From Nannocystaceae bacterium (GTDB lineage: Bacteria > Myxococcota_A > Polyangia > Nannocystales > Nannocystaceae), in assembly GCA_017996215.1 (NCBI GenBank), contig JAGOHL010000017.1:60118-124117 (forward strand): a stretch of 64,000 nt of DNA, read 5' to 3'. Of this stretch, positions 1 to 64,000 are shown piece after piece. The position numbers and the translations under genes are program-made. Numbering within the stretch: position 1 is the stretch's first letter; each line of letters opens with the position of its first letter. The notes under the pieces are model-generated. The model saw only the letters and a list, made by a program, of their open reading frames with translations. It had not been told where the DNA came from and searched no databases.

Positions 1-2
1 CC

Positions 3-1586
3 GTGATCACCGCTGCGGGCGACCCCGCGAGCGTCGCCGGCATCTGGTACTGGGACGGCGAGACCCCCCGCGCGACCGGTGACGGGCCCTCGATCGCCAA
101 CCTCGACGAGCTGCCGTTCCCCGACCTCGAGCTCTTCGGCATCGCGCGCGAGATGGAGCTGCAGTCGACGATGCAGGTCACGTATCACGAGACCCGCTTT
201 CACGCCGGCAAGACCGTGCCCATCACCGCCAGCCGCTCGTGCCCGTTTCGCTGCACGTTCTGCTACCACGCCGGCATGGGCAAGTACCGGCGACACTCGA
301 TGGAGAACGTCGTCGATCACATCGAGTCGATCCTCGCCCGTACCGACGCCACCCACATCTCGATCTACGACGAGCTGTTCTCGGCCAACAAGAAGCGCAT
401 CGTCGAGTTCTGCGACCTCCTCGAGCAGCGCGGCATCCAGGTCTCGTGGTTCTGCCAGCTGCGCGTCGATCAGCTCGACCAGGATCTGCTCCACCGCATG
501 CGCAGGGCCGGCTGCCGGCACATCTCGTTCGGCTTCGAGAGCGGCAGCGATACCGTGCTCGACAGCATGGACAAGAAGATCACCGCCGCGCAGATCGCCC
601 GCGCGGTGGAGCTCACGCGCAACGCGAAGATCGGCATCCAGGCCAACTTTCTGTTCGGCGACCCGGCCGAGACCGAGCAGACGCTGCAGGAGTCGCTGGC
701 GTTCCAGCGCGAGCACGACCTCATGTTCGTCGACTGGTCGGCGGTGATCCCCTACCCCGGCACGCGGCTATACGCCCGCGCGCTGGAGCGGGGGCTGATC
801 GGCGATCGCGTCGAGTTCATCCGCAGCATGTGCGACATCTCGAGCTACCTGTGGCGCGGGCAGGTCAACCTCACCGAGCTATCCGACGAGCGCTTCCTCG
901 AGCACTACGTCGCGCTGCGCGAGCTGAACGACCGCAACCACCGCACGCGACCGGCGATCGTCCGCCACGGCCGTGCGACCGGCCCCCAGCACTCGTGCAT
1001 CACCGTCGAGTGCCCCAGCTGCAACCACGCCGAGACGCTCGAGCTGCCGTATCCGCCGGGGCCCGGCGACACGCCGATCTCGACGCGGGCGATCGTCGGC
1101 GTGCAGGGCTACAACATCGTGTGCGATGCGTGCAATCGCAAGATGCACCTCGCGGCGCGACGCATCCCCCACGTCGCGTCGTTCTACGCCGACTTCCAGG
1201 CCGCGCTCGATCGCTGCAAGGCCGCAAGCACGCCGGTGGTGATCGTGCCGGCGATGGACCGCTACTTCGGCGTGTTCGCGCAGGATGTGGATCTCGAGGG
1301 GCTCGACGTGGTGGCCGCGCTCGACTGGCGCGCGCACCGGGCCGGCGCCGCCTTCATGGGCGTCACCGTCGAGAGCCTCGACCACGCGCATGTGCAGCGT
1401 CACCGTGACGCCACCTTCGTGGTGCTGCCGTGGGTCGAGTCGGACGATGCGGTCGCGCTGCTGCGCGCCGCCGGCGTACAGGATGACGCGATCCTTTGTT
1501 GGACCGATCGCTTCGCCACGCACACCCGGCCGCAGCCACGCCTGCTGGCGCGCGCTTCTGGGGCTCGCGCGGCCAGCGGGTGCTAA
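3..1586 (+). CDS. B12-binding radical SAM domain protein (5' partial, runs in from the window edge)
   Basis: Radical SAM CxxxCxxC motif in 'SRSCPFRCTFCYHAG'. Fold and length fit B12-binding radical SAM methyltransferase-like enzymes. C-terminal ~150 aa extension with an extra Cys cluster (CxxC...CxxC). Codon composition is coherent. No start codon inside the window. Confidence 0.8.
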   Translation: MITAAGDPASVAGIWYWDGETPRATGDGPSIANLDELPFPDLELFGIAREMELQSTMQVTYHETRFHAGKTVPITASRSCPFRCTFCYHAGMGKYRRHSMENVVDHIESILARTDATHISIYDELFSANKKRIVEFCDLLEQRGIQVSWFCQLRVDQLDQDLLHRMRRAGCRHISFGFESGSDTVLDSMDKKITAAQIARAVELTRNAKIGIQANFLFGDPAETEQTLQESLAFQREHDLMFVDWSAVIPYPGTRLYARALERGLIGDRVEFIRSMCDISSYLWRGQVNLTELSDERFLEHYVALRELNDRNHRTRPAIVRHGRATGPQHSCITVECPSCNHAETLELPYPPGPGDTPISTRAIVGVQGYNIVCDACNRKMHLAARRIPHVASFYADFQAALDRCKAASTPVVIVPAMDRYFGVFAQDVDLEGLDVVAALDWRAHRAGAAFMGVTVESLDHAHVQRHRDATFVVLPWVESDDAVALLRAAGVQDDAILCWTDRFATHTRPQPRLLARASGARAASGC

Positions 1587-2755
1587 GACTTGGGTCGCTG
1601 CAGCACGCGGTTCTTCGTGATCCAGTAGAGCGAGGCGTCGTCGACCGCGATCGACCTCGCTTCGTTCTGCTGCGTCGCGAGCACGACCGGCGCACCACCT
1701 CGGTGTGGCGCCGACTTCACCTCGGTCGAGTCGGTCCAGTACACCGAGCTCGCGTCGGCAGCCACACCCCACGGTGCCATCTGACCGCTCGCGAGGACGC
1801 TCGCTTCGCCGCCGACGGTGGCCAGGCTCATGATCGTGTTGGGGTTGTTCGCGGCCGCGCCATCGCCGTGGGCCCAGACGAACGAGTCGCCGACCGTCGC
1901 GAGTCCCCAGGGTTGCGCCAGCCCAGTCGCGAGGATCTGCATCTGCATGCCGTCGGGATCGCCCGCGAGCGGTACCGACACCAACGCGCCCACCGAGTCG
2001 TCCGGCGGAGGGGGCTCGATGAACGTCACGCCGCCATTGCCGGGCTCGGGATCGTGTGACGTGACGTAGAACCTCGTGCCGTCGAGCACGATGTCGGCGA
2101 TGCCGGCGTACGCGCTGAGCAGGTTCTGCGAGCTGCCGCCCGCGAGCGGCGCGCGCCAGACTCCGCCGCTCCCCGAGCCGAAGGTGGTCCAGTACACGTG
2201 CGTGTCATCGACAGCGAGCGCGCGCGGGCGGTCGGTGGTGTCGTCGAGGACTTCGCTCGCACCACCCGCGATCGGCATCCGAGCGACGACGCCATCGTCG
2301 ACGAACCCGGTCCAGTAGACCCACGCACCGTCGACGACGACGTCGTAGGGGGCCTCGAGCCCGGTCGCGAGCATCTCGATGTCGCCACCACCCTTGGCGA
2401 CGCGCGCCAGCGTGCCGGCGCTCTGATCGCTGAAGTAGACGTGGGTGCCATCGACGGCGATGCCGCGCCCGCCGGTGAGTCCGTCCGCGAGCACGAGGCA
2501 CTCGCCACAACCGGCGTCGGTCGGCCCGCCGCCGGTGCTCCCACCCTCACTCGACGACGTGCCGACGCCGCCGGTGCTGTCGACCGCCGCGGTGCTGCTG
2601 TCGCTGGGCGCGGTGGTCGACGACGGACTCGCCGTGGTGCTGCCCGAGCCGCCGGTGGAGCTCGTTCCACCCGCGGTGGTGGTATCGCCCGCCTGCGAGT
2701 CGCCACACGCGGCCATGCAGATCCACCCTACCAACATCCGATGACGGCATTTCAT
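1583..2755 (-). CDS. Secreted beta-propeller repeat lipoprotein (YWTD/VYW-type blades) with Gly/Ser/Thr-rich linker
   Basis: N-terminal signal peptide with lipobox-like 'WICMAAC'. Long S/T/G-rich low-complexity linker. Repeated 'THVYW(T)', 'AWVYWTG', 'SSVYWTD', 'ASLYWIT' blade motifs. 4-bp convergent overlap with the radical SAM gene. Start chosen at internal Met (MKCRH...); the track ORF start is a TTG. Confidence 0.6.
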   Translation of the reverse strand: MKCRHRMLVGWICMAACGDSQAGDTTTAGGTSSTGGSGSTTASPSSTTAPSDSSTAAVDSTGGVGTSSSEGGSTGGGPTDAGCGECLVLADGLTGGRGIAVDGTHVYFSDQSAGTLARVAKGGGDIEMLATGLEAPYDVVVDGAWVYWTGFVDDGVVARMPIAGGASEVLDDTTDRPRALAVDDTHVYWTTFGSGSGGVWRAPLAGGSSQNLLSAYAGIADIVLDGTRFYVTSHDPEPGNGGVTFIEPPPPDDSVGALVSVPLAGDPDGMQMQILATGLAQPWGLATVGDSFVWAHGDGAAANNPNTIMSLATVGGEASVLASGQMAPWGVAADASSVYWTDSTEVKSAPHRGGAPVVLATQQNEARSIAVDDASLYWITKNRVLQRPKS

Positions 2756-2863
2756 AGGCGCCCAGTGTGCCCCACCGATGCGCGGGTGGGGCAACCGCGA
2801 GATCGCCCACCGCCAGAACGCGCGTCGACGTGGGTTCTGGCGGGCGAGCGCCGGGGTCCGCGG

Positions 2864-4093
2864 CTACTTCTCGCCCATGAACTCGAGCGTGAAGCGACGC
2901 AGCCGCAGCACGCTGGGAATGCCCTCGCCGCTGGCAAAGCTGAGCGACTCGGCGAAGTGCACGTTGTCCGCGGCCTGCCACGCGATGAAGGCCCGCCCCG
3001 CGGCGGTGCCGAGCAACGCGTTGCGCTTGGCCTCGAACTCGGCGCGGACCTTGGCCAGCAGCAGCTCGCTCTGCGCCTCGAGGCGCGCGCTCACGCCGTC
3101 GGCCTCCGCACGCAGGCGCTGGTCGTACTGCAGGGTCTCGGCCTGCACGTTCTTGATGCCCAGCAGGTAACGATCGTCGAGCTTGCTGTGGTCCTCGACG
3201 TCGAGCTCGAGCGCGGCGGCGGCCCTGGCGATGAGCGCGGTGCGATCATCCGCCGACAGCGCCGTCAACATGGTTCGTGCGCCACCCGGGGTCGTGTCGT
3301 CGCCGACATCGACGAAGCCGACCTGGTAGGCGCGCTCGAGATTGGCACGGCGTTGGATCCACGCCTGCTCGCTCGAGGCCGCACGGGCCTGCGTGCCCTG
3401 CACGAAGTTGTCGAGCTTTTGCTGCTCGACGGCGACGGTCTGCACCGCGGCGTCGAGCAGCTTCTTCTGCTCGTTGAGCTGGATCTGCTGCAGCTGCTGC
3501 TCGTACTCGGGGCGGAACGCGACCGCACGAATCAGCACGGTCGAGGCCTCGAGGTGCAGCGTCGCCAGCTCCTCGTTGAGCACGCGCAGGGTGTCGTCGG
3601 ACACCGCGAGTCGGCGGTCGGTCGAGTAGAAATCCGCCGAGGTCAGCTCGGCCAGCCGCTCGCGCAGCACGCTGACGGTGGTCTCCTCGGCGAGCCGCTG
3701 GTAGCGGAAGGTGCCATTGGCGTCGACCTGATGGTTGCCGGCCTGCACCACATTCCAGCCCTCGCCGAGCTTGATGCGGTAGGGCACCGACACGTCGAGC
3801 ATGACGATGTTGTTGTCCTTGGTGCGGATCTGCAGCGGCTGCTGCGGGCCGGCCTCGTCGCTGGTGTAGTCGAGGTACGCGAAGCGCTTGGGCAGCACCA
3901 GGATGCGGTGCATGCCCGGTACGCGCCACGCCCAGCCGGGCTCGATGTCGGTCTCGGACACGCCCGAGAAGTTGCTCTGCCGCACGCCGATCTCATCGGG
4001 GCGGACCGTCACGGTGCACATCAGCGGCACCAGCCACAACAGCAGCGTCGCGACGACCGCGATTCTGGCGAAACGTCCGATCGCGTCCATCAC
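2864..4093 (-). CDS. SPFH/band-7 domain protein (HflC-like)
   Basis: N-terminal TM helix ([16 protein letters not shown]). SPFH-type beta/alpha core ([10 protein letters not shown]...[10 protein letters not shown]...). Long coiled-coil-like Q/E/A/L-rich C-terminal half. Stop/start overlap (ATGA-type, 4 bp) with the upstream SPFH gene. Confidence 0.75.
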
Positions 4094-5202
4094 TTGCCTC
4101 CCCCGATCTGCTCGAGCTCGATCCGCGACGGGCGACCGTCGTTGGCGTAGGGCTGGATGCCGATCGTCACGCCGGCGAGCTTGCTGCCGAGCCGCTCCAT
4201 CACGCGCTCGACGGGTTGGTCACGAAAGGCCTCGATCGAGGCCTGCTGGGCGCCGAACTCGGCCTCGAGCTGGCCCCGCAGCTCGTCGGCCTTGCGCTGG
4301 GCGGCGGCCACGGCCGCCTGACCCTTGGCGACGGTGTCGATGCGGTAGCTGTCGACGATGCGGATGGTCTCCGCCTGCTCTGCGATGGCGGTGGCGAGCG
4401 TGGTCTCGAGCTCGGCCCGCTTCTCCTGGATGATCTTGTTCTGGTCGCGATCGACCTCGGCCAAGCGGCGGCTGCGATCGGTGCCGGCACGGGTGAGCTC
4501 GGACTGGATCACCGCCAGCTGGTTCTCGGCGCCGTTGCGCGACTCGATGAGGTTCTCGTACTCCTCCGAGAAGCGCGGCCGCGGCGTGACGATCTGCGTG
4601 ACCACCAGGCCGTGGGCCTCGAGCACCTGGTTGAGCCGCGCTCGCGCGCGCTCGGTGGCGGCGCCGAAGTTGGCCGGGTTCGACACGCTGATGGTCGACT
4701 CGCGACCGAACTCGTCGCGCAGGATCGAGCGGGCGTAGGGTCGCATCCAGCGGCGGAAGGCCCCCTCCACGCCGGCGTCACGGATGGTGTCCTCGGCGCG
4801 GTCGCCCGCGACCTGGAAGATGATGGTGGTGTCGTTGAACAGGAAGTTCGAGCCGTCGCTCGCGCGCACCGTCAGCTCGACGACGTGGAGATCGTCCGTG
4901 TTCTGCGTGCCCTTCATGACGAAGGTCTGCGGGCTCGCGTCGAGCACGTAGATCGAGTGCAGGCCGAAGGGCGCCCGCAGCACCAGCCCCGGCTGCACGA
5001 TGGTGTCGCGCGCCCCGGTGAGGTTGTTGACCCGAACGGCGACCTGACCGGGGTCGATCACCGTGAAGGTCGACATCAGCGTCACCGTGAGGACCAGCAG
5101 CGCGACCCCGAGCCACACCAACGGGCCGATACCCCGCTTGCGGAAGTTCTCGAGGAGCACGACCACGGGATTGCCGGGGGGGCGGCCCTTGCTTGTTGCC
5201 AT
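4090..5202 (-). CDS. SPFH/band-7 domain protein (HflK-like)
   Basis: TM helix ([18 protein letters not shown]) then SPFH core ([15 protein letters not shown]...) and coiled-coil tail. The track ORF extends to 5364, but the upstream part is low complexity. Start placed at internal ATG 5202 ([10 protein letters not shown]...). Translationally coupled to the downstream SPFH paralog. Confidence 0.7.
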
Positions 5203-5866
5203 TGCAGCCAGAGTAACCCCAAGGGCGGCGGTGGCCGCTCGACCCGCCGGGCGCGGGTACTGGCGTGCGCGTCGGGGTCGTGCTGAACTGCTGTGGCGCG
5301 TGAAGACCCGCCGGCCCTGGCTGCTGCTGCTGTTCGCGACCCTGTTCGCGATCGTCGGCGTCACGCGGCCGGTGACCGCGGCCCAACGCGAGGCGGCGAG
5401 CTCACGGCTCGACGCGTCGCTGCCGGTCGCTGCCCGCCAGGACGCGCCCGATCGTCCGACCCGTGATCCGAGTCGCCCCGATCCCGACGTGGGTGAGGCC
5501 GGCTCGCTCGGCAGCGAGACCCCCGCCGCTGCGATCCACGTCGCGTCGCTGCTCGACGCACACGCTGGCTCGCCCGCGATCTCGCCGTGCGATCGACCGC
5601 GCGCGCGCGGTCCACCGACGGCCTAGCCACGCGCCAAGGCCCGCCTGTGCGCGCGCCTCCGTCGTCCTGCAGCGGTCGAGCACACGATCGCAGGACACCA
5701 GGAAGGCACGCACCTGCACGGCGCGACGATGCTCGGCTGCGTCGTCGGAACTCCATCGATTTCCCAGCGTGCTCCGGCGGCGGGCCCGATTGCCCGCGGA
5801 TTCCCCGTGGAGAAACCACTCACCCATCCGTTTTTCACCCGCGCCGTCTCGTGGCTGCGCAACACC

Positions 5867-6349
5867 ATGAATCTCAGCACCGCAGTCCTGCCGGGCGATG
5901 CCATCGGCGATCCGCAGGACCCCTCTCGTGCGCGAATCGATGGCTATCTCGACGACAGCGAGTCGCGCTCGTTCGCCTCGCTGGCCATCGTCTCGTTGGT
6001 CTGCGCCGGCGTGATCGCCCTGGCGGCGTCACGCCCGGGTCTGTCACCGACGCAGTGGACGCTGACACACTACGGCAGCATCACGTTGGCGATCTGCGGC
6101 TTCGTCGGCCTCATCGTCGAGGTTCGACGGGCACGCATGCGTCGGCTCGAGGTCTCAGTGATCGTGTTGGCCGGCGACGCCGCTGCGCGCATCGAGCCCG
6201 AGCACATCGAGCGTTGGCAAGCTCGACCCGACCAGCGGCTGTGGCTGGTGAGTGAAGCGGGCCTGCCGAAGACCTCGATGGCCCGCGCCCGCGAGCTCGG
6301 CATGCGCTGCTTCATGGCCGGCGAGCAGGGCATCAGCGAGCGCGCCTAG
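5867..6349 (+). CDS. Hypothetical membrane protein
   Basis: ORF with two predicted TM segments (LAIVSLVCAGVIALAA, ITLAICGFVGLIV). Protein-like composition. Start placed at ATG 5867 (MNLSTAV...). No recognisable family. 4-bp convergent overlap with hflX. Confidence 0.3.
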   Translation: MNLSTAVLPGDAIGDPQDPSRARIDGYLDDSESRSFASLAIVSLVCAGVIALAASRPGLSPTQWTLTHYGSITLAICGFVGLIVEVRRARMRRLEVSVIVLAGDAAARIEPEHIERWQARPDQRLWLVSEAGLPKTSMARARELGMRCFMAGEQGISERA

Positions 6350-7812
6350 CCGCTCGACTCCGCCGCCGCCACACGCTCGCGCAAGCGCGTGAGCACGGCC
6401 GCCGGCGCGCGCAAGGAGTAGCGCGTGCCGGTCTCGCCGTGGTGCTCGGCGAGCACGGTCGCGTCGTCGTACAGCTGCCCGATCACGCCGGCGGCCTGGT
6501 ACGGCACGAACAGCTCCTCGTCCTGCATGTCGCCGTCGAAGAACGAGACCACGAGGTCCCGCACGCGACGAACGTCGGCGGGATCGTGCGCACTGACCAA
6601 GATGGCATCGGGGAACTCCTGCGAGAGCGCGGTGGTGGCCGCGTCGTCGAGGCGATCGCGCTTGTTCAGCACCAGGCGCGAGGCGACCTCGCCGGCACCG
6701 ATGCCGGCCAGCACCTCGCGCACGACCGCGAGCTGCTCGCGGAAGGTCGGGTCGGCGGCGTCGACCACGAACAGCAGCAGCGAGGCCTCGAGCGCCTCGT
6801 CGAGGGTGGAGCGGAACGACGCCACCAGCTCGTGCGGCAGCTTCTTGATGAAGCCGACGGTGTCGCTCACGAGGATGCGCGGCTCGGTCTCGGGCCGCAG
6901 CGCCCGCACGGTGGTGTCGAGGGTCGCGAACAGCTTGTCGGCGACGTAGACGCCACTCGAGGTGAGACCGCGCATCAGCGAGCTCTTGCCGGCGTTGGTG
7001 TAGCCGACCAGGCAAACCCGCCGCTGCGACTGCCGGCTCGCGCGTCGCGTCGCGCTCTCGCGCTCGATGGCGACCAGCTCGCGTCGCAGCTCCGCGATGC
7101 GGTCGCGGATCTTGCGACGATCGAGCTCGAGCGCCGACTCGCCGGCCCCCTTGCCGCCGATGCCACCGCGCTGACGATCGCCTCCGGCACCGGCCTCGCG
7201 CAGGCGGGGTGCGACATAGCTCAGTCGGGCGATCTCCACCTGCAGGCGCGCCTCGCGACTCTTGGCGTGACGGTGGAAGATCTCGACGATCACGTGGGTG
7301 CGATCGAGGACCTCGGCACCAGTTGCGCGCTCGAGGTTGCGCTGCATGCGGGGCGAGAGCTCGTGGTCCACCACCACGACCTGCGCGCGTTGCTCGGGTG
7401 GACGCGGGCCGTCGTCGTCGCCGTCGTCGCCGTCGTCGGGATCGTCGGCGCTCGGCGCCTCGGGCCCATCGTCACCCTCGAGATCGTCGTCACCCTCGAG
7501 CACTCGATCGTCGCGCAGGCCCATTCGCTCGCGGCGCTCGAGCGCCTTGTCACGGCTGGCGATCGTGGGATCGGTGTGCCCGTCGCCGCCGGTCCAGCGC
7601 GCCAGCTCGCGCAGCTTGCCCTCGCCGAGCACGGTCGCGGGCGACACCGAGCCGCGTCGCTGCGTCACCCGGCCGATGACGTCGAGCCCGAGGGTCTTCA
7701 CCAGCCGCCCCAGCTCGGCGACGTCGGCCTCGTGCTGCGCGTCGGAGACGGTCGGCAGCTGCACCGCGACCAGCACGGCGCGCGGCGTCTTCTCGGTCGT
7801 CGAGATGGTCAT
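6346..7812 (-). CDS. hflX: GTPase HflX
   Basis: HflX N-domain then GTPase domain with G1 'GYTNAGKSS', G3 'DTVGF' and G4 'LNKRD'. Unusual ~45 aa poly-acidic insertion (DDDLEGDDGPEAPSADDPDDGDDGDDDGP) in the N-terminal domain. Confidence 0.85.
   Translation of the reverse strand: MTISTTEKTPRAVLVAVQLPTVSDAQHEADVAELGRLVKTLGLDVIGRVTQRRGSVSPATVLGEGKLRELARWTGGDGHTDPTIASRDKALERRERMGLRDDRVLEGDDDLEGDDGPEAPSADDPDDGDDGDDDGPRPPEQRAQVVVVDHELSPRMQRNLERATGAEVLDRTHVIVEIFHRHAKSREARLQVEIARLSYVAPRLREAGAGGDRQRGGIGGKGAGESALELDRRKIRDRIAELRRELVAIERESATRRASRQSQRRVCLVGYTNAGKSSLMRGLTSSGVYVADKLFATLDTTVRALRPETEPRILVSDTVGFIKKLPHELVASFRSTLDEALEASLLLFVVDAADPTFREQLAVVREVLAGIGAGEVASRLVLNKRDRLDDAATTALSQEFPDAILVSAHDPADVRRVRDLVVSFFDGDMQDEELFVPYQAAGVIGQLYDDATVLAEHHGETGTRYSLRAPAAVLTRLRERVAAAESSG
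7411..7450. repeat. Trinucleotide (GTC/GCC) repeat encoding the poly-Asp/Gly insertion in HflX
   Basis: gtcgtcgtcgccgtcgtcgccgtcgtcggg... corresponds to 'DGDDGDDDG' on the minus strand. Confidence 0.6.
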
Positions 7813-7924
7813 CGGCGGCGCAGCTTAGCCGCGACCGCGCCGTCGCGCCGCCTCGAACCCGGCCGGAGTGGACCGCCCTCGCCGTGAGATCGACGCGGAT
7901 CGACGGCGCGGGCGACCCGCGGCG

Positions 7925-9532
7925 CTACCGCACGACGCGGATGATGGTCTTGCGCGGCCGCAGACCAAGCTCGCTGCGGATGCACGTGCGCGCGGCGGGT
8001 TGACCGATCGCGCGCCACCCCGGCGCAGGCTCGAGCACGACCGGGGCCCCGCGCACGGTGATCTCGATCGTCTCGCCGCGGGGCAGGAACACCAGCGCGC
8101 CGTGGTCGGTCGCCCGCACCGCGAGGCCGCCGGCGACGAACCACCGCAGGATGCCAGGCACCACCGGCGGCGCGAGCTCATCGGTGATCTCGAGCGCGTC
8201 ACCGCTCCACTCGATGCGCCGGCGATGGGTCGCGACGCCGCGCCAGCCGCGGACCTCGGCGACGATGCGCTGCTCGCCGAGTTCGAGCAGGTTCGGTACG
8301 GCACGACCACCGATGCGGTGGCTCTTCCAGAGCTCGTGCTGATCACGATCTTCGACGGTGACGGTGTTGTGCGCGTGGGTCGAGCGGGCGTAGTCGCGAT
8401 CGAGGCCCGGCACGTAGGTGCCGACGCCCGCGTCGACCAGCACGCGAGTGCGGCCGTGGGAGAGCTCGAGCGCGAGGCAATCGCCGTGGATGTGGCCGAC
8501 CTGCTGCGGCAGCCCCACGCCGCCGCGGTTCCACAGCAACGTGAAGGGGCCCCAGCTACGCCGCGAGAAGCCGCTCTCGCGGGCGTCGTCGTTGCCGAGC
8601 ACGAGCTTGGTGCCCACGCGATCGCACAGCCGCGCCGGCGTGGCGGGTGCGGCGAGCTGGCTGTCGCCCCACAGCGCGACATCGCCGTCGGGGTGGGTGA
8701 ACGCCGGCAACGCGTCGACCATGCGCCGCAGCGCGACCCGCAACGGATCGGCGAACCCTGGCAGTCGCGGCTGTGCCAGCGCCACCACCTGAGCCAGCTG
8801 CTCGGCCAGCAGGCAGTGGTAGCTCGGCGTGCGCTCGGCGTGCACGCCGTCGCTGGCCAGCTGATCGCGCACGCACGCCAACAGCCGCGGTGCGCATCGC
8901 TCGAGCACCATGCTCGGAACGTGCCCCGTCAGCCCCAGCCCGCAGGCGACCAACGCGGCGAGGTTGGTCCACACGTGATTGCCGTCGAGGTGCAGCTCGA
9001 CATGACGCTCGAGGTGCAACAGCTGTGCGCACATCGACGCCAACATCAGCTCGAGCTCGGGCGCCGACAGCTGCAGGCCCTCGCGCGCGAGCCAGCCCAG
9101 CCAGTGCAGCAGTCGCATCGAGGTCGGGTACGGCTCCCAGCCGACGCCCTCGCGGTGCTCCTCGATCCAGTCGAAGATGCAGCGACGGGCCTGCGCCGTC
9201 GGACACTGCGGGTCGCTGATCCAGCCGTGGTAGTGGAGCGTGTACGTCCACAGCGGATCACCGCCCTGCCAGCCGGCCCGCAGGGGATCGTGGGCGGGTT
9301 GCCCGAGCAGGTGCACGCCACCGTCCTCGTCGATGCGGCCCTCGGGCGAGGGGCCACGAAATCCCTCCGGCAACGCCAGTGCGTCGACCCCGGGCGCCCG
9401 CGACTGCGCGGGCGTGCGCGCGGGGCCGCGGGTACGCTGCAGCGCGAACGCGGCCAGCTGCGACGCGCGCAGGTGACTCGCCGCGCGCAGCGTCGGGCCG
9501 AGGCGATCGAGTGCGCGTCGCAGCCGGGTCAT
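7925..9532 (-). CDS. Heparinase II/III-like (alginate-lyase superfamily) protein
   Basis: Alpha/alpha-toroid N-region with 'YHGWISD...WLGWL' and C-terminal heparinase II/III-like beta-sandwich (HAHNTVTVEDRDQ). Start at internal ATG 9532; the track ORF runs to 9580. Confidence 0.6.
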   Translation of the reverse strand: MTRLRRALDRLGPTLRAASHLRASQLAAFALQRTRGPARTPAQSRAPGVDALALPEGFRGPSPEGRIDEDGGVHLLGQPAHDPLRAGWQGGDPLWTYTLHYHGWISDPQCPTAQARRCIFDWIEEHREGVGWEPYPTSMRLLHWLGWLAREGLQLSAPELELMLASMCAQLLHLERHVELHLDGNHVWTNLAALVACGLGLTGHVPSMVLERCAPRLLACVRDQLASDGVHAERTPSYHCLLAEQLAQVVALAQPRLPGFADPLRVALRRMVDALPAFTHPDGDVALWGDSQLAAPATPARLCDRVGTKLVLGNDDARESGFSRRSWGPFTLLWNRGGVGLPQQVGHIHGDCLALELSHGRTRVLVDAGVGTYVPGLDRDYARSTHAHNTVTVEDRDQHELWKSHRIGGRAVPNLLELGEQRIVAEVRGWRGVATHRRRIEWSGDALEITDELAPPVVPGILRWFVAGGLAVRATDHGALVFLPRGETIEITVRGAPVVLEPAPGWRAIGQPAARTCIRSELGLRPRKTIIRVVR

Positions 9533-9705
9533 CGGGTCAGCAGGCCCACGGTATCCACGACCGCGTGCCGATTGAACCACGCGCGCAGGAATTCCGCGAA
9601 ATCACCGGTGCGGGCGCAGGATCGTCGATGCGCCGCCGCACGTCCACTGACCCCTTGGGCAGCGCGCGCTCGGCCACGCAGCCGTGTTCGGCGCGATGAT
9701 GCATC

Positions 9706-10917
9706 ATGGCCTCGGCGATGGGTCACGCACGACGGCGGTGGATCGCGGGCGCGGTGAGCCTCGGCCTGCTCGCGGGCGCTGGCATCTACGTCGCGCGCCG
9801 CTGGCGAGGCCCGGTGGTGACGACCATCCAGCCGCGACGTGGCGCGCTCGCGCAGACCCTGGTGGCGATCGGCCGGGTCGATGCCCCGGCCGAGATCACC
9901 TTCGCCGCACGTGAATCCACGAAGATCACGCGCGTGGGCGTCGAGGAAGGCGAGCACGTCGTCGCGGGCGAGCTGATCGTGCAGATGGACCAGGCCGAGG
10001 CCGAAGCCATGGTCGTCCAGGCCCAGGCCTCGCTGCAGCAGGCACGCGCACGCACGAAGCAGGTGTCGACGATCTCGGCGCCTTCGGCGGCCGCGGGGCT
10101 GCGCGAGGCGAAGGCCAACCTCGCGGAGGCGCAGCGCGCATTCGATCGCAGCGAGCTGCTGTTCGGCAGTGGCAACCTCAACGCGGCCGATCTCGATCTG
10201 GCGCGCACCGAGCTCGCGGTCGCGCGTGCGCGGGCGCGAACCGCCGAGCTACAGCAGGCAGCCGTCAGCAAGTCGGGCGCGGACTGGCAGGCCGCCATCG
10301 CCGCGGAGATGTTCGCCGAGGCTGGACTCGCAGCGGCCGAGGCCCGACTCGATCGACTGCGCATCGTCGCGCCCTCGGCGGGCACGCTGGTGGAGCGCAC
10401 CGCCGAGGTCGGCGACATCGTGCAGCTCGGCACCCGCCTCGGCCGCATGACCCTCGACGGGCCGACCCGCTTGGTGATCGAGCCGGACGAGAAGAACCTC
10501 CGCTTGCTCGCGGTCGGCCAGCGGGCGCTGGCGTCGGCCGAGGCGTTCCCCGATCTCCAGTTCGACGCGACGGTCGACTACATCGCGCCGGCGGTCGACG
10601 CGATGCGCGGGACCATCGAGGTGCGGCTGTCGGTCGCCGACCCGCCGAGCTACCTGCGCACGGACATGACGGTGTCCGTCGAGATCGAGGTCGGTCGCGT
10701 CGACGAAGCCATCGTCGTGCCGCTCGAGGTCGTGCGCGACCTGGCCTCGCGCGCGCCCTGGACCCTCGCGATCGAACACGGCGTCGCCGTGCGCCGTGAG
10801 CTCACGCTGGGGCTGCGCGGCGACGCCGACGTCGAGGTCGTCGAGGGCTTGCGCGGCGACGAAGACCTCATCCCGCTCGATGCGCGTGACATCCAAGCCG
10901 GCGACCGGGTGCGGTGA
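9706..10917 (+). CDS. HlyD-family membrane fusion protein (DevB/MacA-like periplasmic adaptor)
   Basis: N-terminal TM anchor, coiled-coil hairpin (AEAEAMVVQAQASLQQARARTKQ...) and beta-barrel/lipoyl-like domains. First gene of a three-gene exporter operon. Confidence 0.8.
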   Translation: MASAMGHARRRWIAGAVSLGLLAGAGIYVARRWRGPVVTTIQPRRGALAQTLVAIGRVDAPAEITFAARESTKITRVGVEEGEHVVAGELIVQMDQAEAEAMVVQAQASLQQARARTKQVSTISAPSAAAGLREAKANLAEAQRAFDRSELLFGSGNLNAADLDLARTELAVARARARTAELQQAAVSKSGADWQAAIAAEMFAEAGLAAAEARLDRLRIVAPSAGTLVERTAEVGDIVQLGTRLGRMTLDGPTRLVIEPDEKNLRLLAVGQRALASAEAFPDLQFDATVDYIAPAVDAMRGTIEVRLSVADPPSYLRTDMTVSVEIEVGRVDEAIVVPLEVVRDLASRAPWTLAIEHGVAVRRELTLGLRGDADVEVVEGLRGDEDLIPLDARDIQAGDRVR

Positions 10918-10921
10918 GCCG

Positions 10922-12139
10922 ATGCCGATTGCGCTCTTCGTCGCGCTGCAGTTCCTCCGCGAGGGCAAGACCGCGTCCTCGTTGGTGGTGGCCGCCGTCG
11001 GGGTCGGCGTGACGGTGATCGTGTTCCTGTCGGCCCTGATCGGCGGGCTGCAGCAGAGCCTCATCGACAAGACCCTCGGCACGCAGGCCCACGTCGTGGT
11101 GCGACCGCCCGAGGAGGCGCCACGTCGGCTGCGCGCCGAGCCCGACACCATCATCGCTCCGAGGGTCCAACGACCGGCGCAGCGCGTGCGCTCGATCGTG
11201 GGCTGGCAGCGCGCGATGGCGGAGCTCGCCGACGACCCCGAGGTCGAGGTCGTCACGCCGGTCGTGACCGGACCGGGCTTCGCGGTGCGAGGGACCGCGT
11301 CCAAGGCCGTCACGGTGCTGGGCATCGACGTCGCGAGCTACGTCCGCGTGATCGCGATCGACGATCGTCTGGTCGCAGGCGAGCTCCCCCGCAGCGGCGC
11401 GGAGGCGGCGATCGGCAGCGAGCTCGCGACCGACCTCGGCATCGAGGTCGGTGACAAGCTCCGTCTCCAAGCTGCCGGTGGCCGCACCGAGCTGTTCACC
11501 ATCTCGGGCGTGTTCAGGCTCGGCAATCGCGAGGTCGACGAGCGCTGGGTGTTGCTGACGCTCCGTTCGGGCCAGACCTTGCTCGATCTCGTCGGCGGTG
11601 TCTCGAGCCTCGAGCTCCGCGTCGCGACGCTCTTCGATGCCGAGCGCACGGCATCACGGCTGGCGTCGGCGACGGGGCTCGTGAGCGAGAGCTGGATGAC
11701 GACCAATGCCGAGCTGCTCACCGCGCTGCGCTCGCAGGGCGCGTCGAGCCTGCTGATCCAGGCCTTCGTGGTGCTCGCGGTGACGATCGGCATCGCGAGC
11801 GTGCTGGTGGTGTCGGTGGTACAGAAGCGTCGCGAGATCGGCATCCTGCGGGCGATGGGCCTGTCGCGAGGGCGGATCGTGCAGGTCTTCATGATCCAGG
11901 GCGGTGTTCTCGGTTTGCTGGGCTCCGTCGTCGGCGTCGCGGCCGGCATCGCCGTCGCGATGGCGTTCCGCGGCGCCGTGGTCGACGCCCGCGGGGCGCC
12001 GTTGTTTCCCATCTCGGTCGAGCTGCCACTCGTGCTCACCGCCGCCGCCACGGCGATCGCCACCGGCCTCGTGGCCGCCCTGCTCCCGGCCCTGCGCGCG
12101 GGTCGACTCGATCCCGCAGTCGCGATCCGCCATGACTGA
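10922..12139 (+). CDS. ABC transporter permease, FtsX/MacB/DevC family
   Basis: TM1 followed by a large periplasmic domain and a C-terminal three-TM FtsX fold ([21 protein letters not shown]...). ATG 10922 lies 5 bp after the adaptor stop. Overlaps the next gene by ATGA. Confidence 0.8.
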
Positions 12140-12827
12140 CGCCGTCATCGAGCTCATCGGGGTCACCAAGGACTTCGGCGACGACGTCGTGACCCGGGTA
12201 CTCAAGGGCATCGACCTGCGCGTCGAGGCGGGGGAGTTCACGGCGCTGGTCGGCCCCTCCGGCTCGGGCAAGAGCACGCTGCTGAACCTGCTCGGCCTGC
12301 TCGACCGCCCCACCGGCGGCGTGCTGCGGGTGCTCGGCCGCGACATCGCGGGCCTCGACGACGCCGAGCTCACCGCGCTGCGCGGTCGATCGATCGGCTT
12401 CGTGTTCCAGTTCCATCACCTGTTGCCCGCGCTCACCGCGGTGCAGAACGTCCTCCTGCCCCTGGCGATCACCGCTGGTCACGTCACCGCCGAGCAGCGT
12501 GCCGCCGCCATCGAAGGCCTACGCGAGGTCGGCCTCGAGGGTCGCGCCGACGAGCGCACCACTCGGCTGTCCGGTGGTCAGCAACAGCGCGTGGCGATTG
12601 CCCGCGCGCTGATCGGCCGACCACCACTGGTGCTCGCCGACGAACCCACCGGCAACCTCGACACCGCCACCGCCGACGAGGTCTTCGAGCTGCTGCGAAC
12701 CTTCAATCGCCGCTCGAAGATGGCCTTCCTCGTGGTCACGCACTCGCCGGAGCTGGCGGCCCGTTGCGACCGCGTCGTCACGCTGGTCGACGGTCGGATC
12801 GTCGACGACCGACGCCCCACACCATGA
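12132..12827 (+). CDS. ABC transporter ATP-binding protein (DevA/LolD/MacB-ATPase type)
   Basis: Walker A 'GPSGSGKST', Q-loop, ABC signature '[15 protein letters not shown]', Walker B '[12 protein letters not shown]' and H-loop. Start ATG 12132 overlaps the permease stop (ATGA). Confidence 0.9.
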
Positions 12828-12845
12828 ACCCGCGTCGCCGCGGCG

Positions 12846-14111
12846 TCATCGGGTCAGCAGGCCGACGGTATCGACGACCGACGGTCGATTGAACCACTCG
12901 CGACGCAGGCGCGCGAACACCCGGTGGGCCACCAGGATCACCACGATGTCAGCGCTACGCAGGGCCTCCTCCGGGCTCTGCAGCGGCACGCCCTCGATCG
13001 GCGAGCTGCGCAGGTGCGGCTCGACTGCGACCACGTCGCCAAAATCCGCCGCCGCCAGCTCGCGCACCACCTCGAGCGCGGGGCTCTCGCGCACGTCGTC
13101 GATATCGGGCTTGTAGGTGAGGCCGAGGCACACGATCTTCGGTCGCTTGAAGCGCTCCGCGATCGTGCGCACCTGCGCGACCACGCGGTGGGGCCGCCCG
13201 TCGTTCACGCGCCGCGCCGCATTGATGAGCGGCGTGTGCTCGGGCGCGACCGCGACGATGAACCACGGATCGACCGCGATGCAGTGGCCGCCGACGCCCG
13301 GGCCCGGTCGCAGGATGTTGACGCGGGGGTGACGATTGGCCAGCCGAATCACCTCCCACACGTCGAGGTCGAGCGCGTCGCAGACGTTGGACAGCTCGTT
13401 GGCGAACGCGATGTTCACGTCGCGGAAGGCGTTCTCGGACAGCTTCACCAGCTCCGCGGCGTCGGCGGTGCAGCGCAGCACCTCGCCCGCCACGAAGCGC
13501 TCGTAGAAGGCCGCGGCGGCCTCGGTGCACGCCGGCGTCACGCCGCCGACCACGCGATCGTTCTCGACCACCTCGCGGATCACCGCGCCCGGCAGCACCC
13601 GCTCGGGCGCGTGCGCCACGAACACGTCGCGCCCGGCCACGAAGCCGCCCTGCTCGAGGATGCCCGCAACCAACGCACGGGTGGTGCCGGGCGGACTGGT
13701 GGACTCGAGCACCACGAGGTTGCCCGGCCGCAGCACCGGCAAGAGCGCGCGGGTGGCCGCCTCGACGAAGCGCATGTCGGGGCTGTGCCCGGGGCCGAAG
13801 GGCGTGGGCACGCAGATGAGGAACGCGTCGGCCGCCTGCGGCGCGTCGAAGGCCCGCAGGTTGCCGGCCGCCACCGCAGCGCGCACGAGCGCATCGAGCT
13901 CGGGCTCGACGATGTGGATGCGGCCCTCGTTGATGGTCGAGACCACGTCATTCCGTGTATCGACCCCGGCGATTTTCATCGGCGGCGATGCGGCACTGGC
14001 CCCACCGCGGGTCGCGAGCACCGCCGCGGTCGGCAGACCCACGTAGCCGAGACCGATCACACACACATCCCACGTGGCACGGTCACTCGAAGACTGCGAC
14101 GAAGTGTTCAT
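12846..14111 (-). CDS. Nucleotide-sugar dehydrogenase (UDP-N-acetyl-D-mannosamine / UDP-GlcNAc 6-dehydrogenase family, WecC/WbpA-like)
   Basis: N-terminal Rossmann '[14 protein letters not shown]', catalytic Cys region '[16 protein letters not shown]' and C-terminal UDP-binding domain. Confidence 0.85.
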
Positions 14112-14254
14112 CCAACGAACTCCATGTCATGCTAAGGGCAAAGTCGTGATTGCGTCCACGGTTGGTCCGCTCGAATTCGTGGTGGCGGGGGTCGGAACGC
14201 ATCGACCACTGTCAGCGCATGCACGCTCGGGGCAAGTGACAGGGGGATGACCGC

Positions 14255-15757
14255 GTGAACGCCTCGCTCGGCACACTCTGGCTCGGCGCGATCGCGGCCT
14301 TCGCGGTCGTCGCGGGGCTGATGCCGCTGGTGCTCCGGGCCTGGCGGGCGCTGGGTCACCGCGACGACGAGGTCAGCCTCCGCAAGGTTCACACCGGACA
14401 GATCCCGCGGGCAGGCGGCCTGGTGATCCTCTTCGGTTTCGGCGTGATGCTGGTGATCGGCCTCGCGGGTGTCAGCTCGCTGTCGGCGACGCACGAGCTC
14501 TTCAGCGTCTCGCCGCTCACGGGCGCGCTGCTGGGTGCGCTCATCGTGGGGATGACCGGCGCCTACGACGATCTCGTGGGCCTGCGTCCGCGCACCAAGC
14601 TCGCGATGCAGCTGGTGGCGGCGAGCGTCGCCGTGCTCTACGGCCTGCACTGGCCCGCGCTCGAGCTACTGGTCGGCTGGGAGTACAACTGGCTCGCGAC
14701 GCTGCTCACGATTGGCTTCTTGGTCGCCGGTGTGAACGCGGTGAACATGATGGACGGGCTCGATGGGCTCGCCGCCGGCATCGCGGTGGTGGGCTTCACG
14801 ACGGTGGTGCTGGCGATCTTCGCCGGGCCCACGCTCGTGCCCGGCACGCTCGCGGTGGGTTGGGCGGCCGCATGCGCGCTCGGAGCCACCGCGGGCTTCC
14901 TGCTGCACAACCGCCACCCGGCCAAGGTGTTCATGGGCGACGCGGGCAGCTACTTCGTCGGCTTCCTGCTGCCGGCGCTGCTCGTGCAAGTGTCGCCGGT
15001 GCGCTGGCGCGTGCCGGAGATCCAGCTGTCGATCGCGGTCCTGCCCCTCACGGTGCCACTGTTCGACATGACACTGGCGATCGTGCGTCGCACGCTGCGG
15101 GGTCAGCCGATCTTCAGCGGTGACTCCGACCACGTGCACCACCGCCTCATGGCGGCCGGGTTCTCGCATGCGCGCGCGGTCACGGTGCTGTGGCTGTCGT
15201 CGATGATGTTCGCGGCGCTGGCCTACCTCAACGTCATCGGCATCGGCGGCTGGTGGACGCTGCTCGGCACGCTGGTGGCGGTGGCGATGGCCTCGGTGCT
15301 GCTCGGCTACCACCGCATGCTCGCGCGCCTGCCAGCCTTCACCGGCGAGCGGTTCCTCGGCTGGCGCGATCGTCGGCGCGAGGTGATGGAGCTGCTCGAC
15401 TCCCTGGAGCGCGTGCGGCTGTCGGGCAACGACCGCGGCGAGGCCCGCTGGCGCCGCGTCGCGCCCGAGATCGCACTGGTGCTGGGTCGACTCGGCATCC
15501 CCGCGTTCCAGATCCGCCACCGCGAAGAGGTCGTGGTCGGCAGCGGCGATGCCCGCGACGCGTGGGCGTGGCTGGGGCTGCCACTACCGGGGCAAGACGG
15601 CGCCGAGCTGCGACTCGCGCTCGCGGTTCGCCTGCCCGAGCTGCAGCAGGAACGCCTGATGCTGATCGAGCGCGCGGTGCTGGCGGTCGCGGGCGAGGGG
15701 TCGGCGGCGCGTCAGCTCGCGGTCGTGCGGGACGATCGCGACGCCGCGGTGAGCTGA
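14255..15757 (+). CDS. Polyprenyl-phosphate N-acetylhexosamine-1-phosphate transferase (WecA/MraY superfamily, GT4) with C-terminal extension
   Basis: Multi-TM protein with MraY/WecA signatures 'NAVNMMDGLDGLAAG' and 'FMGDAGSYFVGFLL'. About 150 aa soluble C-terminal tail. Divergent from the sugar dehydrogenase gene. Confidence 0.8.
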   Translation: MNASLGTLWLGAIAAFAVVAGLMPLVLRAWRALGHRDDEVSLRKVHTGQIPRAGGLVILFGFGVMLVIGLAGVSSLSATHELFSVSPLTGALLGALIVGMTGAYDDLVGLRPRTKLAMQLVAASVAVLYGLHWPALELLVGWEYNWLATLLTIGFLVAGVNAVNMMDGLDGLAAGIAVVGFTTVVLAIFAGPTLVPGTLAVGWAAACALGATAGFLLHNRHPAKVFMGDAGSYFVGFLLPALLVQVSPVRWRVPEIQLSIAVLPLTVPLFDMTLAIVRRTLRGQPIFSGDSDHVHHRLMAAGFSHARAVTVLWLSSMMFAALAYLNVIGIGGWWTLLGTLVAVAMASVLLGYHRMLARLPAFTGERFLGWRDRRREVMELLDSLERVRLSGNDRGEARWRRVAPEIALVLGRLGIPAFQIRHREEVVVGSGDARDAWAWLGLPLPGQDGAELRLALAVRLPELQQERLMLIERAVLAVAGEGSAARQLAVVRDDRDAAVS

Positions 15758-15849
15758 AGGCTTGGGGCCGCTTGCGGGCGGCGCCTTCGCACGCCCACGC
15801 CCGAGCGAAGACCCGCGCGGCGGCGCGTCGCTCCCCACGCGCGCGCGAG

Positions 15850-17445
15850 TCAGCGACCGGCGGTGCGCGGCGGCCGAGCAGTCGACGCAGCGACCTTCGG
15901 CACCGGACCCGTGACGTGCACGTCGAAGGCCTCGCCCTTGCGGGTCACCACCGCCTGGGTGGGTGCTCGCTGCGCCTGCAGGCCGAGCAGCGGCGCGAGC
16001 GACTGCACGCGGTCGAGCTGCGCGAGCGACTCGCCGTCGATGGCCACGGTCGCGGCCAGTAGGTGATCGGTGCTCTTGTTGCCCGGCGTGGCGCCCTTGG
16101 TCTGCTCGAGCCAGTCGGCCAGCGACTCCGCGGCGGTGGGTCCGATCGCGACGGCCACCGCGCCGGCGTGGGGACTGCCCGCGAACGCGACCCGCAGAGC
16201 GCCCTGCTCGTCGATCAGCGAGGCGAACTCGGGCGGCAGCAGCTTGCGTGCGTTGTCGACCGCGAGCACATGCACGTTCACGCCCGCAGCGGTGCTGCGG
16301 TTGCGCTTGAAGCGGAGCTTGGGCACCGAGACGCCGAACGTGCGCGCGAGATCGAGGTTGCCGAGCACCGCATCGATGAGCCCGATGACGGAGTTGCTCG
16401 CCCGTGCGGGGTCGTCGGCGCCGAGCGCCAGCACGATGTGATTGCGCGGCCCCAGACCCACCAGCACGCGGCCGTTCCAGCTGCGCAGCACGGTGTTGTA
16501 GCGCTTGAGCATGTCCTCGAGCACGCCCTTGACCAGGAAGTTCTGCTTGTTGACCTCGCGCGTCGCGGTCGAGATCAGGTCCTTCACCACGGTCTGGTAC
16601 TTCGCGTAGCGCGACGACGCGCCGGCCACGATGCTCGGCGACGACAGCAGGCCAGTGAGCGCCCCCTCGGTGATCTCCGACAGGCCATCGATGGTGCCGT
16701 CACCCTCGGCGGTCACGCGGAAGTCGCCGATGTTCTCACCCTGCGCGACCACCCGGGCGAACGGGAACGTCGGCACAGCCTTGCGGATCTCCGCGCCGTC
16801 GATGGTCGCGAACACGCCGTGCTTGCCGTAGCCGTGGGCGAGCTCGCGGGCGGTCGCGAGGCCACGCTCGTCGCTCGCGAGCGCGAGCACGCCGTTGGCG
16901 GTGTCGAGCCACGCCAGCTTGGGCGGCACCAACGCGAGGCCAGCGGGCGCACCGGCGGGCGTGGTCGCGCCGCGCTGCAGATCGACCGCGCCGAACTTCC
17001 CGACCTTCGGACGACTGCCCAGCATCGAGGCGACCTCGGCCAGACGCACGCGCTCGATCGGCACCTGCACGATCAATTGTCCTTCGACGAGCGCCGCCGA
17101 CCACGGCCTGGCGAGGTCGAAGCTGGGCACCAATGAGGCCTCGAACGGCAACCCCACCTGGGTCAGCAACGTGCGCAGCACGCCGCGTGGATCGACCCCG
17201 AGCCCGGTCGTCTGCCCCAGCGCCACCAACGCGGGGGCGGGCGCTGCGAGGTGGGCGGCGAACTGCGGCTTGGCCGGCAGTGCGTAGGGCCGCGGCATGC
17301 TTGCCGGCGGCTTGGCCTCGCGTCGCTTGCCCTCGGCGGTGCGCCGCTCCGGCGCCGCCGTGGTCTCGGCCCCATCGTGCTTGCACGCCGTCAGCGGCGA
17401 GAGTGCGAGAGCAGAACCGAGGAGCAGGCGTTGCCAGCGTCGCAT
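15850..17445 (-). CDS. Hypothetical lipoprotein
   Basis: Signal peptide with lipobox 'LSPLTAC'. 531 aa, Ala/Leu/Gly-rich with protein-like composition. No recognised domain. Confidence 0.5.
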   Translation of the reverse strand: MRRWQRLLLGSALALSPLTACKHDGAETTAAPERRTAEGKRREAKPPASMPRPYALPAKPQFAAHLAAPAPALVALGQTTGLGVDPRGVLRTLLTQVGLPFEASLVPSFDLARPWSAALVEGQLIVQVPIERVRLAEVASMLGSRPKVGKFGAVDLQRGATTPAGAPAGLALVPPKLAWLDTANGVLALASDERGLATARELAHGYGKHGVFATIDGAEIRKAVPTFPFARVVAQGENIGDFRVTAEGDGTIDGLSEITEGALTGLLSSPSIVAGASSRYAKYQTVVKDLISTATREVNKQNFLVKGVLEDMLKRYNTVLRSWNGRVLVGLGPRNHIVLALGADDPARASNSVIGLIDAVLGNLDLARTFGVSVPKLRFKRNRSTAAGVNVHVLAVDNARKLLPPEFASLIDEQGALRVAFAGSPHAGAVAVAIGPTAAESLADWLEQTKGATPGNKSTDHLLAATVAIDGESLAQLDRVQSLAPLLGLQAQRAPTQAVVTRKGEAFDVHVTGPVPKVAASTARPPRTAGR

Positions 17446-17584
17446 GCGTGGAGTGGAACCTATCAGGAAGCGCGGGGGTCGGCACGTGCCGCGCAGTGGG
17501 CAGTGACGCCGCGCTCACACGCATGCTTCATGGTCCACGTGATCACGGCGACACGCGCTTGGTTTGCGCCAGCGTGCGCTCACG

Positions 17585-18451
17585 TCAAGGACGCGCGGTG
17601 GGATCGAGCACGCAGCGGAACCCGATCACGACGTGGCGCAGCGTAGGCGCGACCAAGCGCCGCGACGACGCGCGCGCGCGCCACGATGGGTCGCTCCATG
17701 CGGCGCCCTTCACGACCGCATGGCCGCGCTCGAAGCTCGCCGTCCACTCGGCGGCGTTGCCCGCGAGATCCTGCACACCGTGCGGGCCCGCGGTCGCTGG
17801 CCGCGCTCCGACCGGCTGCAAGTCACCCGCACCGCCCTCGCGGGTGTTGACCAGCGACGCGACGAAGCGGTCGCCCCACGGATACACGCGGGCATCGTCG
17901 CCACGGGCCGCTCGCTCCCACTGCGCCTCGGTCGGCAGCGAGCCGAAGCCGCGATGCTGCTCGCCCCACCACTCGCAGTAGGCCGCGGCCTCGGGTTGGC
18001 TCACCAACACGGCCGGTGCGTGCTCGCGCTCGCGACGAGGACGGCCCTGCACCCACGTGAACGTGCGCGGGTCGCCGCCCGGCAGCTCGTCGTCGAGCGC
18101 CTGCGTACGCGCCCACGTCTGCCGGTCGACCCATGGCTCCGCGGCACCGGTCGCGTAGACGTAGCGGGCGTACTCCTGCTGTGTCACCGGGTGCACCATC
18201 ATGTGATAGGTGCCGATGCGCGCACGATGCCGTGCGAGCTCGCGTCGCACCGAGGTCGCGGCCGCCCGCGCATCGCCGCCGAGCTTCACGGCGTCGTCGA
18301 TCGCCGCCGTGCGCTCGTCGAGCGAGGCTCCCATCGCGAACCATCCGCCCGCGATCGTGACGGTCTCGCTGGTGTCCACGCCGGCGTGGACGCAACCGCC
18401 GAGCGCCAGTGCGAGCAACCAGCCTGAGGGCGCCTGGATCGCGGTTGGCAT
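17585..18451 (-). CDS. FGE-sulfatase (SUMF1/formylglycine-generating enzyme) domain lipoprotein
   Basis: Lipoprotein signal (LALALGGC), then 'IAGGWFAMGAS...' and C-terminal 'GFRCV' motifs characteristic of the FGE-sulfatase fold. Confidence 0.7.
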   Translation of the reverse strand: MPTAIQAPSGWLLALALGGCVHAGVDTSETVTIAGGWFAMGASLDERTAAIDDAVKLGGDARAAATSVRRELARHRARIGTYHMMVHPVTQQEYARYVYATGAAEPWVDRQTWARTQALDDELPGGDPRTFTWVQGRPRREREHAPAVLVSQPEAAAYCEWWGEQHRGFGSLPTEAQWERAARGDDARVYPWGDRFVASLVNTREGGAGDLQPVGARPATAGPHGVQDLAGNAAEWTASFERGHAVVKGAAWSDPSWRARASSRRLVAPTLRHVVIGFRCVLDPTARP

Positions 18452-18572
18452 CGTCTCGCGTCATCGTCCGCGCGGGCGAGGTGCTGCAGGTCGGGTGCGC
18501 GGCGGCGATGGCCCCAAAGTTGGGCCCCACGTGGATCGCGGCGGCCCGTCCTGATACGACTGTGCCCAGGCG

Positions 18573-18959
18573 ATGACGACTCCGTTCTACTGCGTGTTGG
18601 TGGCGTGGGTGTTGATCTACCTGCCGAAGGTCGGCACCAGCATCGGCATGGCGCGGCAGCCCGGCGGCTACGACAACAAGCATCCTCGGGCCCAGCAAGC
18701 GCAACTGAGCGGGTGGCCGGCGCGCGCCCACGCGGCCCACCTCAACTCGTTCGAGACCTTCCCTGCCTTCGCCGCGGCGGTGATCGTCGCCCACCTCGCG
18801 GGCGCCGACCCCAGACGCGCGTCCCTGCTCTCGCTCACCTTCGTGATCACGCGCGCGCTGTACTTCGTCGCGTATGTTGCGAACGTCGACAAGCTGCGAT
18901 CCACGCTCTGGGGGATCGGGATCCTCGCGACGTTCGGGCTGTTCGTGATCGGGGTCTGA
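18573..18959 (+). CDS. MAPEG-family membrane protein
   Basis: 128 aa with a four-TM pattern, conserved 'RAHLNSFETFPAFAAAV' and 'RALYFVAY' segments typical of the MAPEG (YecN-like) family. Confidence 0.65.
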   Translation: MTTPFYCVLVAWVLIYLPKVGTSIGMARQPGGYDNKHPRAQQAQLSGWPARAHAAHLNSFETFPAFAAAVIVAHLAGADPRRASLLSLTFVITRALYFVAYVANVDKLRSTLWGIGILATFGLFVIGV

Positions 18960-18993
18960 TCGCCGCGCGCCGAGGTGGACGTACTGCGCGCGG

Positions 18994-19494
18994 CTAGAAC
19001 TCGATGCGCCAGGCGATCGCGAAGCCGCGCCCACGCGAGTAGGCACGAAGGCTGTGGCGCTGCCGCAGCCGACCGTCGCGCCAGATCCCGAGCACCGGCA
19101 GGCCGGCGGCGGCCACCGAGCCGAGGGCCGTGAGCGCCGAGGCGCCCGCACCCGGTCGCTGCAGCAACGTATCGCCGCGCATCTGCGCGAGGTCCAACAC
19201 CAGCTGCTCGGCTCGCTCGCGGGCATCGGTCGGCTGCGTGTTGATCGAGTCACCCGCCATGAGCCATCGCGCCCACGTCAGCTCGCGGCCCAGGCGATTC
19301 TCCTGTCCGAGCCACGGCCGCAGCGTGCCAGGGGTCGCCGCGGCATCGGTGCGGAGCAACACCGCGCCGTCGGACGGCGGCTCGCCCTCGTCGGCGTGGG
19401 CCGGACGCCCGAGCATCGACGCCAGCGCGCAGCCGAGCCCGAGGGCCGCCGCGCGGTGGAGCCGAATCCCGGCCATGGGACGAGCGTGCGTCAC
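18994..19494 (-). CDS. Hypothetical secreted protein (C-terminal Phe), encoded downstream of the ECF sigma factor
   Basis: Signal peptide (AALGLGCALASMLGRPAHA). 166 aa, ending 'AWRIEF'. Located 176 bp downstream of the sigma gene on the same strand. No known domain. Confidence 0.4.
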   Translation of the reverse strand: MTHARPMAGIRLHRAAALGLGCALASMLGRPAHADEGEPPSDGAVLLRTDAAATPGTLRPWLGQENRLGRELTWARWLMAGDSINTQPTDARERAEQLVLDLAQMRGDTLLQRPGAGASALTALGSVAAAGLPVLGIWRDGRLRQRHSLRAYSRGRGFAIAWRIEF

Positions 19495-19670
19495 GTCATA
19501 TCAAGCTAACCGCAGCCGCACCCGCTTGGGAAGCCCGTCGATGACGCGACCGGCCGGTCGAGCGGCGGCGCGGGCGGCCAACCCACACCGAGGGGTCGCC
19601 CCTTTGGTGCTCGGCCGGATGGCGGCTCACACAATCGGCAGCGGCGGCCTCGCCGGCGCGCGATCCAGCA

Positions 19671-20297
19671 CTACGCGGGCGAGCCGTCGTCGCGGCCGAA
19701 GTCTCGCTGGAGCGCAGCCGCCCAACGCTCCAGGTCGTCGACCGTGCTGCGAATCAGCTGATCGGAGACATGCATGCCCTCGATCCGGTCGCGCAGCATC
19801 TGTCGCGCGCGGAACAGGCGGCTCTTCACCGTGCCCGGCTGAACCCCGAGCACGGTCGCGATGTCGGCCACGCCCATGCCCTCCCAGTAGTGCAGCTCGA
19901 CGCAGATCTGGAAGTCGATCGGAATGCTGCGCAGGCCCTTGAGCAGCAGCTTCTTCTCCTCGTGCAGCGCCCGCAACTGCGACGGCGTGCCCATGAGGTC
20001 CTCGACCGAGAACTCGAGGAAGTCCTCGAGCTTCCCGTGGGTGCGCTTGCTGCGGTACTGGTGGAACAGCAGGTGCCGCGCGATGCCCAGCAGGTACGCG
20101 CGGAAGGTGCCGTCCTTGATGCGATCGAAGCCCTCGAGGCTGGCCAGGAAGGTCCGTTGCGTGAGGTCGTCGACGTCGTTGTCGATCTTGCTGCGGAAGA
20201 AGCGATAGACGCTGCTGAAGTGGCGATCGATGAGCTCGTTGCCCGCCGCCTTGTCGCCGTCCTTCCAGCGCTTCAGCAGTTCGAAGTCGTCACTCAA
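19671..20297 (-). CDS. ECF-type RNA polymerase sigma factor (sigma-70 family, group 4)
   Basis: Sigma-70 region 2 (DDLTQRTFLASLEGFDRIKDGTFRAYLLGIARH) and region 4 HTH (GMGVADIATVLGVQPGTVKSRLFRAR). Start set at TTG 20297 with AGGA 7 bp upstream, matching the N-terminus of the paralog at 49142 (DFELL...). The track ORF extends to 20390. Short C-terminal extension after region 4. Confidence 0.8.
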   Translation of the reverse strand: MSDDFELLKRWKDGDKAAGNELIDRHFSSVYRFFRSKIDNDVDDLTQRTFLASLEGFDRIKDGTFRAYLLGIARHLLFHQYRSKRTHGKLEDFLEFSVEDLMGTPSQLRALHEEKKLLLKGLRSIPIDFQICVELHYWEGMGVADIATVLGVQPGTVKSRLFRARQMLRDRIEGMHVSDQLIRSTVDDLERWAAALQRDFGRDDGSPA

Positions 20298-20414
20298 GGT
20301 GAGTCCTAGCGTACGCCGTCGCGTCGCGCCGCACCACCCCAGCGCGCGCGCAGAGGCCAGCGCGCGCGCACGAGGCCAGGGCTCGCGCACGAGGCCGCCA
20401 TGGCGGGGGACCGG

Positions 20415-21221
20415 CTACCGATGCAGCACTCGGGCGGGTTCTCGAAACGCACGCAGGAACCACAGCACACCCGCGGCGAGCACCGCCAACGAGAACAGCC
20501 CGCACACCAGCCCCCAGATCCAGTACGTGCCCCCGAGTGCCTGCGCGATCACGGCGGTGTCCGACGGCATGTTGCCGACCGCGGTCGCGGCGACGTCGGT
20601 GAAGAGGTAGTCGGCCCGCGAGAACACCGACAGCGCCAGCTGGGTCGCGAGGAACACCGCGCCCAGCTGGGCGGACGCCGCGTTGCCGCGCACCGCCAGC
20701 CACACGAGCACGCCAGCGACGACGGCAGTGAAGCCGATGCCGAAGCCGTTGCGCACGAACAACGCCAGCGCGAGCACCAGGCCGATCGCAGTGAGCCACA
20801 GGAACGCCCGCGCGCCGCGTCGCGAGCGACCCGAGGCGAACGCGATCGCGGCCACGATCGCAGGCCCGAGCAGTCCGCCCGCGGCGGTGATCGCATGGGT
20901 GACGGCGCCGCCCGAGCCGCTGTGACTCGCGACGCCGGAGCCGTCGGCATACATCACCAACGACTCGAAGCGCCCGCCGGTGAGCATCGCGGCGACGCCG
21001 TGCCCGAGCTCGTGGAACAGCGTCGACAGCAGCAACAGCGGGTAGGCCAGCAACGCGCCGAACGGAATCAGATACAGCGCGAGCGTGAGCACCACGCTCC
21101 ACTTCAGGGCGGCGCGCGCACGGCGGCGCGCTGCCGCGTCCTCGAGCCAGTCGGACAATTGTCGCGATCCCATGCGCAGTGCTCCCCCCGAATTGCTGCA
21201 CCCTCCAACGGCCCGGCGCAA
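20415..21221 (-). CDS. M50-family (site-2-protease-like) membrane metallopeptidase
   Basis: HExxH 'HELGHG' inside a TM helix plus multiple TM segments. 268 aa, no PDZ domain. Lies 117 bp upstream of the ECF sigma gene on the same strand. Confidence 0.65.
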   Translation of the reverse strand: MRRAVGGCSNSGGALRMGSRQLSDWLEDAAARRRARAALKWSVVLTLALYLIPFGALLAYPLLLLSTLFHELGHGVAAMLTGGRFESLVMYADGSGVASHSGSGGAVTHAITAAGGLLGPAIVAAIAFASGRSRRGARAFLWLTAIGLVLALALFVRNGFGIGFTAVVAGVLVWLAVRGNAASAQLGAVFLATQLALSVFSRADYLFTDVAATAVGNMPSDTAVIAQALGGTYWIWGLVCGLFSLAVLAAGVLWFLRAFREPARVLHR

Positions 21222-21261
21222 CCCGAGGTCTGCACGGGAATGCTGCTACACTCGCGCGCGT

Positions 21262-21633
21262 TTGGAACCCGCACGACGACGGACCCAGGCGACCGCCGCT
21301 GCATCGCGAACTTCCATCGCGATCGCGCTGGTCGTGGCACTCGCGTGGGCGTGCGGCAGCGTCGAGCCCGATGACGGCGGCGCGAGTCATGGTGGCGCGA
21401 CCGCGGGCAGCGACGGCTCGGGCGCCGACAGCTCCGCAGGCTGCACACCAGGCGCAGAGGGCTGCGCATGCACGCCCGGTGGCGCATGCGACGGCGTGCT
21501 CACCTGCCTGTCGAACCTCTGCGTCGACGCCGGACCGATGTGCCCCGTCGGTGAAGAGGGCTGCCCCTGCACCCGGGGTGGCACGTGCGATCCCGGCCTG
21601 CAGTGCGTGTCGACGACCTGCGTCGCGCCGTGA
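21262..21633 (+). CDS. Small secreted cysteine-rich repeat protein (Myxococcales-type Cys-rich repeats)
   Basis: TTG start at 21262 gives a clean signal peptide (MEPARRRTQATAAASRTSIAIALVVALAWAC). Mature part carries 3 tandem 'CxPGxxGCxCTxGGxCDxGLxC' units with 14 Cys. Confidence 0.5.
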   Translation: MEPARRRTQATAAASRTSIAIALVVALAWACGSVEPDDGGASHGGATAGSDGSGADSSAGCTPGAEGCACTPGGACDGVLTCLSNLCVDAGPMCPVGEEGCPCTRGGTCDPGLQCVSTTCVAP

Positions 21634-21652
21634 AGGCGCACCGCCGCCCGCG

Positions 21653-22558
21653 TCAGGGAGCCGGTGCGACGGCGCCGTCGGGCGCTGCCTTCGTGGGCTG
21701 CACGGCCTCGGCACCACCGGTCGGCATCGCGAACTTCGTGCCGTCGACGGGCACGTTGAACTCGACCACCGTGAGCGTCTGCGTGGCCTTCGCGATGCTG
21801 ATGTCCATCACTTGCTGGTAGGGCAGCTTGAAACCGTCGACCTCGCGATAGTCCTCGAGCTTGACCGACACCGGCGTGTCGCCCAGCGGCGAGGCCTGGC
21901 TGAACGCGTGGGCGACCTGCAGGCCGGACGCAGCATCGAAGCTGAGCGTGACCTTGGTGCCGCTCTTGGCCGCGAGCTCGACGTCGTAGACCTTCTTGCC
22001 GTCGAGGTCGCGCTCGCCGACCGTCTTCGCGGTCTCGAAGTAGCGCTGCCACTGGGCCGGCAGCGACGGGCTCGAGGCCCACGCCTGCTGCTCGGCCTCG
22101 ACGCCGGTCAGCTTCCGCAGGCCGCTGATCGGGTCTTCGGACCAGCTGACGTCGCCCTGCTTGCCGGCGCGCACGGTGCCGATGCCGACCATGGTCTGCT
22201 CGCTGTAGAAGTCGCCGTTCTTCCACCACAGCTTCATGTCGCCCGTGATGTTCTGGCCGCTGACCGCCACCGTGCCCTCGAGGTGAAGGCTCTCGAGCGC
22301 GTCGACCTTGGCCTTGCCGCCCTGGGCCTCGACGGCCTTGGCGAGCAGCGTCTCGGCGCTCGGGAGCCCGGCCGCAGCGGCGTCACTGCCACCGGCCTCG
22401 GCCTTGCCACCGTCGGCCTTGTCGGTCGCAGCCTTGCCGCCGTCGGCCTTGGCGGCCGTCGCCTTGCCACCGTCGGTGGTGGCGTCCTTCTTGTCGTCGC
22501 AGCCGGCCGCGAACACGAAGCTCGCGAGCACGAAGGTCAGCAGCGCTGGGGCACGCAT
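21653..22558 (-). CDS. Hypothetical lipoprotein with (A/K/D/G)-rich repeat linker
   Basis: Signal peptide with lipobox 'FAAGC'. 'KADGGKA' repeats, then a ~230 aa globular region. ATG overlaps the stop of the upstream S41 peptidase (TGATG). Confidence 0.65.
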   Translation of the reverse strand: MRAPALLTFVLASFVFAAGCDDKKDATTDGGKATAAKADGGKAATDKADGGKAEAGGSDAAAAGLPSAETLLAKAVEAQGGKAKVDALESLHLEGTVAVSGQNITGDMKLWWKNGDFYSEQTMVGIGTVRAGKQGDVSWSEDPISGLRKLTGVEAEQQAWASSPSLPAQWQRYFETAKTVGERDLDGKKVYDVELAAKSGTKVTLSFDAASGLQVAHAFSQASPLGDTPVSVKLEDYREVDGFKLPYQQVMDISIAKATQTLTVVEFNVPVDGTKFAMPTGGAEAVQPTKAAPDGAVAPAP

Positions 22559-24015
22559 CAGTGGGTTTCTCCTGCGGGAGGGGTCGGAGCGGGGGTGGCC
22601 GTCGAGCCGCCCAGCGACGCCACCGCGGCGTCGAGGACCGGATCGTGGCCCGCGGCGAAGTCGGCACGATGCTCGGGTACCACGACATCGGGGACCACGC
22701 CGACCCCCTCGACGAGCTCGCCCTTGGGCGAGCGGTAGTCGCCGACGACGTACTGCAGGATCGCGCCGCCCGGCAGCTCGTCGATCACCGACGGCAACGC
22801 GGCGCCGGCCGAGGGGCGCGCCCCGAACACCTTCACGCGATCGAGGTCGCGGAGGCCGGCCGCAAAGATCTCCGAGGTGCTCGCGGTGCCCTCGTCGACC
22901 AACAGCGCGATGGGGCCGGCGAACGCCAGCGGGTTGCCCTCGACGTTGAACTCCTGGGCGAAGTCGCGAAACTGCAGCTTGCCGAGGCTGCCGGGCGACT
23001 GCAGCAACATGCGTGCGACCGGCACGCTCATCGCACCGACGCCGCCAGGGTTGCCGCGCAGATCGAGCACCAACGCGGTCATGCCCTGGCTGCGCAGCTC
23101 GTTCATGCCGGTCTCGACGCGCTTGACCATCGGCAGCATCCACACGTTGAACGCGAGGTAGCCGACGGTGGTGCCCGGCACCATGCGGTGCTCGACGCGG
23201 GTCGGGATGTTCTCGAGGTTGCCGAGCGTCACGCGCTCGCCCTCGGGATCGGTGCAGGTCAGCACGCGCACGAGCTTGCGCTCGCTGCCGGGCTCCGCGA
23301 CCTCGAGCTTCTTGGTCTGTCCCGGGCGCGCGCACGACAGCCGCGCCTCGGCGACGCGCGCGATCTCGAAGGCGAACGCCGACTCGCGCTCGGCGTGTCC
23401 GCGCACGCGCGTGATCGCGGCGCCGAAGTCCTGCCCGTCGATGGCCAGCAGCGCGGCCCCGGCCGCGACCGGTCCGAGGTGTCCGGTCGCGTGGCTCTCG
23501 ACCACCACCAGGCTGTCGTCGACCCAACGCACGCGCAACGGTGGCGTCGCGGTGCCCTCGCGCTGGTCTTCGTCGGCCGCGCCGTCGGGCGGGAACAGCC
23601 GGAAGTGACTCTGCCCGAGCTCACCGAGCATCTCGTTGATGATCGCGTACGCGCGCGTGGCATCGTCGACACCGACGAGCCGCTGGGCGTACTGCAGGCG
23701 CAGCGCGGGCCAGTCCTTGCAGCCGAGCTTCGGGTCGTAGTGCTTCTCGAGCACCTTGAGCCACACCTGCTGCAACACCTCGACGAACTTGCCCTCCGGC
23801 AGCGGTGGCAGCGACGCGGGATCCAGCGTGGAGTAGTCGGTGCAGGCGGCCGGGTCGCGCACCGGGGCACCGCTGCGGTCCTTCTCGGCCGCGTGCGGAT
23901 CGGCCGGCGCCGCGACGGCCGCCGGGGTCGACACCGGGCTCGACTCGCCGCACGCGGGCGCAGCGATCGCTGCACACCACCACCATCGAAGGTGCCCTCG
24001 ACGACGCGCGATCAT
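22558..24015 (-). CDS. S41-family peptidase (C-terminal processing / tail-specific protease-like)
   Basis: Lipoprotein signal (AAIAAPAC). Catalytic core 'LVLDLRGNPGG' and typical S41 segments. Start at internal ATG 24015; the track ORF runs to 24426 through low-complexity sequence. Stop overlaps the next gene. Confidence 0.8.
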   Translation of the reverse strand: MIARRRGHLRWWWCAAIAAPACGESSPVSTPAAVAAPADPHAAEKDRSGAPVRDPAACTDYSTLDPASLPPLPEGKFVEVLQQVWLKVLEKHYDPKLGCKDWPALRLQYAQRLVGVDDATRAYAIINEMLGELGQSHFRLFPPDGAADEDQREGTATPPLRVRWVDDSLVVVESHATGHLGPVAAGAALLAIDGQDFGAAITRVRGHAERESAFAFEIARVAEARLSCARPGQTKKLEVAEPGSERKLVRVLTCTDPEGERVTLGNLENIPTRVEHRMVPGTTVGYLAFNVWMLPMVKRVETGMNELRSQGMTALVLDLRGNPGGVGAMSVPVARMLLQSPGSLGKLQFRDFAQEFNVEGNPLAFAGPIALLVDEGTASTSEIFAAGLRDLDRVKVFGARPSAGAALPSVIDELPGGAILQYVVGDYRSPKGELVEGVGVVPDVVVPEHRADFAAGHDPVLDAAVASLGGSTATPAPTPPAGETH

Positions 24016-24719
24016 TCGTAGGTGACGCGCTCGAGCGCCGACAGATCCAACACGACGATCTCCTGGCGGCTCAGGTTCAGGATGCCGTTGCGCTGCATCC
24101 GGTTGAGCGCGCGCGAGATCTCCTCGCGGACGGTGCCCAGGCGCGCCGCGACGGTGTTCATGTCGAGCTGGCGCGGGATCACGGTCTGCTTGCCGGGCTC
24201 GGCCCCGTTGCGCACCGCGAGCGTGAAGAGGAACGAGGCCAGCCGACGCTCGACCGAACGCAGCGACAGGTCGAGCACGAGATCGATGAGGCGGTTGGCG
24301 CGGAAGGCCATGTGGCGCATCAGCGCGAACGCGAGCGCCTCGGATCGGGCGGTGAGCTTGACGACCGCGTCGGTCTCGAAGCGATACACCTCGGAGTCGG
24401 CCATCGCGAAGGCACTCGCGGCGCACTGCACGTCGCGGGGCAGAAAGCCCTCGCCGATCATCTTGCCGGGCTCCGCGAGGTAGAGGATCTGCTCGCGACC
24501 CTCGCTCGAGATCAGGCTCAGCTTGAACTCGCCCGACTTGACCAGGAACAAGCCCGGGCCGGGCTCACCGCGGCGGAACAACGAGCGCTTGCGCTTGACG
24601 TCGAGCAGCTCCGCGATCTGGTTCAGTTGTCCGAGCACGTCGTCGGGCACGCGGTCCCAACCTGCCCAACGCTTGAGCATCTTCGAGACCAGCTCGGCAT
24701 CCGCGGCGTCGACAGCCAT
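24012..24719 (-). CDS. Crp/Fnr-family transcriptional regulator
   Basis: cNMP-binding beta-roll (LFLVKSGEFKLSLISSEGREQILYLAEPGKMIGE) and C-terminal HTH (RQLDMNTVAARLGTVREEISRALNRMQRNG). Start ATG 24719. Stop abuts the S41 peptidase start. Confidence 0.8.
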   Translation of the reverse strand: MAVDAADAELVSKMLKRWAGWDRVPDDVLGQLNQIAELLDVKRKRSLFRRGEPGPGLFLVKSGEFKLSLISSEGREQILYLAEPGKMIGEGFLPRDVQCAASAFAMADSEVYRFETDAVVKLTARSEALAFALMRHMAFRANRLIDLVLDLSLRSVERRLASFLFTLAVRNGAEPGKQTVIPRQLDMNTVAARLGTVREEISRALNRMQRNGILNLSRQEIVVLDLSALERVTYE

Positions 24720-24867
24720 GCGCGGAGTGTAACCCCATGCGCACGCGCACGCGACACTTCTCACGCGCGATCGCGGGTCTTTCCTGCCCCTCGCAGGGCC
24801 CCGCCGCCACCGGGCGCCGGCGGCCCCGGGCCCTCGAGGCCGGCGCCTGTTGGGGGCACCCGCAACC

Positions 24868-25224
24868 CTACGCGGGGTCGGGCACGGGCTCGAAGCGCCC
24901 ACCGCGAAAGCGGCCCCGCTTGGGGCCGAGCGGCTCGGCCTCGTGCGAGAGCTGCCGCAGCCAAGTCCACGCGTAGATGCCAGCGTCGTGACCGTCCGAG
25001 AAGCGGATGCCGAGCGCGTACGCGCCCATCTCGTAGAGTCCGACGGCGGCGATGTCCGGCGCCACCTCGAGCTGGCGGACGACGTCGCCGTGGCCCTGGC
25101 ACTGCGCGCACGGGCACCAGCTGCGAAGGTAGGGGATCGCCAGCTCGCTGTGGCTGCCGTCGTCCCACGTCACCAGCAACGCGTTGCGTCCGATCGAGTG
25201 CGCGATGTCGGTCGGTGCGCCCAT
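24868..25224 (-). CDS. DUF971 (gamma-butyrobetaine hydroxylase N-terminal-like) domain protein
   Basis: 118 aa from ATG 25224: 'LLVTWDDGSHSELAIPYLRSWCPCAQCQGH...GIRFSDGHDAGIYAWTWLRQL' matches the DUF971 fold with its Zn-binding Cys pair. Confidence 0.65.
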   Translation of the reverse strand: MGAPTDIAHSIGRNALLVTWDDGSHSELAIPYLRSWCPCAQCQGHGDVVRQLEVAPDIAAVGLYEMGAYALGIRFSDGHDAGIYAWTWLRQLSHEAEPLGPKRGRFRGGRFEPVPDPA

Positions 25225-25651
25225 GGCCTCTCGCCGCACGAGACTACCACGCGCGCTTGAACGCGGAAGAGCCCCGCGCGACGATGCCGCGGTGCAGCGC
25301 CTGACCGTCCTCACCCTGGTGTCGTGCCTCGCGATCGCGTGCAGCCGCGAACCGACGCAGGCCGGCGAAGGCGGCGGCGAGGGCGGGGCCTCGACCGGCA
25401 ACTTCGACGACGAGCTCGAGCAGAGCTGTCGACCGTGGTGCATGCACAACGCCGACTGCAACCCCGGCTCGACCGACCTCGAGACCTGCACCGCGTCGTG
25501 CGTCGAGATGAACTCGCACTACGAGGCGCAGGGCCCGGCGTGCCGCGATGCCGTCATCGCGCTGTACGACTGCCTGGCCGACGCCGCGTGCATGGACACC
25601 AGCGTGTGCCAGGGCGCCAGCAACGCCCGCACCGCGGCGTGTGGCGCGTAG
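25223..25651 (+). CDS. Small secreted cysteine-rich lipoprotein
   Basis: Signal peptide with lipobox 'LAIAC' preceded by an SRRTRL (Tat-like) n-region if ATG 25223 is used. GTG 25292 is an alternative start. Mature region has 9 Cys. Confidence 0.5.
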   Translation: MASRRTRLPRALERGRAPRDDAAVQRLTVLTLVSCLAIACSREPTQAGEGGGEGGASTGNFDDELEQSCRPWCMHNADCNPGSTDLETCTASCVEMNSHYEAQGPACRDAVIALYDCLADAACMDTSVCQGASNARTAACGA

Positions 25652-25664
25652 GCCCACGCGCGCG

Positions 25665-26534
25665 TCAGCTGCCCATCGCCCGCAACACGCCGTCGAGGCG
25701 GTGACACAGCTCGACCGGCACCCACAGGCGCCGGCCCTGCGCGTCGCCGCGAAACGCCAGCCCACAGTGCTCGAGCTCGGTGCACGGCGTGGTCGGCTGT
25801 GCCGCGTCGCCGACCGCGAGCGCCAGGGTCGGCTGCGACAACACGGCTTCGATCGCACGCTCGTCGAGGCGATCGCGAACCAGCACCGCCAGCAGCTCGA
25901 GCGCCGCGGTCGACAGCGTCGCCACCAGGATCCCCAGCAGGTGATCGTCGCGCAGCACTCGCTCGACGTCGGCGGCGAGCAGCATGCGGGCCTCCGGATC
26001 GCCGTCGGCGCCCAACCGGCGCGACAGGCCCAAACGACGCGCGATGGCGCCGAGCGTGGCCTCGTCGGCGTCGCCGAGACCCGTCCGCAGCGAGCGTGGG
26101 CGCAGCTCGTTGGCCGCGGGGGCTTCGTCCTCGGGCGCGCGATGGGGATGAACGAGCGGTGCCGACAGCTCCGAGGGATCGACGCGGATCGCGAGCTCGA
26201 ACGAACGCAGGCGCGCGCGCTCGTGGCCGTTGAGACCGGCCACCACCGCACGCACGACCGCGTGCAGCGCCCGCGTGGCCTCGAGCACACCGGCGTCCGG
26301 GGCCGCGGCGTCGTCACGCCCGAGATAGCGGGCGGTCACGGCATCGGCATGGGCCAGGCGCGACACCAACTCGCTGGGCCAGCTCGCGAACGCATGCCCG
26401 CTCGCCTGCAAGGCACGCAGGAACCGCGCGACGCTTCGCCGCGTCGCACGGACCTCGTCGACCGCCATGGTGGTCGGCGGCAGCTCGGGTTCGGACGCGA
26501 CGAGCCGCAGATGATGGGTCGACTCGGAGCTCAT
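25665..26534 (-). CDS. Hypothetical protein
   Basis: 289 aa from ATG 26534. Ala/Leu/Arg/Asp-rich with helical, protein-like composition, versus junk-like overlapping frames. No recognised motif. Confidence 0.4.
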   Translation of the reverse strand: MSSESTHHLRLVASEPELPPTTMAVDEVRATRRSVARFLRALQASGHAFASWPSELVSRLAHADAVTARYLGRDDAAAPDAGVLEATRALHAVVRAVVAGLNGHERARLRSFELAIRVDPSELSAPLVHPHRAPEDEAPAANELRPRSLRTGLGDADEATLGAIARRLGLSRRLGADGDPEARMLLAADVERVLRDDHLLGILVATLSTAALELLAVLVRDRLDERAIEAVLSQPTLALAVGDAAQPTTPCTELEHCGLAFRGDAQGRRLWVPVELCHRLDGVLRAMGS

Positions 26535-26619
26535 GCTTGCTCTGCATCGCCGCACGAGCGCGGGTCCTTGAAGCCCGTGGCGCGCAGCCGTAGCCCGATC
26601 CCGGCCGCACGGAGCACCG

Positions 26620-26667
26620 CTTCGGCCGGAAATTTGTTCGGCCGCTGCCTACATGTAGGATAGTGGC
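26620..26667 (+). promoter_or_regulatory. Promoter-like element plus 10-bp palindrome directly upstream of the roadblock-like gene
   Basis: TTGTTC-N16-TAGGAT ends about 6 nt before ATG 26668, implying a leaderless or near-leaderless transcript. Perfect palindrome CTACATGTAG (26649..26658) overlaps the spacer and -10. Confidence 0.3.
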
Positions 26668-27102
26668 ATGGACCCCGAGAACCCCCGTTTTCACGGTCAG
26701 AAGAGCTTCCGCGTGCAGCCGCTCCCGCGCCCGGGCGGACCCCTCTTCGACCGTCGCAAGCGGCGGTCGAGCTCGACGGCGGTGGCGATCGAGCTCGCAC
26801 TGACCAGCGCCGCGGCGCGGGCCAAGCTCGACGCGCTGCTGGTCGTCGACGACGACGGCATGCTGGTCGCACGCTCGCGGGGTTCGCTGGATCTCTCGAT
26901 GCTCGCCGCAGTGACGCCCATCGTGGGCCGCGGGCAGGCCATCCCGCGCATCAAGCGGGACGGTCGCGCGCTCGATCTGAGCGTCGAGACCATCGAGATC
27001 GACGGTGAGCGCTTCTATGTCGCGGCGCTCGGCGGCCGCTACCTCGAGCGCAAGCGCGAGCTCGACTCCGGCGCGCTCGCGGCCCGCCGCATCCTCGCGT
27101 GA
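26668..27102 (+). CDS. Small roadblock/LC7-like domain protein (possible MglB-like regulatory module)
   Basis: 144 aa. Core 'LDALLVVDDDGMLVARSRGSLDLSMLAAVTPIVG...LSVETIEIDGERFYVAALGG' resembles the roadblock/LC7 fold. A promoter-like element and palindrome sit directly upstream. Confidence 0.45.
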   Translation: MDPENPRFHGQKSFRVQPLPRPGGPLFDRRKRRSSSTAVAIELALTSAAARAKLDALLVVDDDGMLVARSRGSLDLSMLAAVTPIVGRGQAIPRIKRDGRALDLSVETIEIDGERFYVAALGGRYLERKRELDSGALAARRILA

Positions 27103-27109
27103 GCAACGG

Positions 27110-28309
27110 CTACGGAGCCCCGAGCGCCCGGATCGCCGCGGTGACGCCGACGTCCTTCTCGCCCACGACCGGCATGTCTCCGGTCAACGCGACCGCGACG
27201 TCGGGTGTCACGCCGCTGCCGTCGACCAGGCGATCGTCGGGCGAGTAGTAGCGCGCGATCGTGAAGGTCGCGACCGAGCCGTCGGGCAGGCCCATCACCT
27301 CCTGCACGGTGCCCTTGCCATAGCTGCGCTCACCGACGACGCGCGCACGCCCGCGATCTTGCAGCGCGGCCGCCAACAGCTCCGATGCCGACGCGCTGTG
27401 GCGGTCCTGCAGCACGACGATCGGCGTGGCGAGATCGGTGCCAGGGGCGTGTGCGGACTCCTCGCGCAGGATTCGCCCGCCACGTCCGCGGGTCCGCATC
27501 AACACCCCGTCGGCGACGAAGGTATCGGCGATGACCAGCGCCTCACCGACCTCGCCGCCGGGGTTGCCGCGCAGGTCGATCACGATGCCGGCGAGGTCCT
27601 TGCCGAGCGCGTGGCGTCGGGCCTCGATCGCGCGCTTGAACGCGTCGCCGCTCTCGGCCCCGAAGCGCCGCAGGACCACGTGCACGTAGCTGCGCCCAGC
27701 CTCGTCGCGCACGACCGCGGTCTCGAGCATCTTCGTGCTGGGGCGCGCCAGCACCAACTCGACCGCACGGGGGCCGTTGCCGTCGACGGGCTGGACCAAC
27801 AACGCGACCTCGTCGCCGATCGCACCGACCAGCAGGAGCTCGGCCTCGCGCTGCGACGCGAGCGCGTCGACGGACTTGCCGGCGATCTCGACCACCGCAT
27901 CGCCCGGGCGTAGGCCCTCGCGCGCCGCCGGGGAGTCGGGCGCCACCGCCAGCACCTCGAGGCGACGCGCTCGCGAAGCAGCTTCGGTGCGCATCGCGAC
28001 TGCAAGCCCGGTCTCACCCGAGTGCTTGTGGCGGCGCAGCGCCTTGCGATCGGCGGCGCTCAGGAAGTGACTGTGGGGATCGAGCTCGCCCAACATCGCC
28101 GAAAGCCCCGCGGACAACAACGCGGCCTCGTCGACCGGCTCGTAGTAGCGGGAGAACACCGCCTCCACCGCCTGGTCGAAGCCCGCACGATCGAGCCGCG
28201 GCGCCGATGCAGCCCGCAGACCGGGCTCCAGCGCCGCAGTTGCGACCAGGGTGCACACCACACCGAGCGCAAACCCCACGGCGCCGATTCGACGCTTCAT
28301 CCCAACCAT
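27110..28309 (-). CDS. S41-family carboxyl-terminal processing peptidase (CtpA-like) with PDZ domain
   Basis: Signal/TM (IGAVGFALGVVCTLVATAAL), PDZ segment (GDAVVEIAGKSVD) and S41 core 'IVIDLRGNPGG...ASASE'. Start ATG 28309 (or 28300). Confidence 0.85.
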   Translation of the reverse strand: MVGMKRRIGAVGFALGVVCTLVATAALEPGLRAASAPRLDRAGFDQAVEAVFSRYYEPVDEAALLSAGLSAMLGELDPHSHFLSAADRKALRRHKHSGETGLAVAMRTEAASRARRLEVLAVAPDSPAAREGLRPGDAVVEIAGKSVDALASQREAELLLVGAIGDEVALLVQPVDGNGPRAVELVLARPSTKMLETAVVRDEAGRSYVHVVLRRFGAESGDAFKRAIEARRHALGKDLAGIVIDLRGNPGGEVGEALVIADTFVADGVLMRTRGRGGRILREESAHAPGTDLATPIVVLQDRHSASASELLAAALQDRGRARVVGERSYGKGTVQEVMGLPDGSVATFTIARYYSPDDRLVDGSGVTPDVAVALTGDMPVVGEKDVGVTAAIRALGAP

Positions 28310-28344
28310 CGTGGCGTATCCTCCGCGCGAGGTCAAAGCACCCC

Positions 28345-30285
28345 ATGACACCCATCGAGAACATCCGCTCCGATCGTTCCATCGTCGCGCGTCCCCGCGG
28401 GCTCGCTCGCTTCGCGCCGCTCATGATGGTCGCGTCGCTGGCGATCGCGTGCAAGAAGGACGACGCCAAGCCCGCGGATGCCAAGGGCACCGAGAGCAAG
28501 GACGGCAAGGTCGCCGACGCCGACACCAAGGACGGCAAGGCACCCGACGCCAAGACGCCCGACGCCAAGGCGCCAACGCCGACGGGCGACGCGCCGGTGG
28601 TCGCGCCTTCGCTCACCCGCGGCGACGTGCTCGCGCACGTCATGTTCGCCAACCCGTCGGTGCTGCTCGGCGAGATCAAGACCCAGATCGTGCCCGAGTC
28701 GGCCGCGCAGTTCGTCGACGAGTCGTTCCTGCGCACGATGGGCGGCGGTGCGCTGGGCTCACGCAGCGCACTCGCGACCAACCTCGACCTCGCCAAGCCG
28801 ATGGGCTGCGCGCTGGTCGACAGCACCACCACCAAGGCGCCGCTGGCCTGCGTGATCGGCTACACCGGTGGCTCGAAGCAGCTCGTCACCGACCTCGGTG
28901 AAGAGGGCAAGCAGACCGACGCGGGCTCGCACATCGCGAAGTACTCGGTGAACGGCCAGGACCTCTTCATCGACGACCTCGGCGGCGAGGTCATCGTCAG
29001 CAACGCCGACGAGCTGTTCGGCAAGGCCCGGAGCTACCTCGCGGACTCCATCATCGGGCGCGCCAGCGCCATGAAGACCGACGTCGAGATCGTCGCCTAC
29101 CCGGCCGACCTCATGCGTCGCTACGACGCCGAGCTCCGTCCGGTGTTCGACGCCATGGCCAAGCCCCCGACGCTGCCGACCGGCGGCAGCGCGGGCGAGA
29201 AGTTCGCCGGCGCCATGGCCGAGTACGGCATGAAGTCGAACGAGCGCACGCTCAAGATGATGCAGGAGATGCAGCAGTTCTCGATGGCGATGTCGGTCGA
29301 CGGCGCCGGCCTCGAGCTGACCTACGCGCTGCAGCCCACGCCCGGCACCGAGCTCGCGAAGCAGTACGAGATCACCTCCGCCGGCCCGGTCGATGCCGCG
29401 TTCGTGTCGTCGCTGCCGCGCTCGAGCTGGGGCGTGATGGGCTTCAACGCGCACATGTCCGAGGCGCTCGACACCGGCCCCGTGAAGGAGCTCCGCAGCG
29501 CGCTCGTGAAGGGCTATGCCGAGGCACTCGGCAAGGATGCCGCGCAGACCGAGGCCGCACTCGTCGAGTTCGCCAACGAGGCCCGCGCGACCTACTCCGG
29601 TCACTCCGCACTGGCACTCATGCAGGAGCCCGGTAGCGTCGGTGCGCTCGCGGCCGTGTTCGGCCTCAAGGACGGCGTCAACGCCCGCGAGGCCTGGAAG
29701 ACCTGGTCGGGTGGATTCACCGTCGAGTCGTTGCTCGGCGCCGACGCGGCCAAGAAGGTCACGTGGAGCTTCCAGTTCGACGCCGCGAAGGTCGGCGAGG
29801 TCGCCGTCGATCGCTGGGTCATCGAGCCCACCGACGAGGTGAAGGCCGAGATGCGCAAGGACGGCGGCGCCAAGCTGGCCGAGTGGGAGACCAAGCTCGG
29901 CGGCCTCAAGCTCGTCGTCAACCGCGTCGAGCGCGATGGCAAGGTCGCGTGGATCATCGGCTCGGCCGCCGACGAGGCCTCGACCAAGGCGGTCGTGGAC
30001 GCGATGGCGGGCAGCGCCTCGCTGGCCGGTGATCCGGGCCTCGACAGCGCGCTCGCACGCACGCCGGGCGCGTCGGCCATCATGGCCCTCAACGTCAAGG
30101 GCATGCTCGCGTGGATCGCCACGCTCGCGCCACCCGAGGAGGCCGCGAAGATCCCGACGGGCATCGGCAGCGATCTGAACGACGTGGTCATCACGACCAC
30201 GTACTCGCCGTCGGGTCCGCAGGTCGGCGAGATCGCGTTCTCGCAGAAGCTGGTCGACGGCGTCCGCGCGCTGGCGAACAAGTAG
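28345..30285 (+). CDS. Hypothetical lipoprotein (K/D/A-rich linker plus ~550 aa globular domain)
   Basis: Signal peptide with lipobox 'SLAIAC', 'KDGKxxDA' repeat linker, large alpha/beta region. Start ATG 28345, divergent and 35 bp from the CtpA start. Confidence 0.6.
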   Translation: MTPIENIRSDRSIVARPRGLARFAPLMMVASLAIACKKDDAKPADAKGTESKDGKVADADTKDGKAPDAKTPDAKAPTPTGDAPVVAPSLTRGDVLAHVMFANPSVLLGEIKTQIVPESAAQFVDESFLRTMGGGALGSRSALATNLDLAKPMGCALVDSTTTKAPLACVIGYTGGSKQLVTDLGEEGKQTDAGSHIAKYSVNGQDLFIDDLGGEVIVSNADELFGKARSYLADSIIGRASAMKTDVEIVAYPADLMRRYDAELRPVFDAMAKPPTLPTGGSAGEKFAGAMAEYGMKSNERTLKMMQEMQQFSMAMSVDGAGLELTYALQPTPGTELAKQYEITSAGPVDAAFVSSLPRSSWGVMGFNAHMSEALDTGPVKELRSALVKGYAEALGKDAAQTEAALVEFANEARATYSGHSALALMQEPGSVGALAAVFGLKDGVNAREAWKTWSGGFTVESLLGADAAKKVTWSFQFDAAKVGEVAVDRWVIEPTDEVKAEMRKDGGAKLAEWETKLGGLKLVVNRVERDGKVAWIIGSAADEASTKAVVDAMAGSASLAGDPGLDSALARTPGASAIMALNVKGMLAWIATLAPPEEAAKIPTGIGSDLNDVVITTTYSPSGPQVGEIAFSQKLVDGVRALANK

Positions 30286-30367
30286 CCCTCGCGTCGGGGC
30301 GACGACGGCGTCCATCACCGCCGTCGTCGCGCCCACGGGCGGCCGACGCAACCGCGTCGGCTCCGCC

Positions 30368-30547
30368 TCACGCTGCGCGCTTGACCGCCACCGGCACGGT
30401 GCCGCTGGCGTCGTCGAGCGACCGACGGGCCCTGTCGAACAACCGCGCCTCGCGGACGCGCTGCACCTCGTTCGCCATCGCCTCGGTCGTCACCGCATCG
30501 ACGAAGCGCGACACGAAGGCGTAGTAGCGGATATTCGGAGCTTGCAT
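30368..30547 (-). CDS. Small protein (59 aa) with strong Shine-Dalgarno
   Basis: GGAGGA sits 6 nt upstream of ATG 30547. ORF 'MQAPNIRYYAFVSRFVDAVTTEAMANEVQRVREARLFDRARRSLDDASGTVPVAVKRAA' has coherent codon usage. No known family. Confidence 0.4.
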   Translation of the reverse strand: MQAPNIRYYAFVSRFVDAVTTEAMANEVQRVREARLFDRARRSLDDASGTVPVAVKRAA

Positions 30548-30862
30548 GGTCGTTCCTCCCGTCCTGCCAAACCCAACGGAGCTCGGGTGCTGGCCTGACA
30601 CCCGAACAACGAGTGCAGGCGCCGTACCATATCGAGGCACGTCCGATCGCGGTCCGGTGTTCCCGTCGATCGTCCCAGGGCGGGCCGCAGGGGTCGCGGC
30701 GGGGACCGTGGCCGATCGCCCGAAACGCGGCGCGACGGCCCGTGCTTTCGCGTAGTTCGGTCGGTCCGGTGCGATCCCCGAGCGGACGGGAACGGACCCG
30801 CGCGTGTCGAAGTTGTGGCCCCGCCCGCCAGATTGCCGACGGTGCAGCGTCGGAGTTCCATC

Positions 30863-31789
30863 ATGCGACACGTGGACGAGCCGCACACTGGTCGAATCGC
30901 GCGCAGCTGCGAGGCCTGCGGCGCGGTGGTGTCGCTGCCGGCGGAGCGGATCGCAGACCAATGTCCTTGGTGCGGATCGCGGCTCGTGGATGCCAGTGCC
31001 GCGGCCCACATCGATGCGGTGTGCCCCTTCGTCGTGTCCGAGCGGGCGGCGACGACACGGCTGCGCGAGCACGTCGCGGACGCGTTCTGGGCGCCCCGGG
31101 AGCTGCGGCAGCTGGCCCGCAGCGGGCAGCTGCGACCCGAGGCCCTGCGCGGTGTGCTGGTGCCGTACTACGCGTTCGATGGCGTGACACAGTCGCGTTG
31201 GCAGGCCCGCATCGGGATCGATTGGTGGCGCACCGAGATGGTCCGCGACGAGCAGGGCCGGGCCCGCAAGCGACGGGTGCGTGAGACCGAGTGGCACGAG
31301 CTGCGGGGCACCGCAGTGGGTGAGTTCGTGGCGCAGCTGCAGTGCGGCTCGACCGCGCTGCGCGAGCACGAGATCGCGGGCCTGGGCCGTTTCGATCTCG
31401 GCACCGCGGTGGCCTTCGATCCGCGCGTGCTCGCCGGCTTCGCGGCCGAGCTGCCGGCGCTGCGGGCCGACGAGGTCGCCCACGCGGCGGTGACGGCCGC
31501 ACGCGCCGCCGCCACGCGCCGCATCGAGACCGAGGTGCTCCCGGGCGAGCATCCGAGCCTCACATCGATTGCGACCGAGGTGCGCTTCGCCGCGCCCAAG
31601 CTCGCGCTGGTCCCGGTGTGGATCGCGAGCTATCGCCACCGCGGCCGCACGCATCGACTGCTGGTGCACGGCCAGTGCGGGCGCTGCGTCGGCCGGCCGC
31701 CAATCGATCGTGGCAAGGTGACGATCGCCGCGATGACGATCGCCGTGGTGGTGGTGGCGTGGCTGTGGCTGGCGGGGGTGTGGTCGTGA
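30863..31789 (+). CDS. Zinc-ribbon-containing membrane-anchored protein, paralog A
   Basis: N-terminal CxxCG...CxxCG zinc ribbon (SCEACGAV...QCPWCGSR), ~220 aa middle domain and C-terminal TM helix (VTIAAMTIAVVVVAWLWLAGVW). Alignable along its length with the next gene. Confidence 0.55.
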   Translation: MRHVDEPHTGRIARSCEACGAVVSLPAERIADQCPWCGSRLVDASAAAHIDAVCPFVVSERAATTRLREHVADAFWAPRELRQLARSGQLRPEALRGVLVPYYAFDGVTQSRWQARIGIDWWRTEMVRDEQGRARKRRVRETEWHELRGTAVGEFVAQLQCGSTALREHEIAGLGRFDLGTAVAFDPRVLAGFAAELPALRADEVAHAAVTAARAAATRRIETEVLPGEHPSLTSIATEVRFAAPKLALVPVWIASYRHRGRTHRLLVHGQCGRCVGRPPIDRGKVTIAAMTIAVVVVAWLWLAGVWS

Positions 31790-32640
31790 TCGTCGTGCGT
31801 TGCGATGCATGCGGCGGCACGGTGACGTTCGATGCCGATCACGCGCGGGCACAGTGCCGCTTCTGCGCCGCGGTCGCGCTGGTCCCGGTGCCGCTCGACC
31901 GCCCACCGCCGCCGCCGCGTGAGGTCATCCCCTTCGCGATCGACGAGGCGCTGGCCCGGGAGCGCTTCGCGACGTGGACCCGCAGCTCGTGGTGGCATGC
32001 GCGGGACCTCGGCGCGGCGGTGGTGCAGCTGCGACCGCTGTGGTTGCCGGCGTGGCGGGCCCGTGCCGAGGTCGAGCTGCACTGGGCTGGCTTGGTGCGC
32101 GCCGACACCCGCAGCGGCCGACGCCCGCGCAGCGGCATCGATCGAGCGCCCGCGCAGGCCTTGGTGCCGGCCTCGCTGGGCATCTCGCAGCGCGAGCTCG
32201 ACGCGCTCGGCGGCTTCTCGACCCGTCGGCGTCCGTGGCTCGACGACGACGCCGAGATCACGCGGGAGCTGCCCAATCTCAGCGAGGCGGGTGCGCGGGC
32301 GCAGATCCAACGGGCGCTGCAGGCTGAGCGGCTGCGCGAGGTCGCGGCACGCGAACACCTGCACGATGCAGGCGCGACCGCACGCCTGCACGGCGTGGCG
32401 CTCGAGCTCGATGCACTGCCGATCTACATCGGCGCGTTCGCGTACCGCGGTCGGCCCTGGCGCATCGTCGTGCACGGCGAGTCCGGTCGCCTGGTCGGAC
32501 GCGCACCGCTCGACCGTGTGAAGGTCACGATCGCGGTGGTGCTGGCCGCGATCGTGGCGCTCGCGGTGGCGCTGTGGCTCGAGCGGCGCGAGCCCGGCCC
32601 GCCCACGCCGAGCCCCGCGTCGGCGTCCGACCGCCGCTGA
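31786..32640 (+). CDS. Zinc-ribbon-containing membrane-anchored protein, paralog B
   Basis: GTG start overlaps the stop of paralog A (GTGA). 'RCDACGGT...QCRFCAAV' zinc ribbon, conserved middle domain (e.g. 'IYIGAFAYRGRPWRIVVHGESGRLVGRAPLDRVKVTIAVV' vs 'VWIASYRHRGRTHRLLVHGQCGRCVGRPPIDRGKVTIAAM'), C-terminal TM helix. Confidence 0.55.
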   Translation: MIVVRCDACGGTVTFDADHARAQCRFCAAVALVPVPLDRPPPPPREVIPFAIDEALARERFATWTRSSWWHARDLGAAVVQLRPLWLPAWRARAEVELHWAGLVRADTRSGRRPRSGIDRAPAQALVPASLGISQRELDALGGFSTRRRPWLDDDAEITRELPNLSEAGARAQIQRALQAERLREVAAREHLHDAGATARLHGVALELDALPIYIGAFAYRGRPWRIVVHGESGRLVGRAPLDRVKVTIAVVLAAIVALAVALWLERREPGPPTPSPASASDRR

Positions 32641-32644
32641 CGCG

Positions 32645-34837
32645 TCAGTCCTCGACGCCGAGCTCGCGCATCAGGAACGAGAAGGTGTCGACGGACTGCG
32701 CGATCTCCTTCTTGGTCATGTCCGCGCCGCCGTGCCCCGAGTTCTCCTCGATCCGCAGCAACACTGGCTTGGACGAGACCGCCTGCATCGCGCCGACGAA
32801 CTTGCGCGCGTGCATCGGATCGACGCGGTCGTCACTGTCGGCCGACAGCATCAGCAGCGACGGATAGGCGGTGTCCTTCGCGACGTGGTGGTACGGCGAA
32901 TACGCGAACAAGGTCTCGAACTGCTTCGGGTCCTCGGCCGAGCCGTACTCGCTGATCCACGTGCGGCCGGCGCCGAAGCGGTGGTAGCGGACCATGTCGA
33001 GCAGCGGCACCGCACAGACCACGGCGCCGAACAGCTCGGGGTGCTGCGTCATCGCGGCGCCGACCAGCAGGCCGCCGTTGCTGCCACCCATGATGGCGAG
33101 CTTGTCGGGCCGCGTGATGTCGTTGTCGATCAGCCACTTCGCGGCGCCGGCAAAGTCGTCGAAGACGTTCTGCTTGTGCTCGCCCATGCCGGCGCGGTGC
33201 CACGCCTCGCCGAACTCGCCGCCGCCGCGGAGGTTCGCGACCACGTACACGCCGCCCCGTTCGAGCCACAGCACCGCGCGCGAGCTGAAGCCGGGCTCGA
33301 GGCTGACGTTGAACCCGCCATAGCCGGTGAGCAGCGTGGGGTTGTCGCCGCGACGCTCCATGTCCTTGCGATGGACGACGAACATCGGGACCTTGGTGCC
33401 GTCCTTCGACTGGAACCACACCTGCTCGGTGACGAACTTCGAGGTGTCGACCGGCAGCTCGATCTTCTGCCACAGCTCGGTCTTGCCGCTCGCAATCGAG
33501 GTTCGATAGATCTGCGGCACCTCGGTGAACGAGCTGAAGTAGTAGTAGGCATCGTCTTCGTCGGGCTCGCCGAGCATGCCCGACGCACTGCCCAGACCCG
33601 GCAGCTCGACCTTGCGCACCAGCTTGCCGTCGAGCGTGCGGACCTCGAGCTCGGAGTGGGCGTCCCGCAGGTACGACAACACGAGATGGCCGCCGATGAT
33701 CTGCATGCCGTCGAGCACCGCATCGCTCTCGGGCACCAGCTCCTGCCAGTCCGCGCGCGCGGGCTTGGCCGGATCGACCCGCATCACGCGGTACCGCTGC
33801 GCGCCGTCGTTGGTGTAGACGTAGAACTTGTCCTTCCACGCCCCCGCGCCGTAGACGGCCGGCTGGTCCTTCACCAGCGGCTTGAACTCGGGCGCCGCAC
33901 GACGCTTGGGATCCGGCTTCCCGCGCTTGCCGTGCAGATCGGCGACGTACACGTCGGTCGCGGCCCAGCCCCGCTGATGCGTGACGAACAACCACCGGCC
34001 GTCGCGTGAGACGCTCGCGTTCACGAACCGCGTGGGATCGTGGGCCGCGGGGTAAACCACCGGGTCTTTGCTGGGGTCGCTGCCGAGCGCGTGGAAGCGG
34101 ACCTCCGCGTGGCCCGGCAGCTGCTCGACCGGGATGCTCGGATCGGTCGGGAGGTTGACGTAGTAGAAGCCCGAGTCGTCGGGCAACCACGCGGCGTAGG
34201 CATAGCGCGCGCCCTCGATGGTGTCGGTCGGCATCTCGGCGCCGGTGTCGAGATCGCGCACGTACATCGTCGAGGCGTCGGCGTTGTTGCGCGACAGCTT
34301 GTAGGCGAGGTAGCGACCGCTGCGGCTGGGCATGATGCCGTGCACCGACACGCTGCCGTCGGGGCTGAGCGTGTTCGGGTCCATCAGGACCTCCTCCTTG
34401 CCCTGCTCGCCCTTGCGGACGTAGTAGATGTCCTTCTCCTTGTCGCGATGGCTGCGGGTGTAGAAGTACCGCTCGCCGCGGCGGGTGGGCGGCGACACCG
34501 AGTCGATGTACGACAGCTCCGCGAGGCGCTTCTCGAGCTCCGCGCGCCCGGGCAACGCCTCGAGCCGCGCGCGCGCGTGGGCGTCCTGCGCCTTCATCCA
34601 GGCCTTCACCTCGGCGTTGGCGACGTCCTCGAGCCAGCGATAGGGATCGGCGACCTCGCGCCCATGGATGGTGTCGACCACATCCTCCCGGCGGGTCGGT
34701 GGGACGCCGGGGGTGGCGCCATCGGTGCTCGTCATCTTGCCTCCGCCACCGCCGGCGACCTCGGGTTCGGTCGTCGCGGTCTCGCGGCAAGCGGCCAGCG
34801 CGAGGACGAACAGGGGAACGCGGGACCAGCGATGCAT
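32645..34837 (-). CDS. Prolyl oligopeptidase (S9A family) lipoprotein
   Basis: Lipoprotein signal (LFVLALAAC), beta-propeller N-domain (ADPYRWLED...) and alpha/beta-hydrolase C-domain with the nucleophile elbow 'GGSNGGLL'. Start ATG 34837. Confidence 0.85.
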   Translation of the reverse strand: MHRWSRVPLFVLALAACRETATTEPEVAGGGGGKMTSTDGATPGVPPTRREDVVDTIHGREVADPYRWLEDVANAEVKAWMKAQDAHARARLEALPGRAELEKRLAELSYIDSVSPPTRRGERYFYTRSHRDKEKDIYYVRKGEQGKEEVLMDPNTLSPDGSVSVHGIMPSRSGRYLAYKLSRNNADASTMYVRDLDTGAEMPTDTIEGARYAYAAWLPDDSGFYYVNLPTDPSIPVEQLPGHAEVRFHALGSDPSKDPVVYPAAHDPTRFVNASVSRDGRWLFVTHQRGWAATDVYVADLHGKRGKPDPKRRAAPEFKPLVKDQPAVYGAGAWKDKFYVYTNDGAQRYRVMRVDPAKPARADWQELVPESDAVLDGMQIIGGHLVLSYLRDAHSELEVRTLDGKLVRKVELPGLGSASGMLGEPDEDDAYYYFSSFTEVPQIYRTSIASGKTELWQKIELPVDTSKFVTEQVWFQSKDGTKVPMFVVHRKDMERRGDNPTLLTGYGGFNVSLEPGFSSRAVLWLERGGVYVVANLRGGGEFGEAWHRAGMGEHKQNVFDDFAGAAKWLIDNDITRPDKLAIMGGSNGGLLVGAAMTQHPELFGAVVCAVPLLDMVRYHRFGAGRTWISEYGSAEDPKQFETLFAYSPYHHVAKDTAYPSLLMLSADSDDRVDPMHARKFVGAMQAVSSKPVLLRIEENSGHGGADMTKKEIAQSVDTFSFLMRELGVED

Positions 34838-35063
34838 CGCGGCGGATGGTAGCAGCCCCCGTGGAGGTCTCGCGGCGGAACGGATGAACGGCATGATCCG
34901 GCTTCGATCCCCGGCGCCCCCTCGCAGGTTTCGCCGCATCCGCGAGTGCCCATGCGTGGACAATCACACCGCGACGGCGACCCCATCGAGGCCAACCACC
35001 GCCGGCCTTCGAGGACGTCGCCGGGGCGCCGCACGCTTCATCGTGGGCTCGCGCGCGCGCGCT

Positions 35064-36887
35064 CTACTGCCCGGCCCTGCGCGCCAGGTGCTCCGGCACC
35101 ATCGCCTGCGCAGGCGTGAGCACCTCGCCGGCGTAGTGATAGCCATCGTGCTCGGCGTCGGCGTAGTACGTCGAGCCATCGTCGGCGACGTAGAACAGCA
35201 TCTTGCCACCGTCGTCGGAGGTGTCGAATGCCGGGAAGTCGGCGGTGATGGACTCGCGGGTGCCGTCGGGCGCGAGATAGTCGATCGTGGTCGAGAACGC
35301 CGTCTGCGCGCGGGCGCCGAAGGTGTGGCCGACCATCAGCCAGCCATCGTAGCTGGCGCCGGGATAGTCGTAGGTGGAGCCGGTCGCACCGAGCAGATGC
35401 ACCGCCTTGCAGTTGTTCCACGCGGCGCTGGACTGGGCGCAGAAGTACTGCGTGCGATCGACCGCACCGTCGCGTCGCACTGCAGTGACGTCGCGCAGGC
35501 GCAGGGGCGCCTCGGCGTCGGCGCAGCGTAGACGCCCGAAGAACATCTCCTCTGCGCCGTTGCTCGGGCCGAACTCCGAGTTCCCGCGCCAGCCGCCCAT
35601 CACGTAGACCTCGTCGTCCTCGTTGACCGCGACGTCGCCGAGCGTCGCGTAGCCCGGGCCCGTGGCGATCGGAACCAGCCCGGTGGCGATGCCGGCCGCG
35701 TCGAAGTACGCCAACGCGACGTCCCAGCTCCCGGCGGAGACCCGCGAGAACGGGCCCGAGGCGGTCTCGGCGTCGAAGACCATGCCGACGATCACGTCAC
35801 CCTGGCCGTCGACGTCGAGCGAGTGCACGAACTCGTCGGAGCTGCCACCCAGCGACCACGCGCGCAGCGGCTCACCCTGCTCGGACCAGGCGGCGACGAA
35901 GAGGTCGTGGGCCCCGGCGGCGACGAGGTCGTGGCCCGCGACCACGGCATTGCCGGCGAAGCGGCCGGCCGCGAGCACCTCGCCGGTCGGCGAAGCCGCG
36001 ACGTGATAGACGGGTGGGTCGACGCTCGCGTCGCCCGCGGCCCACAGCACGCGGCCGTCGTCGGGATCGAGGCGCGCCACGGTCGCGTGCCCGGTCGCAG
36101 TGGCGATGTTGCCACCGGCGACCAGCGTGCCGTCGCTGGCGATGCGCAGGTCGTAGATCACGGTGTCACTCGCGCGCCGCCATCGCACCTCGCCCGCGGC
36201 GTCGAGCTGCACCAACTCGGTGTCGCGAGGCGACCCGAGCCGCTGCACCGCAACGGTGGTGTTGCCGAGCGCATCGACGACCATTGCCGTGGCGTAGTCC
36301 GAGCTGGTGTTGGTCCCGAGCACGCGCGTCCACAGCACGTTGCCGTCGAGATCGAGGGCTCCGAGGAAGACGTCGCCGAGCGCGGCGGGCTGGCCCTGTA
36401 CCGGCGGCAGCGCGTAGGTCTCGACGCCGTCGATCGCCGCGCCGACATTGATCGTGCTCGCGATCGCGATCACGCCGCCGCCCTGGGCGAGCGCCTCGAA
36501 GCCATTCATGTTGCCGTCGATGAGGGTCTTGGCCCAGACGAAGTTGCCGGATCGATCGAGCCGGGTGATGGCCGCTGGGTAGATCGACTGCGGGTGGCTC
36601 GGCAGGCGGATGTCGCCGAACACGGCGTCGCGCCCGAAGCCGACCACGCGGGTGAAGGCCGCGATCCCGCCGTCGGGCAGCGCTGCGCTCGCGACGGCGT
36701 TCTCGACACGCACCTGGAACGGCAGGTCGCTGCCGGCGTGGCGGTTCCAGCTCCGCACCGGCACGCACGCCGCCTCGTCGACGCGATCGCCCTGCGCCGT
36801 GGGCCCTAGATCGCGTGTGCCTTCGTCGAGGGCACATGCAGACGCCAGTGCGAGCATCGACGCCAGCACGGCGATCGAGGTCCCCAT
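35064..36887 (-). CDS. Hypothetical beta-propeller-like lipoprotein
   Basis: Signal with lipobox 'LALASAC'. Repetitive 'DGxVLW/VxAG' blade-like segments. Start ATG 36887. Confidence 0.5.
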   Translation of the reverse strand: MGTSIAVLASMLALASACALDEGTRDLGPTAQGDRVDEAACVPVRSWNRHAGSDLPFQVRVENAVASAALPDGGIAAFTRVVGFGRDAVFGDIRLPSHPQSIYPAAITRLDRSGNFVWAKTLIDGNMNGFEALAQGGGVIAIASTINVGAAIDGVETYALPPVQGQPAALGDVFLGALDLDGNVLWTRVLGTNTSSDYATAMVVDALGNTTVAVQRLGSPRDTELVQLDAAGEVRWRRASDTVIYDLRIASDGTLVAGGNIATATGHATVARLDPDDGRVLWAAGDASVDPPVYHVAASPTGEVLAAGRFAGNAVVAGHDLVAAGAHDLFVAAWSEQGEPLRAWSLGGSSDEFVHSLDVDGQGDVIVGMVFDAETASGPFSRVSAGSWDVALAYFDAAGIATGLVPIATGPGYATLGDVAVNEDDEVYVMGGWRGNSEFGPSNGAEEMFFGRLRCADAEAPLRLRDVTAVRRDGAVDRTQYFCAQSSAAWNNCKAVHLLGATGSTYDYPGASYDGWLMVGHTFGARAQTAFSTTIDYLAPDGTRESITADFPAFDTSDDGGKMLFYVADDGSTYYADAEHDGYHYAGEVLTPAQAMVPEHLARRAGQ

Positions 36888-37044
36888 CCACGCGCCCGCT
36901 TGCCCATGCGATCCACTGCACCCGTTCATACCCTCCACCTTTCGCGATGCCCAACGGTGCATCGCCCTCGGTAGGGGTCTGTAACGCTCGGCCGAGGTTG
37001 GTTCGGTCGGCCCGGTCGGTCGTGCTGGGGCGCGCGGGCCGGCC

Positions 37045-46042: not shown

Positions 46043-49000
46043 TCACGGCTTGGCGCGCGCCCGCGCGAGCCACGGATCGTCGGCGCTGGCCATCGCACGC
46101 ACCGCAGGCACCCGCTCGAAGAAGCCGCGCGCTGCCTCGGCATCACCCCGTGCACGGGCCGCCTCGCCCGAGAACACCAGGCACGGCGAGATCGCGGCGG
46201 CCCAGCTCCAGTCGAAGTTGCGGGGTTCGACGATCGGCCGGCACGCCGCCAGTACGCCGTCGTGGTCGCCCGCGTCGTGCAGCAGGCGCGCGCGGTGGAA
46301 GTGGGCGGCGAAGATGAAGCGGGCGTCGAGCGCCAATGCAGCGACCTCGTGCCAGTGGGCCGCCGCGGCCTTCGGGTCGCCCTTCGCCTCGGCCGCGAAG
46401 GCGGCCGCGACCTCGCGCACCGGTGCGAACTCGCTGGTCGACGTGGCCGCGGCCGCAGGCCCCTCGAGCGCGGCGGTCAGCAGCGCAAGGGCGATCTCGA
46501 AGCGCACGTCGCGACGCAAGGTGGCCTCGACCGCGTGCTCGCGCAGGCGCTCCAGCTCGAGCAGCCGCGTTCGGTCGCCGCCGATCGACTCGAGCGTGGC
46601 CAGGGAGATCCACGACATGCTGCTCGAGTTGGTCAGCGCCCCCCGCAGCAAGCCCGCGCGCGCGCGCTCGAAGCTCGCCCGGCCGCACGCCGCATCGCCG
46701 CGTGCGGTGCACAGACCGAGCTCGTGCAGTGGATCGAAGCTGGGATCGCGATCGGTCCGCTGTCGCACGCGCGCGAGCGCGAGCGCGTAGTCGCCCGCGG
46801 CCGCGTGCCAGCCCAGCGCCTGCACGAAGGCATAGCCGTCGTCCTCCGCGAACGGCGACAGCAGCTCGAGCGCGCCACGGTAGTCACGCTCGAGTCCGCG
46901 TCGGCGTGCGCGCCAGAACGCGAGAAACTGCGGCGCTTGCTCGGCGCCGGCGGCCGCGTCGAGTGCCCAGTCGACGGTGGGCAGGTCCTCGATCGCGGCC
47001 GCGCGATCGAGCACGTGGCTGAGCCCACTGCCGAAGCCGGGCGAGAGCGCGTGCAGACGTCGGAACTCCGCCACCGCGCCCGCGCCGTCACCACCGTGGT
47101 AGAGGCACTCGAAGAGCCCGTAGGCGAGGTAGACCTCGCGGGGAAAGGCCGCCGTGGCCTCGCGCCAGCGGGGCAGCGCGGCGGCGGGACCATCGCGCAG
47201 CTGTACGAGGTTGGCGTCGACATAGCGGCGCTTGGGCTCGGAGAGCTCGCCGGCGCCGGCGAGCTCGAGCTCCGCGCGGGCCTCCTCTTCGAGCCCGAGC
47301 CAGCCGGCGAGGATGCCACCGTAGAAGTGGGCGTCGACGGCATCGGGCTGCAGGCGTCGGGCTTCGTCGAGGTAGCCCAGCGCCAGCGCGAGGTCGTGCC
47401 GCTCGAGCGCAGCGACCCCGAGCGCGAGGTTCTGGGCGTAGTCCGTCGGCCGCGGCGCAGCGGCGGGCCCCTCGAGCGGATGACCGAGCACGTGCACCGC
47501 GAGCTCGCGCGCCAGCTCTCGCACCGCCTCGGCGAGGCCGTTCGCATCGGTCGACCGATGCTGCTCCCACTCGACCTCGCCGTCGGGGGTGCGCAGGCGC
47601 AGCGTGACCTCGTAGCCATCGCCGTGGGCCGCGACGACCCCCGAGACCAACGCGGTGGCACCGAATGCGGCGACGACCTCGGGCAGCTCCGCCGCCGGGC
47701 TGCCACCGAGGGCGGTCTTGAGGCGGTGGTAGCGAACGACACGGATGCCCTCGCGGTCGCGCAGCTCCTGCTCGACGAGCTCGGGCAAGCCGTCGACCGC
47801 CCACGAGAGCCGCGGGTCGTCGACCACGTCGAAGGGCTGGAACGCGAGCACCGGCGGCCCCTGGACCGGGGCAGCGGCAACCACCGCGACTGGCGGCTCG
47901 GCCGGCATGCGACCGACCGCGAGCCCGATGCCCACCGCCACCGCAATCGCGCCCCCGATCACGGTCGCACGCACGCGGCGACGTCGGCGACCACGACGCT
48001 GCTCGATCGCCTGCAGCAGCGCGTGCATCGACGGCCAGCGCCGCGTGCGATCGGGCGCGAGTCCCCGCGCGATGATCGACGACAGCCACTGCGGCGCGCC
48101 GGCACCATCGGCCGGCGCCTCGAAGCTGCCCGCGGCCTTGAGCTCGGCGAGGGCCTGGAGCGGCAGCCGCGGGAACGGGCCGCGGCGGTAGATGCCGCCG
48201 AACAGCGCCACGCAGAACGCGTACTGATCGCTGCTCGCGTCGGCCTCGTCGCCGCGCATCTGCTCCGGTGCCATGAAGTACGGCGTGCCCATCACGATGC
48301 CGGCCTGGGTCTCGAGCTCGCCGGCCGACAGTCGCAGCGCATGTGCACTGTCGCTGGCCGACTCACGCGGCCGACCGTCGCTCACCGGATCGATGCCGCG
48401 CGCGAGCCCGAAATCCGCCACGCGAACCCGACCATCCCGGCCGCGCAGCACGTTGGCGGGCTTGAAGTCCCGGTGCAGGACGCCGGCCGCGTGCGCCGCC
48501 GCGAGGCCGTGCCCCGCGGCCAAGAAGGCGTCGAGCACCTCCTCCCACGACCGCGGCGCCGCGGCCAACCACGCATCGAGGTCCTCGCCCTCGACCAGCT
48601 CCATCACCACGAACACGTTGCGTCGCTCGGCGTCGGTGCCCGGTGCCGCGTCCGCGAGGTAGTCGCCGACGTCGTAGACCGGCACGACGTTGGGGTGCGA
48701 GATGCGAGCGATCGCGCGGGCCTCTCGCAACAATCGCGCGGCGCCGTGGGAGCCGACGTCGGCGACATTGACCAGCTTGATCGCAACCTTGCGACGCAGC
48801 TCGGGGTCCCAGCCCCGGTACACCACGCCCATGCCGCCGCGGCCGAGCGGCTCGCCGAGCTCGTAGCGATCGACGCGCAACGCCGTGGCGCCGCCGCCGA
48901 ACATGCGCTGTTCGAGCCGCGCGAGTGACTGACGCTCCTCGGGCGCGAGGTCGCCGAGCGGCTCCTCGCGTTGGGTCGGGTCGTCGTCGTCGCGCTGCAT
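46043..49000 (-). CDS. Serine/threonine protein kinase with TM segment and large TPR-like extracytoplasmic domain
   Basis: Hanks kinase motifs 'LGRGGMGVVY', 'VAIK', 'HRDFKPANVL', 'DFGLA', 'GTPYFMAPE'. TM helix (ATVIGGAIAVAVGIGLAVG), ~600 aa helical-repeat C-terminal region. Start ATG 49000; the track ORF continues to 49444 as an antisense shadow of the sigma gene. Confidence 0.85.
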   Translation of the reverse strand: MQRDDDDPTQREEPLGDLAPEERQSLARLEQRMFGGGATALRVDRYELGEPLGRGGMGVVYRGWDPELRRKVAIKLVNVADVGSHGAARLLREARAIARISHPNVVPVYDVGDYLADAAPGTDAERRNVFVVMELVEGEDLDAWLAAAPRSWEEVLDAFLAAGHGLAAAHAAGVLHRDFKPANVLRGRDGRVRVADFGLARGIDPVSDGRPRESASDSAHALRLSAGELETQAGIVMGTPYFMAPEQMRGDEADASSDQYAFCVALFGGIYRRGPFPRLPLQALAELKAAGSFEAPADGAGAPQWLSSIIARGLAPDRTRRWPSMHALLQAIEQRRGRRRRRVRATVIGGAIAVAVGIGLAVGRMPAEPPVAVVAAAPVQGPPVLAFQPFDVVDDPRLSWAVDGLPELVEQELRDREGIRVVRYHRLKTALGGSPAAELPEVVAAFGATALVSGVVAAHGDGYEVTLRLRTPDGEVEWEQHRSTDANGLAEAVRELARELAVHVLGHPLEGPAAAPRPTDYAQNLALGVAALERHDLALALGYLDEARRLQPDAVDAHFYGGILAGWLGLEEEARAELELAGAGELSEPKRRYVDANLVQLRDGPAAALPRWREATAAFPREVYLAYGLFECLYHGGDGAGAVAEFRRLHALSPGFGSGLSHVLDRAAAIEDLPTVDWALDAAAGAEQAPQFLAFWRARRRGLERDYRGALELLSPFAEDDGYAFVQALGWHAAAGDYALALARVRQRTDRDPSFDPLHELGLCTARGDAACGRASFERARAGLLRGALTNSSSMSWISLATLESIGGDRTRLLELERLREHAVEATLRRDVRFEIALALLTAALEGPAAAATSTSEFAPVREVAAAFAAEAKGDPKAAAAHWHEVAALALDARFIFAAHFHRARLLHDAGDHDGVLAACRPIVEPRNFDWSWAAAISPCLVFSGEAARARGDAEAARGFFERVPAVRAMASADDPWLARARAKP

Positions 49001-49141
49001 CGTCGTTGGTGGCACGCACGGACACGCGGGCGACGGCTGCTCCGCGCCGTTGCACCGGGAACGTCGCCAGGCACATGCTATCGCAAGCGAGCGAGCGTCG
49101 TCGCGCCGGGCTTTGTGGCATGATCGCGCTCGACCGCGCGC

Positions 49142-49792
49142 ATGGCCGAGATCACCGACTTCGAGCTGCTCGGCCAGTGGCGCGCCGGCGACACCGCGGC
49201 GGGCAACCGCCTGCTGCGTCGGCACTTCCAGAGCGTGCATCGCTTCTTCCGCAACAAGGTCGACGGCGACATCGACGACCTCATCCAGCGCACGTTCCTG
49301 GGCCTCGTCGAGGCCTTGCCGCGCTTCCGCGAGCACGCGCAGTTCAAGACCTTCTTGCTCGCCGTCGCGCGCAATCATCTGCTGCTGCACTACCGCGAGC
49401 GCGCGCAGCTGCAGAAGCGCAACGCCGAGGACGTCTCGGTACACGACCTCGGCGTCGCTGCGGCGCCCAGCGGGGCCATCGCGCTGCGCGAGGAGCAGCA
49501 GCTCCTGCTGACGGCGCTACGCCGGCTGCCACTGGCGCTGCAGCTGACCGTGGAGCTGTTCTACTGGGAGCGGCTCGGCGTCGACGACATCGGGCTGGTG
49601 CTCGAGATCCCCGCCGGCACGGTGAAGAGTCGGCTCGCGCGCGCGCGCGACAACCTGCGCGCGACGCTGCAGCAGCTCGCGACCGCGCCCGAGGTCCGCA
49701 CCAGCTCGATCTCCGACCTCGAGCAGTGGGCACACTCGCTGCGCGACGTCGTGGCCGCACTCGACGGGGCCGTCAGCGGCGACGCGCAGTAG
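49142..49792 (+). CDS. ECF-type RNA polymerase sigma factor (paralog of 19671..20297)
   Basis: Region 2 'DDLIQRTFLGLVEALPRFREHAQFKTFLLAVARNH' and region 4 'RLGVDDIGLVLEIPAGTVKSRLARAR'. Alignable with the first sigma along most of its length (DFELL...W..GD.AAGN.L..RHF.SV.RFFR.K...D.DDL.QRTFL...E). Confidence 0.85.
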   Translation: MAEITDFELLGQWRAGDTAAGNRLLRRHFQSVHRFFRNKVDGDIDDLIQRTFLGLVEALPRFREHAQFKTFLLAVARNHLLLHYRERAQLQKRNAEDVSVHDLGVAAAPSGAIALREEQQLLLTALRRLPLALQLTVELFYWERLGVDDIGLVLEIPAGTVKSRLARARDNLRATLQQLATAPEVRTSSISDLEQWAHSLRDVVAALDGAVSGDAQ

Positions 49793-50405
49793 CTCGGCCC
49801 GCGCGCGCGACCGTCGGCGCCGGGGCCCGCTCGATCATTGCACGCACGAGCGCGTCGAGCTGCCGGCGCTGCTGCTCGACCGTGCTCGCACCCCACCCGG
49901 CACCGTGGCCCGCCTGCATCAAGAGCTGGGTCAGTACCGCCGGCTTGCCGCCAAAGCGATCGAGCGAAAGCTCGCCGGCGCGCGCGGCCGCCTTGAGCGT
50001 CGAGGTCATCAGCTCGACGAAGATGCGATCGCCATCCTCGATGATCTCGCGGGCGCGCGCGTCGCTCGACTCGAGCAGCTCGCGGGCGTGGGGCGAGGCA
50101 TCGACGAGTTCGTACACGGTGGTGAACTTCGCGGACAACATCGCCACCACCCGCTCGATGGGGTCGGGCAGCTGCGCGGCTGCACGCGCGCCGTCGACGA
50201 TGCGCGCGACCACGGCCTTGCACACGGCGACGAAGATGGCGTCCTTGTCCTCGAAGTGGGCATACAGCGTCGGCTTGGCGACGCCGGCCTCCTGGGCGAT
50301 GAGCTCGACGGTCGTGCGCCGGTAGCCGTAGCGCTGGAACAGCCGCGTGGCGGCGCGGACGATGGCGTCGTGCTTGGACGTGCCTGGGGTGCCACCCGGA
50401 GCCAT
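49773..50405 (-). CDS. TetR/AcrR-family transcriptional regulator
   Basis: N-terminal HTH 'RAATRLFQRYGYRRTTVELIAQEAGVAKPTLYAHFEDKDAIF'. Start ATG 50405. 20-bp convergent overlap with the sigma gene 3' end. Confidence 0.8.
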   Translation of the reverse strand: MAPGGTPGTSKHDAIVRAATRLFQRYGYRRTTVELIAQEAGVAKPTLYAHFEDKDAIFVAVCKAVVARIVDGARAAAQLPDPIERVVAMLSAKFTTVYELVDASPHARELLESSDARAREIIEDGDRIFVELMTSTLKAAARAGELSLDRFGGKPAVLTQLLMQAGHGAGWGASTVEQQRRQLDALVRAMIERAPAPTVARAGRATARRR

Positions 50406-50471
50406 CGATGCCGCCGCAGGGTACCACCAACGCACGTACGGCCGGGTCGCGTGCGGGACGGTGAAACCATT

Positions 50472-50497
50472 TGAACCGTTCTGACGTTTGTGGTTCA
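50472..50497. promoter_or_regulatory. Inverted repeat in the TetR/SDR divergent region (candidate operator)
   Basis: TGAACC-N14-GGTTCA between starts 50405 and 50513. Confidence 0.35.
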
Positions 50498-50512
50498 GTT
50501 CGGAAGCCACCC

Positions 50513-51418
50513 ATGACCACCGCAGACTCCACCCCCGCCGTCCTCGTCACTGGCTGTTCCTCTGGCATCGGTCGCGCGACCGCGCTGCGGTTGGCGCGGG
50601 CCGGCAGCGGCTGGCGGGTGTGGGCCACCGCGCGGCGGCCGACCGAGCTGGCCGAGCTGGCCGCGGCCGGCTGCCGCACGCTCGCGCTCGACGTCTGCGA
50701 TCGCGAGTCGATGGCCGCGGCGGTCGCGGCCGTCGAGGCCGAGCACGGCCACGTCGCGGCGTTGATCAACAACGCCGGCTACTCGCAGACGGGCGCGTTC
50801 GAGGCGGTGCCGCTCGAGGCGGTGCGCCGTCAGTTCGAGACCAACGTGTTCGGCGTGATCGCGCTGACGCAGCTGGTCCTACCGGGCATGCGCCGCGCCG
50901 GCGCCGGTCGCATCATCAACCTGAGCTCGATGGGCGGCAAGCTGGTGTTCCCCGGCGGCGGCTACTACCACGCCACCAAGCACGCGATCGAAGCCCTGAG
51001 CGATGCGCTGCGCTTCGAGGTGCGCAGCTTCGGTGTCGAGGTGGTGCTGATCGAGCCCGGCCTCATCAAGAGCGGCTTCAGCGAGGCCGCGGTGTCGAGC
51101 ATGCAGCACCGTGAGGGCGTCGGTGCGACGTACGACGTGTTCCACGACGCGGTCGCGCGCGCGACCAAGGAGATCTACGACAAGGGGCCGCTCGCCGCGT
51201 TCGCCGGCGTGCCCGACGACGTCGCGAAGGTCATCGAGCGCGCGCTCGCAGCCAAGCGTCCACGTGCGCGCTACACCGTGACGATGTCGGCCAAGCTCTT
51301 GCTCGCGCAGCGGCGATGGTCGAGCGATCGCGTGTGGGACTGGTTCCTGCGGCAGAACTTCCCCTCGCCCGCACCGCTCGGCGCACTCACGGCGGCGGCG
51401 GAGCCCCGCGACGCTTGA
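50513..51418 (+). CDS. SDR-family oxidoreductase
   Basis: 'VLVTGCSSGIGRA' cofactor motif, 'NNAG', catalytic 'YHATKHA'. Divergent from the TetR gene. Confidence 0.85.
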   Translation: MTTADSTPAVLVTGCSSGIGRATALRLARAGSGWRVWATARRPTELAELAAAGCRTLALDVCDRESMAAAVAAVEAEHGHVAALINNAGYSQTGAFEAVPLEAVRRQFETNVFGVIALTQLVLPGMRRAGAGRIINLSSMGGKLVFPGGGYYHATKHAIEALSDALRFEVRSFGVEVVLIEPGLIKSGFSEAAVSSMQHREGVGATYDVFHDAVARATKEIYDKGPLAAFAGVPDDVAKVIERALAAKRPRARYTVTMSAKLLLAQRRWSSDRVWDWFLRQNFPSPAPLGALTAAAEPRDA

Positions 51419-52946
51419 ACAACGCCTCGAGCCGCACCCAGCCCCAGACGTAGCGCCAGTCGTCGCGGTGGATGACGCGCAACACCGTGCCGAGCGCCGC
51501 AAAGGTGCCGAGCAGCAGCGCCGCCTCGCCGGCCAGCATCCACGCCGCGGGCCCGCTCATCTGGCGCTTGAAGCCCCACGCGATCGCGGCGCCGACCAAC
51601 GCGATGCCGACCACCCGCGCGTAGGCGCGTAGCGGCAGGATGTCGCCCATCGGCAGCCCCGAGGCCCGCGCGATGCTCCAGCTGTAGAACACGACGATCG
51701 GCACGAACGCGATCGCGGTGCCCATCGCCGGGCCCTCGAAGCCGACCCACCACAGCAGCGGCAGGCTGATCACGAGGTTCGCCACCAGCGACAGCACCGA
51801 GGCCTGGAAGACGTAGCCCGGGCGGCCTGCGGCCACGATCACGGTGCCGAAGGCCGCCACGCGTCCGGCCGTGAGGATCGAGTACCAGCGCAGCACCGGC
51901 GCGGCACCGGCGTACTCGGGCGTGAACAGGATCTCGACCAGCTCCTCGGCGGCGACCACGAACACCATCGCGATCGGCACCACCAGTAGCGAGACCTTCT
52001 CGATCGACCCGCGCCACAGCGCGATCGCCTCGCGCGGGAGCTTGTCGCGGAACATCGCCACCAGCTGGGGCGCCATCGCGGTGCCGACGATGTACGGTAC
52101 GCGCGTGATGATCGGGATCTGCCACGCGCCGGCCTGATACTCCGCGAAGTACACGTCGGCGAACGCGAGCATGATGAGGAAGCGGTCGAGGCTGTTGTTC
52201 AGCACCGCGACGACGTCGGTGAGCCCGAGCGGGAGACCGAAGCGAATCATCTCGCGCAGCGAGGTCGGCGACGGCACCCGCTCGGCACCGCGATACAGCG
52301 AGCGCAGGCTCGCCAGCACCCACACACCCTGGGCCACGCCGACCAGCACGAGGCACTGCGCGACCGTCCACGCGTCGCCACCGAGCGTGATGGGCACCAG
52401 GGTCGAGCACGACAGCGCCAGCGAGCGGAACACGCCGTAGGCCGCGGCGCCGCCTGGCCGGTGCTCGGCGACCAGCAGGTTGGGCAACACGCGACCGGGC
52501 AGATCACCGAGCGGCATCAGGGCGATGACCACGAGCGGACCGAGATCGACCGCAGCGTCGGAATCGACCGACGACAACATCGCGACCAGGTCGCTGCCCC
52601 AACGCCCGATGAACAGCAGCAACAGCCCCGCAGCGGCCCCCAACACCAGCAACGTGCGGCAGATCCGTCGCGCGATCGCGGCACGCTCGGCCAGCGGACG
52701 GCCGGGCAGGTGGTACATGACGGCCTGCGGAAAGCCGGTCGCGACCACCAGCGCGACCGTGTTGTAGACCAGCAGCAACGCGGTGAGCGTCGCAACATCC
52801 GCTTTGCCGAGCAGGCGCACGACCAACAGCGGCACCACGATGTCCGCCAGCGTCGCGAGCACGTTGCCGAGCACGAGCACACCCGCCGCCTGCGAGGCGA
52901 GCTTGCCGGCGGATGGCGGCGGCGCGGCGGGAGACTCGGCGGTCAT
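51387..52946 (-). CDS. Polysaccharide biosynthesis protein / oligosaccharide flippase (MOP superfamily, Wzx/MurJ-like)
   Basis: 519 aa with ~14 predicted TM helices and the composition typical of Wzx-type flippases. 32-bp convergent overlap with the SDR gene. Confidence 0.65.
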   Translation of the reverse strand: MTAESPAAPPPSAGKLASQAAGVLVLGNVLATLADIVVPLLVVRLLGKADVATLTALLLVYNTVALVVATGFPQAVMYHLPGRPLAERAAIARRICRTLLVLGAAAGLLLLFIGRWGSDLVAMLSSVDSDAAVDLGPLVVIALMPLGDLPGRVLPNLLVAEHRPGGAAAYGVFRSLALSCSTLVPITLGGDAWTVAQCLVLVGVAQGVWVLASLRSLYRGAERVPSPTSLREMIRFGLPLGLTDVVAVLNNSLDRFLIMLAFADVYFAEYQAGAWQIPIITRVPYIVGTAMAPQLVAMFRDKLPREAIALWRGSIEKVSLLVVPIAMVFVVAAEELVEILFTPEYAGAAPVLRWYSILTAGRVAAFGTVIVAAGRPGYVFQASVLSLVANLVISLPLLWWVGFEGPAMGTAIAFVPIVVFYSWSIARASGLPMGDILPLRAYARVVGIALVGAAIAWGFKRQMSGPAAWMLAGEAALLLGTFAALGTVLRVIHRDDWRYVWGWVRLEALFKRRGAPPPP

Positions 52947-53073
52947 GCTGGGCGCACTCGGGCGATCCGACCGGGGTCGCGAACCCGCGCGCCGTAGGTA
53001 TAGCGCAGCCCCGCGCGCCGCGGCTGCTCGCCCGTGCGACGTTCGCCACGCGTCGGCGACGCGCCGCCGTTCG

Positions 53074-53775
53074 TCACGCGGTGCTCGGCAGGTAGCCGGC
53101 GAGGTAGCGCTCGAGCATGCGCTTGGTCTCGGTGACGATGGCCGCGGCGAGCGAAGGATCGGTCTCCCGCGCCAGCACCAGCATCATGGTCGCGACCGTG
53201 TTGACGACCATCGTCGCAACCACGCGGCGGGTCGCCTCGGGCAAGCTCGGGGCCCACGCGCCGAACAACGCCGCGGTCGCACCGATGAGCTCGCGCATCA
53301 GCGCCTGATCGGCCTCGGCGTACTCGCCGTACAGCTCGAGGTTGCGCCACACCGCCTGCATCACGGTGCTGCGGCCGTGCAATCCGACGAAGCCATCGAT
53401 CACGCGCGCCAGCAGATCCGGCCACGGCGTCGCCAACGCGTCGGCACCCACCAAGGTCGCATAGCCCGTGCTCGCCTCCAGCAGACACCGCTGCGCAATC
53501 TCGCGGAAGACGGCGTGCTTGTTGGGGAAGAACTGATAGACCGAGCCGATCGAGGTGCCCGCACGCGCGGCGATGCCCTCCATCGTGGTGTCTGCGAAGC
53601 CGAAGCGCGCGAACGACTCGGCGGCCGCCTCCACGATCCCCTCGAGGCGGCGTTGACTCCGCACCTGGGTCGGACGCCGCCGCGCCGGGCCCTCGACGAC
53701 CGCCGCCGCACGGGCGCTTTTCCCCGTGGTCTTGGAGGCTTGGCGCTGTTTCGCCGGTGTGCTGCGAGGCGGCAA
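53074..53775 (-). CDS. TetR-family transcriptional regulator
   Basis: HTH 'RRLEGIVEAAAESFARFGFADTTMEGIAARAGTSIGSVYQFFPNKHAVF'. Divergent from the P450 gene. Confidence 0.8.
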   Translation of the reverse strand: MPPRSTPAKQRQASKTTGKSARAAAVVEGPARRRPTQVRSQRRLEGIVEAAAESFARFGFADTTMEGIAARAGTSIGSVYQFFPNKHAVFREIAQRCLLEASTGYATLVGADALATPWPDLLARVIDGFVGLHGRSTVMQAVWRNLELYGEYAEADQALMRELIGATAALFGAWAPSLPEATRRVVATMVVNTVATMMLVLARETDPSLAAAIVTETKRMLERYLAGYLPSTA

Positions 53776-53787
53776 CTTGCCAAAAAA

Positions 53788-53829
53788 TGAGGCTCGCCTC
53801 AGATATTGTCAAACATGAGGACGCCCTCA
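53788..53829. promoter_or_regulatory. Two related palindromes in the TetR/P450 divergent region (candidate TetR operators)
   Basis: TGAGGC-tc-GCCTCA at 53788..53801 and TGAGG-acgc-CCTCA at 53816..53829. The second overlaps the first codons of the P450 gene. Confidence 0.45.
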
Positions 53830-55200
53830 CATTTGGTCGAGCTCCCCGACACGCATGAGGGTCTGCCGCCCGGTCCCGGCGGCCTGCCGTGGAGCGGCCT
53901 CGCGCTGCTGCGCGACCCGCTCGGCAACCTGACGCAGGCCCACGCGCGCTACGGCGATGCGATGACGTTCCGCGTCGGCCCGCTGCGCTTCGTCGCGGTG
54001 GCCGACCCCGCGCTCGCGCAGCACGTGCTGGTTCGCAACCATCGCAACTACGTCAAGAGTCGCAGCTACGCGGGACTCCGACTGGTGCTCGGCAACGGCC
54101 TGGTCACCAGCGAGGGCGAGGTGTGGCGACGGCAACGCAAGCTCGCGCAGCCGGCATTCCACCGCCAGCGCCTCGCCCGTCTCGCCGAGACCATGGCGAC
54201 CTGCGTCGACGAGCGCATGGGCGAGTGGGCCGCCCGCAGCGACACCGCGATCGACATCCACGGCGAGATGATGCAGCTGACGCTGCGCATCGTCGCCCGC
54301 ACGCTCTTCGGCACCGACCTCGCGGCCGACGGCGGCGACGTGCTGGCGCAGCTCGGCCCCGCCGTCACCGAGGCCCTGCACAAAGCCGAGCAGTATGCAG
54401 AGTCGTTGATCCGCTTGCCGCTGTGGCTGCCGACCAGCTCCAACCGCCGCTTCGCCAAGGCCAAGAAGCTGCTCGACGGCATCGTGCACGGCATCATCGA
54501 ACGCCGCCGCAGCGGCGGCGAGGCCCACGACGACGTGCTCGGCATGCTCATGTCTGCGACCGACGAGCACGACGGCGGCGGCATGGACGACGCACAGCTG
54601 CGCGACGAGGTGATGACGTTGTTCATGGCGGGGCACGAGACCATCGCGACCGCGAGCACATGGACGCTGCTGCTGCTGCACCAACACCCGGAGATCGCTG
54701 CGCGCGTGCGCGACGAGGCCCGCAGCGTGCTCGCGGGCCGCCCCCCGAGCTTCGACGACCTGCCGCGACTGCCGTACCTCGGCCAGGTCATCGACGAGTC
54801 GATGCGTCTCTACCCGCCGGTGTGGATCGTCGAGCGCCAGGCGCTCGCGGAGGATCAGCTGGGCCCGTGGCGCATCCCCAAGGACACCATCGTCGGGGTG
54901 TCGCCGTGGCTGATGCATCGCCACCCTGGGCTGTGGGACGAGCCGCTGCGCTTCGACCCCGATCGCTTCGCACCCGAGCGCCTGCAGGAGCGCGCCAAGC
55001 TGGCCTACCTCCCCTTCGGCGCCGGCCCGCGGATCTGCATCGGCAACCACTTCGCGCTGATGGAGGCCAAGATCATCCTCGCGACGATCGTGCAGCGTTG
55101 GTCGATCTCGGTCGACGCGCCAGAGGCGGTGCGCTTCGATCCCAGCGTCACGCTGCGCCCAGCCGGCGGCTTGCCGGGTCGGCTGCACGCGCTGGCATGA
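53815..55200 (+). CDS. Cytochrome P450
   Basis: Heme-binding loop 'FGAGPRICIGNHFA', I-helix 'AGHETIA', ExxR 'ESMR'. Start ATG 53815 (TTG 53806 also possible). Confidence 0.9.
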   Translation: MRTPSHLVELPDTHEGLPPGPGGLPWSGLALLRDPLGNLTQAHARYGDAMTFRVGPLRFVAVADPALAQHVLVRNHRNYVKSRSYAGLRLVLGNGLVTSEGEVWRRQRKLAQPAFHRQRLARLAETMATCVDERMGEWAARSDTAIDIHGEMMQLTLRIVARTLFGTDLAADGGDVLAQLGPAVTEALHKAEQYAESLIRLPLWLPTSSNRRFAKAKKLLDGIVHGIIERRRSGGEAHDDVLGMLMSATDEHDGGGMDDAQLRDEVMTLFMAGHETIATASTWTLLLLHQHPEIAARVRDEARSVLAGRPPSFDDLPRLPYLGQVIDESMRLYPPVWIVERQALAEDQLGPWRIPKDTIVGVSPWLMHRHPGLWDEPLRFDPDRFAPERLQERAKLAYLPFGAGPRICIGNHFALMEAKIILATIVQRWSISVDAPEAVRFDPSVTLRPAGGLPGRLHALA

Positions 55201-55253
55201 ACCCGCGCGCGCCGGCGAGACCGGCGCGCAAGCGGCCGTGAACCGAGCGCGTG

Positions 55254-55721
55254 CTACTCGAGCAGGCTCCGCAGCATCCACGCGGTCTTCTCGTGCACCT
55301 GCATGCGCTGCGTGAGCAGATCGCAGGTGGGCTGGTCGTTGGCGTCGGCCGCGGTCTGGAAGATCTCGCGGGCGGTGCGAGCCACGGTCTCGTGACCGTC
55401 GACCAGGCGACGAATCATGTCCTGCGCCTTGGGCACGCCGTCGTCCTCCTGGATCGCCGACAGCTTGGCGAACTGCGCGTAGGTGCCGGGCGCCGGCAGT
55501 CCGAGCGCACGGATGCGCTCCGCCACGAGGTCCACCGCGAGCGCGAGCTCGTTGTAGTGGGTCTCGAACATCAGATGCAGGGTCTGGAACATCGGGCCGG
55601 TGACGTTCCAGTGGAAGTTGTGGGTCTTGAGGTAGAGCGTGTACGTGTCCGCCAACACGCGCGCGAGGCCGTTGGCGATGGTCTCGCGCTTGGCCGCGTC
55701 GATGCCGATGTCGATGTTCAT
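55254..55721 (-). CDS. dps: Dps-family DNA protection during starvation protein
   Basis: Ferritin-like four-helix bundle with ferroxidase residues '[23 protein letters not shown]...D'. 155 aa. Confidence 0.85.
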
Positions 55722-55775
55722 CGTGATCCTCCGGTGGGGTGTCCGATCTACCGCATTTTCGCGGCGATCTGACGC

Positions 55776-56792
55776 TCAATAGCTGTGCTCGTCGAGCTTC
55801 ACCTTGCCGCGGAACACCCAATAGACGATGACCGTGTAGGTCGCGACCAGTGGCATGCCGACCACCGCGATGACGAGCATGCGCCCGAGCGTGCCTTCGG
55901 AGGCGGCCGCGCGGTGGATCTCGAGGCTATGGGCCGCATCGATGCTCGAGTGCACGAGGTTCGGCGCCAACGCCACCGCGACGAGGCCCGTCAGCGCCGC
56001 GATCGTGCAGCACGACGACACGAACGCCGAGCCGGCGCGGCCCCGGTGGATTGCGCGGGGAATGTTGGCGATTGCGAGCACGTGCAGGACCACGAGGATC
56101 CACGCGACCGGCCAGCGCGAGAGCCCTGCGGTCGCGTGGGGGATCCCCAGCACCGCGCTGAGCGACACCGCCAGCCATGCGGCCAGGAACGCGACGAAGC
56201 TGCGCCACATCCAACCCACGGTGCGGCGCTGCAGTGCGCCCTCGGTCTTCAGGTGCAGGTAGATGCTGCCGTGCATCGCCGCGGTCGCGAGCGCGAGCAC
56301 GCCGACCAGCAGCGGGAACGGCCGCACGAGATCGCCGAGTGTACCGACGAACTCTCGATCGGCGCCGATCGGTACCCCCTGCACCACGTTGCCGAGCAGC
56401 ACGCCACCGACGAATGTCACCGTCGCGCTCGATGCGAAGAACGACGCGTCCCACCAGCGGCGCCATCCTCGACGATCGACCTTGCTGCGGAACTCCAGCG
56501 AGATCGCGCGACCGATCAACGCGAACAGGATCACCATCACCGGCAGGTAGAAGCCGGAGAACAGCGTCGCGTAGGCCTCGGGGAAGGCCCCGAACAGCGC
56601 GCCGCCGAAGGTCACCAGCCACACCTCGTTGCCGTCCCACAGCGGCCCGATGCTGTTGAGCGCGAGCCGGCGCTCTTGCTCGTCGCGCAAGAACACGTGC
56701 AGGATGCCGACCCCGAAGTCGAAGCCGTCGAGGATCGCGTAGCCCATCAGCAGCACGCCGACGAGCGCGAACCACACCCACGCGAGATCCAT
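55776..56792 (-). CDS. cydB: Cytochrome bd ubiquinol oxidase subunit II
   Basis: N-terminus 'WFALVGVLLMGYAILDGFDFGVG...NSIGPLWDGNEVWLVTFGGALFGAFP' is highly similar to CydB. 8-9 TM helices. No cydA adjacent. Confidence 0.8.
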   Translation of the reverse strand: MDLAWVWFALVGVLLMGYAILDGFDFGVGILHVFLRDEQERRLALNSIGPLWDGNEVWLVTFGGALFGAFPEAYATLFSGFYLPVMVILFALIGRAISLEFRSKVDRRGWRRWWDASFFASSATVTFVGGVLLGNVVQGVPIGADREFVGTLGDLVRPFPLLVGVLALATAAMHGSIYLHLKTEGALQRRTVGWMWRSFVAFLAAWLAVSLSAVLGIPHATAGLSRWPVAWILVVLHVLAIANIPRAIHRGRAGSAFVSSCCTIAALTGLVAVALAPNLVHSSIDAAHSLEIHRAAASEGTLGRMLVIAVVGMPLVATYTVIVYWVFRGKVKLDEHSY

Positions 56793-56828
56793 CAGGCACG
56801 CCTCCGGCCGGCGTGCGCGGTGCGTGGG

Positions 56829-57344
56829 CTAGACGCGGTTCCAGATCGCGAATTGATCCTCGACATCGGACAGCGGCATCGCCATGGTCGCGTAGCCGTC
56901 ACCGAAGTAGATCACGTCGCAGACGAGATTGCAGCCGTTCGACTCGCAGTCCCCCGCCAGGGCGCAGGAGAGCTCGAGCTCCCAGCCCGCGCAGTCGAGC
57001 GGGGTCCACGGGGTCTCGCCGTCGGCCGCGGGCGCACGCGCAGCGTTGCTCACGAGCCGCGCCTCGGCGCAGGTCAGGGACAGCGACAGCTCACCGTTGC
57101 CGCGGTGGAGCTCGCCCTCGACCTCGTAGTTGATGCCGTAGGTCTGCACGCCGCCGACGAACTCGACCTCGCCGAGCGTGCCCTCGAGGTCGTCTCGCAG
57201 CAGCATCACCGGGGCGCCCTGCGGCGCATCGGAGTCCCAGCCGCCGGCGAACCGGGTGGCCGTGACCCCTTGATCGCTGCTGTCGGATCCCTGGCAGCTC
57301 GGCATCGCAGCCGCGATCGCGAGGAGGAGTGTGGCTCGGCGCAT
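56829..57344 (-). CDS. Small Cys-containing lipoprotein
   Basis: Signal with lipobox 'AMPSC'. 171 aa with 8 Cys. Start ATG 57344; the track ORF upstream is a low-complexity shadow. Confidence 0.45.
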   Translation of the reverse strand: MRRATLLLAIAAAMPSCQGSDSSDQGVTATRFAGGWDSDAPQGAPVMLLRDDLEGTLGEVEFVGGVQTYGINYEVEGELHRGNGELSLSLTCAEARLVSNAARAPAADGETPWTPLDCAGWELELSCALAGDCESNGCNLVCDVIYFGDGYATMAMPLSDVEDQFAIWNRV

Positions 57345-57484
57345 GGTCGTGATCCCGCGCCCGAGAGATCGGCGCGCAGCCCGGGATATCGCGGGGCCGC
57401 CATGGCCGGCAAATTCCCGGCGGATCCGGGCGGCTACGCCGCAGGCGACGTACGAGCCGTGCACGTCGCCTGCGGGCGGGGACT

Positions 57485-59515
57485 TCACGGCCGCTGTTCG
57501 GCCGCGAGCACCTCGGCGAGCTGCCGCTCGGCCTTGCCGTCGGGCATCGACATCACGCCGATCGACACCTCCGGCGGCTCCGGCAGCGGGGACATGGGGT
57601 CGACGTCGCCACCACCCTCGGAGCACATGCAGTCGAACCCACCTGCCCTGGCGAGTAGCGCGGTCTCCGGGCACATCGCATCGACACACGCGAGATCCCC
57701 GAGCGGCGGGCCGCCCCACGTGTTGGTGCTCGAGCACCCACAGTCGTCGTCCATGAACTGCCCGAGCGGACACGTCACGGGGGTCTTGCACTCGCTCCCG
57801 GTCGGTGCACCGCCGCCGAACTCCCCGCACATCTCGTCGGCGGCCGTCGAGTCGTGGTCGTCGGGCACGGGATGCGACTTGCGCGGATCCTCGCCGGGCT
57901 TGCGCTTGAACAACGCATCGAAGAACGCTCCGCGGTCGGCAAACCCATCCTTGGTCAGCACGCCCATGCTGAGGAGCTCCTGACACGCGGGGTTCTTCGG
58001 ATCGAAGCCCCCGGGCTCGAGGCCGCCCGCCGCGTCACCGCCGTCGGCTGCACCCGTGGCCTCACCTTCGTCACCCTCGCCACCGGTATCGCCACCACTG
58101 GCGCTCGTCGTGGTGCTGCTGCTCGACGTCGTGGTGCTGCTGCTCGTGGTGCTGCTGCTCGACGTCGTGGTGCTGCTGCTCGACGTCGTGGTGCTGCTGC
58201 TCGACGTGCTGCTGGTCGTTCCGCTGCTGCCGGGGCAACCGCTGACGCACACGGGGTCGCCCGCCGCGTTGTTCTCACACTTTGCGCCCGGCTGATAGCA
58301 CCCCGCCTCCCGCGCACGATCGATGTAGTCCATCCCGGTCGTCACCAGCTCGACCGCTTCGATCCATTTCTTCACCGCGTAGACGATCCCCTGTTGACCA
58401 GGGTTGGTGATCCAGCCCGACCCCGGGATCCAGCCCGTCGGATTGAGGGCCGGGCCGTCGGCGAGCGGATTTCCCTCATCCGTCGCAAGGCACTCCTGCA
58501 TGGACGTCAGCAAGCCCATGCCGTCGGCGATCTCCTGCGCCATGCTCGCGGAGCAATCGTCTTCGGTGAATCCATCGAGCGGGCTGGTGCTACCCGACAT
58601 CGCACCTCCGCTGGCGCGATTGTCACAATAGTCGCTCAGCCACGAGATCTCGTCTTCGCTGAAGCCATAGCTTCCCTGGAGTTCGTCTTGCAGCGGCGTC
58701 GCCCCGCCGGGCATCTTGCCGCCGCTCTCGGCGGCGAGCTGCTCGCACATTTCCTCGATCGTTCCCCAGCCGCCGGGCGTACCCGTGGCCGCACAGCTTC
58801 CGCCGGCAACGATGGAGGCCGGCGCAAGCACACCGCTCTTGTACGTCGGCCCCGCCAGGTCGCAGAGCGCGTCATTGACGAGCACGTCGCCCATGATCGT
58901 CGCAAGATCACTGCGTGCGATCACGTCGGCGTCGAGGCCGATCATCTGCTCCACCACCACGCGCGCAGCGGCTCCTCGAATCGCTCGCTCGGCGAGGTCG
59001 TTCCGGTACGCGACCCGGACGTGGACGCTGGGCGCAGGCTCGTCGGCGAACCACACGACATCACGCATGCGATTGGCGTTGGCCGCCGACACCGCGACCA
59101 CGGCGGGATCACGCGACCATGCGGTGCAATCCTGGTAGCTGAGCAGCAGACCTTCGAGCCCATCGGCGCCCGCCTCTGCGACGTACTCGAGGAGGTCGTC
59201 TTGACGCACGGCGCACTCATCGGGCGTCAGGTAGCGCAGCACTGCGAGTTCTGCACGCGTCACACGGGCGTACGCCTTGCCGTCGCGAATCGCGTACGAG
59301 TGTTGAATTGCGGAGAACATCTCGCCTCCCGCGTAGCCCGTGCCACTGACCCACTCGGAATGGCGAGAGCGGAACTCCGCGAGCGCCGAGTTCGCGTTCA
59401 CCGGATTCTCGGCAGCGTTGGCCTGCGGCACGAAGTACGTGGAATCCGGTAGCTGCCCGACGGCGGCGACCAGCAATGGCGTGGCGATGCATGCGGTGAT
59501 GAATGTGCGCTTCAT
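57485..59515 (-). CDS. Large secreted protein with poly-Ser/Thr linker and Cys-rich C-terminal domain
   Basis: Signal peptide (MKRTFITACIATPLLVAAVG), ~400 aa N-domain, (SSSTTTS)n linker encoded by a 21-bp DNA tandem repeat, Cys-rich C-terminal ~190 aa. Confidence 0.6.
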   Translation of the reverse strand: MKRTFITACIATPLLVAAVGQLPDSTYFVPQANAAENPVNANSALAEFRSRHSEWVSGTGYAGGEMFSAIQHSYAIRDGKAYARVTRAELAVLRYLTPDECAVRQDDLLEYVAEAGADGLEGLLLSYQDCTAWSRDPAVVAVSAANANRMRDVVWFADEPAPSVHVRVAYRNDLAERAIRGAAARVVVEQMIGLDADVIARSDLATIMGDVLVNDALCDLAGPTYKSGVLAPASIVAGGSCAATGTPGGWGTIEEMCEQLAAESGGKMPGGATPLQDELQGSYGFSEDEISWLSDYCDNRASGGAMSGSTSPLDGFTEDDCSASMAQEIADGMGLLTSMQECLATDEGNPLADGPALNPTGWIPGSGWITNPGQQGIVYAVKKWIEAVELVTTGMDYIDRAREAGCYQPGAKCENNAAGDPVCVSGCPGSSGTTSSTSSSSTTTSSSSTTTSSSSTTSSSTTTSSSSTTTSASGGDTGGEGDEGEATGAADGGDAAGGLEPGGFDPKNPACQELLSMGVLTKDGFADRGAFFDALFKRKPGEDPRKSHPVPDDHDSTAADEMCGEFGGGAPTGSECKTPVTCPLGQFMDDDCGCSSTNTWGGPPLGDLACVDAMCPETALLARAGGFDCMCSEGGGDVDPMSPLPEPPEVSIGVMSMPDGKAERQLAEVLAAEQRP
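58100..58220. repeat. Coding 21-bp tandem repeat (about 5 copies) encoding the poly-Ser/Thr linker
   Basis: Unit gacgtcgtggtgctgctgctc repeated head-to-tail with minor variants. Translates on the minus strand to (SSSTTTS)n. Confidence 0.7.
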
Positions 59516-59656
59516 GGCAGCGCCCGATTCATCAAGTTGCGTGCCAACCCGAACGCAACGCCGTCATCGTGGATTCATGTGAGGCGCTCGCACGACGCGT
59601 CGTGAGCCGCACAGCGGGACAGGTGCCGGTGTCCCCGGTGTCACCAGGGCGACGCC

Positions 59657-60823
59657 TCAGGCGACGTACGCCACGATCGACTCGATGGTCCGGCTCGCGC
59701 GACTCGCCGGCGTGATGCGCACCAACAGATCGCGGGCCCAGCACGCGAGCGGTGACTCCCACTGTGCGATTGCACCGAGGCGACGGGCGCCGCGCTGGAT
59801 GTCGTCGACGCGTGCGCGCCGGCGCTGCGCCCAGGCATGGAAGGCATCGGCGGCGCGCACGTGGGCGACCAGCTCGCGGGCGAGCACGACGGCGTCCTCG
59901 ATCGCCATCGCGGCGCCTTGCCCGAAGTTCGGCGTCATCGCGTGGGCGGCATCACCGATGAGCCCGACCGGGCCGTCGTGCCAGCGCGGCAGCTCGATCT
60001 CTTCGATGTCGTGGTGCAGCAATCGCTGCTGGCCGTCACCCATCGCGGCGGCGACGGCGGTGAACGGCCCCCCGAAGGCCGCGAAGCGCTCGCGTACGCT
60101 CGCAACCGTCGCAGCCCCGTGCTCGCCGGCGGTGCCGCGGGGCGCGTTGGCGACCATGAACGCGTAGACCTGCTCGCCGACGAGCGGCACCAAGCCGACG
60201 CGCTTGCCCTCGCCCCACATCTCGACGGCGCGCTCGAGCCCGCCCGCGACGGCGCCGGTCCAACGCCAGCAGGTGTAGCCGGCGTAGCGCGGCTCGATCG
60301 CACCGAACGCCAGCGCACGCACGGCCGAACGGACACCGTCGGCACCGATCATCGCGCGGTGCTGTCCGGTCACGCCGTCACTGCGCACCACCTCGACGCC
60401 GGTCGGGGTCGACACGAAGTCGCGCACGGTCGTGCCGCAGGTGACGCGCACGCGCGCGCCGTGGAGATCGCCGGCGTGCTCGAGGCCCTGCGCGAGGACT
60501 TCGTGGAGATCGCCGCGGTGGATCGCATACGCGTCGCCGTGTCGCGCCGCGATGCCGGCGAGGTCGGTCATCGACAGCACGCGGCCGCTCGCATCGGTGA
60601 TCGCCGCAACCCCCATCGCGCGACCACGCGCGGCCACGGCCGCACCGACGCCGATGCCCGCGAGCGCCCGCATGGCGTTGGCCCCGAGCGTGATGCCAGC
60701 TCCCTCGGCGCGCAGGCTCGGCGAACGCTCGAGCAGATCCACGTCGATACCCTCCTGCGCCAACGCGCGCGCCAACACCAGGCCGGCGATGCCACCACCG
60801 ACGATCAGAACGGACTGTCTCAT
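59657..60823 (-). CDS. FAD-dependent monooxygenase (UbiH/salicylate-hydroxylase-like, group A flavoprotein)
   Basis: 'VLIVGGGIAGLVLA' FAD motif, 'GADGVRSAVR', and C-terminal 'GDAAHAMTPNFGQGAAMAIEDA'. Start ATG 60823. Confidence 0.85.
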   Translation of the reverse strand: MRQSVLIVGGGIAGLVLARALAQEGIDVDLLERSPSLRAEGAGITLGANAMRALAGIGVGAAVAARGRAMGVAAITDASGRVLSMTDLAGIAARHGDAYAIHRGDLHEVLAQGLEHAGDLHGARVRVTCGTTVRDFVSTPTGVEVVRSDGVTGQHRAMIGADGVRSAVRALAFGAIEPRYAGYTCWRWTGAVAGGLERAVEMWGEGKRVGLVPLVGEQVYAFMVANAPRGTAGEHGAATVASVRERFAAFGGPFTAVAAAMGDGQQRLLHHDIEEIELPRWHDGPVGLIGDAAHAMTPNFGQGAAMAIEDAVVLARELVAHVRAADAFHAWAQRRRARVDDIQRGARRLGAIAQWESPLACWARDLLVRITPASRASRTIESIVAYVA

Positions 60824-60844
60824 CTGGACTTCACTCCCTCGCGA

Positions 60845-60872
60845 CCAAGCCACCTGCGCGGCGTCGGCTTGG
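60845..60872. promoter_or_regulatory. Inverted repeat in the monooxygenase/TetR divergent region (candidate operator)
   Basis: CCAAGCC-N14-GGCTTGG perfect 7-bp arms between the divergent starts 60823 and 60914. Confidence 0.4.
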
Positions 60873-60913
60873 TTATGATGCGAGCGCCGCGATTGCGGCA
60901 CTCGCAACTGCGC

Positions 60914-61534
60914 ATGGCCGTCGACCCTCGCAAGTCCCCGAAACAACGGCGTTCTCGGGTCACCATCGACGTGATCCTCGAGGCCACGGCTCGCATCGTC
61001 GGGCAGGTCGGGCTCGATCGCGCGACCACCAATCGCATCGCGGAGGTCGCGGGCGTGAGCATCGGCTCGCTGTATCAGTACTTCCCCGGCAAGGAGGCAC
61101 TGCTCGCCGCGCTGATCGAGCGCGAGGCGAGCGCAGACCTCGAGGCCCTGCGCGTGCACTTCGAGGCCAGCGCTTCGTTGCCGCTGGCGGTCGCCATCGA
61201 TCGCGCGTGCGAGGAGCTCGTGGCCCGGCACGCGCGCAACCCGGGGCTGTACCGATGGATGCTCACCTACGTGCCCGCGCTCGGACAACACGCGAAGATC
61301 CGCGCCATCGCGGCGCAGGGGCGCGCGCTGCTGCGGGACATGCTCGGACGCCGTCGCGGCGAGCTCGATCGCGAGCTCGAGCCGGCACTCGCCGCGATGA
61401 TCCTCGGCAGCGCGATCGAGGCCGCGGTGCACACCGCGATCTTCGAGCGCCCCGAGACCCTCGGTGACGGCACCCTCGCGCGCGAGCTCGGCCGGCTCTG
61501 CCGTGGCTACCTCGGGGTGTCGTCCGACGATTGA
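60914..61534 (+). CDS. TetR-family transcriptional regulator
   Basis: HTH 'ILEATARIVGQVGLDRATTNRIAEVAGVSIGSLYQYFPGKEALL'. Divergent from the monooxygenase. Confidence 0.8.
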   Translation: MAVDPRKSPKQRRSRVTIDVILEATARIVGQVGLDRATTNRIAEVAGVSIGSLYQYFPGKEALLAALIEREASADLEALRVHFEASASLPLAVAIDRACEELVARHARNPGLYRWMLTYVPALGQHAKIRAIAAQGRALLRDMLGRRRGELDRELEPALAAMILGSAIEAAVHTAIFERPETLGDGTLARELGRLCRGYLGVSSDD

Positions 61535-61658
61535 CACCAGCGGTGCAGGTCACCGCTGGCCAGGCGGCGAACGAAGCTGACGCAAACACTGCCAACCGTG
61601 AGGGGGCGCTCCGGTTTCGTCAGGCATCCGGGTTCCCAGGCACTACACTCATCGAGTC

Positions 61659-62792
61659 GTGCGTGGGTCCGTCGCTACCATCGCCTTCGCGAGCACTGCG
61701 TCGTTCGCCTGTGCAGACGCGCGCCCACGCGTTGCCACCGACGACACGGTCGCGCCCGATCCTGCCGTACCCCGGCTGGTCCGTGCGACGCCACGGCGAG
61801 CGTTCCCGACCGATGGGCTCGACATCGTGATCGCCCGCGATCGCATGCTGCTGGGTGACGTGCGGGTCGCGAAGATCGTCGCGGGGCGCGTCGCGGCCGA
61901 CGAGGTCGAGCACCATCGTGTCGCTGCGCTGGCGCAGCAGCTCCGTGATGCCCCACCGACGGTGCCCGTGGTGATCCGCGCCGACGAGCTCACGCGCTTC
62001 GGTGCGGTGATCGACGCGATGTACACCGCCCACGGTGATGGCCGCGACGAGTTCGCCATCGCCGTGGCACCCGTGAACGCCGATGGCGTGGCCGGTGTCA
62101 TCAGCGTGATTCCGTCGCGGACGTGGGACCACGACATCGACGAGGGCGTGCACGACCTCGTGTGTTTCACGGTGGCACGCGTCGCCGACGCCACGGTCGA
62201 GCTCGAGGTGTGCGGCGAAGCGCCGAGCCGTTTCGCGCTCGATGACGCCGAAGGCATGCGCGGTCACCTCACAGGTCCCGGCTGGAACCACCACGTGCGG
62301 GTGGTCGCCGATGCGGACGCGCAGTGGTCGAGCATCGTACGCGTCATCGATGCCCTCGGTGGTCCGCCGTGGGACCACGATGCCATCGACGCGCGCACGA
62401 TTCGCCCGCACTACATCGTGCTCGACCTCGATCCGCGGATCCCGTGGCGCGCAGGCCGATGGGATCAGCTGCGCGTGCGGCTCGCGGACATCGAGCTGAT
62501 CGAGTACGCCGATCGCCGCCGCGATCGCGCAGCGCTCGAGACACGGGCCACCGCCATGATCCCCGCGCTCGAGCGCTGTCTACGGGGCTCCGACGAGCTG
62601 CGATTGCGCGTGCCCGACCGCATCACGATCGTCCTGGCGACCCATCCCGAGCTGGGCGACGTCGCGTTCACGGCCGATCGCAGCGCGCCCGCGTGCGTCG
62701 CGACGCTGGTGGCCCCGCTCGCCCCGCGCATCGTCGAAGTGGTGCCCGGCGACGCCGAGCTACACTTCGCGATCGACGTGCCCCCCGAGTGA
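61659..62792 (+). CDS. Hypothetical secreted protein with two ExbD/TolR-like segments
   Basis: GTG start, signal peptide (TIAFASTASFACADA). Two internally similar segments ('PVVIRADELTRFGAVIDAMYTAHG' and 'HVRVVADADAQWSSIVRVIDALGG') resemble the ExbD/TolR periplasmic domain. Weak call. Confidence 0.4.
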   Translation: MRGSVATIAFASTASFACADARPRVATDDTVAPDPAVPRLVRATPRRAFPTDGLDIVIARDRMLLGDVRVAKIVAGRVAADEVEHHRVAALAQQLRDAPPTVPVVIRADELTRFGAVIDAMYTAHGDGRDEFAIAVAPVNADGVAGVISVIPSRTWDHDIDEGVHDLVCFTVARVADATVELEVCGEAPSRFALDDAEGMRGHLTGPGWNHHVRVVADADAQWSSIVRVIDALGGPPWDHDAIDARTIRPHYIVLDLDPRIPWRAGRWDQLRVRLADIELIEYADRRRDRAALETRATAMIPALERCLRGSDELRLRVPDRITIVLATHPELGDVAFTADRSAPACVATLVAPLAPRIVEVVPGDAELHFAIDVPPE

Positions 62793-62814
62793 CCTCCGCC
62801 CGAGGCGCCTCCGA

Positions 62815-63210
62815 TCAGAACCAGTAGTCCGCCACGCAACGACCATCGCGCGGTAGGTCGTCGAACGTGTCGAGCCCATCGAAGTGATCGATCGGGATGT
62901 GGCCGACCGCCTCGGGCGCCGCGAGTCGAAGATTGACGGCAAGGCGCCGGCGCCCCTCGCCGTCGAGCTCGCGCGCACGCCAGAAGCCCACGCATCCGCA
63001 CGCTCGACAGAAGTGGAACTCGATCGCGCGGCCACGCACGTAGGCCTGCGTCTCGCCCTCCACCGCGACCCCCTCGCCCTCGAAGTCGTAGCCCCAGAGC
63101 GCGCCGTAACGCCGACACACGGTGCAGTTGCACGCCGTCGCGCCGTCGACCTCGGCCGTGAATCGCCAACGCACCGCGCCGCAGTGACAGCTCCCCTCGA
63201 TCATCGCCAA
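62815..63210 (-). CDS. GFA-family (glutathione-dependent formaldehyde-activating / CENP-V-like) protein
   Basis: 'GSCHCGAVRW...CNCTVC...CRACG' Zn-binding Cys pattern of PF04828. 131 aa. Confidence 0.75.
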   Translation of the reverse strand: MAMIEGSCHCGAVRWRFTAEVDGATACNCTVCRRYGALWGYDFEGEGVAVEGETQAYVRGRAIEFHFCRACGCVGFWRARELDGEGRRRLAVNLRLAAPEAVGHIPIDHFDGLDTFDDLPRDGRCVADYWF

Positions 63211-63439
63211 TCCTCGTCCGCGACCGCGCGACGGCGCCGCGCCGGCACGCTAGCGCGCGGTCCTGTGCGAGTGCAACCGTCGGCGACGCGCCCCGGCTGG
63301 CTGGCTCAGAAGCGGATGCGAATGCCGCCCGGCCGAAGCGCGACACGTCGACCCGCTGCTCCGGCGAAGCTCGGTCGCCGCGATCGATGCGCCCCGAGGA
63401 ACGACCCGGCGACGATCGTCCCGACGCCACGCGGGGTCG

Positions 63440-64000
63440 GCGTCGTGCGATGCTCGGGCTCCGCACCGTGCTCCACCTCGTCGACGTCGCCGATGCCCGA
63501 TCCGCCGAGCGCTTCGTCGATCGTTTGCTCGTCGCGGGCATCGATTCGACGGTGCGCGAGGGTGCCGATGGTGGACGCGAGCTGTGGGTGGTCGACGACG
63601 ATCGGCTCGAGGCCGCGCAAGCGGTGATCGCTCGCGACGACGACGACGAGCGCGAGACTCGGCGCAAGGCCAAGGCGCTGCGCGCCGAGCAGGCCGCGAG
63701 CCATCGCGATCATGCCAGCCGCTCGGTGGATCTCCGCAATCGTTGGCGCAGCGCCACCGGCACGGAGCTGTCGCCGCTGACGACGATGCTGGTGGTCGCG
63801 AGCGCGATGGTGGCGTGGTCGACCTCGCTGGGAGATCCTTCGACGCCGACGCTGCAGGCGCTGTCGATCGAGCCATGGCTCTCGAGCGAGCGCTTTGGGC
63901 AGGTGATGCAGGGTGAGATCTGGCGGTTGTTGACGCCGATGTTCATCCACTTCGGCTTCTTCCACCTGCTGTTCAACATGTCGTGGGTGCTGACGTTCGG
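63440..64000 (+). CDS. Rhomboid-family intramembrane serine protease (3' partial, runs off the window)
   Basis: Soluble N-terminal domain, then TM1 and the conserved L1/TM2 segment 'GEIWRLLTPMFIHFGFFHLLFNM'. Open to the end of the window (not in the ORF track because there is no stop). Confidence 0.6.

Follow-up and report, generated by a model that had tools for sequence, protein, structure and literature searches.

The window analysed here is a 64,000-nt stretch of contig JAGOHL010000017.1 from a Nannocystaceae bacterium. It encodes a Ser/Thr kinase and an ECF sigma factor (sigma 1) that lie divergently across 141 bp, confirming the arrangement originally described, and a second ECF sigma factor (sigma 2) at 19.7 kb. 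The features are as follows.

19671..20297, minus strand: ECF sigma factor 2, a paralog of sigma 1 (TTG start, 208 aa)
45405..45947, minus strand: 180-aa gene directly 3′ of the kinase gene, a possible operon partner
46043..49000, minus strand: Hanks-type Ser/Thr receptor kinase, 985 aa (open reading frame, Pfam Pkinase, catalytic motifs)
46046..47911, minus strand: predicted 622-aa extracytoplasmic sensor region containing divergent TPR-like repeats (TPR profiles in relatives)
47912..47968, minus strand: single transmembrane segment, kinase aa 345-363, ATVIGGAIAVAVGIGLAVG, directly after RRGRRRRRVR
48011..48865, minus strand: kinase catalytic domain, aa 46-330 (Pfam Pkinase and PK_Tyr_Ser-Thr; motifs)
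48896..48949, minus strand: conserved stretch, kinase aa 18-35, APEERQSLARLEQRMFGG, a possible docking element for the sigma factor
49001..49141, no strand: divergent intergenic region, 141 bp (orthologous regions aligned)
49057..49085, plus strand: GGGAAC-N17-ATCGCA, probably not a functional element
49116..49124, plus strand: extended -10-like box TGGCATGAT; 17 nt separate its end from the ATG of sigma 1
49142..49792, plus strand: ECF sigma factor 1, 216 aa (Sigma70_r2 at aa 26-87, Sigma70_r4_2 at aa 120-171)
49268..49294, plus strand: region 2.2 motif D43-I-D-D-L-I-Q-R50-T51 (family alignment)
49436..49471, plus strand: sigma2-sigma4 linker with Ser99 and A108-P109-S110 (family consensus S-P-S), candidate phospho-acceptors
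49688..49780, plus strand: conserved C-terminal tail, aa 183-213, with S188-S189 ... L193-E-Q-W196-A197-H-S-L200

The kinase open reading frame runs over 46043..49444 (minus strand), and its internal ATG at 49000 yields the 985-aa protein. A public protein of equal length (P0121) is 98% identical to it, and full-length relatives are few (P0121-P0128). Pfam Pkinase matches aa 46-278 (1.2e-31), and the Hanks-type motifs GRGGMG, VAIK72, HRD176, DFG196 and APE244 are all intact; judged by these motifs, the kinase is catalytically intact. The transmembrane segment is the sole hydrophobic segment (Kyte-Doolittle maximum 2.13) and has an equivalent in the orthologs, and this one membrane span suggests that the large TPR-like C-terminal domain lies outside the cytoplasm. 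The original prediction of a 985-aa membrane Ser/Thr kinase is thereby borne out. Its TPR-like sensor is weak in the window protein, where TPR_16 reaches 22 bits against a cut-off of 32.7, and is seen in relatives, whose homologous region passes TPR cut-offs (TPR_19 at 35.3 bits in the ortholog at locus L003 and TPR_2 at 32.5 bits in the full-length homologue P0128). Conservation of the sensor region is limited to orthologs. The 180-aa downstream gene stays with the kinase in two orthologous loci (L001 and L002, 63% identity) and has no Pfam or PDB match.

ECF (group 4) sigma-70 factors have sigma2 and sigma4 domains only and are about 200 aa long. Both sigma factors contain Sigma70_r2 and Sigma70_r4_2, and they score 82 and 70 bits with the generic sigma70-ECF superfamily model TIGR02937 (cut-off 42.9), the only NCBIfam model above cut-off for either protein. 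Sigma 1, which has no in-frame start upstream of its own, is 100% identical to the public protein P0001 and 79-82% identical to its orthologs, and its AF2 model (pLDDT 88, pTM 0.86) matches ECF structures. Sigma 2, earlier estimated to be roughly 45-50% identical to sigma 1, is indeed a paralog from the same family (BLASTP 97/207, 47% identity, E 2e-59).

Three sequence marks set out this family. In region 2.2, which in sigma 1 aligns with GDVPDVVQE of sigmaE, acidic residues are kept at position 45 (94%) and position 46 (100%). At position 50 the family has R or Q but no acidic residue, turning QE into QR or QQ; the equivalent residue is E in sigmaE, AlgU and SigW and E or D in 40/48 distant ECFs. 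The linker carries Ser or Thr at positions 99 (95%), 108 (86%) and 110 (95%), with P109 in 96%, and in sigmaE, AlgU and SigW the residue aligned with S110 is the Glu of (N/S/L)-P-E, in a part of the protein where alignment with distant ECFs is unreliable. The tail has the motif [ST]-T-x3-[LF]-[ED]-x-W-A-x2-L, with Ser or Thr at 189 in 96% (Thr in 94%), W196 in 100%, A197 in 99% and L200 in 96%. The short tails noticed after region 4 are therefore genuine, being conserved in an alignment of 108 members of the family, and the proposed check for conserved linker Ser/Thr finds them throughout the family (Ser99 and [ST]-P-[ST]110). One kinase-linked sigma factor (L093) is without the tail.

AF2 places helices at residues 183-191 and 193-213 of the sigma 1 tail. 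When the tail is removed, the pLDDT of the linker falls (block means from 92/75/75 to 73/61/61), and the closed fold is the same with or without it (pTM 0.86 vs 0.82). Because the tail-less model is closed as well, the closed model is no evidence for a tail lock, and we rejected the idea of the tail as a fused mini anti-sigma factor that locks the closed form. What could still speak for a role of the tail is the shift in linker pLDDT.

We examined the 141-bp intergenic region for promoter elements. GGGAAC (49057-49062) followed by ATCGCA (49080-49085) had been proposed as an autoregulated ECF-type promoter. The motif is present at these positions, but none of the four orthologous intergenic regions contains it, its number of matches in the window with up to 2 mismatches is at chance level (4 vs 6.5 expected), and nothing resembling it lies upstream of sigma 2. 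We therefore rejected this promoter. Closer to the sigma 1 gene, the sequence TGTGGCAT(G/C)(A/C)T is kept in all five orthologous intergenic regions, and a TGn[T/C]AnnnT box occurs 3-40 nt before the start in 17/29 family genes, 73-fold denser than further upstream. A simple -35/-10 scan found no pair. From its consensus match, we infer that the extended -10-like box is a housekeeping-type promoter. Reading of the sigma 1 gene from such a promoter, with a short leader, would imply that control of sigma 1 is post-translational.

The pairing of kinase and sigma genes extends well beyond the window. All four orthologous loci (L001-L004) keep the divergent pair, sensor domain included, and a kinase is the immediate neighbour of the sigma gene in 18/27 family loci, being divergent in 6, upstream on the same strand in 10 and downstream in 2. 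Most gaps after same-strand upstream kinases are about 10 nt, and some operons overlap. Further kinase-sigma neighbours occur at L085, L089 and L095, the last in the complete genome of a cultured organism, Nannocystis punicea (CP114040.1). About a quarter of family loci have no adjacent kinase. As a control, any kinase within 8 kb was found in only 2/53 distant-ECF loci. The orthologs and family loci together support the proposed pairing of kinase and ECF genes as a conserved functional unit.

Sigma 2 has no kinase anywhere in the window. An 84%-identical ortholog is followed 94 nt downstream by a 750-aa Pkinase+TPR gene, and a 91%-identical ortholog is, like the window copy, without a neighbouring kinase. 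Judged from these loci, sigma 2 is an orphan whose neighbouring kinase was lost, so any kinase that it depends on must be encoded elsewhere, unless it manages without one.

These observations bear on the unlikely explanation that adjacency reflects co-regulation, the kinase being a target or a promoter-sharing gene and the sigma factor being controlled by an unlinked partner or by its own tail, through auto-inhibition of the kind seen in ECFs with C-terminal extensions. The loss of the kinase beside sigma 2 and its 91% ortholog agrees with this, as do tail and linker motifs that stay conserved where no kinase adjoins the sigma gene. The Ser/Thr residues of linker and tail are equally conserved in sigma 2, L005, L006, L014 and L021, and may be structural, which also counts against phosphorylation there. 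The effect of the tail on AF2 linker confidence also recalls the contacts between linker and extension reported for ECF41 and ECF42 (PMC7826278). Against co-regulation, linkage persists over three gene orders, many lineages and overlapping or 10-nt-gap operons, the kinases carry a conserved stretch specific to linkage (below), and protein-kinase-linked ECF groups are typically without anti-sigma factors (PMC7826278).

The sigma-linked kinases share this stretch directly before the kinase domain; its helical shape is a guess from hydrophobic spacing. We trained an HMM of the stretch on 15 sigma-anchored kinases, keeping training and test sets separate, and it divided independent kinases into high and low scorers. 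A family sigma factor lies within 2.5 kb of 7/8 high scorers vs 2/56 low scorers (Fisher p = 4e-7); in kinase-anchored loci alone, the corresponding counts of a neighbouring family sigma are 3/4 with the stretch vs 0/52 without it. The association is not due to kinase-domain similarity, because the window kinase shares 52-53% identity with kinases that have neither stretch nor sigma factor and 32-36% with the sigma-linked L007-type kinases that carry the stretch. The same identities led us to reject a single tight clade of sigma-linked kinases. The conserved stretch is missing from two types of linked kinase (L081/82 and L091).

The anti-sigma gene of anti-sigma-dependent ECFs is usually at +1 and co-transcribed. 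Domain scans of the flanking genes found no anti-sigma gene beside sigma 1, which is flanked by the kinase and a convergent overlapping TetR gene, or beside sigma 2, which is flanked by a Peptidase_M50B gene and the signal-peptide protein p166 (18994..19494), 176 nt after it; nor were anti-sigma domains found in any flanking gene. For adjoining genes, the absence of a cognate anti-sigma factor near either sigma is thus confirmed. We considered p166 as an anti-sigma factor for sigma 2 and rejected it, as it has a signal peptide and no Pfam match and is not kept beside orthologous sigma genes (in the 91% ortholog, L086, its homologue lies about 4 kb from the sigma gene).

It is improbable, though conceivable, that the kinase itself is the anti-sigma factor, tethering sigma 1 through the stretch until a signal triggers autophosphorylation or phosphorylation of the sigma factor and frees it. 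The membrane anchor of the kinase, the missing anti-sigma gene and the way the stretch tracks sigma linkage all agree with such tethering, and the retained acidic residues of region 2.2 mean that sigma 1 might be active by default. The AF2 fold of sigma 1 also matches the closed, anti-sigma-bound ECFs SigW/RsiW (TM 0.81) and CnrH/CnrY (0.76), but the closed form is a common AF2 output and is obtained here without the tail. Furthermore, a Pfam scan of the window kinase returned kinase and TPR families only, the stretch being unlike known anti-sigma domains.

We favor, at a probability of roughly 60%, the reading that the locus encodes a dedicated receptor-kinase/ECF-sigma signalling pair of a Nannocystaceae-type myxobacterium, in which the kinase activates the sigma factor and there is no anti-sigma factor. 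In the mechanism we propose, a signal outside the cytoplasm would activate the kinase, which would recruit sigma 1, possibly via the stretch before the kinase domain, and phosphorylate it at Ser110 and/or Ser99 of the linker or at Ser188/189 of the tail. The added negative charge would make sigma 1 competent for binding core RNA polymerase, although with its acidic DxxD retained, sigma 1 may already bind it. Phosphorylation, its sites and its direction are here inferred from sequence. The direction could be reversed, with sigma 1 active by default and the kinase turning it off or marking it for degradation. The retained DxxD residues and the housekeeping-like promoter, which suggests constitutive synthesis, would suit an inhibitory kinase. 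We consider this even less probable than tethering or co-regulation: in both kinase-ECF pairs characterised so far, the kinase activates (PMC8999054, PMC13147305), and a charge deficit that phosphate could repair fits the family, because the E of QE is missing and Ser stands where sigmaE, AlgU and SigW have the linker Glu.

More tentatively, the sigma factors of this family, marked by QR in region 2.2, the S-P-S linker and the WA tail, may form with the stretch-bearing kinases a co-evolved docking module in which the linker or tail, not region 2.2, is phosphorylated. Such a module would take in about 1,400 sigma clusters (50% identity). If true, phosphorylation-gated ECF sigma factors would include a second class with a distinct mechanism, expanded in Nannocystaceae and Polyangia to many paralogous pairs in each genome. 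Should the docking-element idea hold, kinase-to-sigma wiring would be readable from sequence in genomes with dozens of such kinases, and the pairs could act as orthogonal switches. The family supplies concrete positions for testing (R50, S99, S110, S/T189, W196 and the stretch before the kinase domain).

Kinase-linked ECF pairs are a kind already known, of which the window pair, with its conserved kinase neighbour and no co-encoded anti-sigma factor, is a further member. We found nothing specific on this sigma family in a literature search for myxobacteria. Among the ECF Hub groups, the likeliest for this family are ECF210 and ECF267, judged by short published descriptions that give 'Proteobacteria 100%' and note kinases; on these two groups, our search found nothing beyond the classification itself. 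The C-terminal addition, conserved linker motif and lack of an anti-sigma factor are shared with ECF41, ECF42, ECF238 and ECF29. However, the tail of about 35 aa matches no Pfam family, contains neither a SnoaL nor a TPR domain (more than 50 aa in such ECFs), lacks the Cys of ECF238 and the RCE/D motif of ECF29, and co-occurs with a kinase. We know of no WA tail reported for ECF43.

In EcfP/PknT of Vibrio parahaemolyticus (ECF43), as at our locus, an ECF gene adjoins that of a transmembrane Hanks-type kinase, with no anti-sigma factor; PknT is the proposed activator (PMC8999054). In region 2.2, ECF43 carries STTA/QTTA, whose Thr is phosphorylated, instead of the acidic DAED/DxxD; phospho-Thr standing in for these acidic residues is the only proven mechanism. 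Because sigma 1 keeps D43-I-D45-D46, we rejected ECF43 membership. In its family, positions 45 and 46 are 94-100% acidic with no Thr at that site, and the missing charge is the E of QE (R/Q) and possibly the linker. The view that phosphorylation replaces anti-sigma control is partly supported, by the conserved pair and the absent anti-sigma neighbour, but not in the ECF43 form. EcfK/PknS of Xanthomonas citri (also ECF43) uses T51 in region 2.2 and a second activating site, T106, in the linker, where the charge of pThr106 equals the Asp/Glu of ordinary ECFs and meets a basic pocket of β′ (PMC13147305). The charge step proposed for sigma 1 parallels this, with S99 and S110 of the 95%-conserved linker Ser/Thr as candidate counterparts of T106. 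Linker residues T106 and T110 of Mycobacterium tuberculosis SigH are likewise phosphorylated by a Hanks kinase, PknB (cited in PMC13147305); unlike sigma 1, SigH is under the anti-sigma factor RshA, the PknB gene is not neighbouring, and the effect of phosphorylation is unknown. Other kinase-associated groups are ECF59-62, ECF217, ECF267, ECF283 and subgroups of ECF210, ECF27 and ECF40 (PMC7826278); for ECF59-62, ECF217 and ECF283, the listed representatives are proteins of Planctomycetes and Actinobacteria, unlike the myxobacterial sigma 1. These other groups retain a DAED-like motif, and their mechanism is unknown (PMC8999054). The sigma 1 family resembles them in its kinase neighbour, lack of an anti-sigma factor and acidic region 2.2 motif, and reviews hold that kinase-linked groups keeping this motif must work in another way. 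Our sigma factors belong to a large unstudied myxobacterial family of kinase-linked sigma factors that probably uses phosphorylation instead of anti-sigma control, at sites other than those of ECF43.

The window has a G+C content of about 70-72% throughout, and we used third-codon-position G+C to separate genuine genes from numerous spurious ORFs. For the proteins it encodes, the nearest public relatives are found in metagenome-assembled genomes of Nannocystaceae and other Myxococcota. The genes considered here are as follows.

17585..18451 (-), protein with an FGE-sulfatase domain, in the neighborhood of one of the two sigma genes
19671..20297 (-), ECF sigma factor with a TTG start (sigma 2)
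20415..21221 (-), Peptidase_M50B-like membrane metalloprotease (6.8e-36)
40507..43101 (-), 864-aa protein with Pfam MVP_shoulder (2.3e-25) and Vault_3 repeat (1.1e-10) matches
43248..43646 (+), stand-alone SnoaL_2 protein, in the neighborhood of one of the two sigma genes
45405..45947 (-), 180-aa protein, directly downstream of the kinase gene
46043..49000 (-), Ser/Thr kinase
49142..49792 (+), ECF sigma factor (sigma 1)
49773..50510 (-), TetR-family protein, converging on sigma 1 and overlapping its last 20 nt
50471..51418 (+), short-chain dehydrogenase (SDR), paired divergently with the TetR gene

By its domain matches, the bacterial protein encoded at 40507..43101 is homologous to the major vault protein of eukaryotes.

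The kinase gene starts at the ATG at 49000, inside a minus-strand ORF ending at 46043, and encodes 985 aa; a public protein of equal length matches it at 98% identity. As originally predicted, the product is a membrane Ser/Thr kinase, with a Pkinase domain at aa 46-278 (Pfam, E 1.2e-31), complete catalytic motifs (VAIK72, HRD176, DFG196, APE244) and one hydrophobic segment at aa 345-363. Given this single segment and the RRGRRRRRVR that precedes it, the 622-aa C-terminal region should be extracytoplasmic. The description of this region as a TPR-like sensor is acceptable but weak: the TPR_16 match in the window kinase (22 bits) is below threshold, whereas matches at homologous positions exceed Pfam cut-offs in one ortholog and in one more distant full-length homologue. 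The 180-aa gene downstream accompanies the kinase in two of the orthologous loci (L001 and L002, 63% identity). Its product matched nothing in Pfam and PDB sequence searches; it carries two HxT motifs (HHITVFG and PHITCFT) that recall 2H phosphoesterases.

Sigma 1 is a 216-aa protein with sigma2 and sigma4 domains (Pfam). No in-frame start codon was found further upstream, so the intergenic region separating it from the divergent kinase is 141 bp, as originally described. Sigma 2 is a paralog, as proposed, with 47% identity over 207 residues (E 2e-59). Its neighbors are the M50B gene and, across a 176-nt gap, a gene whose product starts with a signal peptide and matches no Pfam family; in the locus of a close ortholog, this second gene is 4 kb removed from the sigma. 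The original prediction held that phosphorylation replaces anti-sigma control in such pairs, and there is indeed no anti-sigma gene among the genes flanking either sigma; an anti-sigma factor encoded elsewhere is possible.

To examine conservation of the pairing, we scanned one genome per species and recovered 27 loci with members of the sigma 1/sigma 2 family (43-82% identity). The divergent kinase, sensor region included, is retained at all four loci with sigma-1 orthologs (79-82%), and two of these four also keep the 180-aa gene, the convergent TetR gene and the SDR gene, the latter two adjoining the sigma-1 orthologs in L001 and L002. A kinase is the immediate neighbor of the family sigma in 18/27 loci. 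The arrangement is divergent in six, has the kinase upstream on the same strand in ten (mostly about 10 nt from the sigma gene or overlapping it) and downstream in two. Among the nine kinase-less loci, three contain less than 200 nt of upstream DNA. By comparison, a kinase lies within 8 kb at only 2/53 control loci encoding distant ECFs, and the 64-kb window contains a single kinase. Look-ups in protein collections returned further pairs, one of them in the complete Nannocystis punicea genome; several genomes carry multiple family paralogs. That the linkage persists in many lineages despite changed gene orders argues strongly for a functional pair, and the proposed link of the kinase with sigma 1 is well supported. 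A rival reading would reduce the link to mere co-regulation of the two genes, with the sigma controlled by its own tail.

The history of sigma 2 can be read from its orthologs. In the loci compared (L081, L082 and L086-L088), the M50B gene lies directly upstream on the same strand in every sigma-2 ortholog with upstream sequence; the exception is an 81% ortholog in L083. A proteolytic link of M50B to sigma 2 is possible. A Peptidase_S41 gene also occurs near this pair. On the downstream side, we compared window positions 19495..19670 with L081 6640..8985 and with L086. The 84%-identical ortholog (L081) is followed after 94 nt by a 750-aa Pkinase+TPR gene, which the 91%-identical ortholog lacks; the window has neither this kinase nor the ABC-transporter cluster found after it at other loci. 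On this distribution, sigma 2 is an orphan of a kinase-linked lineage. Sigma-1 and sigma-2 orthologs share a contig, about 29 kb apart, in one related genome, as they do in the window.

The sigma-linked kinases have in common a stretch immediately before the first kinase-domain strand, with the consensus D-h-E-x2-R-h-R-A-x-h-x3-h-F-[GK], where h is hydrophobic. The window kinase version is APEERQSLARLEQRMFGG (aa 18-35), and the hydrophobic spacing leads us to guess at a helix. In a first test, three kinases with the stretch and two without were chosen from the homolog list before their neighborhoods were inspected: a family sigma lay 0-1 gene away from all three of the former and within 3.5 kb of neither of the latter. 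An HMM was then built from 15 sigma-anchored kinases and applied to independent ones, among which were 56 with readable N-termini from a kinase-anchored metagenome scan. Scores were bimodal. Of the eight kinases scoring 17 bits or more, seven are accompanied by a family sigma no more than 2.5 kb away, and the other extends past the end of its contig; of the 56 scoring 6.5 bits or less, just two are so accompanied, and these belong to a single small kinase type (Fisher p = 4e-7). The unbiased kinase-anchored subset gave 3/4 versus 0/52 (p = 1.4e-4). The association is not due to kinase-domain similarity, since the window kinase shares 52-53% identity with kinases without stretch or sigma and only 32-36% with the stretch-bearing, sigma-linked L007-type kinases. 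There are exceptions: the stretch is missing from the L081/82 and L091 kinases, and the C-terminal tail from the L093 sigma. The stretch is our candidate for a sigma-docking element; a docking role is a hypothesis, and a kinase that acts by tethering the sigma is a rival to one that phosphorylates it.

By eye, about two-thirds of the 115 closest Nannocystaceae kinases among public homologs P0121-P0240 bear ...h-x3-L-F-[GDEK] before the kinase domain, WD40-repeat kinases among them. If this motif marks sigma partners, Nannocystaceae genomes would contain a very large kinase-sigma network.

The GGGAAC-N17-ATCGCA motif originally proposed as an ECF promoter is present, but it is missing from the four orthologous intergenic regions and no commoner than chance. 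Conserved instead upstream of sigma 1 is TGTGGCAT(G/C)(A/C)T, ending 17 nt before the ATG, which, by consensus match only, can be read as an extended -10: TGn + CATGAT, whose second position is A and sixth position T. In 17/29 family genes, a TGn[T/C]AnnnT box occurs 3-40 nt before the start, usually at 6-10 nt; its density in this 3-40 nt zone is 73 times that of sequence lying further upstream. A simple -35/-10 scan found nothing. These boxes point to housekeeping-type promoters with leaderless or short-leader mRNAs for the family sigma genes, which fits post-translational control. At L007-L019 and further family loci, most sigma start codons are preceded by a TGnTAnnnT box that ends 6-10 nt away, and the upstream kinase genes of L007, L008, L009 and L011 bear the same boxes, suggesting that leaderless transcripts are the rule for the kinase-sigma module.

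When 108 family members were aligned, the C-terminal tails originally noted proved to be conserved, as did Ser/Thr residues in the linker, a feature that the original note suggested checking. Linker Ser/Thr occupies position 99 (Ser) in 95%, 108 in 86% and 110 in 95%, with P109 in 96%; in HMMER alignments, S110 lies opposite the Glu of N-P-E (sigmaE), S-P-E (AlgU) and L-P-E (SigW). The tail of about 35 residues after region 4 has the motif [ST]188-T189-x3-[LF]-[ED]-x-W196-A197-x2-L200 (W196 100%, A197 99%, Ser/Thr at 189 96%). At position 50, the E of DxxDxxQE gives way to R in 70% and to Q in 27%, and no member has an acidic residue there; the counterpart position is E/D in 40/48 distant ECFs and E in sigmaE, AlgU and SigW. 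Sigma 1 and sigma 2 each show all of these features. The kinase-linked L093 sigma (5907..6581) has lost the WA tail, with A-P-E replacing S-P-S in the linker and VERT replacing QRT in region 2.2, and may be a constitutively "charged" variant. The family is large: searching 1.84 billion cluster representatives with its profile returned 1,424 proteins at E <= 1e-30, compared with some 305,000 that are ECF-like at E <= 1e-3.

An AF2 model of sigma 1 from the family alignment (pLDDT 88, pTM 0.86) forms the tail as helices 183-191 and 193-213. Its best whole-chain superpositions are with closed, anti-sigma-bound ECFs (TM 0.81 for SigW/RsiW, 0.76 for CnrH/CnrY and 0.70 for EcfG/NepR), and polymerase-bound forms fit poorly (TM ~0.3). 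A tail-less construct folds unchanged (pTM 0.82), so the closed form is uninformative about the tail. The mean pLDDT of residues 91-120 falls from 92/75/75 with the tail to 73/61/61 without it, a hint that the tail packs against the conserved linker.

By analogy with ECF43 and from the charge pattern, the most likely mechanism is that the window kinase would directly phosphorylate, and thereby activate, sigma 1. We hypothesize that the site is linker Ser110 or Ser99, or tail Ser188/189; inhibitory phosphorylation is a rival reading of such a modification. The ECF43 mechanism is the only one established experimentally for kinase-linked ECFs: region 2.2 lacks the acidic DxxD (consensus QTTA) and phospho-Thr restores the beta'-binding charge, with linker T106 of EcfK, where ordinary ECFs have Asp/Glu, as a second activating site (PMC8999054, PMC13147305). 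The family, in contrast, keeps D45 (acidic in 94%) and D46 (100%), both window sigmas included, and therefore does not carry the ECF43 hallmark; its features make a different phospho-switch directly testable. Judged by published one-line descriptions only, its likeliest ECF Hub groups are ECF210 or ECF267. The kinase and sigma 1 are a real, conserved kinase and ECF-sigma pair, belonging to the known, largely uncharacterized class of kinase-associated ECFs outside ECF43.
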